Origin: Hydrolagus colliei
Lineage: Eukaryota
NCBI GenBank assembly: GCA_035084275.1
Contig: CM068754.1
Coordinates: 12,152,001-12,216,000 of the forward strand
Reading direction: 5' to 3'
Length of the DNA: 64,000 nucleotides
Positions 1-64,000 of the stretch are shown here, piece by piece. Every line of letters begins with the position of its first letter. Positions within the stretch are counted from its first letter, which is position 1. Both the position numbers and the translations under genes were made by a program. The notes beneath the pieces were generated by a model. It searched no databases. It saw nothing but the letters and a program-made list of their open reading frames with translations, and had not been told where the DNA came from.

Positions 1-130
1 TAATTGAATTGGCAAAGCGTTTTACCCACAATATACACAGTTAAAACCACTTTACAGTATATCCTGTGAGGTACTTTGAGACATCTCTATGAGTTGATAA
101 GGCTTCATATCAAATGCAGGGATTATTATT
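1..130 (+). mobile_element. 3' part of a tRNA-derived SINE (chimaera SINE2-type family)
   Basis: cactttacagtatatcctgtg...tatcaaatgcagggattattatt tail matches the full copies at 16532 and 26982. Confidence 0.8.
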
Positions 131-504
131 TATCTATTACAATGAAATACGTTGGAAAAGCTTTTGCTGTCATCAAAACTCCACGCAAAAGTCCCATCTG
201 CTTTCCAAATCATTTAATATTAACTTGGAAATTTATGATTCCAAATAGCATGAAATAATTTGATTCATTGAACTTTAGTGGAATCAGACCAGTATTTCAT
301 TTGATTGTATAAGATTCTATAAACTTTGTTTTTTCCCCTGAAGTTTGGCCGATAAGGCAGTTCCAGGACTATAAATATGTCACTAATACAAAAATACGAA
401 TTGCAGAGCTTGGTAGAAATCTAAGGTCCTCTCTCTCTTGTACCTAGCTGGAGAGTCTCTTTTGGTGGTGGTTGCTGTTCACAATACTCCTGTTAGTTTC
501 TCCT

Positions 505-610
505 GCAAATGTACAGTCAATTCACCTTACAGTATATTCTGTGAAGCGCTTTGAGATCTCTAGAAGATGTGATAAGGCGCTATATCAAATGCAATGATTA
601 TTATTATTAG
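505..610 (+). mobile_element. SINE 3' tail fragment
   Basis: tacagtcaattcaccttacagtatattctgtgaagcgctttgaga...gcgctatatcaaatgcaatgattattattatta. Confidence 0.85.
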
Positions 611-1624
611 TTACCACAACGTGAAAGTACTTTTGCAAACTCATGGTGATGCTTTTGTACATGGCAAGATTTACAAGGATGCAGCACAGTATGAATATTT
701 TCCAGACTTTCTTTAGGGAACATTGCTCCCTATTTTATTTTTACCTATTTCGTTTAATCTTATTACAGTGTATTAACATTGGAGTGATATATTCAATATC
801 ACCAATATTGAATCATTGAGGTAAGTAGTTGTAGTGCTTTTACTTTTCTATATCTCTAATTGAAAGCAAATGCCAATATAGATGCTAGAGGATTTCCACT
901 CATTTTAAATTACAAATGTGGGGATTATCCTGCTGGTATTATTACTTTGCAATTCGCACCTCCTACCATGGAAACAAAAAAAGGCAGATGTTGGGATAAG
1001 ATTTATCACTTTTATTGTAACAGGCTTCAATGTGAGACAGTTGTTTGTGTGAATTTCACATGTATTGTACATACATATGCAGGTAAAGCACCAACAGTCA
1101 TATCCACCCAAGGAAATAATTCTTATAGTATCTCTCCCTTTATCAATGGCACAGCATCTATAAGATTACCAAAACCCTACAGACTACATCCAGAAAGAAT
1201 AGAAGTATTTCATTCTGTGAGCAAACCCCTTCACATGAAAAACCATGCATTCACTTCTGGATTAATTTAATAAATCACAGTATTGCAATAAAAATAGTTC
1301 ATTCACTCTGTATGTATGTACAGAGAGGGGAGGATGCTAATCGGTGAACAAAATAAATATTGCAATAGATTCAACTTGTTCAGCTGCATTAAATCAGAAC
1401 GATGGTAATGCAGAGTGCAGAGAGATGAATTGATGAAGATGAACAGAACATAAAGGATGGCGTGTTAAATGTTCCATGGTTGTAGTTGCCAAATCTGTTG
1501 GTGGTGAAGGTTTTCATTTGTGTCACTAAGATTTTTCAAATGTATAGCTAGGAAGGTTGCTGAGTCTGTGAGTAGAAGAGTATCAATTTAAGGTAGTTAG
1601 CAAACAAACAAATGGGGGAGGTTA

Positions 1625-1822
1625 GGAGTTAGGATATGGAATGCCCTACCAGGAACAGTGGTTGAGGCAGAATCTATATGTGTATCCAAAAGGGAACGAG
1701 TACCTAAAACATATAGGAAAAGGGTGGGTGAAAGGGACTGAAAAATTGCTCTTAAATAAACCAGCACAGACGTAAATTGCTGAATGGCCTTTAACTGTGC
1801 TGTAAATTTCTATGGTTCTGTG
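1625..1822 (+). mobile_element. Degenerate CR1-type LINE 3' end
   Basis: gttaggatatggaatgccctacca...gtggttgaggcagaatct reads VRIWNALP..VVEAES, typical of the CR1 ORF2 end; followed by gctgaatggcct...ctgtgctgtaaatttctatggttct, like a CR1 3' UTR. Confidence 0.65.
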
Positions 1823-3659
1823 AAAGTTTGCTATAGTGTGATTTGGGGACTGGTTATGCATCTAGTATTTGTTTATTATTACAAACAGGACCACCTTACA
1901 ATACAAATTCTCAGGTAATGATTTTCATAAATTTATATTATCGGGTGCTCCAGTTGAAGAAATAACAAAGTTGTCCTCATCATTCCATTTTAAAGTCTTG
2001 GATAAAGAAGTGAACACATCCCATTGATAGTCTACATGCATGGAAGCATTTTCAGACATGTTTTAGTGTAATTTAGGCAAAGTTGGAGAATGGAATTTGT
2101 ACAAATAAAGCATGCCTTAATATGTGTAACAGCAAATACATGTTAGGTTATACTGAAGTATTCATCGACTTTTCATATTTAATGTGCTCATAATTATATA
2201 TAATTATGATATACCATAAGGAAACAAATAAGTGTAAATCAGTGAATAATTACGAAGCTAAAAAGTCAAATTGTATACTTTGTTTCAAACCAATACAAAA
2301 TTAATATAAAGCTGGAATGGATATTTCAATGAATAACACAGAAAAGTCTTCTTGAAGTGTGAACTAAAAATTCTGTTCTTCCAAAGCTTATTCCAAATTA
2401 ATTTTTCAAGAAAAATATTTACGCTCTCATTACATTCACTCAATCTGGATGGGACAAGTCATGTCTTACTCGGTGGTGTAAAGCAGAATAGTTGCTGAAA
2501 TCACAGTGCACAATGATGATATAAAGATAGGTAATGTAGTGCACAGATTAGTACTGAATTTGGCCAAACAACAGAAGATATGGTCTGAGGTGTGGGTCAC
2601 ACCGGAAGGTCCTGACACCATTCAGTCCTCTTTTAAGCCACAAAACAGTGGTGCATCTAGGGAATTGGATGGCATGAGCTGTTTGAAGTTTAGTAGTGAA
2701 GCTTCAGTTTCTGTGTTTAATTAAATCCAGTGGATAGCATTTCCTGAGCCACAAAACCTCATTACATCCCACTACACATAATTTCTTACAGGTGTCTTTC
2801 CAAAATGTAGGTCAGAGTAAATACACTACTTTACACAAAGCAAAATCAAACAGTTTATTCACATCATTGTAATTGCATCTTATTAACTGAGGCAGTTTGT
2901 TTGTGCTTGCAAGTTTTTCTCTTTAATATTCACTTAATAAAATATCATTTCAGCCAAAGTACTCATTTACATAGTACTTTATTTTTAACTTTGATTTTTT
3001 TTTTGCATGATTTTCCATCCCCTTTCTCAGTTGGCTAATTGTAAGCCTAGAAATAACAAATCATAGAACCCCTGCTAACATCAATAGTCACACAAGCTGC
3101 AAACATAAAAGATGAAAACCATAATTTAAGATGATTTTGTTGAAGCTGAAGTAAAAATTGCCAAATCAAATTTCAGTTTACTTTTGATTTTACTCTTTAT
3201 TGAGAGCGGAAGTACATTATCCTATATATGAGGGTCATACAGATGCTAATGGCAGAGTTGCAAAGGCACTTACGCACAGCATTTGAAGGATATAATTATT
3301 TAGTTGCTATTAGTAGCAAACACATCTGAAGCAGCAATTACTTTGTAGCATTAAAAATCAAATAAAACATCAAGAACAGCAGTACACATTAAAACAAGAT
3401 ACTTTAGTTTCTGATGACAGTTTCAATTTGAAATATTGTCACTATTCATACACATATCTGTATTTGACAGTGTCATTGTGCACAGAATACAGGATTGTTT
3501 TGCAAACTTTGTTCTTTATTAAGAAGGCTTTTCATTACATTAAATGTGTTGTGTAGTTTGTCAGATATAAATAACCCTCTCATCTTAAGTCTAACTTGGT
3601 AGGATTTTGTACGTAAAGCAGAAGGCCTTTTTTTAAAAAAAAATATTGTGAACACCAAC

Positions 3660-3929
3660 CAATTCATGCAAGTTGGACTCATGCGTGATTCTCGTTAATA
3701 TTTTTTCATCCAGATCAGCCAATTCTGAATCAACAGAGAATTCCTTCTTTAAAACTATACCGGCATATGTTTCAGAAAGTGCTGGAAAAAGCTGAATAAA
3801 TTCAATTATGTTCCAATACGCTGTTTGAAAAAGTGATGAATTCTCAGTCCAATGAATTAGACTTTGCATTTGCATCAATATGAAAGTTGACCATTGCTTC
3901 CGTGAGAATTGTGCTTCTAGACTTTCCAT
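3660..3929 (-). CDS. Candidate first coding exon (90 codons) of an unidentified gene running toward the left end of the window
   Basis: Strong Kozak context (caacaATGG). Open frame MESLEAQFSRKQW...HESNLHEL with protein-like composition, ending at a phase-0 donor TTG|gttggt (same hexamer as the Zic intron donor). Perfect X-box 130 bp upstream. No homology recognised. Confidence 0.5.
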
Positions 3930-4058
3930 TGTTGGGTCCCAGCTCCAAGGTGGAAATGTGACTGCTCCGCTATAAGCTGAATCCGTTGAAAAAGGATTTG
4001 TTGCTGTTATTTTTCTATTAACAGAACATTATGCTAAGCCTTTATCAGTCATTTTAAC

Positions 4059-4072
4059 GTTGCCATAGCAAC
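4059..4072. promoter_or_regulatory. RFX X-box GTTGCCATAGCAAC
   Basis: Exact match to the consensus GTNRCC-N0-3-RGYAAC, upstream of the ATG at 3929 (minus strand). Confidence 0.7.
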
Positions 4073-7000
4073 TTTATTCCTGCAGGGTTGTGACCTGTGA
4101 TGACTACAGTACAAAGCTAAAGAGTCACGAAAACCCCTTTGAAGCCAGAAAATAGGTTCATATTTATGCAAAAATCTTTGAAATATGATTTAAGCTTTTA
4201 AGAATGAACGCCAAGCTTATTCCAATGTGAGCTTTAGTAAGAGGCCATGGTGATGTGAACACTCTTAAGTTGTAGATCACACACTTAAGAGATTTTTTTT
4301 CTTTTACTCACAGTGAGGGAAGAAATAAATGTGTATTTAGTCAGCAACATATTTATTGGCAATGCATCTTCTGAATGCTGACTGTGTAAGGTCAGAACAG
4401 TTCTGAACTTTCAAATTGGTTTTCCAGCAATAACTAGTTTCAGACTTAATATACTGCCACAGGCAATGTTTATTTTTCCTTGTTTCTTCATGTCCATGTC
4501 ACAACTTTCCTGTCTTTGCAGCCCTCCACATAGATCAAGAAGGGAAATGTTTTTAATTACTTAAGTTGTAGGGAATAGATGGTTATAGTGATACTCTTCT
4601 GTACCTGTGTGTTTGGGTTGTCTTTCAAATCTGTTGTGGAGATTGGGGACTCACATGGAATCAGAGTGATTTCTCTTTAATTTACTTAGTAGGAACATGT
4701 ATGACCAGCTTACCGAGAGTAACAAAAAGATTAGGCTTTGAAAGTATTAGATTGACAGTACCATGGGTACAAAGCACAACAGGCTACTGCTTTGAAGAAA
4801 ATTGTGCTCTAGGTGTCAGGTTTCTGTCAAAACTAGTGACTGTAATGCATGCTTAATTGTGAATAAGACCTGTTGTGCTATTGCTAAGCATTAAAGCCAG
4901 CCATTAGGGCCAACATCCAGGCAAACCTATTCAGCTGGCCCCAGGATTAGATATAAAAATGCCAAATTTATTACCAGTTGACAATCACAAAAAGAACCTT
5001 TCCTTATAAGGTTGCCTCAGGAAATAATTTGAAGGCATTTGTCTGATACACCATAAACTGTGAATTTCTGAGCACATTGTTTCAATTTACAAATGCTACA
5101 CATTTCACAAAACTTGCTCTTATAGTAAGCATTTTAATGCTTATTGATACTTAAGGGCAAAATAACCATAAAGATAACATGTCTACTTTATTCAGTAAAT
5201 ATGCGGTTGTCATAAACTTATGCTCCGTTGGTTTGAGTTTCTGGTCTGTTCAAATTTGTTCGATTTTAATTTGAGGATTTTAAAATGCAATAATAGTTTC
5301 CATTTGAGATAGTATATTCCATAAAATAGTATTTTCCATCTGTCCCAAATCCATATTCATTTTACATAAAAAACATAAGAGCTGTATATAAAAATATCTT
5401 TACAGAAAATAATTTTTACCCCCAAAACATAATTTCTGGTACACATACCAGAAAAAACAGCTTTGTGTGTTTTTTTTTAAAGTTAATTTACTTTGATATT
5501 TTGCACTATTTGATCTGTTAGACTTTTTTATATTATGGAATTAAATCACCTAGGAGATTTGTCAAGGTTAAATTTAGCTCTTTGTGTTCAAGTACTTATC
5601 AAACCTTTAGATTTACACCAAAATCTTTTTTTTTAAAGAAAAGAATTTTAGCTGCTGACAAGAGATTATATCAGAGATGTGTATTAAACAACTGCTTTAG
5701 TATTATATAAAATGAGACAGTTATACAAATTCAGTGATTTATTATTATACTTAGTTAGCAGCCAATTATAAAAGGTAACAAGTGGACACATGAAACAAAC
5801 AGGAAAGACCATTATTGATGTAAAGGAAATGAAATAAGTAAAAATAAGAGGTCAGGTGAAATATTTACAAAGTAGAAAAATTGGAAAACACACATGAACA
5901 TTTTTCAATTATTCACACACTGTCAATTTTTATTTGGACACAAATATATCCTGAGAATAAGAGAAAGGATAGATTTATTGTAACTCAATTGATAAGCTAT
6001 ATGTAAGTTCATTAAAAAATTTAAATGGATTAGGACAGGTAAAGTATTTTCTGCTTCAGGTACGTGAGTGATGCTGACTTTGTACACCGATTGTGCAGTG
6101 GTGTAATTGGGGAGCACCCACTTAAACCACGCAAGGAGAGAATGACACAACCCAATGTTTGCATGCTCAAATGTATATTTAATTCTTCTAATAATCAATA
6201 ATTAATCAATCAATTACACTAATAATATTCAAGTAGCTGTACAGGCCATGTTTGCAGCAATTTACATACCTGAACACGGTGACATTTTATATGTTTAACT
6301 GATACAATTTATTTAAAACAAATGTCAAGTTTGTTAATGCCTTCCATTGCAAAACAGCTTTAATTGATTCCAATAAAAGTTTCGGTAATTTTAAGTGAAC
6401 AGGCTGTTCTGTTTTACTACTTATGATATTTTTATGGCTGTTTATTTTGGTATACTGAGAAACAATAGTCCATGTAAATTGGACTTGGGATAGTATAATA
6501 TTCAAGCAATTGTGTTGACTGTCGTGAATGAGGATACTCAGCATTTATGTGCTTATGTGAGAGAGACAGCTGGTATCAACTTACAAGATAAATTGTACAA
6601 TACATCCTTTTCAATTTAATTTAATTTTCTACATTGACTGTCAATGTCCCCTGATGCTGTTGTTAATTATAATTTTAAATGAGTGCTTTGACTTCTTTGC
6701 ATTATATAGAGCATGTATCAAAACCCTCATCGAAAAAGTGGGTGCAATTTTTTTAAAGAACATTTCTCAGGCTTATCAGTTTGTTGATTAACACAGTTGC
6801 AATATCACTAGATCATCAAAGAGGTTCGGATAAAGAACCATTTGATCCCATCCTTCCAGAATATGCATCCTGACACCCTACCATTGTAGCAACAAACTGT
6901 TTCTTAAATGAGTCCAGCGCTCTGGCCTCGATCACAATTCCTAACCACTAATTCCAGTCCAGCGGTTTTCAAGTCTGCCTTAAACCATGTCTACACAGTG

Positions 7001-8744
7001 AGAGCAGACTTAACATCTCATCCGAGCATTGTAGGGTACTCTCAGTATTCATTGGAATGTCATCCTGGTTGTCGGTTTCCATAACCTTCTGATTCAGAGA
7101 TGATAGCGCACAACTTTATAAATGTGTTGGAAATCTGGAATACACTCAGATTTCCAGCATCTGGAGTATTTTGCCTTTTTGTTTATATAGAAACGTGCTT
7201 CTGGGAAATAGCATGGCATTGCTGCACCGACTGAACTACAATGGAAACTCCAAGTGAAAATCCATGGAGAGCTAAGGCTGAGTAATTAGCAACGATATAT
7301 GTACAGATCACCAGCCATTGTATGTAAGTAAGCAGGGCAGGGCTGAACGGTGTTGCTCAAATTGTGGAGGTAAATTAGGACATGCTTGCATTTCTATTGC
7401 ACTTGCACGTTTCACTATGTCCAGCATGTGGCATGAACACCCATCTTGGGGTGTCTTAAAGTTTCAAGAATCATCTGTTACCAGTAACATTCTTTGAGTT
7501 CTGTTTTCATTAACAATGCTCGTGTGGAATGCAACTTGGCTTGTACTAGCTGAAATACATCAATTATTTTCTCCACATAATATTCCCACTGAAACCTTTT
7601 ATTAAGTGTCTGTTCAAAACTTTTACATATGAATTGTTCCCACACAAGCAACAATTTCAGGAAATGTAATCATATTGCTTCATGAAGTATCAGTGGAATT
7701 GATACACTCCTTTTGAACAGGAAATAGCTAAGATGATGAGGGGGCGGGGAGGGAACTATTATTTAAAATGATTGAGTTGGCAGTAATGAAACTAGGTCGA
7801 AAATTCAATCTAATCATCTGGTGAGGGTAACTCCTTATATTTTATTCCCGTTGATCATACATCACTTATATTGCATTAAACTTATAATGAAATACCTGAT
7901 GCTGTTTATTAATACTACTCACATTACATATCATGTCTACCTCTGACCCTATTATACCCCACTCCTCTGCCCACCCCCTTCGCATAGCTAACACAGGCCT
8001 ACGGTGTGTCCTTCAACTCTTCTGAAGGGTTGGCGCAATCAGCCACTACTCCCCTAATCTTTGGAACTGCTTGCTTCATTCCCTCCTCCTCACCCCTTCT
8101 TTATCTATCTTTAAAATCTATCTATTTAAGATCTACCTCTTCCACTACATTTATGGTCACTGCCCCCTTCCCCTTCCCTCTTGCTCAGTGTCCAAGCCTC
8201 CAATTCTTTACAGTGTTCCAACATTATCCCGGTTGAAGGGCACTTTATAAATACATGTTTGTTGTTGTTCATAGTTTCCAAGAATACAGTACAAGTCACA
8301 CATCTGTATCACTAGTTTGAATAATTTGCTTACCAGTTACCTCCGGGTTCTAAAAGAATTCTTGAACATTTCTCCTGATCATTGCATTATTAGCATGCTG
8401 AAAGTGATGTGCAGACTGCTCTTTCATGCATCATAGGGATGCTTCTCAGAGTCATTATCACACCAGCACTCTGTCTCCAATCTCTGATATGGTCTCTTTA
8501 GATTCTTTGTACACCATGCTTTAAGAAGTTATTTGAGAAGCAGCTCACAATCATAGCTGTGTTCAAGTTGTATCCCTTCAATTATCCTTTATCCACACAG
8601 TGATTTTCTGTTTTGTGATAATGGCAAGTGAAAAGAGCAAACTGAACATCTTTGACAAATAAAACTCACAATCCAAATGCGAATCTCTTAAGAACCATAA
8701 ATACCGTAATATGATTTAAATTACCTACACAATCTGTTTGACGT

Positions 8745-9030
8745 TGTCTCTCCCTTCTTCTCTCTTGAAGATGCTGAATCTTGTAAGGGCTGGTACATTG
8801 CTGAAATGGTCATTCTTTGTGTGTGAGTAGACAGTGAGTGTCGGTTGGCTATTCATCTGTAGGGAACAGCTGAGCTCGATCATGTCCTCAACTAACATCC
8901 ACACACACACATGTTTCAGCAGGGGGTCACTGGATAGCAATTAGAAGTGGGCAGATTTTTCCCCCTCCCTAGCCCAGGGGCAATGTAGCCCATTGTAACA
9001 ACACTACAGTTGCCCTGATGAGATCAGTGC
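8745..9030 (-). mobile_element. Ancient AmnSINE2-like SINE relic
   Basis: The reverse complement contains ctgggctagggaggggg, gctatccagtgacccc and gacactcactgtct...cacacacaaagaatg, matching the AmnSINE2-like consensus as recalled. Confidence 0.6.
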
Positions 9031-9846
9031 TGGATCAAGCAATTGTTTTAATCATATATTAAGTTTATGTGCTAGGTTCACATGTATGGACTGAGACAAA
9101 ATCTCACATGGAAGAGACCCGATATGTATGTGAGCAAGAGTGTGGTTGATGTGTGCAAATATATCCTTTGCTTTTAAGGCACAAGTTGAACAAAACAGTC
9201 GAAGAAATAAAACTTGAGTAGGAAATTGTTATTTTCTTTTCAATTTGAACACTGTTGGATATGGTTTCTGATTGAAGCTTCTATTTTGTGTTTCGCATGA
9301 ATGTTCGTAATGATATCAACAGGAAACAATGCTCTGTTTTTAATCAGAGAACAAGCCACCATCTTTTAACCTATAAATTGAAAGCCTCAGAAACTTCTTC
9401 AAAACAAATTGCTGCCAAATTATATGATGTCAGAGCAAGAGGCATCCACAGATGCAGATTGTCAACACATTTGAATTCAGAAGTACCCAGATTTTGCAGT
9501 TTGGAAAGAAAGATTTGCAGATTTTTTCTAATGCTCTTGTCACATGTCACGGTGGAGACATATTTGGGTCTAATTTGTTGTATTTCTTAACTGGATTCCA
9601 TAATATGGAACCAGAGATTTTGCAAATACAATATCCTCCCAGTAGCCACAAGAATTCTGATCTGGTATAATCTACTTCTGGAGTGGTGTTCACTTGGAAT
9701 GATGGGAATTCCAATTGGATTTCTTATAAAGGAATTAAGAAATTCCTTATTATTAAGGATTATTATTAAGAAATGTCACAAATTGGACCCCATTGTCTAA
9801 TTATGCTGGTGAATATGCTCCCAGTTTTTCATGCAGAAGCCTTCAT

Positions 9847-10148
9847 TAATAAAAATATTAACAATACTTTCATTTGAAGTAGTGCTTCGCATGTCTTCGA
9901 AATGTTGCAAAGAGCTTCACAGAATATATTGTAAAGTGAATTGACTGCATATTTATGGGCAAAATGTGGCAGCCAATTGCACACAGCAGTGTCCCACAAA
10001 CAGTGGTGGATTAAAATGACCAATTTTTTTTTGAGGGATTATTATCAGGCATGTGGAGTAAAAAAACTCGCCCAAGGTTTCGCCCAACCCGAAATTGAAT
10101 TCAGTTCTCCCGCTTGCAAGGCGAATGCTCTAACCACCGAGCTACAGC
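9847..10148 (-). mobile_element. Full-length tRNA-derived SINE
   Basis: The reverse complement starts gctgtagctcggtggttagagcattcgccttgcaagcg (A box, tRNA-like head) and continues through the body to the tail. Confidence 0.9.
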
Positions 10149-11739
10149 ATTTTATTCATTGATCATCTATGGCAAAATAACAGTATCTAAAATTGTTGAT
10201 TAATTTAGCAACATTTTATTTCCGCAGTATCTTGCCAAATAAGTTACAAGCGAAGATAAAGCTCTTCTATAATAGTCCTGGAATGTGTGCAAACAAGCTG
10301 TGAGCAATTTTGGAAGTTCAAGGGAAATAATGAAGCACTGGACATCAAATATGTTACCTCTGTGGAGTTAATGAGTGGCATGGAAACGGAATAGAAACCT
10401 TGCCAAGCAGTGATAGTTCAATATTTCCAGTTTCTTTTTTGTGCTTATTATGGTGACAAAAGGAAGGTTGTAGAGTGTGGATAGTTTTTTCAGCTTTTAG
10501 TGTTTTGCAAAGGCTAGACATAATTGCAATCTTCCCAGAATTTAACACAAAGCTTTTCACAGCTTGTATAACCAGCCAGAGAAATGTTAGAATCCTCTCA
10601 CCCTAAAATTTTCATCCCCAGACCCCGATGACCCAATCAAGACTTGAAACTGAATGGAGATTTCATTCCAGATTCTAATTTAGTACTGTAGTTTGATCTC
10701 CTCCTTAAAAGTTAGACACATTAATTCCATGAAGTCTCTCAATTTATTCTGCGTTTTATAAGAAGAACCATAGCTATTCCTGTTCTAATGCAACATTGGC
10801 CTGTTCTGATCTCGAATCATGTATAGCAACATTTCACTGTGTTTGCTTATTGTAATAAGCCATTGTAGACAAAACATTTAGAGTTGCGCTATCTCTTATA
10901 TATCTTCTCTCTGTCTCTCCTGAATGTGCTAACTTTTTCTGGATTGATATTGAATCAAGCACTAGAAGGAGTTTTAAAAAAAAGATTCCTCTTGTCTTTA
11001 TTCTAAACCAAATGAATATCATATTGGAGCAATTCACTTATTGTTCGGTACATTTTGCACAGGAGGGAAGGAGCTCTGTGAAAGCTGTTAAAGAACATGC
11101 AATTCCGTAGCTTGTTGTCAAGAGCAGAGAAAGAATGACTGATCATTTGTCAGTATGTACAACGATGAAATCAGAACTGTAAGAATGCTTCAATTCCAAC
11201 TAACATTTAACTTCATTTACAGAAAATCTGACCCTTCAACACAGTTAAGAATAACCTCACCTGACAAACAGAAGCAAAGGTGCACGCATTTGAACACCAC
11301 TCGTCTCCTGTCTTGAAAACTTCTCCACCTGAATTAATTTTTTTCTCCGGCAACCTTTGAAAGGATGAAAGTTTTTCACGATGAAACCAATACTTTTTTT
11401 TGACATTCTCCAACGATTTATTTGAAGTATCTCCAAATAGTCTCACTGAAAATCAGCAGGAATATCGCACATGACAGTATCAAAAATAATTGAAAACAGT
11501 AAAAAAAAAGGTATTTCACAATATACGAACAGTTTTCAAGATGCTTGTTTGATTTTTCAGTCACCAGCTGTCTCAAATGCTTTTATAATTTTTCTCTCCC
11601 GCTAAATGTTTTTGCTCTTGAGATAACTATTTAAAAAAGAATAATTGTATGGCTAGGAAGTGTAGATCTTCCTAGCCATAGGAACCCAGTTATTAGCCGA
11701 TTTGCAGATTGCTTTTACGGAAGTAACAATTCCTTCAAA

Positions 11740-11936
11740 ATAAATAATAATGATAAATTGATCACTTCAATCCACGATTGTTTTGTGGGGCACTGCTGTG
11801 CACAATTGGTTGCCGCATTTTGCCTACAAAATTTACAGCCAATTCACTTCACAGTATATTCTGTGAATGCTTTGAGACATTTTTATGACATGATAAGGCA
11901 TTATATCAAATGCAAGGATTTTTATTATTATTATTA
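11740..11936 (+). mobile_element. 5'-truncated tRNA-derived SINE
   Basis: taaattgatcacttcaatccacg...gcactgctgtgcacaattggttgccgc...tatcaaatgcaaggattttt(att)n. Confidence 0.85.
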
Positions 11937-12029
11937 ACCTTTTTTGCAGGATAGCAATGACCCAGGTTGGAGCATGGTTTCTCTAGCCAGCAGCAATTCA
12001 CTGACTTTCTCACGAATATTTTCTATTAT

Positions 12030-12320
12030 TTGAGCCAATGGACTTACACATGACAAGCAATTTCAGTGTGGAGGACGTCATAATCAAGACTGACTGTTCT
12101 AAATTCACTCATGAACATTTTCTTGTGATGAGGGGGTAGGGATCGTCACTGGATACCTGGTAAGAGTCAGAAACCCTTTCTGATTACTTCTCTTCCTGTC
12201 CCTGAGCACAATGATGCCAATTGTAGTGGCCACACTGTTGCCTTGGTTGAGATGAGCTAATTCAGCACAGACCAGGATTTTCCTGAATTGTTTAACTCAG
12301 TACAACACTACGTGGTCCGT
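12030..12320 (-). mobile_element. AmnSINE2-like relic
   Basis: gtcactggata, gccaattgtagt and gagatgagctaattcagcacagaccagg blocks are shared with the other relics. Confidence 0.55.
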
Positions 12321-12387
12321 TAATATTGAAAAATGTTATTTCTGTCTTCTACGGTTACGCATTTATCACTTTTTCTTCTCCATTCCA

Positions 12388-12452
12388 CAGCAGCCTTTTG
12401 GGATGTCCTCCTGACATGAAAAGCGCTATATAAGTGTAATTTTGTTGTTGTT
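12388..12452 (+). mobile_element. Isolated L2 3' tail (similar tails at about 14188-14245, 27698-27765, 29207-29268 and 42290-42350)
   Basis: ttgggatgtcctcctgacatgaaaagcgctatataagtgtaattttgttgttgtt matches the 3' end of the L2 at 35044. Confidence 0.8.
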
Positions 12453-12654
12453 CAATTTACACATTTGAACTATTTGAACATAAACCAGGACGCAATATGA
12501 TATATAAATATGGCATGATTCACTTTAATATCTTCCATTGCTGTTTGTTGCTTTGTCAAAGAAGTTCTATTTAAAACATATGTTGTCGATCTCCAAACAG
12601 TGGTGATGGCTTCAATTACCTGTCATTTTAGATCCTTATTCATTTTTAACAAAA

Positions 12655-12960
12655 GGTTCACCTGGTGACTTAGTAGGTAAATGAACTACCCCGTACCATC
12701 ATTAAGCTAAAATGGTCAGAAGGTTGCAATGTTCAAATGTGTACGTGTTGAGTTAGCTGAGCTTAGATAGGGCAGCTACAATTGTCCTCAGTTGCTTCTT
12801 TACGAGAGAGATCACAGTTAGTGATTTTACTTTTGGTAAGTTTTCCAGTGACATCTGTTGAAGAGCGTATATCAGATGAGGCCACCATCAGGCCCAGTGT
12901 GAAGCTTCCCAAAGTTAACTGCCAAGCTTCACACATGCAGAATGGCCTTTTGGGACGCCA
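12655..12960 (+). mobile_element. AmnSINE2-like relic
   Basis: gagttagctgagct, ctacaattgtcctcag, tccagtgaca and cttcacacatgcagaatggcc blocks. Confidence 0.55.
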
Positions 12961-15900
12961 CTGCAACAGTCGGTGTGTTCTGGAGAGGAACGAAGAAGAT
13001 TGACAAAAAAGTATGGATTAACTGTAATAGCATTCTGCTACTCCTTTCCAGATTGGTTACAGCTACTGAAGACGAGGCAACAGTTGTCATTGGATGGGGT
13101 TATATGGAATCTAGGCAAACTGGTTGCCTGAGACAACAAACAGTTTATGAACATGAACATGTTGCTATTAGACTGCTCAGCATCGAACATTTAAAAAAAC
13201 AGTTGCGAGCTGGTTATGATCTTGATGGCATTTACTGACAAACTAATGCTGTTGTTAAATGAGTGTCAAAAATAATCCTACAGCCAAGGACCATGCAATG
13301 GAAATCAAAACAACAAAATTAATTATTGATGAATATAGTGTACTCCAATGTATGCCAGAATGTGTTTATAAGCTAACTTGTAAAACAAATGGAACATTCC
13401 ATATTAACTCCACATTACACAAGTCCTTTCACTTACTTGAACAGACTTCAAAAGGATCCATTCAGCGTGCAGGATGTTTTTACTTCTGAATTCGTGTTAT
13501 TAGGATGAAGCACATCAGTCCAGTGATTTAACATTTTCCACTGCTTCAGTTTCAGCCTGAATCACTACCAAATCAGGTGTATGTATGTGTAACTTGGGTT
13601 ATACACATGATAAATCTTCCCCTAACTGCTTCAGAAATGTACCTGCTCTATGGTGATCCAACACTGTACTGTTATGCAACAATGGAAAAACCTGTATAAT
13701 ATTTAAGTAAATAACAATCAACTTATCAGCGGTTAGAGTAGTTTGGAACACTGGCCCCAGTTTCTGGTTGCTAAGCTGATTTTGCACTTTCACACAGAAC
13801 ACTTAAGTTCTCTCAGCAGTGCTGTTTATAAAGATACAGAGCACTGATATTCCACAAATGTTTGCTATGTTAATATATTTATACCATTTAAACCATTTCA
13901 TTGCATAGAATTTGCTGTAGATTAATTTCCAAATGCTTATTTGCACAGCACAGCTGCACATTTGCACTTAGTTACTTTCTACAGTGGATTAGACCTGAAG
14001 GTCTATCATACAAGTGTTGTTAAGCTAAAAATAACAATCTTACATCTATCTTTATAAACTATTTTCCCTCTATGAAGAGGTGGTGAAAAGATTGTTACTT
14101 TTGGAAATCATGGCATGATAAACTTTGCTGTTGCTGTATGTCACATCTAAGGCCAAATTTAAACTGATGGCTTGGAAGTCTCTTCCATTGGGACATCCTC
14201 CCGACGTGAAAGGTGCTCTATAAATGTAATTTTGTTGTTGTTGTTCCATTTGGTGTCTCAATCTATTTCCTTGGTGATGCAATGGCTCACAGTCTAAAAA
14301 TGACCTACGTTTTGCACGAAATAGACAATCTTACTCACAGGCCATAGGATAACAAATGAAGCAAGTGAAAAAAATGTCATGACCTTGTTAGGTTGACTTG
14401 AGGCAAATTGAAAGAGTTTTACCTCTGAATCTGACCGTGTTGTGCCTCACTTGAGAGTTCTTGATGCTGACATTGGCTGAATTGGAAACATGTCTTCTCT
14501 CACAAGCACAATTAAAATAAAATTTGGATTAGCCCAGCACCTAACACATGCAGAAACCATGCGTAAAAGCAGCCAAACCAAGCTGAGGTTTCCAAGCATC
14601 CAACCTACACATGGATTTCCATTTATGTTGCAAAAAATATTTATCAAAACAAATAGATGAGTTTGCCTCCTGTCCTGCAGAACACAAATTAAAATCTGTA
14701 TTCATCTGACAGATGATAGAACAATCAATTTTGCACGGCAAATGGAAAACAGAGAAATGAATGAATTCAGACTTAAAATATTTGCTTTCACCACTTTATT
14801 ACAATATTTAACAAATGGTTCACAGATTATTCTTGAAGGTCAACCATGTGTCTAAACATAAATGGAAACCTCTCACCGTGTTTACGAGTGTACAAACCAC
14901 GTAGAAATTTGCACACAATCACGCCAGCTAAGCATGACATGGCAATATCCCTAAATCTTGAACAATCTCTTCCTAGAGCACTCACCCTGGTTATCTAATT
15001 CTGAAAATTATTCAATCGAGATTGCCAGGAGTAAAGGCTTCAGGGCCCCAGAGAGTGCCTTGGGAATATTGCTGGAATTTAACCAACTAAGATGGCATAG
15101 CTTGCCATTGCAAACACTGTTCTGGCAAGCTTCCCACTGCTTGTCCAAGTAGGATCACTTTACTTGTTAGGCTTTGGCTTCTAGTGTTAACAGGAGCCAA
15201 ATGGGAAGACTTCTTGCCTCCAGTGACTGGTATGCCTCTGCATGTCCTGTAGTTGAGTCTGGTGTGTCTTGTCTTTCAGCAATAGTAAATTGGAAAACTG
15301 TAGACTTGACAGGTCCAGAAACTAGATGAGCAAGGCAACCACAGTTGATGGACTCAATTCTGATATTCTGTTGCTAGGGACAATTATTTTTAAACCAACT
15401 CATACCCAAGAAAACTCTGCCAGGGTAGTTACTAGTTCATCCTTGGACATCCCACAAGTACTGATTTGAGCCCTCACTTGGTGGGGAATCACCAAGAGTC
15501 AAGTTAGAAGTTCCTGGTACCTGCTATCTATCTACCAAATACTGCAGGTATATTTTTACTTAGTGATTATTATGCAAAACTGATTCCCCAATTTATTTCA
15601 TTGGATTTGATATAATTCCACATGAGTCAGAATTAATGCAATTTAAGGTGTTCTGATGACAGGTACTTAAAGGAACTTGGCCAACATTAATTTGCAAATG
15701 CCAGGATATTAACGAAAAAGTCACTCTGTTTTTATTCACTGACTATTTTCCACTTTTAACTTTTAATGAATTACCAGCCCAGCTCTATCATGCAGTTTAG
15801 CTGGAGGCAGTTGGTACACAGAAACATTGTGTGGAACACAGATTCTTTCCACTAGTTCATTATATTTTTGCATTCTCTTACATTTTAACTGTGCCAATTG

Positions 15901-16531
15901 TTGTGCTGCTTCCAAACAAAGTGAGAGAGAGAGATTTAATGTGTAACTTCACTGTAGGAGCCATAGTGGTTGATTTCAAGTGGAACTCAGTCAGAAGCCT
16001 AGAAAAATGTTCCTTTCCCTGTTTTGGCTGAGAATGACATATCATGAGGGGAAAGTAGCACGAGAAAACATTGATTCAGCAAATATATACAATTTTTGGC
16101 AAATGTTTTCGGGATAAATGCACCCATATTTCTGTCCGCATAGCACTGACAACTCCAGAACCCAAATCGCTCTTGTTAAACTTAGCTACTGAATCCATAG
16201 GAAGGATTTATACGCAAATAATGTAATACGACATTTTAGATGTTCCAGTCATGCGCCCTTTGTATTTAATAACTTGATTTGTAAAGTAGAAACTTTGACG
16301 CTCAACTGTCCAAAAACTTCAAAATCATTTTTTTTTGAGAAAATCAAAATCATTGAGATTTACAAACCGAGATTTAACAAGAAATGTATTAATCGTGGGT
16401 GTCATATGATGAAGTAACTTTAAAAAAATGAAACAGCAGTATTTTAGGAGAAATCGAATAATTATCTGGGTGCATTCATTTCTGTCGTCCTACGCAACCT
16501 TAAGAATACGTTTTCAAAAAAATCATCTAAT

Positions 16532-16835
16532 TCCCGTAGCTCAGTGGTTACAGCACTCGCCTTGCAAGCGAGAGACGTGGAGTGAATTTCAGGCAGGGGA
16601 AAATCTTGGGCAACTTTCCTTACACCACACGCCTGATAATAATCCCTCAAAAGAATAATAAATTGGTCATCTCAATCCGACTGTTTGTGAGACACTGCTG
16701 TGCGAATAGGTTGCTGCGTTTCGCCCACAAAATATACCATCAATTCACTTTACAGTATAATCTGTGAAGCACTTTGAAACGACTAGAAGATGTGAAAGCG
16801 CTATATCAAATGCAAGGATTATTATTATTATTATT
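16532..16835 (+). mobile_element. Full-length tRNA(Ala-like)-derived SINE
   Basis: gtagctcagtggttacagcactcgccttgcaagcgaga head, gcctgataataatccctc body, L2-like stem-loop tail and (tta)n. Confidence 0.92.
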
Positions 16836-17486
16836 TAAAAAGGCGAATGTACAATAGAGATAGGAAGGGTAGTGAGTGAGTGAGTGACCAATGTTTAAAA
16901 TAAACTGACACTGCTATTTTATGAGGAAGGAAAGTTAGAGAATTTGTTTACTGAGAGTTACTATTCATATAAAAATGGAAATGCTTAGAGGAAGCTAATA
17001 GTTCTAATTTAGGATCATTTTTCCATCAATTTAATGAGAACCTTTCCAATGTTTAAGATGAGCAGAATCATTTGGAGAGGAGTGTTGCTCAGAGAGAATA
17101 ACAATAGCTAACATCGCAGATCTGTGCGAAAGGCTTATCTAGCATTACATGAAGGGCTTTTTACGTTCAGCACCTCGGCAAACAAAATTCTCACTAAGAA
17201 ATATTAACTTCCTCTTGTGGTACAAGTCTCTATGACCTTCTGTATTGTTTATGCAGCATCATTTCATAACGTGATTCTTCCTTGATGTTATGTCAAAGTG
17301 AGTTGTCTAAACTCATTTCACCTTTGAATATCATCACCAGCCATCATAACACAACATCAGCATAAATATTCGTCGATTCTCTGGCAAGCAGTCACTCACT
17401 CTCCTGGTGATATCTCTTGAATCCCAGGAAAATCTGCCAGGTTACTTTTCTATATATTTTTAATTAAATGACTTCAAAATAAAGAC

Positions 17487-17489
<3 letters not shown>

Positions 17490-17527
<38 letters not shown>
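17490..17527. repeat. (TA)n microsatellite
   Basis: Seen directly. Confidence 0.95.
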
Positions 17528-17530
<3 letters not shown>

Positions 17531-20500
17531 TACATATAGTCACATTTGTGACTTAGAAAATGTTCTACCAACAAATCAAATGAAAATGATACATCAGATA
17601 AAAGGAGTTAGTTAACATATTTCCAATATATATATAGATATATATAGGCTATATTAGCCACATGATAATATCCTGTTTTTAATGTTGCAGTCAGCTTGCA
17701 GTTCTCAAGTCCCCCCCGGGTGACCGTTGCCTGGAATGTATCTTTGCCATAATCCATCCTTTTGATGCAACATGGAAACAGACACACGCACAGATGCAAA
17801 GTCCTTTCTAAATCAGGACTCCACAACTTATTTTTTCCCTATTGCTCCAAACCTTTCCCTGAACCCCACCCACCCCGCATCCCCCATCCACCCCAATCAG
17901 GGAAAAGTTCACACAGATCAGCAGCAATGTCAAAACCAGAGCAATGGTGGACATAATTTTTTTTTAGCAACAAGCGTTTCGCTTGCCTCTCGTGTTAAGG
18001 ATGAAGAGCTGTCAAAGGCAGTTAGCTGGCAATGTTGTCACTAAAAAGACCAGGCTACCATCCATCGGAAACCGTTCTATAAGCTAAATGGGGGGAAGGA
18101 TATGAGGCAACTTGCTTAACCAGTGACTGAAGGAGAAGGGCTGGGTGTGTTTACATTGTTCATGAGTTGGTTCATTAATAAAATGTAATCATATCCCAAC
18201 CCTCACCCACCCGCCAGCTCTCGGCCAATGCACTCGCTGTACGTTCTGCATGTTGTGGCATTGAACTATCTCGATACTGCTCTACAATTGCAATGCTTTG
18301 GACGGGGAATGGGGGAGAAAATCCTAAGGAAATTAGATAGGGGTGGTGGGGTGGGGGGTGGGCGGGTGTGGGGGGGAGAGAAAAATATATGATGGTATAA
18401 ATCATTAAACAAAAATGATACATAAAGCTGGGAGGTTAATTCTGAAATAAATCACCAAAAGTAAAATCATGCAGTTTTAACGACTTTATTGGTCGTTTCT
18501 CTTCCCCCCCCACCCCACCATCCCCTCCACCTTGCAATTTACTCACTTAATGTTGCTCTGAGGAGCGGTAAATTATAACCTTGCTGGGTGTGGTGTGCGA
18601 CTGATCTGTTAGGCTTTACAAAATGGTTGTCCCACATCATGTTGAGCAATGATTACAATCAACCCAATTTTAGTCAAGTAATAAATAATACAGCTGCAAT
18701 CGTTACACAGAGTCGCAGAGTTTCAAATGATGCGAATTACCCACGCGATTCTCGGTTCCTTTAATCTCGCTTTATTTTTCCTGGTGATGTGTTGTGTTTT
18801 CATTATTCCACAGGGCCATGGATTTATACATAATAAAAAAAACATTTCGTAATAGCATTCGTACTGCAAGCTTAAGGACAAAAATCATAGCAGCAATGGT
18901 ATGATTTGAATTATTTGACTAGTTTAACCATACTTTGTTACAAATATACAAACAAGGATTATTATATATTGATATTATATAAATATCTGCCCTCTGCACT
19001 TTGAATATATCAAAATACTAAACCACTTCATAGGAAAATAAATGTTTAAATTATAAAATCAAAAGATAAGTTAAATACCTGTATGTCAAGCGACTGAACT
19101 GGAATCTATAAACTCATCAAAAATGCAATAAAATTAACTATTGTATTTAGGGATATGTGATCACGGTTTGTCCTCAAATGTATACACAGTATTCTCAACA
19201 AAAACTGCTGTAAAATATATTAACTATTGAGAAACTGAACCAAATGTTTGTTGTTAAATAGACATTTAATTAGAACACTTAAGAGCACGTTTCTTTACAG
19301 GTATACTCAACGCCTCCTCAAACTGTAACAAAAGCTTTGAATACGATTCTTTTTCAATAAATTTTCAACGATAAAATGTTTGTTTGGTAAGTTTTTTTTA
19401 AAAAAAACACACCGAATTATATATTTTCTTTTACATAACACAATCTCAGAAACCTCAATTTATGTATCTAATGAACGACAAAACAGGTGTATTCTAACTA
19501 TTTATTATAAAATATCAACAATTTCCTTTTTGCATGAACCAGGTTCACTTTCACCTCTGTGAGTTACATAACTGAAATCATTGCTTTTTGTAAAGTAATT
19601 GGAGTATTCCGGAATGGAATCAAAATTCGGCTTTAATAAATCGAGATGGGTTAATTTACTTGTTATAATAAATTTATTAAAATATATTATAAATATATAT
19701 TATATATTGTATGTGTGTGTGTGTGTGTTTTGGGTAACAAATTGAATATATCGTGCCAGTAAATTAGTTATAATTATTCTTATGTAGTGTTTACCTGTAT
19801 GTGAAAGTGAAAGTTAACGTTAATCAGTTTTATTATTTTGCAGTCTTTGTGGCACAAATATAATTGTTTATCAATCTTAGCGTCGTCTTCTATTCTAGCA
19901 AAGTGCTCTGAAGCTAATTTAGTTACTTGATAAATATTTTGACATTTGTTACAAACTTCCTCACACCTGAAATAAAGAGGGAGGGTTACTTTAGTCTATA
20001 TGTGGTCTATAAGTGAACTATATAAATTAGTTTATGGCGAAACTTTCTGCCGCTGTTTAATCAAAGAATTGCTGAGCCCCAAATAACTAGTTTACGCAAT
20101 AAATATTGTTCCTATATTATATACTATATTATATTACAGTTACCAACGGAAATAATAGCAGATTGCATGCCTGAATTTTGTTTTGGAGAGAACTATAGAC
20201 AAATTATTGTTTAGAATATTTTCCCAGCTGAAACACAACACTTCTTTAGACTCCTTCGTTCACTCTAAGCTTTTCGCCAAACCCAGCCAACATAAACGGT
20301 TTCTGGAACCAAATTACTTTTTGTCGCCTCATAATTCTTTCCACTAGTCCGTAAATAGATTTCTGTGGGCTTTCTTTTGCAATATATTCCACCACTTATG
20401 CAGATGTTGCGGGGGGAACGCTTCCAAAAAGTTTCAACCAGGTACCAGAGAGATGTATTGGTTGAAATTATGGAACAATTAGGCGGCGGAGAATATAAAA

Positions 20501-23129
20501 CGCGACCTGAGCAACATAACAGCAATGAATTCGAAACGCACTGTGGATAAACATCACGTAAATCATGCCATGTTTGAAATAAATATTATTTTTTTAAATT
20601 GCCAGACTCGTAAAAGCAGATCAGCCGCGTTCAATGTTTGGATAGTCCCAAATTTCGCTCACTTTCTTCGGCGGTGTAAAGTTATAAGATGTGCAAATGT
20701 GTACACAAATTCGATTGGAAACAATTATTTTCCATAATTAAGCAGCAGATAATCGGCAGAACATAGAAATGGAAATGTTTCACTCATTATGAAAGTTATG
20801 TCATCTAATTACACGTAATTGCACATTGTGGCAGAATTTTCACCTGTCTCTTGCCATCCTTTGTATGATTAGTTAGCACGCGTGCAAAGTTTATTTTAAT
20901 CTGTAATTTTCTTTAATAAGAGAATTATTAAGATAATTTTTCTGTATTAAGAGAATTTGCTGTGAGAATAATGCTGGAATATTATTCTTAAATTAGTATC
21001 ATTACTTACAGTGACCGATTATATGGACCTAAATAATTTGCATTAAATCGATGCGTTCGTTATTTTACTGTAGGGGATTATTTTTGTTTCATTCTTCTTC
21101 TTTTTCTATCTATAAGCTAATTACGTGTCATTAAAACATATATTTACATACACACTGTAATAAATAGTGTATGTCCCGATACAGTGTAGGCATTAATATT
21201 GATAGAAATTTTTATTTTAGGCATGTGTTTCGGAAGCCCACTATTACAGATCACTAAGCAATTACTATTATTCCGGACTGTGGTGATATATTTACTATTC
21301 GTTTTTCCTGCAGAGTTTTGGAAATTGTTTTATGTGGCTCGGTTCATTGTTGATTGTGATAAATAATTATGACCTGGCTTTTAAAACTTGACCTTAATTC
21401 CCACTCGGGATTTGAAAAAAAAAGGCCAAACGTAGCAAAGTGATTTCTACACAATATCTCACGTCATTTTTGTTTATCAAATCCAGAGGATGCAACTCAA
21501 TAATGTACTGTTTGTAAAACTATACCAGCGGCGGAATAGGGCTGAGTTCAAACAATTCTGGAAGTGCTTAATCAATGTAGTAGTTTTTAAACAAGACGAA
21601 TATATTCACCCTCTAAAATTACTCCAAAAAGTTGGACATTGACTATTGCAGTTTTTTTGTATGAAGGAGGAAGGATTCACTCACGGCGATTGAAATTAAC
21701 AGCGAAATTAAAGTGTGTTTTTAAAAAAAAATCAAATATATGATTCGATAACCTACAAGAAAACGAATCATTTGCGAAATACTATATTTTATTTGATACA
21801 ACCGTGGCATTAAATCCACTGTCTACGAAGGCGCGCATAATTTATGAGGGAATTGAAATATGTCGCTACTTTCTGAACATGATAAGTGTTTTAATTTTCA
21901 GACATCTAATCACATCTATTAGATAAATAGATAAAAAATCCCTTAAACGGCCTGATCCGTTCATATTACGGGAAAATATTCATTTACACCCAACAGCGCT
22001 GTGTACCTATGTTGCGTATTATCATTAGAGAGCTTGAGAGAGTGAAACACACACTGTAAACCGAAGCAACCCGTTTTCAATACAGAATGCATCATATTGT
22101 GATTAATTATTCAAAAAAAATGAGATATAATGACAATTAAAAATCCAGAAACACGTTATTATCCCACGAGCACTTTGGAGTATTTATAATGATTGGTGGA
22201 GGGCCTCTTGGCTGGCAGACAGCACACAGACGCTGTTATGAGTTTGTGCAAACATTACCAGTTTTAATTCAAACCGATTCCCATCGTTGCAATAATGAAG
22301 CCATTGAGCGCAGTCCTGGCGAACAAAAGGATGTCAGTGGAATCAATAGGGATCGAGGAAAGAACCGTAACTGTTTATATAAGTAAATGTGATCAAACAC
22401 ACACCAAACACTGTAACACTCATCTAACTACCCCCGGCGCTGCGCTTTCTGTCTGCGGTTTGGTTTTTTAAAAATAATATAGTAACACTCAGAACCACAA
22501 ATGTGTTTTGCGCCATTTTAAGGAAGAACTGACGAGTTAAACACCGTCTGTGAATGAAGTGTCCGAGAAGCTGCAGTGCACACAGGTTAATGGGAACCTG
22601 TTAATGGGAACGCGGTGAATTGGTTTCAGCGGTGAATCGTGTGTTGTATTATATTGTATTGTGTGCGCCGTTTGCTGAACAGGATAAAGCAGACTTTCCG
22701 GTTGCCTCCTCCAGGTGTTCCTTATAAAGAGGCTGCCATTGTGTGTCAAGTTGACAGTAAATTAGTGGGAGCTTCATTGAACCATGTTCTAAATATAAGA
22801 TATTGGTCACGTCTTAGAGCAATATAGATGTCAATATAATATGTTCTCGATATACATACAGTACATATCATTCTTCAGATGTGAAATGGAAGTCATTTGA
22901 CAGGGATGGGATGGGAGGGAAGGGGGGGAGGGGGGGGGTGGTGCAGATAGGTTGCACATATTGTGTTGATACCAGGGGAAGGGGGGGTCGGCAGTGATGT
23001 AAGATGAGCTGTATATACTGTGCCCAAGTCACTTGGATTCGGCGTTTCCCCCTGAGGTGTGAGACCACCTGGAGGATGTAGTCTCACACGGCTTCCGCTC
23101 GGGACCCCATGCCATGCAACAGCACAAAG

Positions 23130-23423
23130 AAACACTCACATACACACACATACACTCATATACGCTCACACACTCACACACTCACGTACACATACACTCA
23201 CACACTCAAGTACACATGCACTCACACACACTCATACATATACATACACACAAATACACATTCACATACACACGTACATACACTCATACGTACACGTGTA
23301 CACTCACACACACATACATATAGACTCTCACTCACATACACACACATAGACAGACTCACACTCACATACACACACACATAGACTCACACACACACACTCA
23401 CTCACATACACACTCACATACAC
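23130..23423. repeat. Imperfect (CA)n / CACT / CATA low-complexity tract
   Basis: Seen directly; it produces the spurious His/Thr-rich ORFs. Confidence 0.95.
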
Positions 23424-26400
23424 GTTCAAAAATAAACCCTTACTGGAAATAAAAACAACTCGAAATTGACTGTATAACCCGCGTTTCTCAGTCGTGTCAA
23501 GGACCCGAGCATCACTGTCGCAGATATGGAAGGAGAGGTTTATATTTTGTTATTCTGCACGAGGTGACATGTCAGAAATGGCTGTGATTTCTTAAGTCGC
23601 TCACAGAGGCCTTAGCTGTGAGAGCAGCCCTAGCCACCCAGCTTCTCCTTCAACAACCTTCAGCCCTCGTTCATTCCAAATATATTTAATAATACTCGTC
23701 TTTCTTCGGTTAAGATCTTTATAACCCGCACCAGCGTTAAGATGCCAGCTAATGCGGATGGGTACAGATTCGCAGAGAAAGCACACCGGATCGACTGGGA
23801 TGGCTTCGAATGTATTATTTATCCGACAAATCATAACGTCGCCTTACATTTTTAATGTGTCTTGCATGTAAATAACAGCCCCTTTCCCCCGTATTCTGTC
23901 ATTTCCAAATGTTGCCGATGATGAGGTTATTTTAGCCTGAAAATTAATTTTGCAAAAATAATAACAGCAATAGTAATAAACACAGAGCATTACGGATGGA
24001 GTTGACAGAATGCCTGGGTGCCATAATCTATATATAGATTGGCAGTAATTATTTCATATGGAGGCGGCTGATATTCGTAAAGAATGGAAAATCAATACTT
24101 TTCGACTAGACTGCGCTTTCCCTTTTACGTAATTCGAACATCTCCCCCCCCACACCCCCCTTTTCTACTTCTGTCCTAAGAGGGCAATTAAAGAAACAAA
24201 CGGTTTTGTGAGATTAGCTGACTCCTGCTTTGCATATTAATGCGATGGCAAGTGGCTACAAATAGCGCACTTTCTAATTACTGGAGCTGTTTTGAATCTC
24301 AGCCGCTGATTTCTGAGGATTAGACCCCTGTGGTTGAAAACAGCCTCACTGAGACAAAAAAAACACACCAAACAAGCAATTAGACCGCGGTCTTAAAGAA
24401 TTCTTGAAGAAAACAATATTAATTTCCGCGTTACTTTTCAGCTACAAGAGACAGCAAAAATAGAAATCGCAGTTATGTAACGATACAAACAGCATACCAT
24501 TGTACAAATGTCAATTCCATATGAAGATGGCACTCCCATCAAGGCGGACAAGTGAAGCGAAATGAACTTTCAACGCTCATGAAATCATATTGACCAATAA
24601 GCCTTTAATATATTATATATACACTATAAATATATATTCCTGTCAGTAACTTTTATGCCAGTCCTTTAAATAATTTCGTATGGAAGATTAATACAAACAC
24701 GATCTCAAAAAGATGTCCTGGCGCCTCTCAAAAGAATTATATTGGAATAAATGCCTCGAAATATGAATCACAATTCACTCTTCACTGGTATATATTCGCA
24801 CGGAATACAGTATATATATTTATATACACACATCAGTGTGATCCATTGCCATGATAATCAATCATATTCAAAGCTTGCACGATTTGCTGATTGCTGTATC
24901 TCAGTAAACGTTATTGCAGCATTCAGACTTCAATCGGTGTGATTTTACAAGTATTATTCTGGTTGTTACAGAACGTTATGTTCCAATGGAAACCTGCAGG
25001 GCACACACAGGGTTAATTACAGGCACCGAGCTACTCTGGTTGGGTAGGTTTTTGTTGGGCGAACTGGTGTGTGTTTCGTTTCAAAGAGATTAGAGCAGGA
25101 ATCGACTCATCCATTTTTTTTCTTGCTTGCTTGCAATCTGGTGGGATTTGATCGATGGGGGTGGTGGTGGGAGGTGGTGGGGTGGGGGGGGGGTAAGAAT
25201 ATTTTCTCCGCTTTGAATATTTTTACATCGAGAAACAGGATTTTTCACTTGGCGTCGGCCGGTGTGTTGACACCGCGTTTGTGTTCAGCTGTTGGGAATG
25301 TAATTCCCCCCCACCCCCTCATTTTAAGGTTCGGTAAATCAAGGGAAACCCACATGAATAAGTCTAAGGCGTTGGCTTTGTATAGCAACCCCCACCTCCC
25401 TGCTGGTGACTCAGATCTGTGCTCGAAACCTGACCTGGACTCCTGCTGTCAAATGAGAATAGTAAAGAACGAAGGTCTCGAGTTTAACCCGTTCGGCACT
25501 GATTTATCGGGAAAGCAACGTTTCGAAAGAACACTTACCTCAAAAATAAGAATTGTAATATGATTTACAATATTTGATCCGGTTCTGCTATGTCTATTGA
25601 GGGTGGTATGAAAGTATGTTAGATTTGGATTAAATCTTACTGTTTTTTTACCCCAGCAAAAGATAGGGATCACTATATATTTACATATTATATGTATGTT
25701 AATACTAACGCTCATATACTATAAGGTTTCAGTTGACCCATTGCGTTTTTGCGCTCACTTGCTCCTAAAAGTGGCCATAATTTAATCTGCAGTCGCACTC
25801 CAGAACCCACTTCAAGGTAGTAGCTTTGCGATTCAAACATGTGAATGAGTGGCTGAAGTAGGATCCAGTTTTACTCCAGCAAACGACAAAAGGAATATTT
25901 CTGTGTTTTTTAAACATATATAAATAAAAAGGTTTTAAACGTAGGTGGTCCTTTGGACTGATATTTGTCTGTTTAGCGGTAGTCAGGCAATCGGATTTCT
26001 GTCTCTTTAATATTTTTTGAACTAAATACCTCCCGCAGTTAATCACCTACACAATGTTTTTAATCACGAATTCACATGAATCCTTACTTGAACTCAACCC
26101 ATAATGAAAGTAATTGTGAGTGAGTACTATTAGCGATGGATTGTCACTCAAAATGACTATTCTAGGCATTGCATCGAAGTGGGCCTGAAGTGTAACTGGA
26201 ATTAACCATAAGACACAATTACTGCTTCTTACTAGTCCTAAGCTACATTAAACTCCTGATAACTTTTTACTACCACTTAAGTCAGTATGCTGTCAACATC
26301 CTCGCTGCATTTATTTATGTACTTATACATATGCCTAACCTTCCACACCTGGTAACTCTTTACTAAACTATTTTCCCTTTAAGTGACTCACTGTTATGAA

Positions 26401-26440
26401 TATTGAATAATTAAAGTATATTAGCAACAGTCTAGATGTA

Positions 26441-26667
26441 CAAAACACAAATTACTACAGATGCTGGGAATCTGAAACAAAAACAGAAGTTGCTGGGGAA
26501 ACTCAGCAGGTCAGGCAGCATCCATGGAGAAAGGAAAAAGAGTCAACGTTTCAGGTCTGCAAGCTCCAGTTCTGATGAAGGGTTGTAGACCCGAAACATT
26601 CACTCTTTTTCCTTTCTCCATGGATGCTGCCTGACCTGCTGAGTTTCTCCAGCAACTTCTGGTTTTA
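26441..26667. mobile_element. Palindromic Penelope-like element remnant with a hammerhead-like core
   Basis: Inverted arms cagaagttgctgg..actcagcaggtcaggcagcatccatggagaaagg and cctttctccatggatgctgcctgacctgctgagt..ccagcaacttctg; the centre reads ctgatgaagggttgtagacccgaaac. Confidence 0.75.
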
Positions 26668-26981
26668 TTCCATATGTACATATTTGCATATGTCTGCATA
26701 AGATTAGAACAAGAGAAATATATTTGAAACTGTTAGCCTGATCTTTACATTCCTAATGAATATATCAACTGCCCAAATTCAACAATAACTTGCATTTCTT
26801 TAATACATGGAGTAGCAACTCAGAGTGCTTATCAATGGAGTAGTTTGATCTGAAGCCAGAGTAAATGGAAGCTGACCATAGGCATGGTCGAAGAGGAAGG
26901 TTTTCAATTGTAATCTGAACAATTCGACAACTAATAATTAATTCAATATTCATACTTTTGCAAGCATAGGATACAAATTGA

Positions 26982-27304
26982 GGAGTCCTGTAGCTCAATG
27001 GTTAGAGCACTCGCCTTGCTTGCAAGCAAGAGACCTGGTTTCAATTCCAGGCAGGGCGATACCTTGGGCAAGTTTTCTTACTCCACATGCCTGATAATAA
27101 TCCCTCAAGAAAAAAACACAATAATAAATTGATCACTTCATTCCATGATGGTTTGTGGGATACTTCTGTGTGCAATTGGCTGCTGCATTTCGCCCACAAA
27201 ATATACAGTCAATTCACTTTACAGTATATGCTGTGAAACAGTTTGAGATGTCTAGAAGCTGTGGAAAGTGTTATATCAAATGCAATGATTATTATTAGTA
27301 TTAT
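26982..27304 (+). mobile_element. Full-length tRNA-derived SINE
   Basis: A box tagctcaatgg, B-box-like gtttcaattcc, body and (tta)n tail. Confidence 0.92.
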
Positions 27305-28127
27305 CATAAATCCAATAGGTGTCAGTATTTATAACAAAATTCTACTGGAGGAGAAAGTAGAGTGTAAAACTGTACCATTTGTAGTCTCAAAGAATGTTGA
27401 GCTGTGGGGCAAGAGATTTATTTGCTATCTGGTTCTTTGCTGTTTGTAAGCCAATTGGCTCAGTTGGTAGCACTGTGGCCTTGGACTCAGAAGGCTGTAG
27501 GTTCAAGATCCACATCCACCCACATGATGTTAAAATATTCAACATCATCTATCTTTTTCCTTTTCAGAAGTTTGATAATAGCCACTGTTTACACATTTTA
27601 TTGTATTAAATTGAAACCAAATCCGATCAAGAAAATGACTTTCAGGCAATTAAATCAGCATTCGATGATATAATTAACACATATAGTAGGTTTCCCTCAG
27701 TGCTTTGGGATATCCTCCTGACCCGAAAGGCACTCTATAAATGTAATTTTGTTGTTGTTGTTATTTTCAGTGTCCAAGAATGGAAACCAGCATGAACTGA
27801 ACTTCATTAGTTTGGGGCTATATTTAATTTCATCATCATACGTTTTGTTCAAACATATCTAATATTTGTTGAAGTATCTTAAAACATTGTTGTGAAACTT
27901 GTTGACCTTATCTGAAAGTTTAACATCAATCTGATCCATGCCTTTTGATTTAACTACAGAGCATTCTATGTCCTTTTCTAGGTTGCTTTCGACATCATCG
28001 TCTCTCTGTTAACCTTCATCTCCTTTTCACCCGTGACATAAATCCTAGTTTCTGATTCCCAACAAATATTATTATTTTTACATGTTGTTCTGAATCTTCT
28101 TCCCCTCCACATACTATTGTCTGATCG

Positions 28128-28410
28128 ATCACCCCCACCCTCGCCTTGCTCCATTGGCTCCCCACCCTTCAGAGGATAGAATTCAAATTCTTGTCATTTA
28201 CTTTCAAGGCCTACCTATCTGATCTGCTAACCCTCTATCAACCAGTCCACTCCCTCATTCAGCAGATTCCAGTGTGCTCCATACCACCTGCCCACCCTGC
28301 CTTCGCACTGGCCTCTGGGGTTTCAGCTTCTCTGCCCCCACCCTTTGGAACCCCATCCCACAATCCCTTTGCCATACTCCCTCCCTTGACTACTTGAAAG
28401 CATGACTCAA
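28128..28410 (+). mobile_element. Degenerate L2 LINE ORF2 3' fragment
   Basis: Translates ITPTLALLHWLPTLQRIEFKFLSFTFKA, homologous to the L2 at 35044-35904. Confidence 0.85.
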
Positions 28411-28655
28411 GAAACCCTGGGTAAGTTTCCTTAGTCCACATGCCTAATAATAATCCGTCCCCCCCAAAAAAAACACAATAATAAAATTGGTCATTTCAAT
28501 CCACGACTGTTTGTGGGACACTGCTGTGCGCAATTGGCTGCCACGATTCGCCCACAAATATACAGTCAATTCACTTTACAGTATATTCTGTGAAGCGCTT
28601 TGGGATGTCAATAAGATGTGAAAAGCGCTTTATCAAATGCAAGGATTATTATCAT
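28411..28655 (+). mobile_element. Headless SINE copy abutting the L2 fragment, followed by L2 tails in opposite orientations (to about 28880)
   Basis: gaaaccctgggtaagtttccttagtccacatgcc... body and tail, then tgtaattttgttgttgttgt (+) and caacaacaacaa...ggaggacgtcacaaagcg (-). Confidence 0.85.
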
Positions 28656-31600
28656 TTTGAGACTCCTTTTACAAATGTAATTTTGTTGTTGTTGTACAAT
28701 AATTGTAAAAGAATAGTAAAGAAACGTGAGAAGGGGAGCAACAACAACAAAAAATATGTTTGTATAACACATTTCATGTTGGGAGGACGTCACAAAGCGT
28801 TGGACAGATGGTATTTCAGACCTGAGCTAGGGGTAGGGATCGGAAAAGATAGAGGACAGGTGTAAGGAGTAAAGGAAGTCATAGTTAAAACTAAAGATAA
28901 TCATGATATTGATGACTTCATTTTTCATTCCCTCTATGTTTAATATGCGTTCCTGAACAGATGAACCTTGAAGATCCCATTCTACTATTCAAAAAGAGAA
29001 GTGGATTCTACCAGTATGCTAGTCAATAAACCTTCAGATAAAATAGATCATTCACTTCCTGTGGGACATTGCTGTGAGCAAATTGGTTGAGGCATTTATC
29101 TACAAATACATAGTTACTAGAGTTTACTCAAAGCTTGTGAAGCACTTTGATGATAAGTGCAAATATTATTATTAATAATAATAATTTAGGCATATAGATA
29201 AGTTGTCAGTGCCTTGGGACTTCCTTGTTATGTGAAAGGCACCATACAAGTGTAATTTTGTTGTTTGTCTCATGACAGTTTTAAAAATTATGCAATTTGG
29301 TGATAACATAGTATGTTATGATGTGACTAGAAATCTATATGCTGCTTTTAATATATAACACTATATCTCTGTGTCTGTATTACTGATGCTTTTTCTATCT
29401 GTGTAATCCACTTCCTCTAATTCATCACTAATGCATCACACAGAGTTTCCCATGAACATGGAAACAAAGGAAGCTGCATCTTCAACATCCTCTAAGTAAT
29501 GTACGAACAGGCAAAAGTGAATAAATTGTTTGAGGTATGCAAATAATAAAGAATTTTTGCTTACAGTATTCTGGTTGAAAGACATTTAGAAATGGAGATA
29601 TCACACTTTTAAGTAAAATAACTGAATGCATTATCATCACTGCTGACATGGGGTAGTCAGGAAATTAACTCTAACACAATCACTGCTTCAATTAAATGAT
29701 GTTGGTGGGAATTGTGACAAGTTTGGGTTGGGGGAATCATATTCCAATTCTATTTCAGTGGGAGAATGTTGCTGTCAGCTAATCCATCTGAAGAGGGTTT
29801 AAAGGACAGTAGGAGTAATGGAGAAATACACCTGACTGGCTTGTCATGGCCTTTTTCTGATGACTCATTTAATTGTAGGGATCTGGATTGTAGCATGATT
29901 TCCTCTGATTCAAATGATTAGCAAAGTAAAATTGACATTGAAACATCAAGAAACACAGAAGACAGTCACCACATTTAATAAGCAATGTCATGGTGGTCCT
30001 AACTTGGATTTGAGCCGCACAAGCAGACAATTAATGTGAGTTGCTATCGACAAAGTTAGCAGCTGGAATGGGCTTGTTAACATCACCATGTTCTTATCCA
30101 TTTAAAGAAGTATGCACTTACCAATGGTAACGTTACCTTCACCATAATTACCAGACAATGTCATATTTCCACAGAGAATTGAAAACAGCCACAGCAGATA
30201 AGTGCCCAATGACGAGAAACACCAATTAACACAAATATTAACAGGAAAACTTTGTTTTTTTTTTAAAAAAACTGTTAAACAGGTGTGGTATGTTAGATTG
30301 GAAATAAACATAAATTCGTAACCTGTTTTAACCAGTTTTAACTGATGCTGAGTTACAAATCTGCCCTATTATTTTAGCGTATTGACTGATGATTTATACA
30401 TTTATACAGAGTTATTATTGTTCACTGTGGTGCAATTCTAGAGAGAAAGGGAGAAATATAGTGATGTTTCTTCCAATATATCTGGAATGATTAATTGAAT
30501 GAAGAGGATTGGCTTGTTTTAAAGCAATGTAGGCAAAAGTCACTCTGAACGAGGGCACAAGAATATGTTCAGTTGACTTCATTTAGCCAACCTACACAGT
30601 ATAAATTAAATATTTATTTGGTACTCCATCATCTTAACATCCCCCAAACTTCTTTGTCTTAACTATCTTGAAACTGTGACCCTTGTTAATAATTCCTAAC
30701 AAAAAGGAGATCAAATTACCCAGATAACTATCGAGTAACAATCCCTGCCACCATAGAAATTATACATGTGAGGGTAATGATGCAATGATGAGGCTATAGC
30801 CTTGCAAGCATTCCCAGGACATCTATTATTCCTATGTATAATGCATCATTACACAGGATTGATATCATGTACTAAAATCAGTTTTCACTCTTTCCCACCA
30901 ACTGGGAAATCATCAGGCAATAGATCTGACAATTGATTGATAATCCCATAATTACATAAAATAACTTTCAAAAGTAGTACCCTTACACAGAGCTTTAGAT
31001 GGTAGACAATGATGACTACCACATACTAATAATCTTACAGTACTGCTTCACAATTCATCATGAGGAATTAGATAATCTACGTTCTTTTCATTCACCATTC
31101 CTAGTCATTCTTGTTTCAGTGTGCATTTTCTTAAAATCAATCTACTCAAGAGTACAGGAAACAAGAAATATGTTAACATTTCCCTTGAAAAGAAATATAG
31201 AGATCCATAAGTCAAATAATTAAACCTGAATGTTTAGTAATGCTTTCGTCTTCGTCACTCTAACATAAAAAGAAATGCTTTGGTCAAATTCGATTGATAT
31301 GTGTTCCATAGGGATAACAGGATGACAATTGATGGTGCTAAACAGATTTGTAATATTCATATCAGCTATGTTAGCTCCTTGTAAAATATTTGTATGAATT
31401 GTTGCAAATAGATTCTCCCACAATAATTCACAAACGTTAACGTGGGACCATGTTGGGTAGTGAAATCCATGTTTGAAACTGCAAAGCGTTTGCAATGCCA
31501 GTTTAAGGTTTCAAAATGGTTAGCTTCATTGTTATGCATTCAAAGGCCACAGGTGCTGAATCCAATTGAATTAACGGGTGTTACTAACTTAATTGCATTC

Positions 31601-31839
31601 CTGTGTGGTACTGTTTATTAAAATGTATGTAAATAGGCAGCTCGATGGTTTAGCTGCAGATTTGTGTGCTTGATGATCTCTCTCGAAAAAGGAGAGCTAA
31701 ATTTCAATCATTCTTCCCTGAAGTGTAAATAACAATTCATTTATTTCCCTCCTCGGAACTTTTGCTTTGACTTCCAGTATTTGAACCGATCTACCCTTTT
31801 TTCATACTGAAACGAATGTGATCAAGAGTAATAACTAAC

Positions 31840-32030
31840 ACACAAAAAAACAGAAGTCGCTGGGAACACTCAGTAAATCAAGCGACATTGATGGAGAAAG
31901 GCAAGTGAGTCAACGAAGTGAGTTGACATCCCTTTCTCCATAGATGCTGCCCTGACGTGCTGAGTGTTCCCAGCGACTTCTGTTTTTGCTTCAGATTTCC
32001 AGCATCTGCAGTATTTTTGCGTTTTGTTTG
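31840..32030. mobile_element. Palindromic Penelope-like remnant with the centre deleted
   Basis: Arms aaaacagaagtcgctgggaacactcag and ctgagtgttcccagcgacttctgtttt, plus the tail ttcagatttccagcatctgcagtatttt. Confidence 0.75.
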
Positions 32031-33299
32031 AAGAGCGAAATATATTCCACGTATTCTGAAGAAGGGAACTGAATAATGTGATCACCGACCCAACCTGGTC
32101 AATCTTTTTTAGATTATCGTGATCACATACAGCATCTCGTGGCTTCGTTTGAAACAGTTCAATCTGGAAACCCACTGTTGTTGATAATATGGTAAATTTT
32201 ACACGTCTGCTTGTGTGTTTTTTTTTTACATTTTGAATATAACGGGGTAAAGGATTGGGACACAGGCACAAATCTGTTTTTTGTTGGTCTAATAGAATTT
32301 GGGGGGGAGGGAGCGAGGGGAGTTTAAACTGCTACAACATCTGCAGTGGTATAAACTCCTTAAAGTTTCAGTGCCCCCCCCCCCCCCCCCCCCCCCCACC
32401 AGAGAAGCGTCCTACACCCTTTTCTGGACTTTGCATTTTAAAGAATTCAGTTCAAACATGACTGGGGTGAAACCTTGGATCGCCCTTTTAAGGGATGTGA
32501 CATTATTAACGAGCTGATGGGTCTCCTAATCCCCAAGAAAGGTAACATTTAAATACCATTCGAGCGCAAAGACTCCCCATCACTTGCCAACTGAGGTATA
32601 ACTGGCCAATAAATGCCATTTGAACCAATTATCAAATCAAGCCAATCTGCGTTTTTTTCCCCCGTGTCAACACTCCCACATTCCACCTTAGCAGGAAAAT
32701 CACGGTTTGCGTTTAAATCGGCCTCGGTACCCATTCGCTTCTGTAACCATGTTATTGAATTTAGCTGCCACATGCGATTGGAGTTTGACTGGGCGCTGTC
32801 TAACGGCAGCGCGGAGAGGAAAAGACGAAGGAGAAATAATCTGGAAGTTGGAGAGATCGTCCTTTGCGAAGAATCTTCGGGGTGAGAGAGAATGGATTTA
32901 TTTCTGCGGTAATTAAATAGCAACGCGCGCGGTTGTCTTCACGTCGGCAGAGACAAGTTCAAGGTTATGGGTCATCTGTTAAATCCTGACAAGTCAGGAC
33001 ATTATCTGTAGGTATACGAATTATACAGCCATGAATTTCAACAGGTAGACACCGGGGAGAGATTACACTGGGAGCTGGCAATTCATCATGTTGAATTGCC
33101 TCCACAGGCCCACACCGCTGAAAGCTTCTCGATTTATTCATTTTCTAAAATCCGAGAAGCAACAGGCACTACTTAACCTGTCATTTATTTTTCTATTTCC
33201 CACTTCTTTTTTTTTTGAAAAAAAACCCAGCCACTGTGGCACAGTACAGGTCCACAGGCTCTGAGCTGCCTTCTGTTCACAAAATGTCCATGTTGTCCA

Positions 33300-33575
33300 T
33301 TTTTACGTCAGATCTGATGCCGGGAACACGCCAGCGGGCTATTTGACTTACGCAGGTATCACAGCCAATGTTCACACACATATGTTCTATAGATTGGTAA
33401 CGCGATGATTGTATCAAATGGGATAACAGTACTAATCTAGGCTAGACACTCGATCCGAATCCAATACTGCCCCAGTTCGCATCAGCTACTCACCCTAGAG
33501 AGAGATTCAAACCTGCGACTTTCTGGTCTGGATGGATCTACACCACACTGGGAGTTGCCTTTACCTACTAGCCCG
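33300..33575 (-). mobile_element. AmnSINE2-like relic
   Basis: ggctatttgac, atcagctactca and aaacctgcgactttctggtctg...caccacactggg blocks. Confidence 0.5.
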
Positions 33576-33764
33576 TGAAGTTGCTATGTTTTTATTGCAA
33601 TTGTGGTGCTTCTGTACATCCTAGGTATGACCCACGTGGAATTCCGTCCAGCATAAAACATATTGCTATGACATACAGCGGATCATACATATACAGACCC
33701 ACAGGGCTACCGTTTTGTGAACATAGTTTATGATTCCCAAAGAAAAAAATGTTTTTGTTTTGTG

Positions 33765-34125
33765 CTGAGCATCCTGAGGTAACCATGAACTTTTGCATTG
33801 CGTTAATCCACACTCCCACATGGCTTGAAGAAAGATAGCAGTCTGCAGGGCTGGTCTCTGGGTGACAATGACTATGCTCTAAAATCCTGGCTCATAATGC
33901 CTCCCAATAATCTGCAAACTCCAGCAGGGCAATGGTATAATAAGACACACAAAGCCACCACAGCAACCACAGAAAGAACATTTGAGATGCTGAAGTTAAA
34001 GATTCAGACAGATCGGACAGCTTGAATGGATTGAAAGGCACCCTGCAGTATGCACCACAAAAAGTGTGTAAGATCTTTGTGGTGTACTGTTAGTCATGCA
34101 ACATCACAATCCGGAGGGGCATCAG
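33765..34125 (+). mobile_element. Fossil PIF/Harbinger (HARBI1-like, DDE_Tnp_4) transposase fragment
   Basis: GWSLGDNDYALKSWLIMP..QTPAGQWYNKTHKATTATTERTFEMLK, then in a shifted frame GTLQYAPQKVCKIFVVYC*SCNITIRRG. Matches the Harbinger motifs GDxxY, YNxxH..IERxFG.LK and LQY.P....I...C..LHN, with stops and frameshifts. Confidence 0.85.
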
Positions 34126-35043
34126 CCTTGATGTTTTTGAAGATAGGATGTATGCCCTAGTTTACGGAGAAAGAAGGATTTTCCACAGTCTTTACACAGA
34201 GGGTTTTTTTCCCCCTGTGGTAGCAGGGTAAAGCAGAGACATTGTAATCCAAGAATATTTAGTTGTTTAGAAGCCTGAACTCCCCAAATTTAAAAATACC
34301 TAAGGGATGAAGCTTGATTCAAATTTGAAACAAAACTACAAAACATTTTCAAGCTTCAAACTGTTAACATTGTGGCAGGAGTCGTTTCATTTGGCAGCAG
34401 TTATGCTCCTTAAAGGAATGCTCCCTCAAGTGAATCGATTCCCTGTCTAACTAGAGGAGCACAAAAATGCAATATGTAAAGTCAACAAAGCTTATGTAAA
34501 GTCAACAACTGTCTTCTCACTTCTCGCTTTTCAATATACATGAATGGGATCGGGCATGGGATGATTTTTGCTGCTTTACAGTCAATATAGTAAATACAAA
34601 TAGATACAATGCTGTTTTTTTTTTAAAAAAGCTTTGATTTAGAAAAACACAAGTTGTGTGTGATGAACCCCATTGATACAAGTGCTAAGTGCACTGTGGT
34701 GTGTGTGCACATGGTTGTCTGTGCTTCCCAGATGCGGAGGCATTCTGCTTTCTCAGTGGAATACCAATATTTGGTCGTTGCTTCTGTTGCTTCAAAGAGT
34801 ATATACTTCCTTAAGGTTGCCCCCACCACACTCAAGATACTGCCCTGGTTCCTTGTCTTGCTTCCGGTGTTCTAATTCTAACTAGACCATTTCGCAGAGA
34901 TTGCATATGTCCTCAAGACTGTCTGGGTGACAGCTTGAAAATCTGAGAATTCCCACATGCAGCAGCAGCCAGTGAGCCATTGCTAATGTAAGCTTAGGCA
35001 ACACATAGCAGGTCTACTTCGGCTGCATTACACCCTGAGGTGG

Positions 35044-35904
35044 ACAACAACAACAACAAATTACACTTATAAAGCGCCTTTCACGTCGGGAGGACGTCCC
35101 AAGGCGCTGCACAGGAGTCGTGTGACCCGAGCTGGGAGGGGAGTGTACGGGAAGGGGTGAAACACGAAGGGGAGGTCGACGAATTCGGGGTGGAACAAAA
35201 GGCACGATCGAAGAGGAAAGTCTTCAAACCGGCCTTGAAAGAGGAAAGGGAAGAAACGAAACGGAGGGATTGAGGGATGGCATTCCATAAGGTCGGAGCA
35301 GAAAAACTGAAGGCCCGGCCTCCGATGGTGGGGCGGTTCGGGCGGGGGGCTTGGAGCAGGCCAAGTCCTGCTGAACGGAGGGTCCGGGTGGGCGTGTAGG
35401 GGGAGAGTAAATCGGTTAATTAGGGTGGGGAAAGGCCGTGTAAGGCCTTGTAGGTGAGGACGAGGATATTGAACTCGATCCTCTGGAGGATGGGGAGCCA
35501 GTGGAGACGGGCGAGGGTGGGGGTTATGTGGTCGCGGAGGCGGGTGCGGGATAGTACACGGGCTGCAGAATTTTGGATGGCCTGCAGCCTGTGAATGGAG
35601 GAACTGGGGAGGCCGACGAGGAGAGAGTTTCCGTAATCCAGCCGTGAGGTGATGTACGCGTGCACTAGGGTTTCGGCAGCGCGGGGGGTAAGATAATTGC
35701 GGAGCCTGGCAATGTTGCGCAAATAAGCGGTGCCGGTCAAGGCGCGGATGTGGGGGAGGAAGGAGAGTTTTTGATCGAACATGATGCCGAGGTTCCTGAC
35801 TGGCTTTGTGAGGTGGAGAGTGCAGCCTTGGATGTTGAGGCTGGCAGCGCCCGATGTGCGGAGGCGCTGGCTTGAGCCGATCAGGAGGGCCTCGGTCTTA
35901 CTCA
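35044..35904 (-). mobile_element. 5'-truncated, relatively young L2 LINE (C-terminal ORF2, 3' UTR, (GTT)n tail)
   Basis: KTEALLIG...VRNLGIMFD..LSF..HI...LRNIARLR..L...AAETLVHAYITSRLDYGNSLL.GLP.....LQ.IQNSAAR....HITP.L..LHWLP...RIEF..L...YKALHG. GC- and CpG-rich; one in-frame stop. Confidence 0.95.
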
Positions 35905-37623
35905 AACCATTAAAGTCCCTCAAAAATGCATTGAAACCTTGATTTCAATGCATTAATGTGGAGGTACCCTTACTAGCAGTCAGAACTCATGTTCTTTTCT
36001 GAGAAAAAAATAATTGACTGCTGGAAGAGATTATTAACAGCGAGGGGGGATTGGAATGTAGCTAAACAAGAAGTGACTGCACTGACTGATCCAACGCCAC
36101 CATTGGCCCCCTGTATTTGAGCTCCAATTTGGGGGGGAATGGCGGAGTGGGGGTTTGGATGGGAAACAAAAGTTGTAAGTTTTGGCCACGTGTTTTGTGG
36201 ATAACCCAAGATAAATTTTCTGCTTTGCATGTGATACATTCCAATAAGTTTTTATGGCTCCTGTAGAAACCATATTACAGGTGGAGCATATTTTATATAA
36301 AATCCCGTGTATTATTTGAAACATTGGTTTCAGAATGTTTGGGTTTTAGGAACTAGCTGATTTTTTTGTCAAAGTAGCTCGGAATACTCTCACGAAAATG
36401 CTTTACATACCATGCATGTGTTTTCACAACAATGTCATTTACAGTGGATAGATTCAAGCACTCGGAAAGATTGCAGCCTACACCTATCTATTTTGAATGT
36501 CTCTGTTTCCCTTGTGGAAGTCATTGTTTCTCACACAAGACTCACAGTCACCCTGAAATGTGATCTAAAGTCACCCTAAAATGTGCCTTCAGTGATCCCC
36601 ACCATCGATTCTGATCATTACTTAAAATGATTGTAAGACATTTTCAGCATTGAAGATAACCACGAAATTTAATTAGCAAATTAAAAGAAGATAGTCAATG
36701 GAGTTCGTCAATCATGACTAAATCCCAACTAAATTCCAATTGAAAGCCAGCAGCAAATCAAATATGTATTTTGTCATTCAGCTACCAATCCGATTAGAAC
36801 CCTCTCCATCCCAAATACTGTCTCACTGCCACAGTATTCCATTCCTAAAGCAGAAGAGCATTGTAGCGAAGTTCAATAGAATGAAACACAGATGTGCTAG
36901 GCTAAATCTTTCTGTTAGTTTTCACATGTGGTATCCCTCACGTCTGCTGGACTTCTAAATTAATTAATTATTTATCCAGTGAACAACAATACAAAAGCAA
37001 AATATTTAAAACAATTCGCACATTAATTAATAATTCGTCCTTTTCTTTCACAATGCTCCTTATTCCAGCCTTTTATTGTTTAGTGATTTTACATTTCATA
37101 CATTCAGAATTTTCGCGCTTTCAACTTGTTAACTCAAATGATAGGATCGGGAACCATACATATCTAGGGATAGAAATCCAAGAAAATGGATAATTGCCAT
37201 CACATTTAAAAAAAACATATTAAATTCATTAAAGAATAATTGATGGTGATGGTTATTTCAATGATTTCCATCTGGATTTATACCACCAAAAATCTAGAGT
37301 CAGGAACAATTGTATTTTATAGGAATGGATGTTTAAAGATAAACAAAACAGAAATACTGAAATTGAGGCCAAATTGAAACTACAAACCTATAATCTGACA
37401 CTCTTAAAATATAATGGTTTTCTAAAATTTGTATGTCAGGACATATTTTACATAGATTGTTTTATCTTTTTATTCAGACCAATCTTTCACTTTAATGTGG
37501 TCATCTTTCCAGCTTTTTAATATCAACATTAATTGAACTTGATCCAAGGGTTTCTTTAACTTCTATAGTGTTTGATCTAGTTCAAGAACAAATGTTCAAT
37601 TTGTTAGTGATTTAATTCATTAG

Positions 37624-37895
37624 CAAAACAGTAGTCGCTGGGATCACTCAGCAGGTCAGGCAGCATCTATGGAGAAGGGAAAAGTGAGTCAACGTTTCGG
37701 ATCCACGACCCTTCGTCAGAACTGGGGCAAGTTGGAAGGGAGAGGCTCCCAACATTTTTTTTTGTCTTTAAAAGCCTCTCATTCACCACATGCCCCAGGT
37801 CTGACGCAGAGTCGTGGTCCCGAACCGTTGACTGACTTTCATTTCTCCATAGATGTTGCCTGACCTGCTGAGTGTTCCCAACGACTTCTGTTTTT
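37624..37895. mobile_element. Palindromic Penelope-like remnant with two opposed hammerhead cores
   Basis: Inverted arms of about 100 bp around a spacer of about 65 bp; hammerhead cores at 37687-37723 (-) and 37797-37833 (+, mutated). Confidence 0.8.
37687..37723 (-). ncRNA. Minimal type I hammerhead ribozyme motif
   Basis: The minus strand reads AGUU-CUGACGA-A-GGGUC-GUG-GAUCC-GAA-ACGU-U-GACU: stem I AGUU/GACU, intact core, 5-bp stem II, palindromic ACGU helix III and a GUU cleavage triplet. Confidence 0.65.
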
Positions 37896-38018
37896 ATTGG
37901 AGAATTTGGGTACGTATTGGCACTAGAGGGGACGGTCACTGACTAGTTCGTTAATTGCACATTCAAGAAATGGACCCTTCCAATCTCAGGTAAGCATTAT
38001 ATCTTTGAGTGGTTGTCA

Positions 38019-38090
38019 TCTCTCTCTCTCTCTCTATCTCACTCTCTCCCTTCACACAAAGACACACACACACACACACACACACACACA
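38019..38090. repeat. Compound (CT)n and (CA)n microsatellite
   Basis: Seen directly. Confidence 0.9.
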
Positions 38091-38548
38091 TTTCTTCAGT
38101 CCTAGATCCAATTCCACAGTGTAATAATACAGTACTGTACAGTTAAGGGTACCCTCACCACACAATTCTGAGTGCTAAATTGGTTTCATTTAGGTCAAAA
38201 ATGATTAGGCTGACATTTTTTTCCTGTCTTCACATAACCGCGACGTTGCAGAAGGCACAATTCCAAGAGAGTGCACTCATACAGATACGGTCACCAGCCT
38301 CTCACTGCCAGGGACATTTTATAATTGAAGCAGCAGACCAGCATTTTGCTAACTTTAAATATGTAGCTTTCTAAGCGGGCCTTTTTCACAAGCTGCTTTT
38401 TATGTAGTTTAGTGACACCGGTTGCTTTGATTACAGTGGTAGTGCTGGCTTGTCTGTTAACACCCCACCTTTAATGTCCAGTCCACAACGAATAGAATGC
38501 AGCATCCATCCCAGTGGTTTACAATGTAAAACCAGTGTATTCGTTTTA

Positions 38549-38554
<6 letters not shown>

Positions 38555-38590
<36 letters not shown>
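38555..38590. repeat. (TA)n microsatellite
   Basis: Seen directly. Confidence 0.95.
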
Positions 38591-38593
<3 letters not shown>

Positions 38594-40024
38594 TCGCGGG
38601 AGATGTGGGTTTACGAAGTTGGTTTCTGTGTTTCAGAGTTTTGTGCAAATTGAACATACTTGAAGAGACAACGACTGTCAAAATCTGACAATGTCTTTGA
38701 TGCTGGTTGTTGGCGCCTCTGTATGCAATGGTCAAAATTAGCTGGTTCTAACACTGCAAGATATGTTAGTTTAGATATCAGAAGTATGGCAGGTACACCC
38801 AAATTATCAACATCAAGAATGATATCGCGGGAAGTGCCAGATCCCTGATAGTCCAGTGTCTTGGGACTTACTCCTGACACGAAAGGTGCTATGCAAATAT
38901 AATTTGTTGCTGTAATTGACGGCAAATGTAAGACAATCGATCTATTATATATAAAAGTTATGCATCAAAATGCTCCAACTGAATTACTCGTTGGTAACTC
39001 CTAACGTGTGGTACTGAGCAGGTTGGGGTGCAGTGTTTGAGACCAAGAGAGAACGACGTGTGAAATCCTGGCACATTCGCTTATTTCCTACCACATGGGT
39101 TAATATTTCCGTGGGAAGCAATGGTTAAAAACGACCACCTGAATAGTTTGCAGACAGCTATCCAGTTGGCTTTCACAAATCTGTATTCAGAAATGTTGGA
39201 AAGTTTGGCAAACAAACACCTCCTCTTCTGGGCGGTCGAAAGCTTTCTCTGCCCGGGTCAGGAATGGGGCAGAGTTGGGTGTGTGTGTGTGTGTATGGGC
39301 GGTAGAGTATTCTCTTGGTGGGCACTTGACTTGAGGTCAGATAGCCTCATGGTGACGAACACGACTTTCCGTGTCGTTCACAAGTCGACACATTAAATGC
39401 ATGTAGAAACTACCTGCCCTGGAATTCCTCTGACAAATTAGGCGCAATTTAAGATTGTAATTTGGCGACGACCGGAAATGTTAAACCCGGTTTGATATGT
39501 AGGAAGATGTAATTAGGGAATGAGCTACCCACAAGCTGAGGGCTGCCCCATGTGGAATCACAGTCTTCAGTGGTGACACTAATACTGATGTTGCAGCGCT
39601 TCATTAGGCTGCTAATTGCGCCGATACCGTCACCAACATACGACAAAATCTATCATTCTCGTGTTTTGCTTTAATCCCCTTCTCCGTTATAGCAGAGTGA
39701 CAAATGATGCATGACTCCGCCTAATTTGTTACATCTGGACACAGGCATGCCAATTACTTCCTCCAAAACATTAATATTTGTAGGACAAAATGGGGGTTGG
39801 GAGTGGGGGTGGATGTGGGGGTGGGGTTGGGAGTGGGGGGAACCAGTGGTGGGCAGAGAAATTGATCTTACACTACGTTTTCCTGCAGTGAAAAAGTGAT
39901 ACTGTAACCGCTTTCCTTGAGTCTAGTGGTTGTTGAGGTATAAACAAGAGATAAAGTTTATGTTTAAAATACACCGCAAAAAAAACCCGCAGAGTTGATA
40001 AGAGTATTTGTAGTGTTCAACAGT

Positions 40025-40110
40025 GGAGAGGGAGAGAGAGAGAGAGGGGTGGTGGTGGGGGGGGGGGGGGGGGGGGGGGGGGGAGTTGTGGTGGTGGTGG
40101 TGGGCGGGGT
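40025..40110. repeat. GA / GGT / poly-G tract (poly-C tracts also at 32373-32397 and about 40593-40613)
   Basis: Seen directly. Confidence 0.9.
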
Positions 40111-41029
40111 AATCTAGAGGCTTCGGGATGTTGGCAAGTGTCTCCAAAGCTGGCAATGCCAGAAAGGCTGGTGTGTATATATATATATTAATCCCTTGAG
40201 TGATCTGAATAGAACAGATCTTTGTCTTGACCGATTGAGACAAACTAATTGCTTGTCAGACTGACCAACAGGCAACGAAAGACCAAATGTTAAAAGTGCG
40301 GCTTTACCATAGATCGTGTCTCCTGCCTGTGAGATCAGCTGCTGTGACTGTCCTCTGCAGCGATGGGTATTTTCAATTGCACTCACCTACAGTGACCCAC
40401 CACAAGTCATTCGCCTGTATTCCATTGCAGAATGGCACAGTGTGATTTATATTTGAAATGCACCTTAAAAGAACCGCTTCTTCTGTACAAAGTCTTTTGG
40501 GGGTTTTCTGTTACATTGCAGCTCTTAACGTAATAAAGTCGGCGATTAACGAGTGTTTATTTTCAACAGGTAGGAGGGTAAAATCGCTTATTCCCCCTCC
40601 CCCCCCCCCCCCCTCTTATTCCTGTCAACGCAACAATACCAAGACTTTTCCACGATGTGGGTTCCAATTATTCCAGTTCACATGCTGTATCCCCCCCCAC
40701 CCGCCCCCCACCAGATTTCTTCAGTGCATTTGTTTTAATTATTTCGAGTATTTCAGCTGCTTGTTAGACAATAAGTACTGTAACGGCGTGGAGGGAAGGG
40801 ACAGAGAGGATCGATCACTCGGTAATAATTACTAATAACTATTACTTGCCTAGATTTGCCGGAGACCTTGTCACAAAGCTATGTGTCATCGCATCATCTT
40901 GACACGAAACATCGACTGTCTGATGGAGAAGTCATCTCAGAGCAACTAAATTAATATGGTTGTTGAAAAGGATGCGGCGACACACATGGTCAGAGTTCAG
41001 AGATGTTCCAGACATGTTTAAATAGATTC

Positions 41030-41170
41030 GTGAACTAAAGCATTTCACAGAAATAAACAGTTTGCAATATATTCTGCGAACAAAGCCTGTGAAGCGCTTT
41101 GAGACGCCTCAACTACGTGGAAATGCGCTATATCAAAAGCAATGTTTATTATCGTTATTATTATTATTAT
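41030..41170 (+). mobile_element. SINE 3' tail fragment (others at about 29040-29185 +, 42060-42195 +, 49375-49520 -, 52815-52915 -)
   Basis: ctgtgaagcgctttgagacg...gcgctatatcaaa.gcaa tail motif. Confidence 0.75.
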
Positions 41171-44100
41171 AACTGACACATACATCGCCCTTGATTGCAT
41201 TATAGTTCGCAGACCTACGTCCGGAAGAATTTATCCACCTTTGAAGGTGAAACCTGGGAGACAATGTTTTTAAATTGAATAGTTCAAACTCATACTTGTA
41301 TACTACAAAACGCATTTCTGTGTAGTCTGTGGGTGGTACAGAGTTTCGTAACATAAAGCAATTTCTCATAAGAACTACCAGTATTGTATATATAATATAA
41401 TAAATACATGTGTGGATATAGAGGTTAATATTAACCTGCCTGTGAGTTACAGACACTTGTTCAAACCACACATTTCTAGTAAAAGAAAAGCGAGTGTACT
41501 GCATTACTATATATTACCACACACCCTTTTGGGGTACAGTTTTGTGTCACTGGAGGGAAAGATTTTATTCTGATGTCAGGTTAGCGGCGTTAAGCCGATG
41601 CTCTCCTCTAATGTACTCCTCTGCCCTATCTAGAGAATGGGCCTAAACATTCCTCGCACGCTGTCTGTCTGAAACATTTCCTTCCACTTTCTGCACCCAC
41701 CAATTCCCACAATAGTTCTCCTTATGAGTCTCGCATGATTACGTTTTGCTTCGGAACAAGCCGCTCGCTCTCTTCTCACTCCCCCCCCCACCACCCCCCC
41801 AGTTACACACTCAACCGTTTGCCATACACTGCAACAAACTTTATGGAAAGGATTTCGGGATCCGTTCACTTTGTTAAACGCTTCAAATCACTTGGATGCC
41901 GACTCTAGATTTCACACCTATGTAAACGCATCACCCAAACATCACCCAAACAAGCGGTTAAGCTTTCCCTGCCAGGCCTCGCAATCTATTGGGTTCCAGT
42001 TTAAGTGTTGGAAACTTGTGTTGCACCAAACTTTTAACATCGTTTAGTGTGAACAAATGAAGAGATATCAGGCTGTCAAATGATTTTCACCCACAAATAC
42101 ACAGTCACTTCCACTTCACGGTAAACACCCTTGAAGCACTTTGAGACGTCCTCCCGGGGCGTGAAAAGCGTTACACCAAACACGCAAGGATTATGGTCTA
42201 TACTGTAATAAGAGAATATTTTCTCTATGCTAGAGAAATGGCATATCTTTCTCTAAAATTTGTTTTAGAGATAGATTAGTGGGTGGAAGTTGTAGGAATT
42301 ATGTGCAAGTCCTCACTACGTGACATATAAATCCAATTTGTTGTTGTTTCCCAATAAACGACTCCACTATCGTATCTGCTAAAGTGAGTGTCTGTATGTC
42401 CAAGTCTATTTCGAACTAACTGTCTTCACTGTAGCTTTTCTCACTCTGCCAGAGTTTCACTTATTTAATTTGTCTTTTCTATTGATATCATCTTAAACAT
42501 TGCTGGAAAGGAGACTTGTATTTTTCAGTGCAGCATAAGACAGTACGGGAATGGGATTTTAAAAAAAAATTAACATCCATTTTTCTAGTTTTGTTAGAGG
42601 TACGCATTTCAACAAATAACAAGGTTTTGCAGCCCTTTACCAACCTCACACGATACACCCATCTGCAGTCAAATAAAAGTATTTCAATTCCAAACTAGAG
42701 AATACACGTTTTAGTCTAACGTGTCCATTGAGAAAAAGCAGTGAGAATGACAACTGATTCGTCGAAATACCTAGGGTTTGCATATTAACTTTGTTTCTGA
42801 GTAACGGCGAAGCACACTTCTCAGCTCAGCCAAAGTGCCGTTGTTCTTTTGTCAAGAAGACTGCGAAGAAAACTCGCCCAACAAGTAAGAAGTGCACGTG
42901 AAACACTTGTCAACGAAACGAAATGAAATCCCGATGTCCACCATTGTTTGACCATTGTTGTGACTGCTTACAGAGAGAATGTTGTTAATGCGAAGTCAAT
43001 GCCGCACACTTGTACTCTGGTGAACTGACAATACAACAAGAAAACACTTGAAGATCCTTATTGACCTTTTACTGTGTGTGTGTGTGACACTACAGTTTAG
43101 TTAAAGCCAGATACTGCCATCGTGTTCGTCTGTAGATTAAAAAAAAGGGAGGTCGCTCGTTTTAAGGGAGACAGACTTTGACTCTGACTCTGAAACAAAA
43201 TCCTTTCTCACCAAGTCGCCTAGACCCGTGGGCACGGTTTTATTTGCAAGCGATATTTATCATTTTCCGCTGGTTGCTGGCTTGACTGGGCGGAAGGCTG
43301 GAAAGTACTTAGAGAGAGATGCACTTGTTGTGAGCTACGGTGCATTTAAAAGACTTCTTGGGAGTATTGATCACGATAACTGTCCCAGGTCTGTCAGCAG
43401 TTACATCCCATGTATGCGTCTGTATGTGTCACGGTGATTTTCAGTAAATAAAGAGGCCATTCGGTCTATCGATTCTGTACCACTGCATCACCACTGTACT
43501 TTCATTCTTTATTATTAATGCAACGTCTGCAGATACGGCAGAAGTGTGTGTTTGTCGTTCTATAATTTTGTTGTCACATTAGAGACAGAGAATCGTCATG
43601 ATTTTAAAGGTCAGTGTGAGGATTAATTGTTCACTCCCCCGCTCTACTCGCAGCATGTTATCTGATTCAGCGGTAAATGCCGATATTACACATTGTTCCG
43701 GCAGATAAATCAATCAAATGCTATTTTAGTATTGTTACCGTTTAGAAAATAACTTAATCATATTCACGCTAAACAGAAATAAATATCGGCAAAGAGAAGA
43801 CTCGGCTCTTAAATAATGGCAACTAGTTTCACTCAGAAAATACTCATAGCATTACTTTCCCTGCCCCCCCCCAACACACACACACTCCTTTTTATCTTAA
43901 TTCTTTACCGTCTCAAACTACAAGTTGGCTAAACCAACTGAATAGAATAACGGGTAGGAAAGAATTCAGAAGCTTGTTGAAAATGCTTGGATTCGCTTCA
44001 GCAAACGTTTTGCTCGTTGCGCTTCAGGTAGACAAACCTCACACAACACTTTGACAATGCTCTTTACATTCAAAACCTCTTCACTTTCTGTGCTAACCAT

Positions 44101-46736
44101 CGCGGGTAAGTTTTCTTGCTTTGTTGATTTGCCGAATTAATGTGCGAGGGACGACACATTACACGGAAAGCCAGCGATCCTGCTGTGGACACATCTGCAA
44201 TATGTTATTATTATTTTTAAATCAAGCCCTTTTCGATACTAATACTAATTGCAAATAAATTATGATGTGTTCACCGGGTAATTGATTTAATGAAGTTCCT
44301 ACGAAATCGAGTAAGTCAAGGAAGAGGCTCCCTGGGGAGTCCATTGTGAAAGGCAGGAGTAGCGAGTTCCTTGGCTAACATGGAACCACAGTTAATAAGG
44401 GGAACCACAGCTGTTTCTTAAGAGGAACTAATAATTTTTGAAATCTAAGGGAACGTGCCATTCCTGCCCTTGTAAATCATCAGAACGCTTCGGATAGTAT
44501 AAAATTGCTTAACCCGGTGATTAATTTCAAGCCAAGCATTCGAACGAATTCCTTCTTCAAGGGTCAGTGCTTTCTCGAAAGGGGAGAAAGAAAAATCACC
44601 TTGCTAACATTTATGAACGTAAACGTTTCCCTGCTCGATTGCTGATCCGGAGCGTAGCTACACTGAATGTCATGTCCCAAAATAAGTTAAGGTTATTTAA
44701 CTAGCTTGACACCTACTAGAAATAGCCCCAGGTCCCAGACCGGAAAGAGACAACGAGTGAACTGTTTGTTTAAAGGCGAACTGTTTACACAACTGCCCCC
44801 CACATCCAGGTGATGTGTAAAGAAATAATAGCATTTGACAAAAAAAGTAGCGGAAAGTGAAATCTGTGTTATATGAATTATATGAAGCGATGCAATGCAA
44901 CCCCAAACACTCCCTAATAAATCTTCTTATCGCATATTTACCTTTTCAAAATATGTATCGTCAAAGGTATCTGTCAAATACATTGTCGTTTAATGGCCCA
45001 TATGAATATCCACAAAGTTATACTTGTGGTGAAATGAAAAGCTTGGAAGGTTCCTGTCAAAACAATAAATGCCCAAACGACCTTCTCTTTGATCTGAGCG
45101 CTTTGGTTTCATCTCATTGCTGGTAATCCATGTGATCTGATTTCAGAATGTGGCGCGGGTGTGTTAGTGCAGACCAAACTGATAAAATGCGTTCACACTG
45201 TCCTAGTCTAATATTGCAATTATAAAGACACAGTTGTCAACACTTCCAAGCATTGGCTGAGTCAAATAGACATGAGTCGTAGAGTGTACCTGAAATTTAA
45301 ATTAGATGGACTGATTTAACTTGGGCTGTGGCTGAGAGGTAAGTTTCAGATTCAAACTATTTTACGTTGAATGCAGTACAGTGTTGGAACACTCCAAGGC
45401 AGTAACACCAACTAACTTTTCAAAATTAACAAAAAAACAACCATGACGTTCAAAAGTTCAAGGGCGCTCCATTGGAATTGCCCTAAATGTTTTTATTAAT
45501 GTTGCTAAACAGCTGGCAACTTTTTTTTTTGGGGGGGACTTTCAGAAGTTTTAAAATGCCACCTTGGCACAGGTCAGCTGCACGTTATACGAAGCTTTCC
45601 TTCAGTTGGATTCGGCCCCTGGCGAGAGTAATTCAGAGTCCGGGGGTAGAACTCGTGTCCGCCACACCTAACAGACACACCATCCGATTGGTTCCTGCTC
45701 TACAACTGATGTGATGTGTTTTTACCAGTCGAAGGAAAGGCGAGCAGCGTGCAGAAAGTTTTAGATGTGATAACATGTAAGAAATTAATTTGACATCAAA
45801 TGCAATACTGTACAGGTCTTAATTAAGTTACAAGGGACCCGATTCTGAAGAAAAACACACATCATCCATAGACGCTCTTCTGTGCACTCACAGGGCTGTG
45901 TTCTGCAGCTTACTAAGTGCATCCTGCCACCCCTCCCCCAACTGATTAAAGACAAAAATGATGCCTTCTGCCTGTGCTAATTCCCATGGCCAGTTACCAC
46001 TAGCCAGGCAAAAACACAGAGTCAAATGCCATGGAGCGTTGCTGCGGCAAAGCATCTCTTTGTTCCAATGTAGATTTGAAACTCTGGTAAAGAACTTATC
46101 CTTGACGATAACTTCAATCAAAGTAAATGTGGATTTCTCCTCGGACCAAATCATCTTTTACTTGAGCCACGATGTCAACTGTTACTAATCGCATTAGAAC
46201 CTGGGGTGTAATGATGTCACCGAGCTTCATGTATGTAGAATATGAAACAACAAGAACAACTTGCACTGATAAAAGCCAGCGGCGTTTCGGACCGTTTAAC
46301 CGGTTGTTTGGTCACGGTACGAGAGGGTAGTCTTCAAGTGTGACGGGCAAAGAGGGAGCAAGACTGAAGGATTGAGGCAGGAATTCCAGAGATTCGGGGG
46401 CAAATTGAACAGATTGATCCAAGAGTTTGGCAATTCCACGTTGTATGTCCTCCATTAAATCAGAAAGTGAAAGTTACCCATGATATCGTGGATGGAAATC
46501 TTTCTGGAGCATCAACACTCTTATTTTTTTTATCAGTGGGCCAAGTAACATCAATGTTTATTTGCCCTAAATATCAGTTGAAGGAACGTGTACAACGTCC
46601 CCGTTCTCTCGAGTGGGTGACATTATCTTTTCTGGTGCCTGTTATGGTTATTTTGGATGTGGACATGGATTCTTGTGCAATGTCCATAAAATGCCATGAA
46701 AGGCAATAGTGGCTATCAGGTGACAACCACGAGCAA

Positions 46737-46900
46737 TAACAAAAAACAGAAGTTGCTGGGGAAACTCAGCAGGTCAGGCAGCATCCATGGAGAAAAGAAA
46801 AAGTTTCTCCATGGATGCTGCCTGACCTGCCTAGTTTCCCCAGCAACTTCTGTTTTTGTTGTTTCACATTCCCAGCATCTGTAGTATTTTGTGTTTTGTT
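46737..46900. mobile_element. Near-perfect hairpin Penelope-like remnant
   Basis: Inverted arms of about 60 bp separated by only a few nucleotides, plus the tail cattcccagcatctgtagtattttgtgttttg. Confidence 0.8.
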
Positions 46901-48326
46901 TTACCATAAGCAATAACAAGTTTTCAACACTTGATATCGCCTTTTTTTTATTATTGCCAGCTTTCGTACTAGTGGAGCTGTGATGGACAACTCACATAGA
47001 AGGGAAGCCAGGTATTTAATTCGTTGCTGAATAATCAGATAGTACATTGACTTCCATTGCCTTGTCCAGGCTCGAGACCACACAACTAGGCAACAGTGAT
47101 GTCTGGCTGTGTGACCTTCAGCTGCTGTTGCTTTTCCCTGCTGATCTTAATGCTGTGGTGGAGAAATATCATATTTTCCTGACATCTTTAAGACACAGAG
47201 AGCAAAATCGCCAGGGGTGCAACTCCATACTCACGCAGGTCCATCACTAGTTACTGGTTCGATATTGTACCTAACCGAGCCAACATGGGAGGCTCATTTC
47301 CTGCTTCCTGAGTGTGCTAATCCAGGCATGTTTCAGATCAATGCTGATTGGCTATTTTTCTCCTACCAATAACTTAGGCTACTGCTCATTCCAAATGCTA
47401 TATTCCCATGTAAACTGTAACAGGAGGCCTTGCCTTATGGTCACTACCTCCATAAGGATAGGGGCCAAGAGAGGGAACAATCTAACATAACTGGTTTACT
47501 GACTCTGAGTTATGACAATACTGACCCGACTCTGAAGGCATATCCATTGTATAAATGGTACCAAATTTCAAATAAATCCAGTAAGGTTTTGCACCCAGAA
47601 AATATGTTTTCAAAGAAAATTCTTTGCATCATGAAATTTACTCATTTAATCGTTGAGTGTAAACTAATTATAATTCCCCATAGTGCTCTCACAGAGCTAC
47701 TCCGAAGTCAATTTACTGTAAACAATTCAATTCGGTGGAATCACCGTAAAATGTGAGGCACAGCTAGGTCATAAATAGCCCATAAAACAAACAGTCCTTT
47801 GCCAGTAGAAACTCTCGGGGGTTATATTAAACATCCGGTGATTTATACGCTATATGGTGGAAAACTAATGTTGGCATCCGTGTTGTTAAACGAACACAGA
47901 ACATACTTGTGCGCAAATGTCTGCTCGTAAATTTTGCTCATTCTGTATTTTGTAATACAATCAGTCAAACACCTGCTGTTGTTAACCTGCTTGTATTGTC
48001 ACATGGCAAGCTTGTTGAAAAGTCTGTCCATCTATTAATGCTCAATAGACTCTCCCTCTGAGATCACAGTGCATTGGGCCTAGTTCTGGTGCAGTGTATC
48101 ATTCAAGGTCGTTCCTCCATTTGTTGAAGCAATCAATTGATGCGAGGCGTTTGAGACAAAGCATTGCAAAACTTGACTTTTCAATGTTATTTTTCATTGA
48201 ATGCTGCTAAAGAGTTAAATGCATATTTTAGCACAATTTTTTTCATAATTAGATGTTATCAAGAAATGCAATTTGCTAGCAATCATTCACAAGACCATTT
48301 TCATAAGGTATAATGATAATATGATG

Positions 48327-48600
48327 TAATAATAATGACCTTTGCATTTGATAGTGTTTTTCACATCTTCTAGACACCTCAAAGCGCTTCACAGAATATA
48401 CTGTAAAGTGAATTGACTGTATAAATTGATGGGTATAAAGGCAGCCAATTGCAACCACATACAGTGGTGGATTGAAATGACAATTTTTTTTTTGAGGGAT
48501 TATTGTAAGGCATGTAGAGTAATGAAACTTGCCCAAGGTGTTGTCCTTCCTGGAATTGAACCCAGGTCTCTCGTTTGTAAGGTGAGTGCTCTAACCACAG
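48327..48600 (-). mobile_element. Near full-length tRNA-derived SINE
   Basis: The reverse complement reads gtggttagagcactcaccttacaaacgagagacctgggttcaattcc through to the tail. Confidence 0.9.
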
Positions 48601-51600
48601 GTATATCTCAAGGTTGCCAACTTAAATCCTTTGAATTAATTTTTTTTTGTAATTTGCAACCTACCTCTTCTATCACACTCGTACAACAAATATATTGCTT
48701 TATTAGAGGGTGCAAAGTAATTTAGCATCTTTAGGCTACCGGTATATTGTATTGACAAATTACTACCATAATTAGAAAGTTACTGGTTATCTTATGGGTC
48801 CATCGTATAGTATTTACTGGCACATATGTGTACCTTTTTTCATATTTTGTGATATTAATCACAACGTTTGTTGTACATTATACCCGAAGAAGCCAAGGTA
48901 AACATATTACTTCTCCTCAAGATGCAGAGATGACATTAAGTAAAAACACAGGCGTAATAAGTAGTTTTTCTTTTTTAAAAACCCCCCCAACATATTACGA
49001 AAACTGAAACGTCTCAAAGAGCTTCATAGTAATTCCTATTCAGTGCATTGACTTCTTTCACATTTAAAGTCAGCCAGAACTCACAAACAGCCAATAGGTG
49101 AGTTAGCCATTCAACCACGTGAAATTGCTTTCTGTTTACAAATAGTTTGATAGGAATTTACCGCAACGTTTCACCAGAGTGCTGCGGTGGCAGCTATGCG
49201 CTTGTCTTGAATGTCGCTTTATCCCACATTGTTTTTTGGTCGTTTGTTTGACACATGCTGCAATGTACCGAACTAGACTGATGAGTTCACATATATACGC
49301 AACCTATACACGTGCAAATTCTTGTGTGACTGAAGTGGAATGAGCACCCTCTCCCCAGAGCCATAAACCCTGTTCATAATAATCCTCATCCTTGTATTTG
49401 GTACAGAGCCTGAGCACATTGATGAGACGTCGGAAAGCGCTTCGCGGTTTGTAAATTGACTGCATTTTGTGGGCGAAACGCGGCAGTCATTTGCTCGCAG
49501 CAATGTCCCACAAAAGGTAGTGGATTTTGTGGACAAAATCATCGAATTTCTGATAGTTTGAGGCTGAGTTGGGACGGTCTGGGGCGTCTAGGTGCCAGGG
49601 GTATGCAATAGAGTTACTGCTGAATTGTCATCAGCTAAAACCACATAACGTGTCATTAAAAGTGTCTGACTGGCAGGTTTCCGGCTTTTTATTCACCTAG
49701 GACCAGGGTGTCAGCCTAGAGACTGAGCTCAAATCTTGAATAGGGACACAACAGAGTCAGGAGGGTTGCCTACCTCCCTGTTAATGTGTACGGACAGAGT
49801 TTGTCAGGTTTAACATCACAATCACCTGAAGTATTCTTTGTATTTTGCTTTGAGCACCACCCCTTAGGGTTGACTTTGGATAACAGAATATAGATAGACG
49901 CTGAATTGACCTAAGATTTTCTACACACTTTCTCGAGGATACAGAGTAGGTTTTTTTTAAAAAAAAGTTAATGGACTAGTGTAGGAATAAAGCACACAAA
50001 CCAACTACAAAATTAAAAAATGTAAACAACGGACAACCGTTCCCTAGACCAAGGTTTGTAGAATCAACATCAATAAGGTGCTTATTGAGGAAACCACATC
50101 CATATGAAGATATCTTTACCATTTAGTGGATATGATTCGTTTATATACTTCCAGTTATAGTTAATTAAAAAGAGGCCGAATTAAAATTCTTGAACGCATT
50201 TATCAATACTGTGTTTAATTTACCAATAGGGAACATCAAATATCAACTATTATATCTAAAGAGAAATCTGCTTTATGCTTATTTTGTGTTTTTAAAAAGT
50301 TTAATTGAGTCCAAATTACACATGAAATATTTGATGTATTATGAATGGAACATTTAGGTTCTTTCGTTTGGGTACAGATATACGCATGTATGCTAGACAG
50401 ACACTTAAAACCTCAGCACTTTTCCATATTGTTTATAACAATATATAATCTCATCCGATATTGTTCTTAATTAACCATTAATTCGCGGATTGTGTTGGCA
50501 CATTGATAGTGTCGCGGCATCAGAATAGAAACTAGTCACAGGTCAATGCTTTTCCTTTTGTAAATGCTCCAGTCTTGGTGCTCTATCTCCCTGAATTGAA
50601 ATCGTAAAGCTGCGATATTTCTTAAGTTAATGCTGTAAAGATCACGGTTTTTCTGTGTTATCAAAGAGACACTTCTATAGGTAACGTATCAGCGTAGTAC
50701 CTCTGGGTATGTGTTTTAAAATAAATAAATTGAAATCTAAATACAATCATGACATATTATTTATACAACTGGTTTGCGGTTGGAAAGATCCATGGTTGTA
50801 ACGTGTACTGCGGGTTTCCCATAAAAAAGGAAATGGTTCCTTACAATGAATAATTACTCATTTATGTGACCTGGTCAAGTCTTGAAAGTATATAGTCGGG
50901 ATACTGTTGTAAATTCGAAAGATATAGACTGTAGTGCGGGCGCTTTGTTGAAGATTTTTGACACCGTAAATATGGAGTTGAAAGGACCAACTGGAAAAGC
51001 ATTGAATTTTAAGTGTGTTTAATTAAACTAGATTAAATGGTTAAACAGGATGCTGAAGGAAACGTGTAAGAGAAGTTTCAGGTTGAGTGCTTTTCGACAA
51101 AGTCCTTTTTTTATAATGTCATTCAAGATTTAATGCCGAGCACTTGTAATGCCTCCACGGGTGCGCGTTCTATAGGCAAGTGAATTCTGATCGTATTGTA
51201 AGCAAAAAGAAAAGGGTTTGTTGTTTTAATTAACCAGAGCTGCTGATTTTTTTCGCCAGAAGTTCACATAATTACTTTAACGGATGCAGGTAAACCCAAG
51301 CCTAATTTAAAAATGCGGAAATGGAGCTGAATTGTGTTGTTTTCATCTGGCTGGCTGGATTTCCCATTTTGTTTCTTCTGCTTGTTTCGTTTTGTTCGCT
51401 CCTCGTTTCCTCTGTTCTTCTATCTTTTTTTTCACCCCCCACCTCCCCAAAGAAAAATGTTAGGTGTCTGTTAGGTTCTCAAACCTGGGTGCCATAGAGT
51501 TCTCAGTTTTGTTTTGTGTTTACTTTGCTCGGCTTTAACCTTAGTACCAATTGCTGCCTTAAAAAAGCTCCTCACGAGTACAACACGGGATGCAACAGGC

Positions 51601-53049
51601 TAGAGCAACACTGCCATGTCCAGTTCACATAAATAGCAAGAGGTATATTTTTTGTATATACACCTCCCCCCCCCCCAAAAAAATGAAAGTTTCACTTGTC
51701 AAATACATTGTTCTGGGTGGGTGGGGGGGGGGGATGAAGTGGGGGAACTCCTGGTTTATTGCGACTGGAATCAATTTACGGTTTATTGGCGTGCTGAAGC
51801 GAGAATTTTCGAAGGAAAAGTATGGATTTACGATGCGGGAGGACAGAGCGTGAAAGTAGTATCATCATCAGTTTTGACTGAAAGAAAGAAAACACATCTC
51901 CAACAAAAGAAAGCCTATTCGATTCAGCGAGGTTGTTAGGACAACGAAAAAACATCCCTTAGATGATTAGTTCCACTTCAAAGGAATTTACATTCAGTAG
52001 TGGAGAAGCAGTCCTTTTATTTAACCACATGTTTTTTTTCCACTAAGAGGAATCGTATGTTTGATCATTGTGTTTATTTTTCTCCATTCAGAGTACACTT
52101 GTATTAAATAAATAGAAGAACCATTACAAACTGCTAATTGCGGCGTGTAAACGTATAAAAAGAATCTGTAAAATAGAAAGAGAGAAAAAGAAACAGCAGA
52201 GGGCACTTCAGTGGATGTGGTGAAGAACTGTTTCGAGAAACCTAATGGCATATGTACAAGAATAGGAGAGAGTGAGTGGAACTTACGAAAACATGAGCAA
52301 ATAAAGCTCATTGTAACTGTATCTTAATGCAGTACTTGTCACGGGGCTACAGGTTCCTCCCATTGCACTTGCTGTGGAGTAGTCCTGTGTTAGGGCGATG
52401 ATAACATTGAACAGGAACTTTCCTATGCTTAATCAATAACAAGCAATAAATAAGTGAATTACATATGACTGGTTGTTCACTTTTGATTCAAGCTGATGTA
52501 TAATTTATCCAAATAGTCTAATAACGAATTGATATTCCAAAAACCAACATTCGCAAGTGGCGTTTTACAAATATATCTTTGTTATTGGTTTACTTTATAA
52601 TACGGTATTTTCTGGCGAGTGGTGGACTTACATTTGCCTTAATGGGCTTCCTCTACCCACTCGTTTGTGACTCATACTCAATTAATATGTGGCCGAAATT
52701 AGGCCCAGTTAATAGTACAACATTACGTGTGTCTTTATTTAGATTTCATAATTATCCTCCAGGTGAAAATCTTGGATTTAAGCTCTTGCACTGGTTCACA
52801 TCAGTACTTCTTTATATTAACAATTCTTGCATTTTGATATAGCGCTTTTCGCACCTTATCAACGTCTCAAAGCGTTTCACAGAATATACTGTAAAGTGAA
52901 TTGACTGTATATTTGTTTGCAGAAACAAAGGGTTTATTTTATAGCCTGTATTATATACGAATACAGGCATTCAATGTATAGGTTATATACTGCAGTGTTA
53001 AATGTTAAGTAAATCAATTGAAATAACAGAAGGTAATGATACACATACA

Positions 53050-53055
53050 TTTATT
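53050..53055 (-). terminator. Candidate polyadenylation signal (AATAAA) of the Zic gene, about 0.9 kb after the stop; an alternative lies at 52933-52938
   Basis: tttatt on the + strand, followed on the minus strand by T/GT-rich sequence (ttctgttatttc). Confidence 0.45.
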
Positions 53056-53940
53056 AACAATCGGGCCTATTGCTCTCATACAATCTATTATATCAAGACA
53101 CCTTTCTCCAGATTGTATTTTTCAATCACTTCTTATATAAACTGTTTTACAATGCCATGTATATGTTTTATATCACACACAAGACAACCATCAACCATCA
53201 CCACTTTTAGACACACCACCCTACTGTTTGCTACAACTAAGCCACAATTACATAATTAGAAACTAATCGATTCATTATATTCACATTCGTATTTTTCCAT
53301 TGGATATTTCATGTGATCATGTGGTCGGGGCATTGATGACACATTCATTCATTAAACAGAGATGGCGTATCAAAGTGGAAATAATTAATTTTACAACCTG
53401 AGACAGAAATCTTGGCCATTACAATTGCTGTGTGCCTTGAAGCACGTTAGTAGATATCAAAATAGTAAGTATTATCCTTACTCATTTCAAGCTTGAACAT
53501 GATGTGCTTCATATACCTCTGCGCTATGTCTTCTTGTGTGTTTAATCTGGCTCACAAGGTGCAGTGAATTTTGATGGCATCATTCAATCAATTTCAATAT
53601 AAATTTCTACCATATTTCAAATTCTCTCTTAAACCACCGGAATGCGTTACTTGGCATATACAAAAGTGCATCTTGGTGTATAAAATTGCCAATGAATTCA
53701 TGGTTTTCTTCAATTACCAAATCCAGACCACGCCAGAAATTGCAGCACATGCAGCTTTGGGGTTACAACAAAAGGTGAGCCATAGATTTAATCACTTTAG
53801 AATTCAGTGCATTAGATACTTCTGAGCATCAAATACCAAAAGATGGCAGTGACAGTTTGCAATCAGCAAACTGTGCTAAGAGTGTCAGTTGTACACGTGC
53901 GAATTGATGTCCACTTGCTCCTTTAGTGGACAATAATAAT

Positions 53941-55040
53941 TCAAGTTTCGGTATATTTAATAACTTTAAAAGTCTGCTCGTCCTCATCACCAGTGGAATA
54001 GTCGTGACTCTGATTTTTTGATAAGTTGGTGGTGTTTCTCCGTTGGCAAGTATACCAACCACTCAAGAGAGTGTCAGGGTTGGCAGGATGTCTGGTCGGT
54101 GAAGTGTAGGACGCTTCCGTTGGTCGAATGGAACTCAGTGAATCCAATGCAACAGCAGACCTATGGGGAGGCAAGGCATGGAATGTGGTGCCGCTCCGAT
54201 TTGCATTCAGCGGATTCAATCTACCGTCAACCCGATGTGAGGGAGATGAACCCAATCGGATTGAACACAACGAATCCATTCTGATGCCAGGTCGATGCAG
54301 TGGCAACAGGTTCATCCGGCCTTCACACCAGTTTGAAGGCGATGGACCTGCTCTGACACTAGATCGAATTAAAGACAGTGGATTATTCTTTACATCAGAC
54401 CGAACCGACGGTAATTGGCTCACACTGAAGTCAGACAGGGTTGACGTTAATCTCCCCAATGTACCAGCTTTCATTTCGGGCAACAGATCCATCGCAGCTT
54501 CAAGCCCTTTGGAAGCTGGTGGACATAAGGAAGCACTGGATCGCACTAGATTCATTTGACCGATGGTATTGTCGGACCTGGTGGAAGGCAACGGAGCCAA
54601 CGAATGGCCAGTTCTCGCCGAATGAAGATAATTAATTCTGTCTTCAGATCTATTAGTTGGCAGTGAACCCAATAAGACACCTGACTTGGTTGCAGAGGAG
54701 GAACATGTCTTATCCTCAGATCGATGGTAAGCTATTGGATAGCATAAGGCATTGGGCCTGCTTGACAGAGGATCTGCAGAGGGACAAATGTCGCTTTCTG
54801 TGTCCGAATAAGGCATTGCGCTGAAACCTTCACGCTCGCAGTTGATTGAAAGGGTCGGTTTGCAGTGCATTTTCATGTGTTTTCGAAGGGAACTTGGATG
54901 TGTGTAGGATTTATCGCAATCTTTAATTTTGCAGATGTACGGTTTGTCGCTTGTGTGAACGTGAGAATGTTTTTTGCGGTCACTGCTGTTGGCAAACCTT
55001 CTGTCACAGCCTTCAAATTCGCATTTGAAAGGTTTTTCAC
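53941..55040 (-). CDS. zic6: Zic6-like coding exon 2 (ZF4, ZF5, long repeat-containing C-terminus, stop codon)
   Basis: Acceptor ttctctatttcag|GT GAA AAA CCT completes the split Gly of TGEKP. ZF4-5 read [63 protein letters not shown] resembles the Zic C-terminal EWYV(CQ) motif. TGA at 53941-53943. 1051+1100 nt = 717 codons including stop. Confidence 0.93.
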
Positions 55041-56239
55041 CTGAAATAGAGAATAAGTAAAGCTCTTTCATAAACACATCAAATCTGAAACAATTAAAAA
55101 AAAATTCAATTAAATATTCAAATTCTCATTATAGACCATTTATATGCATTTTGCTCTCTAACCTACAAACATTTTAAAGAGACTGATACATGCCGAACGC
55201 TTATAAACCCTGTACAAATGAAGTGTTGCAATATCAAAATAAATACCTATCCTTGCTACCCAAACAATATCGCCCAAACCTGCTCAAAGCAAATGTTCCC
55301 AGGTCAGATTTTGTTCCTGGTGTACTCTTTGCACAATAAGCACTACTACATTAATCTGCTGATATAAAAAAAGTTCATCCTGATTTCTTAAGTAAATTGA
55401 GAGGGACAATTTGTAAATAGATTCACATGCGAGTCGTTTTATCAGTCCTACAAATGCAATTGAAGCAAATATCAATGTTACGAATGGGTTATCCATACAT
55501 ATATATGTGTATACATATGTATGGATGTATATAGAAATATATATACATCTATATTATCTGTTCTCTCCCTGACTAGAAGACACCTATGTGCTAAAGTTCA
55601 CAGAAAACTAAAGTGTGAGAATTTTTACATTTAGGAGACGAATTTGGTTTGCAAAATGTTAGAATTCTATGACTGATTCAATTAATGTTTTTTTTAAAGG
55701 TTGATTATCTTTTGATATATGTGTATACAGTATCAAGACACTTGTAAACATCCTAAAACCAAACATGTATGGTGATGCTTTAAGTTGCGAAAACAACCCC
55801 CACACAATACGCCTATTAATTACTGATTAAATCTATCCTTTAGAAGCTAGTTCAATAAGTAACTGTCATAAACAATTGGACGATTAAAATCTCTAATCAG
55901 TACATACAAAATGAAATAGTGTAATGTGTCGACAAATGTGTGTGTTTCATATTCAGACCAGCTTCGTTTACAGACATTTGGCTACATAAAGTTTCACATT
56001 GTTATGCATAATTAATTACTTAACATATATAATTATGATAACATTTGAATGTAATAGTATTCGATAGACCACTTTTTGTACTTGTTACCCTTCCGGAATC
56101 TTAAATTTAATGTTAAACTGATGTATACATGCATTTGTTTTCTTAAACAAACAATAAGTCCAAAATGCCCCCCCCCCAAACAAAAAAACTTCTCAAAACA
56201 CTCATAGAGAAATGTTGTTTTTTAATAAAAAAAACCAAC
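55041..56239 (-). other. GT-AG intron (1199 bp) at the conserved Zic position in the ZF3/ZF4 linker (HTG^EK)
   Basis: gt at 56239-56238 and ag at 55042-55041; phases are compatible. Confidence 0.92.
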
Positions 56240-57290
56240 CTGTATGAGTTCTTTTATGTATCTTCAGATTCTCTGATCTTGCAAATACTTTTTCACAGCC
56301 GGCAAATGGGCAGGGAAACGGTTTTTCTCCAGTGTGTACTCTGAGATGGTTTATAAGTTTGTATTTAGCTTTGAAGGCTTTCTCATCCCGGGGACATTGC
56401 TCCCAGCAACAAATGTGAGTTGACTGTTCTGGTCCTCCAACGTGTTCCACGGTAAGGTGGGTTACTAACTCATGCATGCTGCTGAATGTATTCGAGCAAC
56501 ACTTCTTCGAAGTTTGCTCTTGGCTAATCCACTTGCAGATCAACTCTCTTTTGATGGGCTGCTTCATGTACCTAAAAAATTGACCTGCCCCGCCATGAGT
56601 GGCCAGGCTGACGTTCAAATTCATCGGTTTGTAGCTTTGAAGTAAGGATGTCACATAATGATCACTTCTTGGAGCCGTCACTTGGTTGTAGTGACGTGAT
56701 CGAGCCATAAAATCCTCTGATATACCCAGGGAGACCTGGCCGCCATTGACAGCCCTGGCGGAGGAGGTGGCGTGAGGGCTCTGGTCGTGCAAGCCAGACA
56801 TAAAAGGGTGGCTTCCAGTTTCTGCATGGCTGCCAGAGTCATGGTACCGTCCCGTGGCAGAGACAAACAAGCCATGGTGGGAACCTGTGGAGGAATGTTG
56901 ATTCGCCAGCCCAGGCATGGTGGGTGCCGAGAGATCTCGCCTCAGGAGCAGATCCCTGCTGGTTCCTAAGCCGTGACCACCGTAGCCCGAATAGGATTGA
57001 TAGGGGGGTGGATAGTTAACGCAGGGCGTCACCGCGCTCTCGGGGTATTCTGGTATGTTGTGCGAGGGGCTGAGTTTTAAGGAGACACCTGTGGCGTGCC
57101 CCAGGTTCTCCACAGCCAAAGGTGGCGGCGCCCCGCCGAGGTCGGCATGGCTCTCCCCGGGATAAACATGTGACAGAGAGTAGCCGCTGAACCTTGGCAA
57201 TGCCATCATGTTCTGTTGGGAATGGTGCTGGGCTCTTGGCAAATCCACTAATCTGAGCGCGGAGATCCGGCTGGAAGGAGCAGTGTCCAT
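56240..57290 (-). CDS. zic6: Zic-family C2H2 zinc-finger transcription factor, most likely Zic6; coding exon 1 (N-terminus, ZF-NC domain, ZF1-ZF3)
   Basis: ATG at 57290. Contains ZF-NC ([17 protein letters not shown]) and ZF1-3 (...[17 protein letters not shown]...[44 protein letters not shown]). Ends ACA G|gttggt, a phase-1 donor at 56239. No ZOC box, so subclass Zic4/5/6. [37 protein letters not shown] and GCEKVF resemble teleost Zic6 as I recall it. Zic identity is near-certain; the Zic6 paralogue call is about 0.85. Confidence 0.93.
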
Positions 57291-57648
57291 AACGACTCTA
57301 ATCTGCCCACAAGCACATTAGTCAAAAGTCGCCCTTCCTCTTGTTGATAGCGGAACACTAAACCAGATTTTGAACCAGGCTTGGTGTTCTCTGTTGCATA
57401 TCTTATTCTGGCGATTCTGTATCATAACCGTAATCTTGGTAGTACAAAGGCATCAAAACATTCCCAGGTCTGATATAAAAGCACAGCGGGACGATATGGT
57501 TTTTAAAATAAAGGACGAGAGGGATTGGATGAATTTGTAAATGACTGACGTTAGCCTGGTTTGCTACGGAGGTGATACGCATGCGTTCACAGCTTGAACC
57601 CTCGCTAAAATATTGCAATAAAAAAAATGCTTTGAAAAACGCTGCACA

Positions 57649-57685
<37 letters not shown>

Positions 57686-57700
57686 TATATACATTTTAAA
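57291..57700 (-). promoter_or_regulatory. 5' UTR and proximal promoter region of the Zic gene
   Basis: CpG-rich sequence directly upstream of the ATG, a TGACGT CRE-like half site near 57546, and a (TA)n tract at about 57654-57682. The TSS cannot be determined from sequence. Confidence 0.5.
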
Positions 57701-60700
57701 CTGTGCATTGTTTGGCTACATGGTAGCTATGCCAGTACTTTACTTATAAACGGTTCACTGTTCGGTAAAATGCAAAGATTAATACAATATATTGCGGGAC
57801 AAAAATATGAAACATATCAGTCTATCCGCCCACCGGAATAATTGATGAAACCTTTAGATCTCTGGTCTAATTAGTTATGGCAACTGTTGTTCAGGATTTG
57901 CACACATTGCAAATATTTCAGCCATTTTTAAATCGCCTTGGAAAAGAATCTAGCAGCAATAGCAGAAGCTACAAATGGACGTAACGTTGCAGTTTGTTGA
58001 ATATTTCGCTGGGTTATCATTACTCGGGCATCAAAAAGGAGATTTGTTCATTTGACACAAAACATAAATATATATATTTTATCATTCTATACTTATTAAT
58101 ATTACGTCTTTCTATTGCTGATTTTTACCGCTTGAAAACGTTCGCTTTCGTGTGTTTTTAATATACTATATATATATATATATGTACACACAGCAGCTAA
58201 AGCACTATTTTTACTTATCGTAACCAGTGCCAAATAGTATCAAACAGGCCCAAATCACGAAATGAAAACTAAAACAAAGCGAAAAACAAGGTGTACTTCT
58301 AGAATTAATATGGTTTTGTTGAAAGTTGAAAGTCTTCAATTGGATAACTTTGAAGCATTTCTGTCTTTTCTCTTTCCAATAATTTAAGTGAGTTAGATAT
58401 TTTGGCATCTGTTTAAAGGGTTATGTTAACAAATTAAACAGCCATTCAAGGGTTGGCTTAAAGGTCTAAACTTGCGAAAAGTTTAAGTTATCGATGTTAA
58501 GTGTTAATGCAGAGCTTCAGTTAGACCAGTTTGGGTGTTTTTAATTCATGCGAAATTGCATGAGTTTGAATTGCTTTTCCATTAAAAGGTGAGACCGTTT
58601 TCAAAAGTCAATATGAGACTTCAAGTGAATTTTAATGGTGGTTTCCTTAGTTATTCTTTCATATCTTTCATCGATGTTCCTTTCTTTCAGTTGCTTCTCG
58701 TGTAACCAACCCGTGATGTGTTGACTTAAGGAACATTACCATCACAATTATGTCCTAAGGTCAAATTCTAGTCATGCAATGTCCCAAGTTAATTATCCAA
58801 TACTGCGCGTTTTACATGCATTCCTAAATGCAGTGCACAAAAGTGTTTGTTGTGATGCTATGGCAATGAAGTATCAAACCCTATCCCTTTTATACCAATG
58901 TGAAACTTCTGACGTTTGTTTAATGTTTAATAGTAAAATTTGCTCTGCGAATAATTAAGGGGAAAAATAGTTAAAAATAGACGACGGTCAGCCCAATAAT
59001 TACAATCATCTTTCAACATCTTGGGGTCTTGATAGAATAGGTTGCAGAAAAATATGCTTTAGTCCAGGCTTTAATATGACAATTTATACTACAATGAAAC
59101 AGACATTAATAAGAATTAGTTTTGTCACATTACTAATTATGTTTTTATTGTTTATCATGGCCATCATAACCGGTGTTAGCTTGTTTTAGTTTATTGTCCG
59201 GTTTAATGTCCAGTTTAAACACCTGGTATCACTTAAAAGGAGCATTGTACACCATCGTGCACACTCCTCACATTTCCAAGTTTGCAATCACACACCGCGA
59301 CTTTATTTGAAATTCAAGCTGTAAAATATAGTTTGCGTGATTCTCACAGGATGTTTGAACTCGGGGTTTGTTGTATTACAAGTAAACTGTGCCGAATGAT
59401 GGATGAATATTTTCAGGTTCTTATTCTGCGGTTATAAAAATTACAACCACTCGCATTATGATGAATTAGGCTGTACTGCATGGTTGTGGTTATTTAACCT
59501 ATTAAAGAAACGTCGATTTTAAACTCATATCATTCAGCTAATGTCAAATAACCAGTATTTATTCAAGTAGTAATACATATTTATCAAGTGTGAATAAAAT
59601 AAAACTATCCGTTAGCTAATTTCCCTCTCTCTCTCTCTCTCTTCCACACCTACAGTGTCTTAGTTAAGCCAATTGTGCCAACTGTTCGGCAGCATTATTT
59701 TTCTGTCACAAGTAGGAATCTGCATTCATTGATTACCTATATCCTGGTCACCTTAACGTTTCGAATATTTCAGAGATGCAAATGTTGTGATTTTACTGCG
59801 ACTAAACTGATTTCGAATATATATACATACTAGATTATATTTATACAGTGAATAGCCGTTTCGATCACGACTATTAGAGGTCCTTGTGATGTATATGCTT
59901 ACCCATGTAGCAAAACGTGAAAGTTCTGTAAAACTTTATTACTGAAGTGTGAATCTGAATTTATTTAAGTTTGGAACCAGATATTTTTCCTTGAGGAATA
60001 GAAACAAAGTGGGATTTCTAATTGGTCACAAACCACCTGTCACAATCAAATGCGATGCTCACCCAAGGACCCGAACATTAAATTACGACAATAAACAACA
60101 TTGAAATGATTTAGACTAACAGACAAATAGGGCCTGATAGGCATACAGATGGAGAACTAAACAGTAGCTGACGAGTTCGCGAAAATCTAAATACATTGCT
60201 ACTACTCTCTTCAGACTCAAATCGTAAAGCGTACACACATAATATGATTTTTATTTAAGAGTGTAATGTGTCCTGTATCACATAGATCGACAGACAAACA
60301 TGAACTGTACAATACTATGGTTTGGGGTTAGACAACCTTTCTTCAGACCAAAAAATACATGTGGTTGGTTAGGAGTTGCTGCAAATTGACATGGCGATGT
60401 TTCATTTTATACTCTCCAGCTATTTATTCATCAACAATCATGTTTTCTTTTGCTGGATTTCATTGGTGAGCGATGGGGAGACGGGACTGTTATTGAGGTT
60501 TGACTCAACAGCTCAGATAGACGGCTGGAGACTCACACAAAATACCTTCAAGTGTTTTCTCACTTTCGTTGCTTCTCAGGGCTCAATCACGCAGAAAGGT
60601 TCAATAAAAAGTATGCCGTGAACAAAAGGAAAAAGACAATAAAACCACCCTCCAGGTCACAGGTCAGCATCATTACTGATTGAGATATTTACAACTTTTC

Positions 60701-63700
60701 GCAACTGCAAAAGGTAAACATACAATGATCTAGCACTTCACAGGGTCTAAAGAGCTTGTTTTAGTTCACTCGATCAGATACCTTATTGGCGTGAGTTGTG
60801 ATATAATGTTATTCATAGAACCAACGAATGCGATTTATTCAATGGAGGATGAGATTTACGATGTTTTAGAGTTGTTGAAAGTGTAGTTGGATAAGGTTCC
60901 CTGAACACCAATAAAGGCCATCATTCTTGTCAGCATTTTCTATAACGTGACTTGCATAAATCATGCTTGGCGGGGAATCCATCGGTGATCGATTGTTCGG
61001 GCTCTTGCGATTCAAACGTTGTACGAGCGATGGGGATGTGTTTGTTTTGTTACATTATCCTTAAAATAATGGTATTACTTCACTATTAAAGTTACTGCAA
61101 GCATTTACGCGTTTCCCTCCTCTTTTTTTCTTTGACGTTAGTGTTAGCCCAGTGGCGATGGTTTCAATCAAAAGGAGCACACATCCTCAATACCCCCCAT
61201 TTAACAATGTTACACAAATGTTGTTGGACTTGGAAGATATGTGCTGGCTGGCTTCAGATCATTGACAAACTTTTACGTAATATTGTATTGAACAATTCCC
61301 AATCCCCTCTATCTTCGGAAGACCCGTTTTGTTTTGTTATTTAAAATTGTATGCGAGGAGCCTTCTTTCCAAACAAAACAAAGTCTAAATCAAAGGCAAT
61401 TCACGTTAGGAAAGGTTTTGAGTATGTGTAAGAATCTTGCCTCCCTTAACAAAATATCAGAGAGTTTCTTGAGAGGCACAAGGGCGGTTCGAATAATTTA
61501 GATAATTGTAACGGACAAACGGTATACCCTAGCTTTACTTTTTAAAAAATAAAATACTAAACGGGAATTTTGCGAGAGAGATTAATTTAAAAAAAGACAG
61601 ATCTGTTTACACATTACACTTGATTGAGTTCTCAGTGTAATGTAATACTATAAAAATTATAATATAGCTCGCCCAGAATTCCTTGAAGTTCGAAAAAATG
61701 TTATCACTTCCGAATGCCTCGTTAATCTTGCACTTTTTTTGAAAAAAAGTTATGGATATGCTGATATATATTGCCGCCCATTAACCACCAGAAACTTTTT
61801 TTTTAATGTGCATTCTTGTGCTATAGTTTACCTACAAATCTTAACTGGACTCCTGCATTGCTTAATTTAGTAAACGAACAAATAGTTGTGCTGGAGATCC
61901 TTTCATTAGTCATCTATCATTGCTTTGTGGACTAACCTGTTGAATATTTAATGACTAAATAAGAATCACTAACTTTGTGCTTTACTTACAGACGCGAGAG
62001 CTTGACGTGTTTCATACGTATAAATTGATGCCCAGGTTTAATTCGTATACATAGGATGAGAATATACAGCGAATATTTATATAAATTTTCATAGAATGTG
62101 TTTCACCATAAAGTGATTATTATCAGTAGATAGAAGTGTGAAAAAATCACGATCAATTACTGGTACAAATCTAAGAGAAAAAAAAATTAATTTGATGTTG
62201 CTTGGAAGAAAAATACAACAACTAGACCTTGTATATGTGTATTGTTTGTTTAAATACAAAATAAACGTATGTTACATACTGTATATTTAAAAACACACTG
62301 TTTCTAAAAACAAATGCAATATTCTCCCTAAGTAAGTTAAAATATTGCAAGCAAAAAAACCGAAGAATAATAGTTTTAATCAAACATATCTACTTAAATT
62401 TTATTAGTTATATTCATTATTTAAAAAATATATTTAATAAAGTACAATTAATTAACAATGGTCTTTTTGTTGCATTGTCAGATTTTTCGAGAAAGCAGTT
62501 ATTATAAATATGACAGTCAGTTGTTTTTAGTTTTATGTAAATTGTCAAAACTGTACTTTTGAATAATCCCTCGAAAGTAGTCTGTCAGATAACTGCTTTA
62601 CAGTGTGAAACATCAAGATGTTAAAAATGCATTTTGTTATTTTAATTTATTAGGAAACCTTTCAGTTGGGTGGTATGTACATCTGATCATTCTCTTCACC
62701 CACAAAATATCCAATTCAGATGGAATGTGTCAGTATCGTGATAAAATAATGCATGAAAATCTACAACATGATTAAATACTCAATCTAGGTCGCTTGCCTA
62801 AATCTGATGCATTATTAACAAGTAGTCAGATTTTTTACTCAAGTACTATAGTAACTTTAAGCTCACTACTGCTTCATATAGCGAATTATGCAATTAAGTG
62901 ATGGCAAACAGACTCGTCTTTATTTGTCTGGGGAGGAGCCAAACAAACACCATATTTGAATTGAAGGTTTCTTCATGTATGGGTTTGAAAAATTATTATA
63001 TTCGATACATTATTCGTGCATTTTTCGAATCACTGAAATGCAATCTACATGGGCTATTAGAAATTCCCGCAATTATTTGTAAAAATTGTAAAAAAACAAT
63101 CTCTAATTTAACAGCACGCTTCTCATTCATTTCGAATATTTATCTTCGTATAAATAAATCCGATTAAGTTACACCAGCACATTGAAACCTCGGGTAACAA
63201 TTATTCTTGTGAAAAAGTATTATATACGTTAATGTTGCCTATAGTTTAAATTATACGCATTCATAACTTTAAATTATGACAATCTAGTGAGAAATGTTAA
63301 ATAATGGAAAACGTGGCCATGAATATGATCTATGATAATAACTACGATCAAAAACATCTCCGTGTTGATGCCTGTTGATTTTGTATGTGTTGGACGTAGA
63401 CCTTATCAGAATTACACTTATTAGAAAACATTATACTATTTTGCCACGTTTTCGTTTGAACGAGCAAGATTAGCTCTCGTTTAAAACCCGTTAAGTATTT
63501 TAGCACGGTGCACTTATCTACCTGTGTGTGTCGGGACTATAAATTAAAAAAGGCAATTCTCGAAAGTTTCTCTGTCTGCAGAAACCTCGAACCCACGCAA
63601 CACAGGCGCATAAAAATGCGAAAGACATTTGGAGTGGATTTGATACCTTCCAGATTCAAGCAGAATGCGGGTCAGAAGCTCCCGGATAGAGTTTATTAAT

Positions 63701-64000
63701 CGGTGTTCTACATTGTTTAGATGATAGCAGTTGGCTCAAATTATTTTTGAAGACAATTTCAAGGCACTACACATGTGGTCGGCTACAAGTCAGAGGTCAA
63801 ATGGCCTGTCTTGCCCCAAGTCGGCAACTTCAGAGACACCGTACAACAGAATAGTCAGTTGATGATCTAATTGAATTATACGTTTTTGTTACAGAGACAA
63901 CAGAGCACGTGCGTCTTGTCGTTAATTATCTCCCAGAAACATTGAAATCAAACACAGTGGCAATATGGACCTTATATATGATGCGAGTCCTTTTTTTTCC

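Follow-up and report, generated by a model that had tools for sequence, protein, structure and literature searches.

A degenerate 12-residue tandem repeat in the long C-terminal tail of chondrichthyan Zic6

Tandem repeats within proteins can keep the number and order of their units largely unchanged since deep speciation events, with high divergence between units and no recent unit turnover. The survey that describes such ancient conserved repeats presumes that most of them fold and evolve slowly (Schaper et al. 2014, PMC3995336). A short tandem repeat also lies C-terminal to the DNA-binding domain of Nanog, a developmental transcription factor whose tryptophan repeat needs its defining aromatic residue for Sox2 binding (PMC3746198). 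The C-termini of ZIC proteins likewise carry regulatory functions. PMC4564895 describes a C-terminal regulatory region with the motif NEWYV and reports that ZIC1 without its last 11 residues, which hold the related NEWYV, shows increased activity in a Xenopus assay, and PMC7403390 states that the ZIC3 C-terminus is required for transactivation and that Subclass B ZIC proteins act only in a multi-factor context.

Here we describe a degenerate 12-residue tandem array in the C-terminal tail of Zic6 from the chimaera Hydrolagus colliei that resembles each of these systems in part. As in ancient conserved repeats, unit number and order have been largely kept since deep speciation, divergence between units is high and there is no recent unit turnover; unlike what that survey presumes of most such repeats, the Zic6 array is predicted to be disordered, evolves faster than any other part of its protein and has been eroded in several lineages. 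As in Nanog, a short tandem repeat follows the DNA-binding domain of a developmental transcription factor, but the Zic6 array is without an invariant residue or aromatic periodicity, and the likeness implies no homology. A WYxC motif near the Zic6 C-terminus is the putative counterpart of NEWYV in other ZIC proteins (PMC4564895), although it sits ~220 aa further from zinc finger 5 (ZF5) and the two residues preceding its tryptophan differ.

The window we analysed is a 64,000-nucleotide stretch of H. colliei contig CM068754.1; all features below lie on its minus strand unless otherwise stated. The spliced frame read from the sequence, with one stop, gives a two-exon Zic gene of 716 aa, the same length as in a preliminary description of this DNA. 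Coding exon 1 (56240..57290) begins with the start ATG at 57290 and encodes the N-terminal region and zinc fingers 1-3, as delimited by its open reading frame, splice donor and Pfam domains (zf_ZIC, zf-C2H2_15 and zf-C2H2). A single predicted GT-AG intron (55041..56239) lies 3' of zinc finger 3, with a GT donor after 56240 and an AG acceptor before 55040. Coding exon 2 (53941..55040) encodes zinc fingers 4-5, the entire C-terminal tail and the stop codon (53941-53943). Exon 2 is 85% identical to Callorhinchus milii XP_007892917, and by its exon 1 the gene clusters with Callorhinchus, at 93% identity, and with six elasmobranchs. Matches to PF18366 (E 5e-24) and to PF23561 and PF00096 (above cut-off) place the protein in the ZIC family; a Pfam search of the tail matched no family.

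A family search of the same genome revealed a second Zic gene head-to-head with the first, ~10 kb off. This partner is a divergent, Subclass-A-like Zic (G000:C21:12219297, plus strand), which from its position and N-terminal sequence we take to be Zic3-like. An FGF-family gene lies ~167 kb beyond the partner (12386981-12418533). The gene therefore has the head-to-head Zic3-like partner and the linked FGF-family gene expected of a Zic6 orthologue, and because this synteny matches the zebrafish order zic6-zic3-fgf13a (PMC6771876), the gene is, as judged by synteny, zic6, which bears out the identity first proposed. For the Callorhinchus orthologue, the best ESM Atlas clusters carry the name "Zic family member 6". 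In a tree of chondrichthyan Zic proteins and duck Zic4, with Heptranchias omitted, the window protein and 7 chondrichthyan proteins form a 100/100 clade separate from the duck protein and from the three other Zic genes of the genome. The gene shares with known Zic6, a member of ZIC Subclass B (Zic4, Zic5, Zic6), the five-finger ZIC domain, the head-to-head Zic3-like neighbour and the FGF gene beyond.

Across the genome, 4 Zic loci were scored among 29 candidates, forming two head-to-head pairs on C6 and C21; an expected third pair is absent from the scored loci and may be unscored or missing from the assembly. Both pairs have an FGF-family gene on their Subclass A side (G000:C6:42301898-43208253; C21:12208430-12418533), an arrangement that fits paralogous blocks dating from genome duplication in early vertebrates. 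The window also holds a 174-aa stop-free frame (35420-35944) that may resemble the C-terminal part of a LINE retrotransposon ORF2.

Between ZF5 and WYxC, periodicity and unit profile delineate a degenerate tandem array (aa 445-655; 54127..54759) of 18 units as parsed. The preliminary description had the right stretch, and its unit lengths (sixteen of 12 aa, one of 11 and one of 8) sum as stated to the 211 aa of the array (16x12 + 11 + 8), but its boundary at 54124 takes in the next arginine codon, the array itself spanning 54127-54759. We measured protein periodicity by BLOSUM62 autocorrelation against 5000 shuffles over lags 2-60. Lags 24 (z 6.29) and 12 (z 5.86) were the top two of 59 (family-wise p 0.0002 each), and the signal persisted when the region was set without the initial parse, from the end of ZF5 to WYxC (z 5.64 and 5.05). 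The same autocorrelation found no periodicity in the N-terminal 248 aa (z 0.66 at lag 12). Compared with codon shuffles, the DNA displayed peaks at lag 72 (z 8.9), lag 36 (z 6.6) and lag 108 (z 4.7), a periodicity at least as strong as that of the protein. Identity at lag 72 was 0.41, 0.46 and 0.39 by codon position, third positions included, versus a background of ~0.26. Across 120 unit pairs, mean DNA identity was 43%, and 4-fold sites matched at 0.38 versus 0.25. The proposed 12-aa and 36-bp periods are thus both significant against shuffled sequence, and adjacent units show the periodic self-similarity that marks a protein tandem repeat. These results confirm that the repeat is real.

The unit register was evaluated with a PSSM from five shark and ray orthologues, each unit's own orthologue being left out. 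The parsed register ranked first among 12 offsets for 15 of the 16 full-length units. Unit 1 scored -12 bits and units 13 and 17 were weak; the array flanks scored below zero, and 0 of 237 N-terminal 12-mers exceeded 4 bits. The profile supports units 2-18 (54127-54723), about 17 of the roughly 18 units originally counted, and leaves unit 1 doubtful. The commonest residues in the window's units are arginine at position 1 (12/16), serine at position 2 (9/15), leucine at position 9 (10/15) and proline at position 10 (7/15). We call the array cryptic because Tandem Repeats Finder reported no array in this region and an exact-seed repeat search returned no 36-bp family; the array is too degenerate for such standard finders.

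The signal at lag 24 equals or exceeds that at lag 12, in keeping with an earlier suggestion of a 24-aa alternation, but parity barely matters in the DNA (same-parity units 0.449 and 0.427 identity, opposite-parity 0.424), so the alternation is a hint only and typing the units as A or B by parity is unsupported. A higher-order duplication had also been suggested. The significant lags 56 and 59 are those that the two short units would yield (48+8 and 60-1), and the matrix of unit DNA identities shows no block pattern; this suggestion is therefore not supported. Protein and DNA searches of the same genome with the array recovered the array alone (1 match each). Neither search points to a satellite or transposon dispersed in the genome as the source, though the DNA search is insensitive at such divergence.

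We retrieved 17 chondrichthyan orthologues, all with a homologous tail. The distance from ZF5 to WYxC is 207-268 aa in 16 orthologues and 269 aa in the window, versus 45 aa in the Zic5-like gene of the same genome and 48 aa in duck Zic4 (207-269 versus 45-48 aa overall), in agreement with the unusual tail length noted at the outset. By total length only, rather than by tail, Atlas Zic6 representatives (525-527 aa) are shorter than the chondrichthyan proteins (595-731 aa). Four short Callorhinchus UniProt models and duck Zic4 were omitted from tail analyses, and Heptranchias was clipped at the point of divergence of its model and did not enter the tree-length and gap analysis. A 12- or 24-aa period was significant (family-wise p<0.05) in 8 of 18 sequences: both chimaeras, Heterodontus, Cetorhinus, Heptranchias, Pristis, Narcine and Scyliorhinus canicula. 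It was undetectable at that threshold in the other 10, including stingrays, skate and carpet sharks.

Some gene models raise the possibility that this region is normally untranslated, with splicing removing it after ZF5 or near the start of the tail, and that the long open reading frame is an artefact of gene modelling. Four UniProt Callorhinchus models (438-504 aa) skip the array, and the Heptranchias model departs from the tail part-way, after unit 13. We regard this explanation as very unlikely. The short Callorhinchus models also lack WYxC, whereas RefSeq's model for Callorhinchus runs collinear with the window (268 versus 269 aa to WYxC), and the frame stays open as far as WYxC in 17 of 18 sequences although indels are numerous. 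The kept frame of the preliminary description thus extends across the orthologues, although it needs no repeat-specific cause because a conserved motif lies downstream. Separately, three RefSeq models have unrelated C-terminal ends, before WYxC in Heptranchias (P0014) and after it in Pristis (P0004) and Narcine (P0016); these ends may be gene-model or assembly artefacts.

The array is bracketed by two conserved motifs. Just before it and shortly after ZF5, alignment column conservation identified a nearly invariant acidic Ser/Thr motif (aa 428-433; 54793..54810), in each column of which at least 15 of 18 sequences share a single residue; we take this hexapeptide to resemble a candidate acidophilic-kinase site. 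Beyond the array, the orthologue alignment places WYxC at aa 679-682 (54046..54057). It is present in 17 of 18 sequences and missing just from the divergent Heptranchias model.

The order of units is common to chimaeras and elasmobranchs, so the array predates their split. That split dates to ~400-420 million years ago. The old repeat that was first envisaged is in this respect upheld, with the tail found in all 17 chondrichthyan orthologues. Chimaera and horn shark arrays are 46% identical and differ by just four indels (gap runs of +4, -1, +1 and +12 versus Heterodontus); some ordinary purifying selection thus acts on the tail. The +12 gap, an extra 12 aa in the two chimaeras in the region of unit 18 (54127..54162), is the sole whole-unit indel seen, its precise placement being alignment-dependent. 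Evidence from beyond the chondrichthyans is limited. Tail-only homologue searches gave 3 matches among 3032 candidates and 1 among 2087, and their lack of bony-fish matches is weak evidence because most shark orthologues were missed too. A whole-protein search (E<=1e-150) retained 17 of 8000 scored, with no bony-fish Zic6 among them.

We compared constraint across the protein by fitting one fixed topology to 16 species and measuring tree length. The array was the fastest-evolving part of Zic6 (5.06), followed by the N-terminal region (3.03) and the zinc fingers (1.31). Gap spans per 100 aa followed the same order (17.9, 12.0 and 0.6). In the array, 1 of 32 gap spans was a multiple of 12 and 31 were off-register, which is not how an array with a kept register and whole-unit indels would evolve. 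As an observation on the gene at large, the zinc fingers of chondrichthyan Zic6 are not frozen (171 columns, tree length 1.31), and carpet sharks and stingrays have long branches over the whole protein; both may reflect relaxed constraint on the entire gene.

The off-register indels bear on whether the units build a small solenoid or other periodic fold, as the preliminary description had ventured. The 12/24-aa period and the recurring hydrophobic positions 6 and 9 would suit such a fold; the Pro/Ser-rich sequence would not. An AlphaFold2 prediction made with 18 sequences gave array pLDDT values of 38-46, all below 50, with no secondary structure, though its power is limited given that ZF4 was poorly predicted in the same model (pLDDT 48-57). 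Mean pLDDT in ESM Atlas models was 0.47 and 0.42. A PDB sequence search gave no match at E<=1, and an ESM Atlas feature search with the horn-shark tail gave no usable match, with structure rows at TM<=0.26. The prediction thus contains no folded, periodic secondary structure, and consensus positions are no better conserved than others, unlike the core of a solenoid; we consider a periodic fold extremely unlikely.

The units could instead work as a functional multivalent module, in which stickers of the form Arg...hydrophobic-Pro/Ser bind a partner or drive condensation. Unit number would then outweigh exact spacing, as in the Nanog tryptophan repeat, and the module would be strong in slow lineages and in the course of being lost in carpet sharks and stingrays. 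Several properties of the array are compatible with this idea. It has a net charge of +10 and contains 9% Arg, 17% Ser and 13% Leu; length and register have long been kept in chimaeras, horn shark, basking shark and sevengill shark; and ZIC C-termini regulate transactivation (PMC7403390, PMC4564895). Position 1, which is mostly arginine, evolves ~20% slower than the array mean (p 0.013, minimum over 12 positions); rates vary among unit positions (p 0.0095), and position 1 accounts for 6 of the 13 array columns that are near-invariant. This slowness may be a residue effect, because arginine relative to its own region is at least as slow in the N-terminal region (0.64) as in the array (0.71). 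In a multivalent array of the Nanog or Pol II CTD type, selection would keep the key residue of the unit across copies and species; position-1 arginine is modestly slower, but no more so than arginine elsewhere in the protein.

Other measurements weigh against a selected repeat pattern. Conservation among elasmobranchs was 0.63 at consensus-matching cells (n=68) and 0.60 at others (n=113), and residue-matched Ser, Leu and Pro were no more conserved at consensus positions. Site rates in the array are near homogeneous (gamma shape 5.2). Unit-unit similarity decays at a passive rate: across 16 elasmobranchs, whose species points are not phylogenetically independent, the regression of ln(excess unit-unit identity) on branch length had a slope of -1.85 +/- 0.16, where passive decay expects -1.76, and the Spearman correlation with an independent rate axis (N-terminal region plus zinc fingers) was -0.875. 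In carpet sharks, unit-unit similarity is almost at random level. The unit-divergence and decay analyses excluded units 1, 3, 10 and 18 as well as the two short units. The array is nearly free of aromatic residues. With just 2 S/T-P and 4 RxxS/T sites, it gives no positive sign of a multivalent or phosphorylation role. Selection on the periodic pattern, as originally inferred, is mostly not supported, given the off-register indels, the lack of a significant period in 10 of 18 sequences, the passive decay and the lack of preferential conservation at consensus cells. We consider a functional multivalent module unlikely. A specific version, in which cartilaginous-fish Zic6 gained a lineage-specific regulatory array of ~17 multivalent, Arg-anchored units that slow lineages retain and that is now being dismantled in carpet sharks and stingrays, seems to us quite improbable; if true, it would equip this Subclass B factor with a new surface for interaction or condensation.

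Rates also vary along the array. Units 10-18 have a shorter tree length than units 1-9 (4.16 versus 5.93), and units 10-16 are better conserved than units 1-9, which suggests unit-specific patches of possible function, mainly in units 10-16. JTT distances between units (1.6-1.85) are about twice those between orthologous arrays of chimaera and sharks (0.78-0.95), and for 6-7 of 12 units the best match is the unit's own orthologue. Because units are so far apart and often match their own orthologue best, ongoing homogenisation is argued against. Between-unit dN/dS was ~0.46, a value we judged unreliable since dS is near saturation. Extrapolated by hand, the decay regression gives a mean unit identity of about 40% when chimaeras and sharks split, by which point the units would have been well diverged. 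Either the array is older than the chondrichthyans or it was fast-evolving at first.

Taken together, these data favour a probable origin of the tail as an ancient in-frame exonic tandem expansion that is now likely a weakly constrained, disordered spacer ahead of WYxC. A 36-bp exonic unit, perhaps amplified as a 72-bp pair, would have been duplicated in frame in the last exon before the chimaera, shark and ray lineages parted. Slippage or unequal crossover could have stretched a short tail to ~270 aa, and turnover of the units would have ceased upon their divergence, as in the ancient conserved repeats of PMC3995336. Selection may afterwards have preserved the reading frame, a rough composition and a few unit-specific patches, but not the repeat pattern. 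In our working model, the tail would serve as a flexible tether running from the acidic motif beside ZF5 to WYxC at its far end, and by analogy with other ZIC C-termini it might tune context-dependent transcriptional output.

The main survey of Zic conserved domains is reportedly that of Tohmonda et al. 2018. Judged by titles and the starts of abstracts, literature searches listed no paper on the repeat or on chondrichthyan zic6, and Tohmonda et al. 2018 and Keller and Chitnis 2007 may bear on them; PMC13328068 and PMC6175831, in their available parts, have no bearing on the repeat. The array is apparently a real, so far undescribed feature of a familiar kind, and it seems to amount to neither a new domain nor a new mechanism. 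The gene itself has been said to remain in teleosts only (PMC4467302, PMC6771876). Chondrichthyan zic6 is intact in the window (53941-57290) and in orthologues P0003-P0023, which contradicts those statements. RefSeq labels these genes ZIC 1-like, ZIC 3-like or uncharacterized.

Zic6 thus offers a clean and datable case of a disordered transcription factor tail grown by tandem duplication and then eroded across sharks and rays, in a gene found intact in chimaeras, sharks and rays against teleost-only accounts. The growth of the tail dates to more than 400 million years ago. With an erosion rate that can be measured, the array can serve in teaching or as a model of how disordered regions originate.
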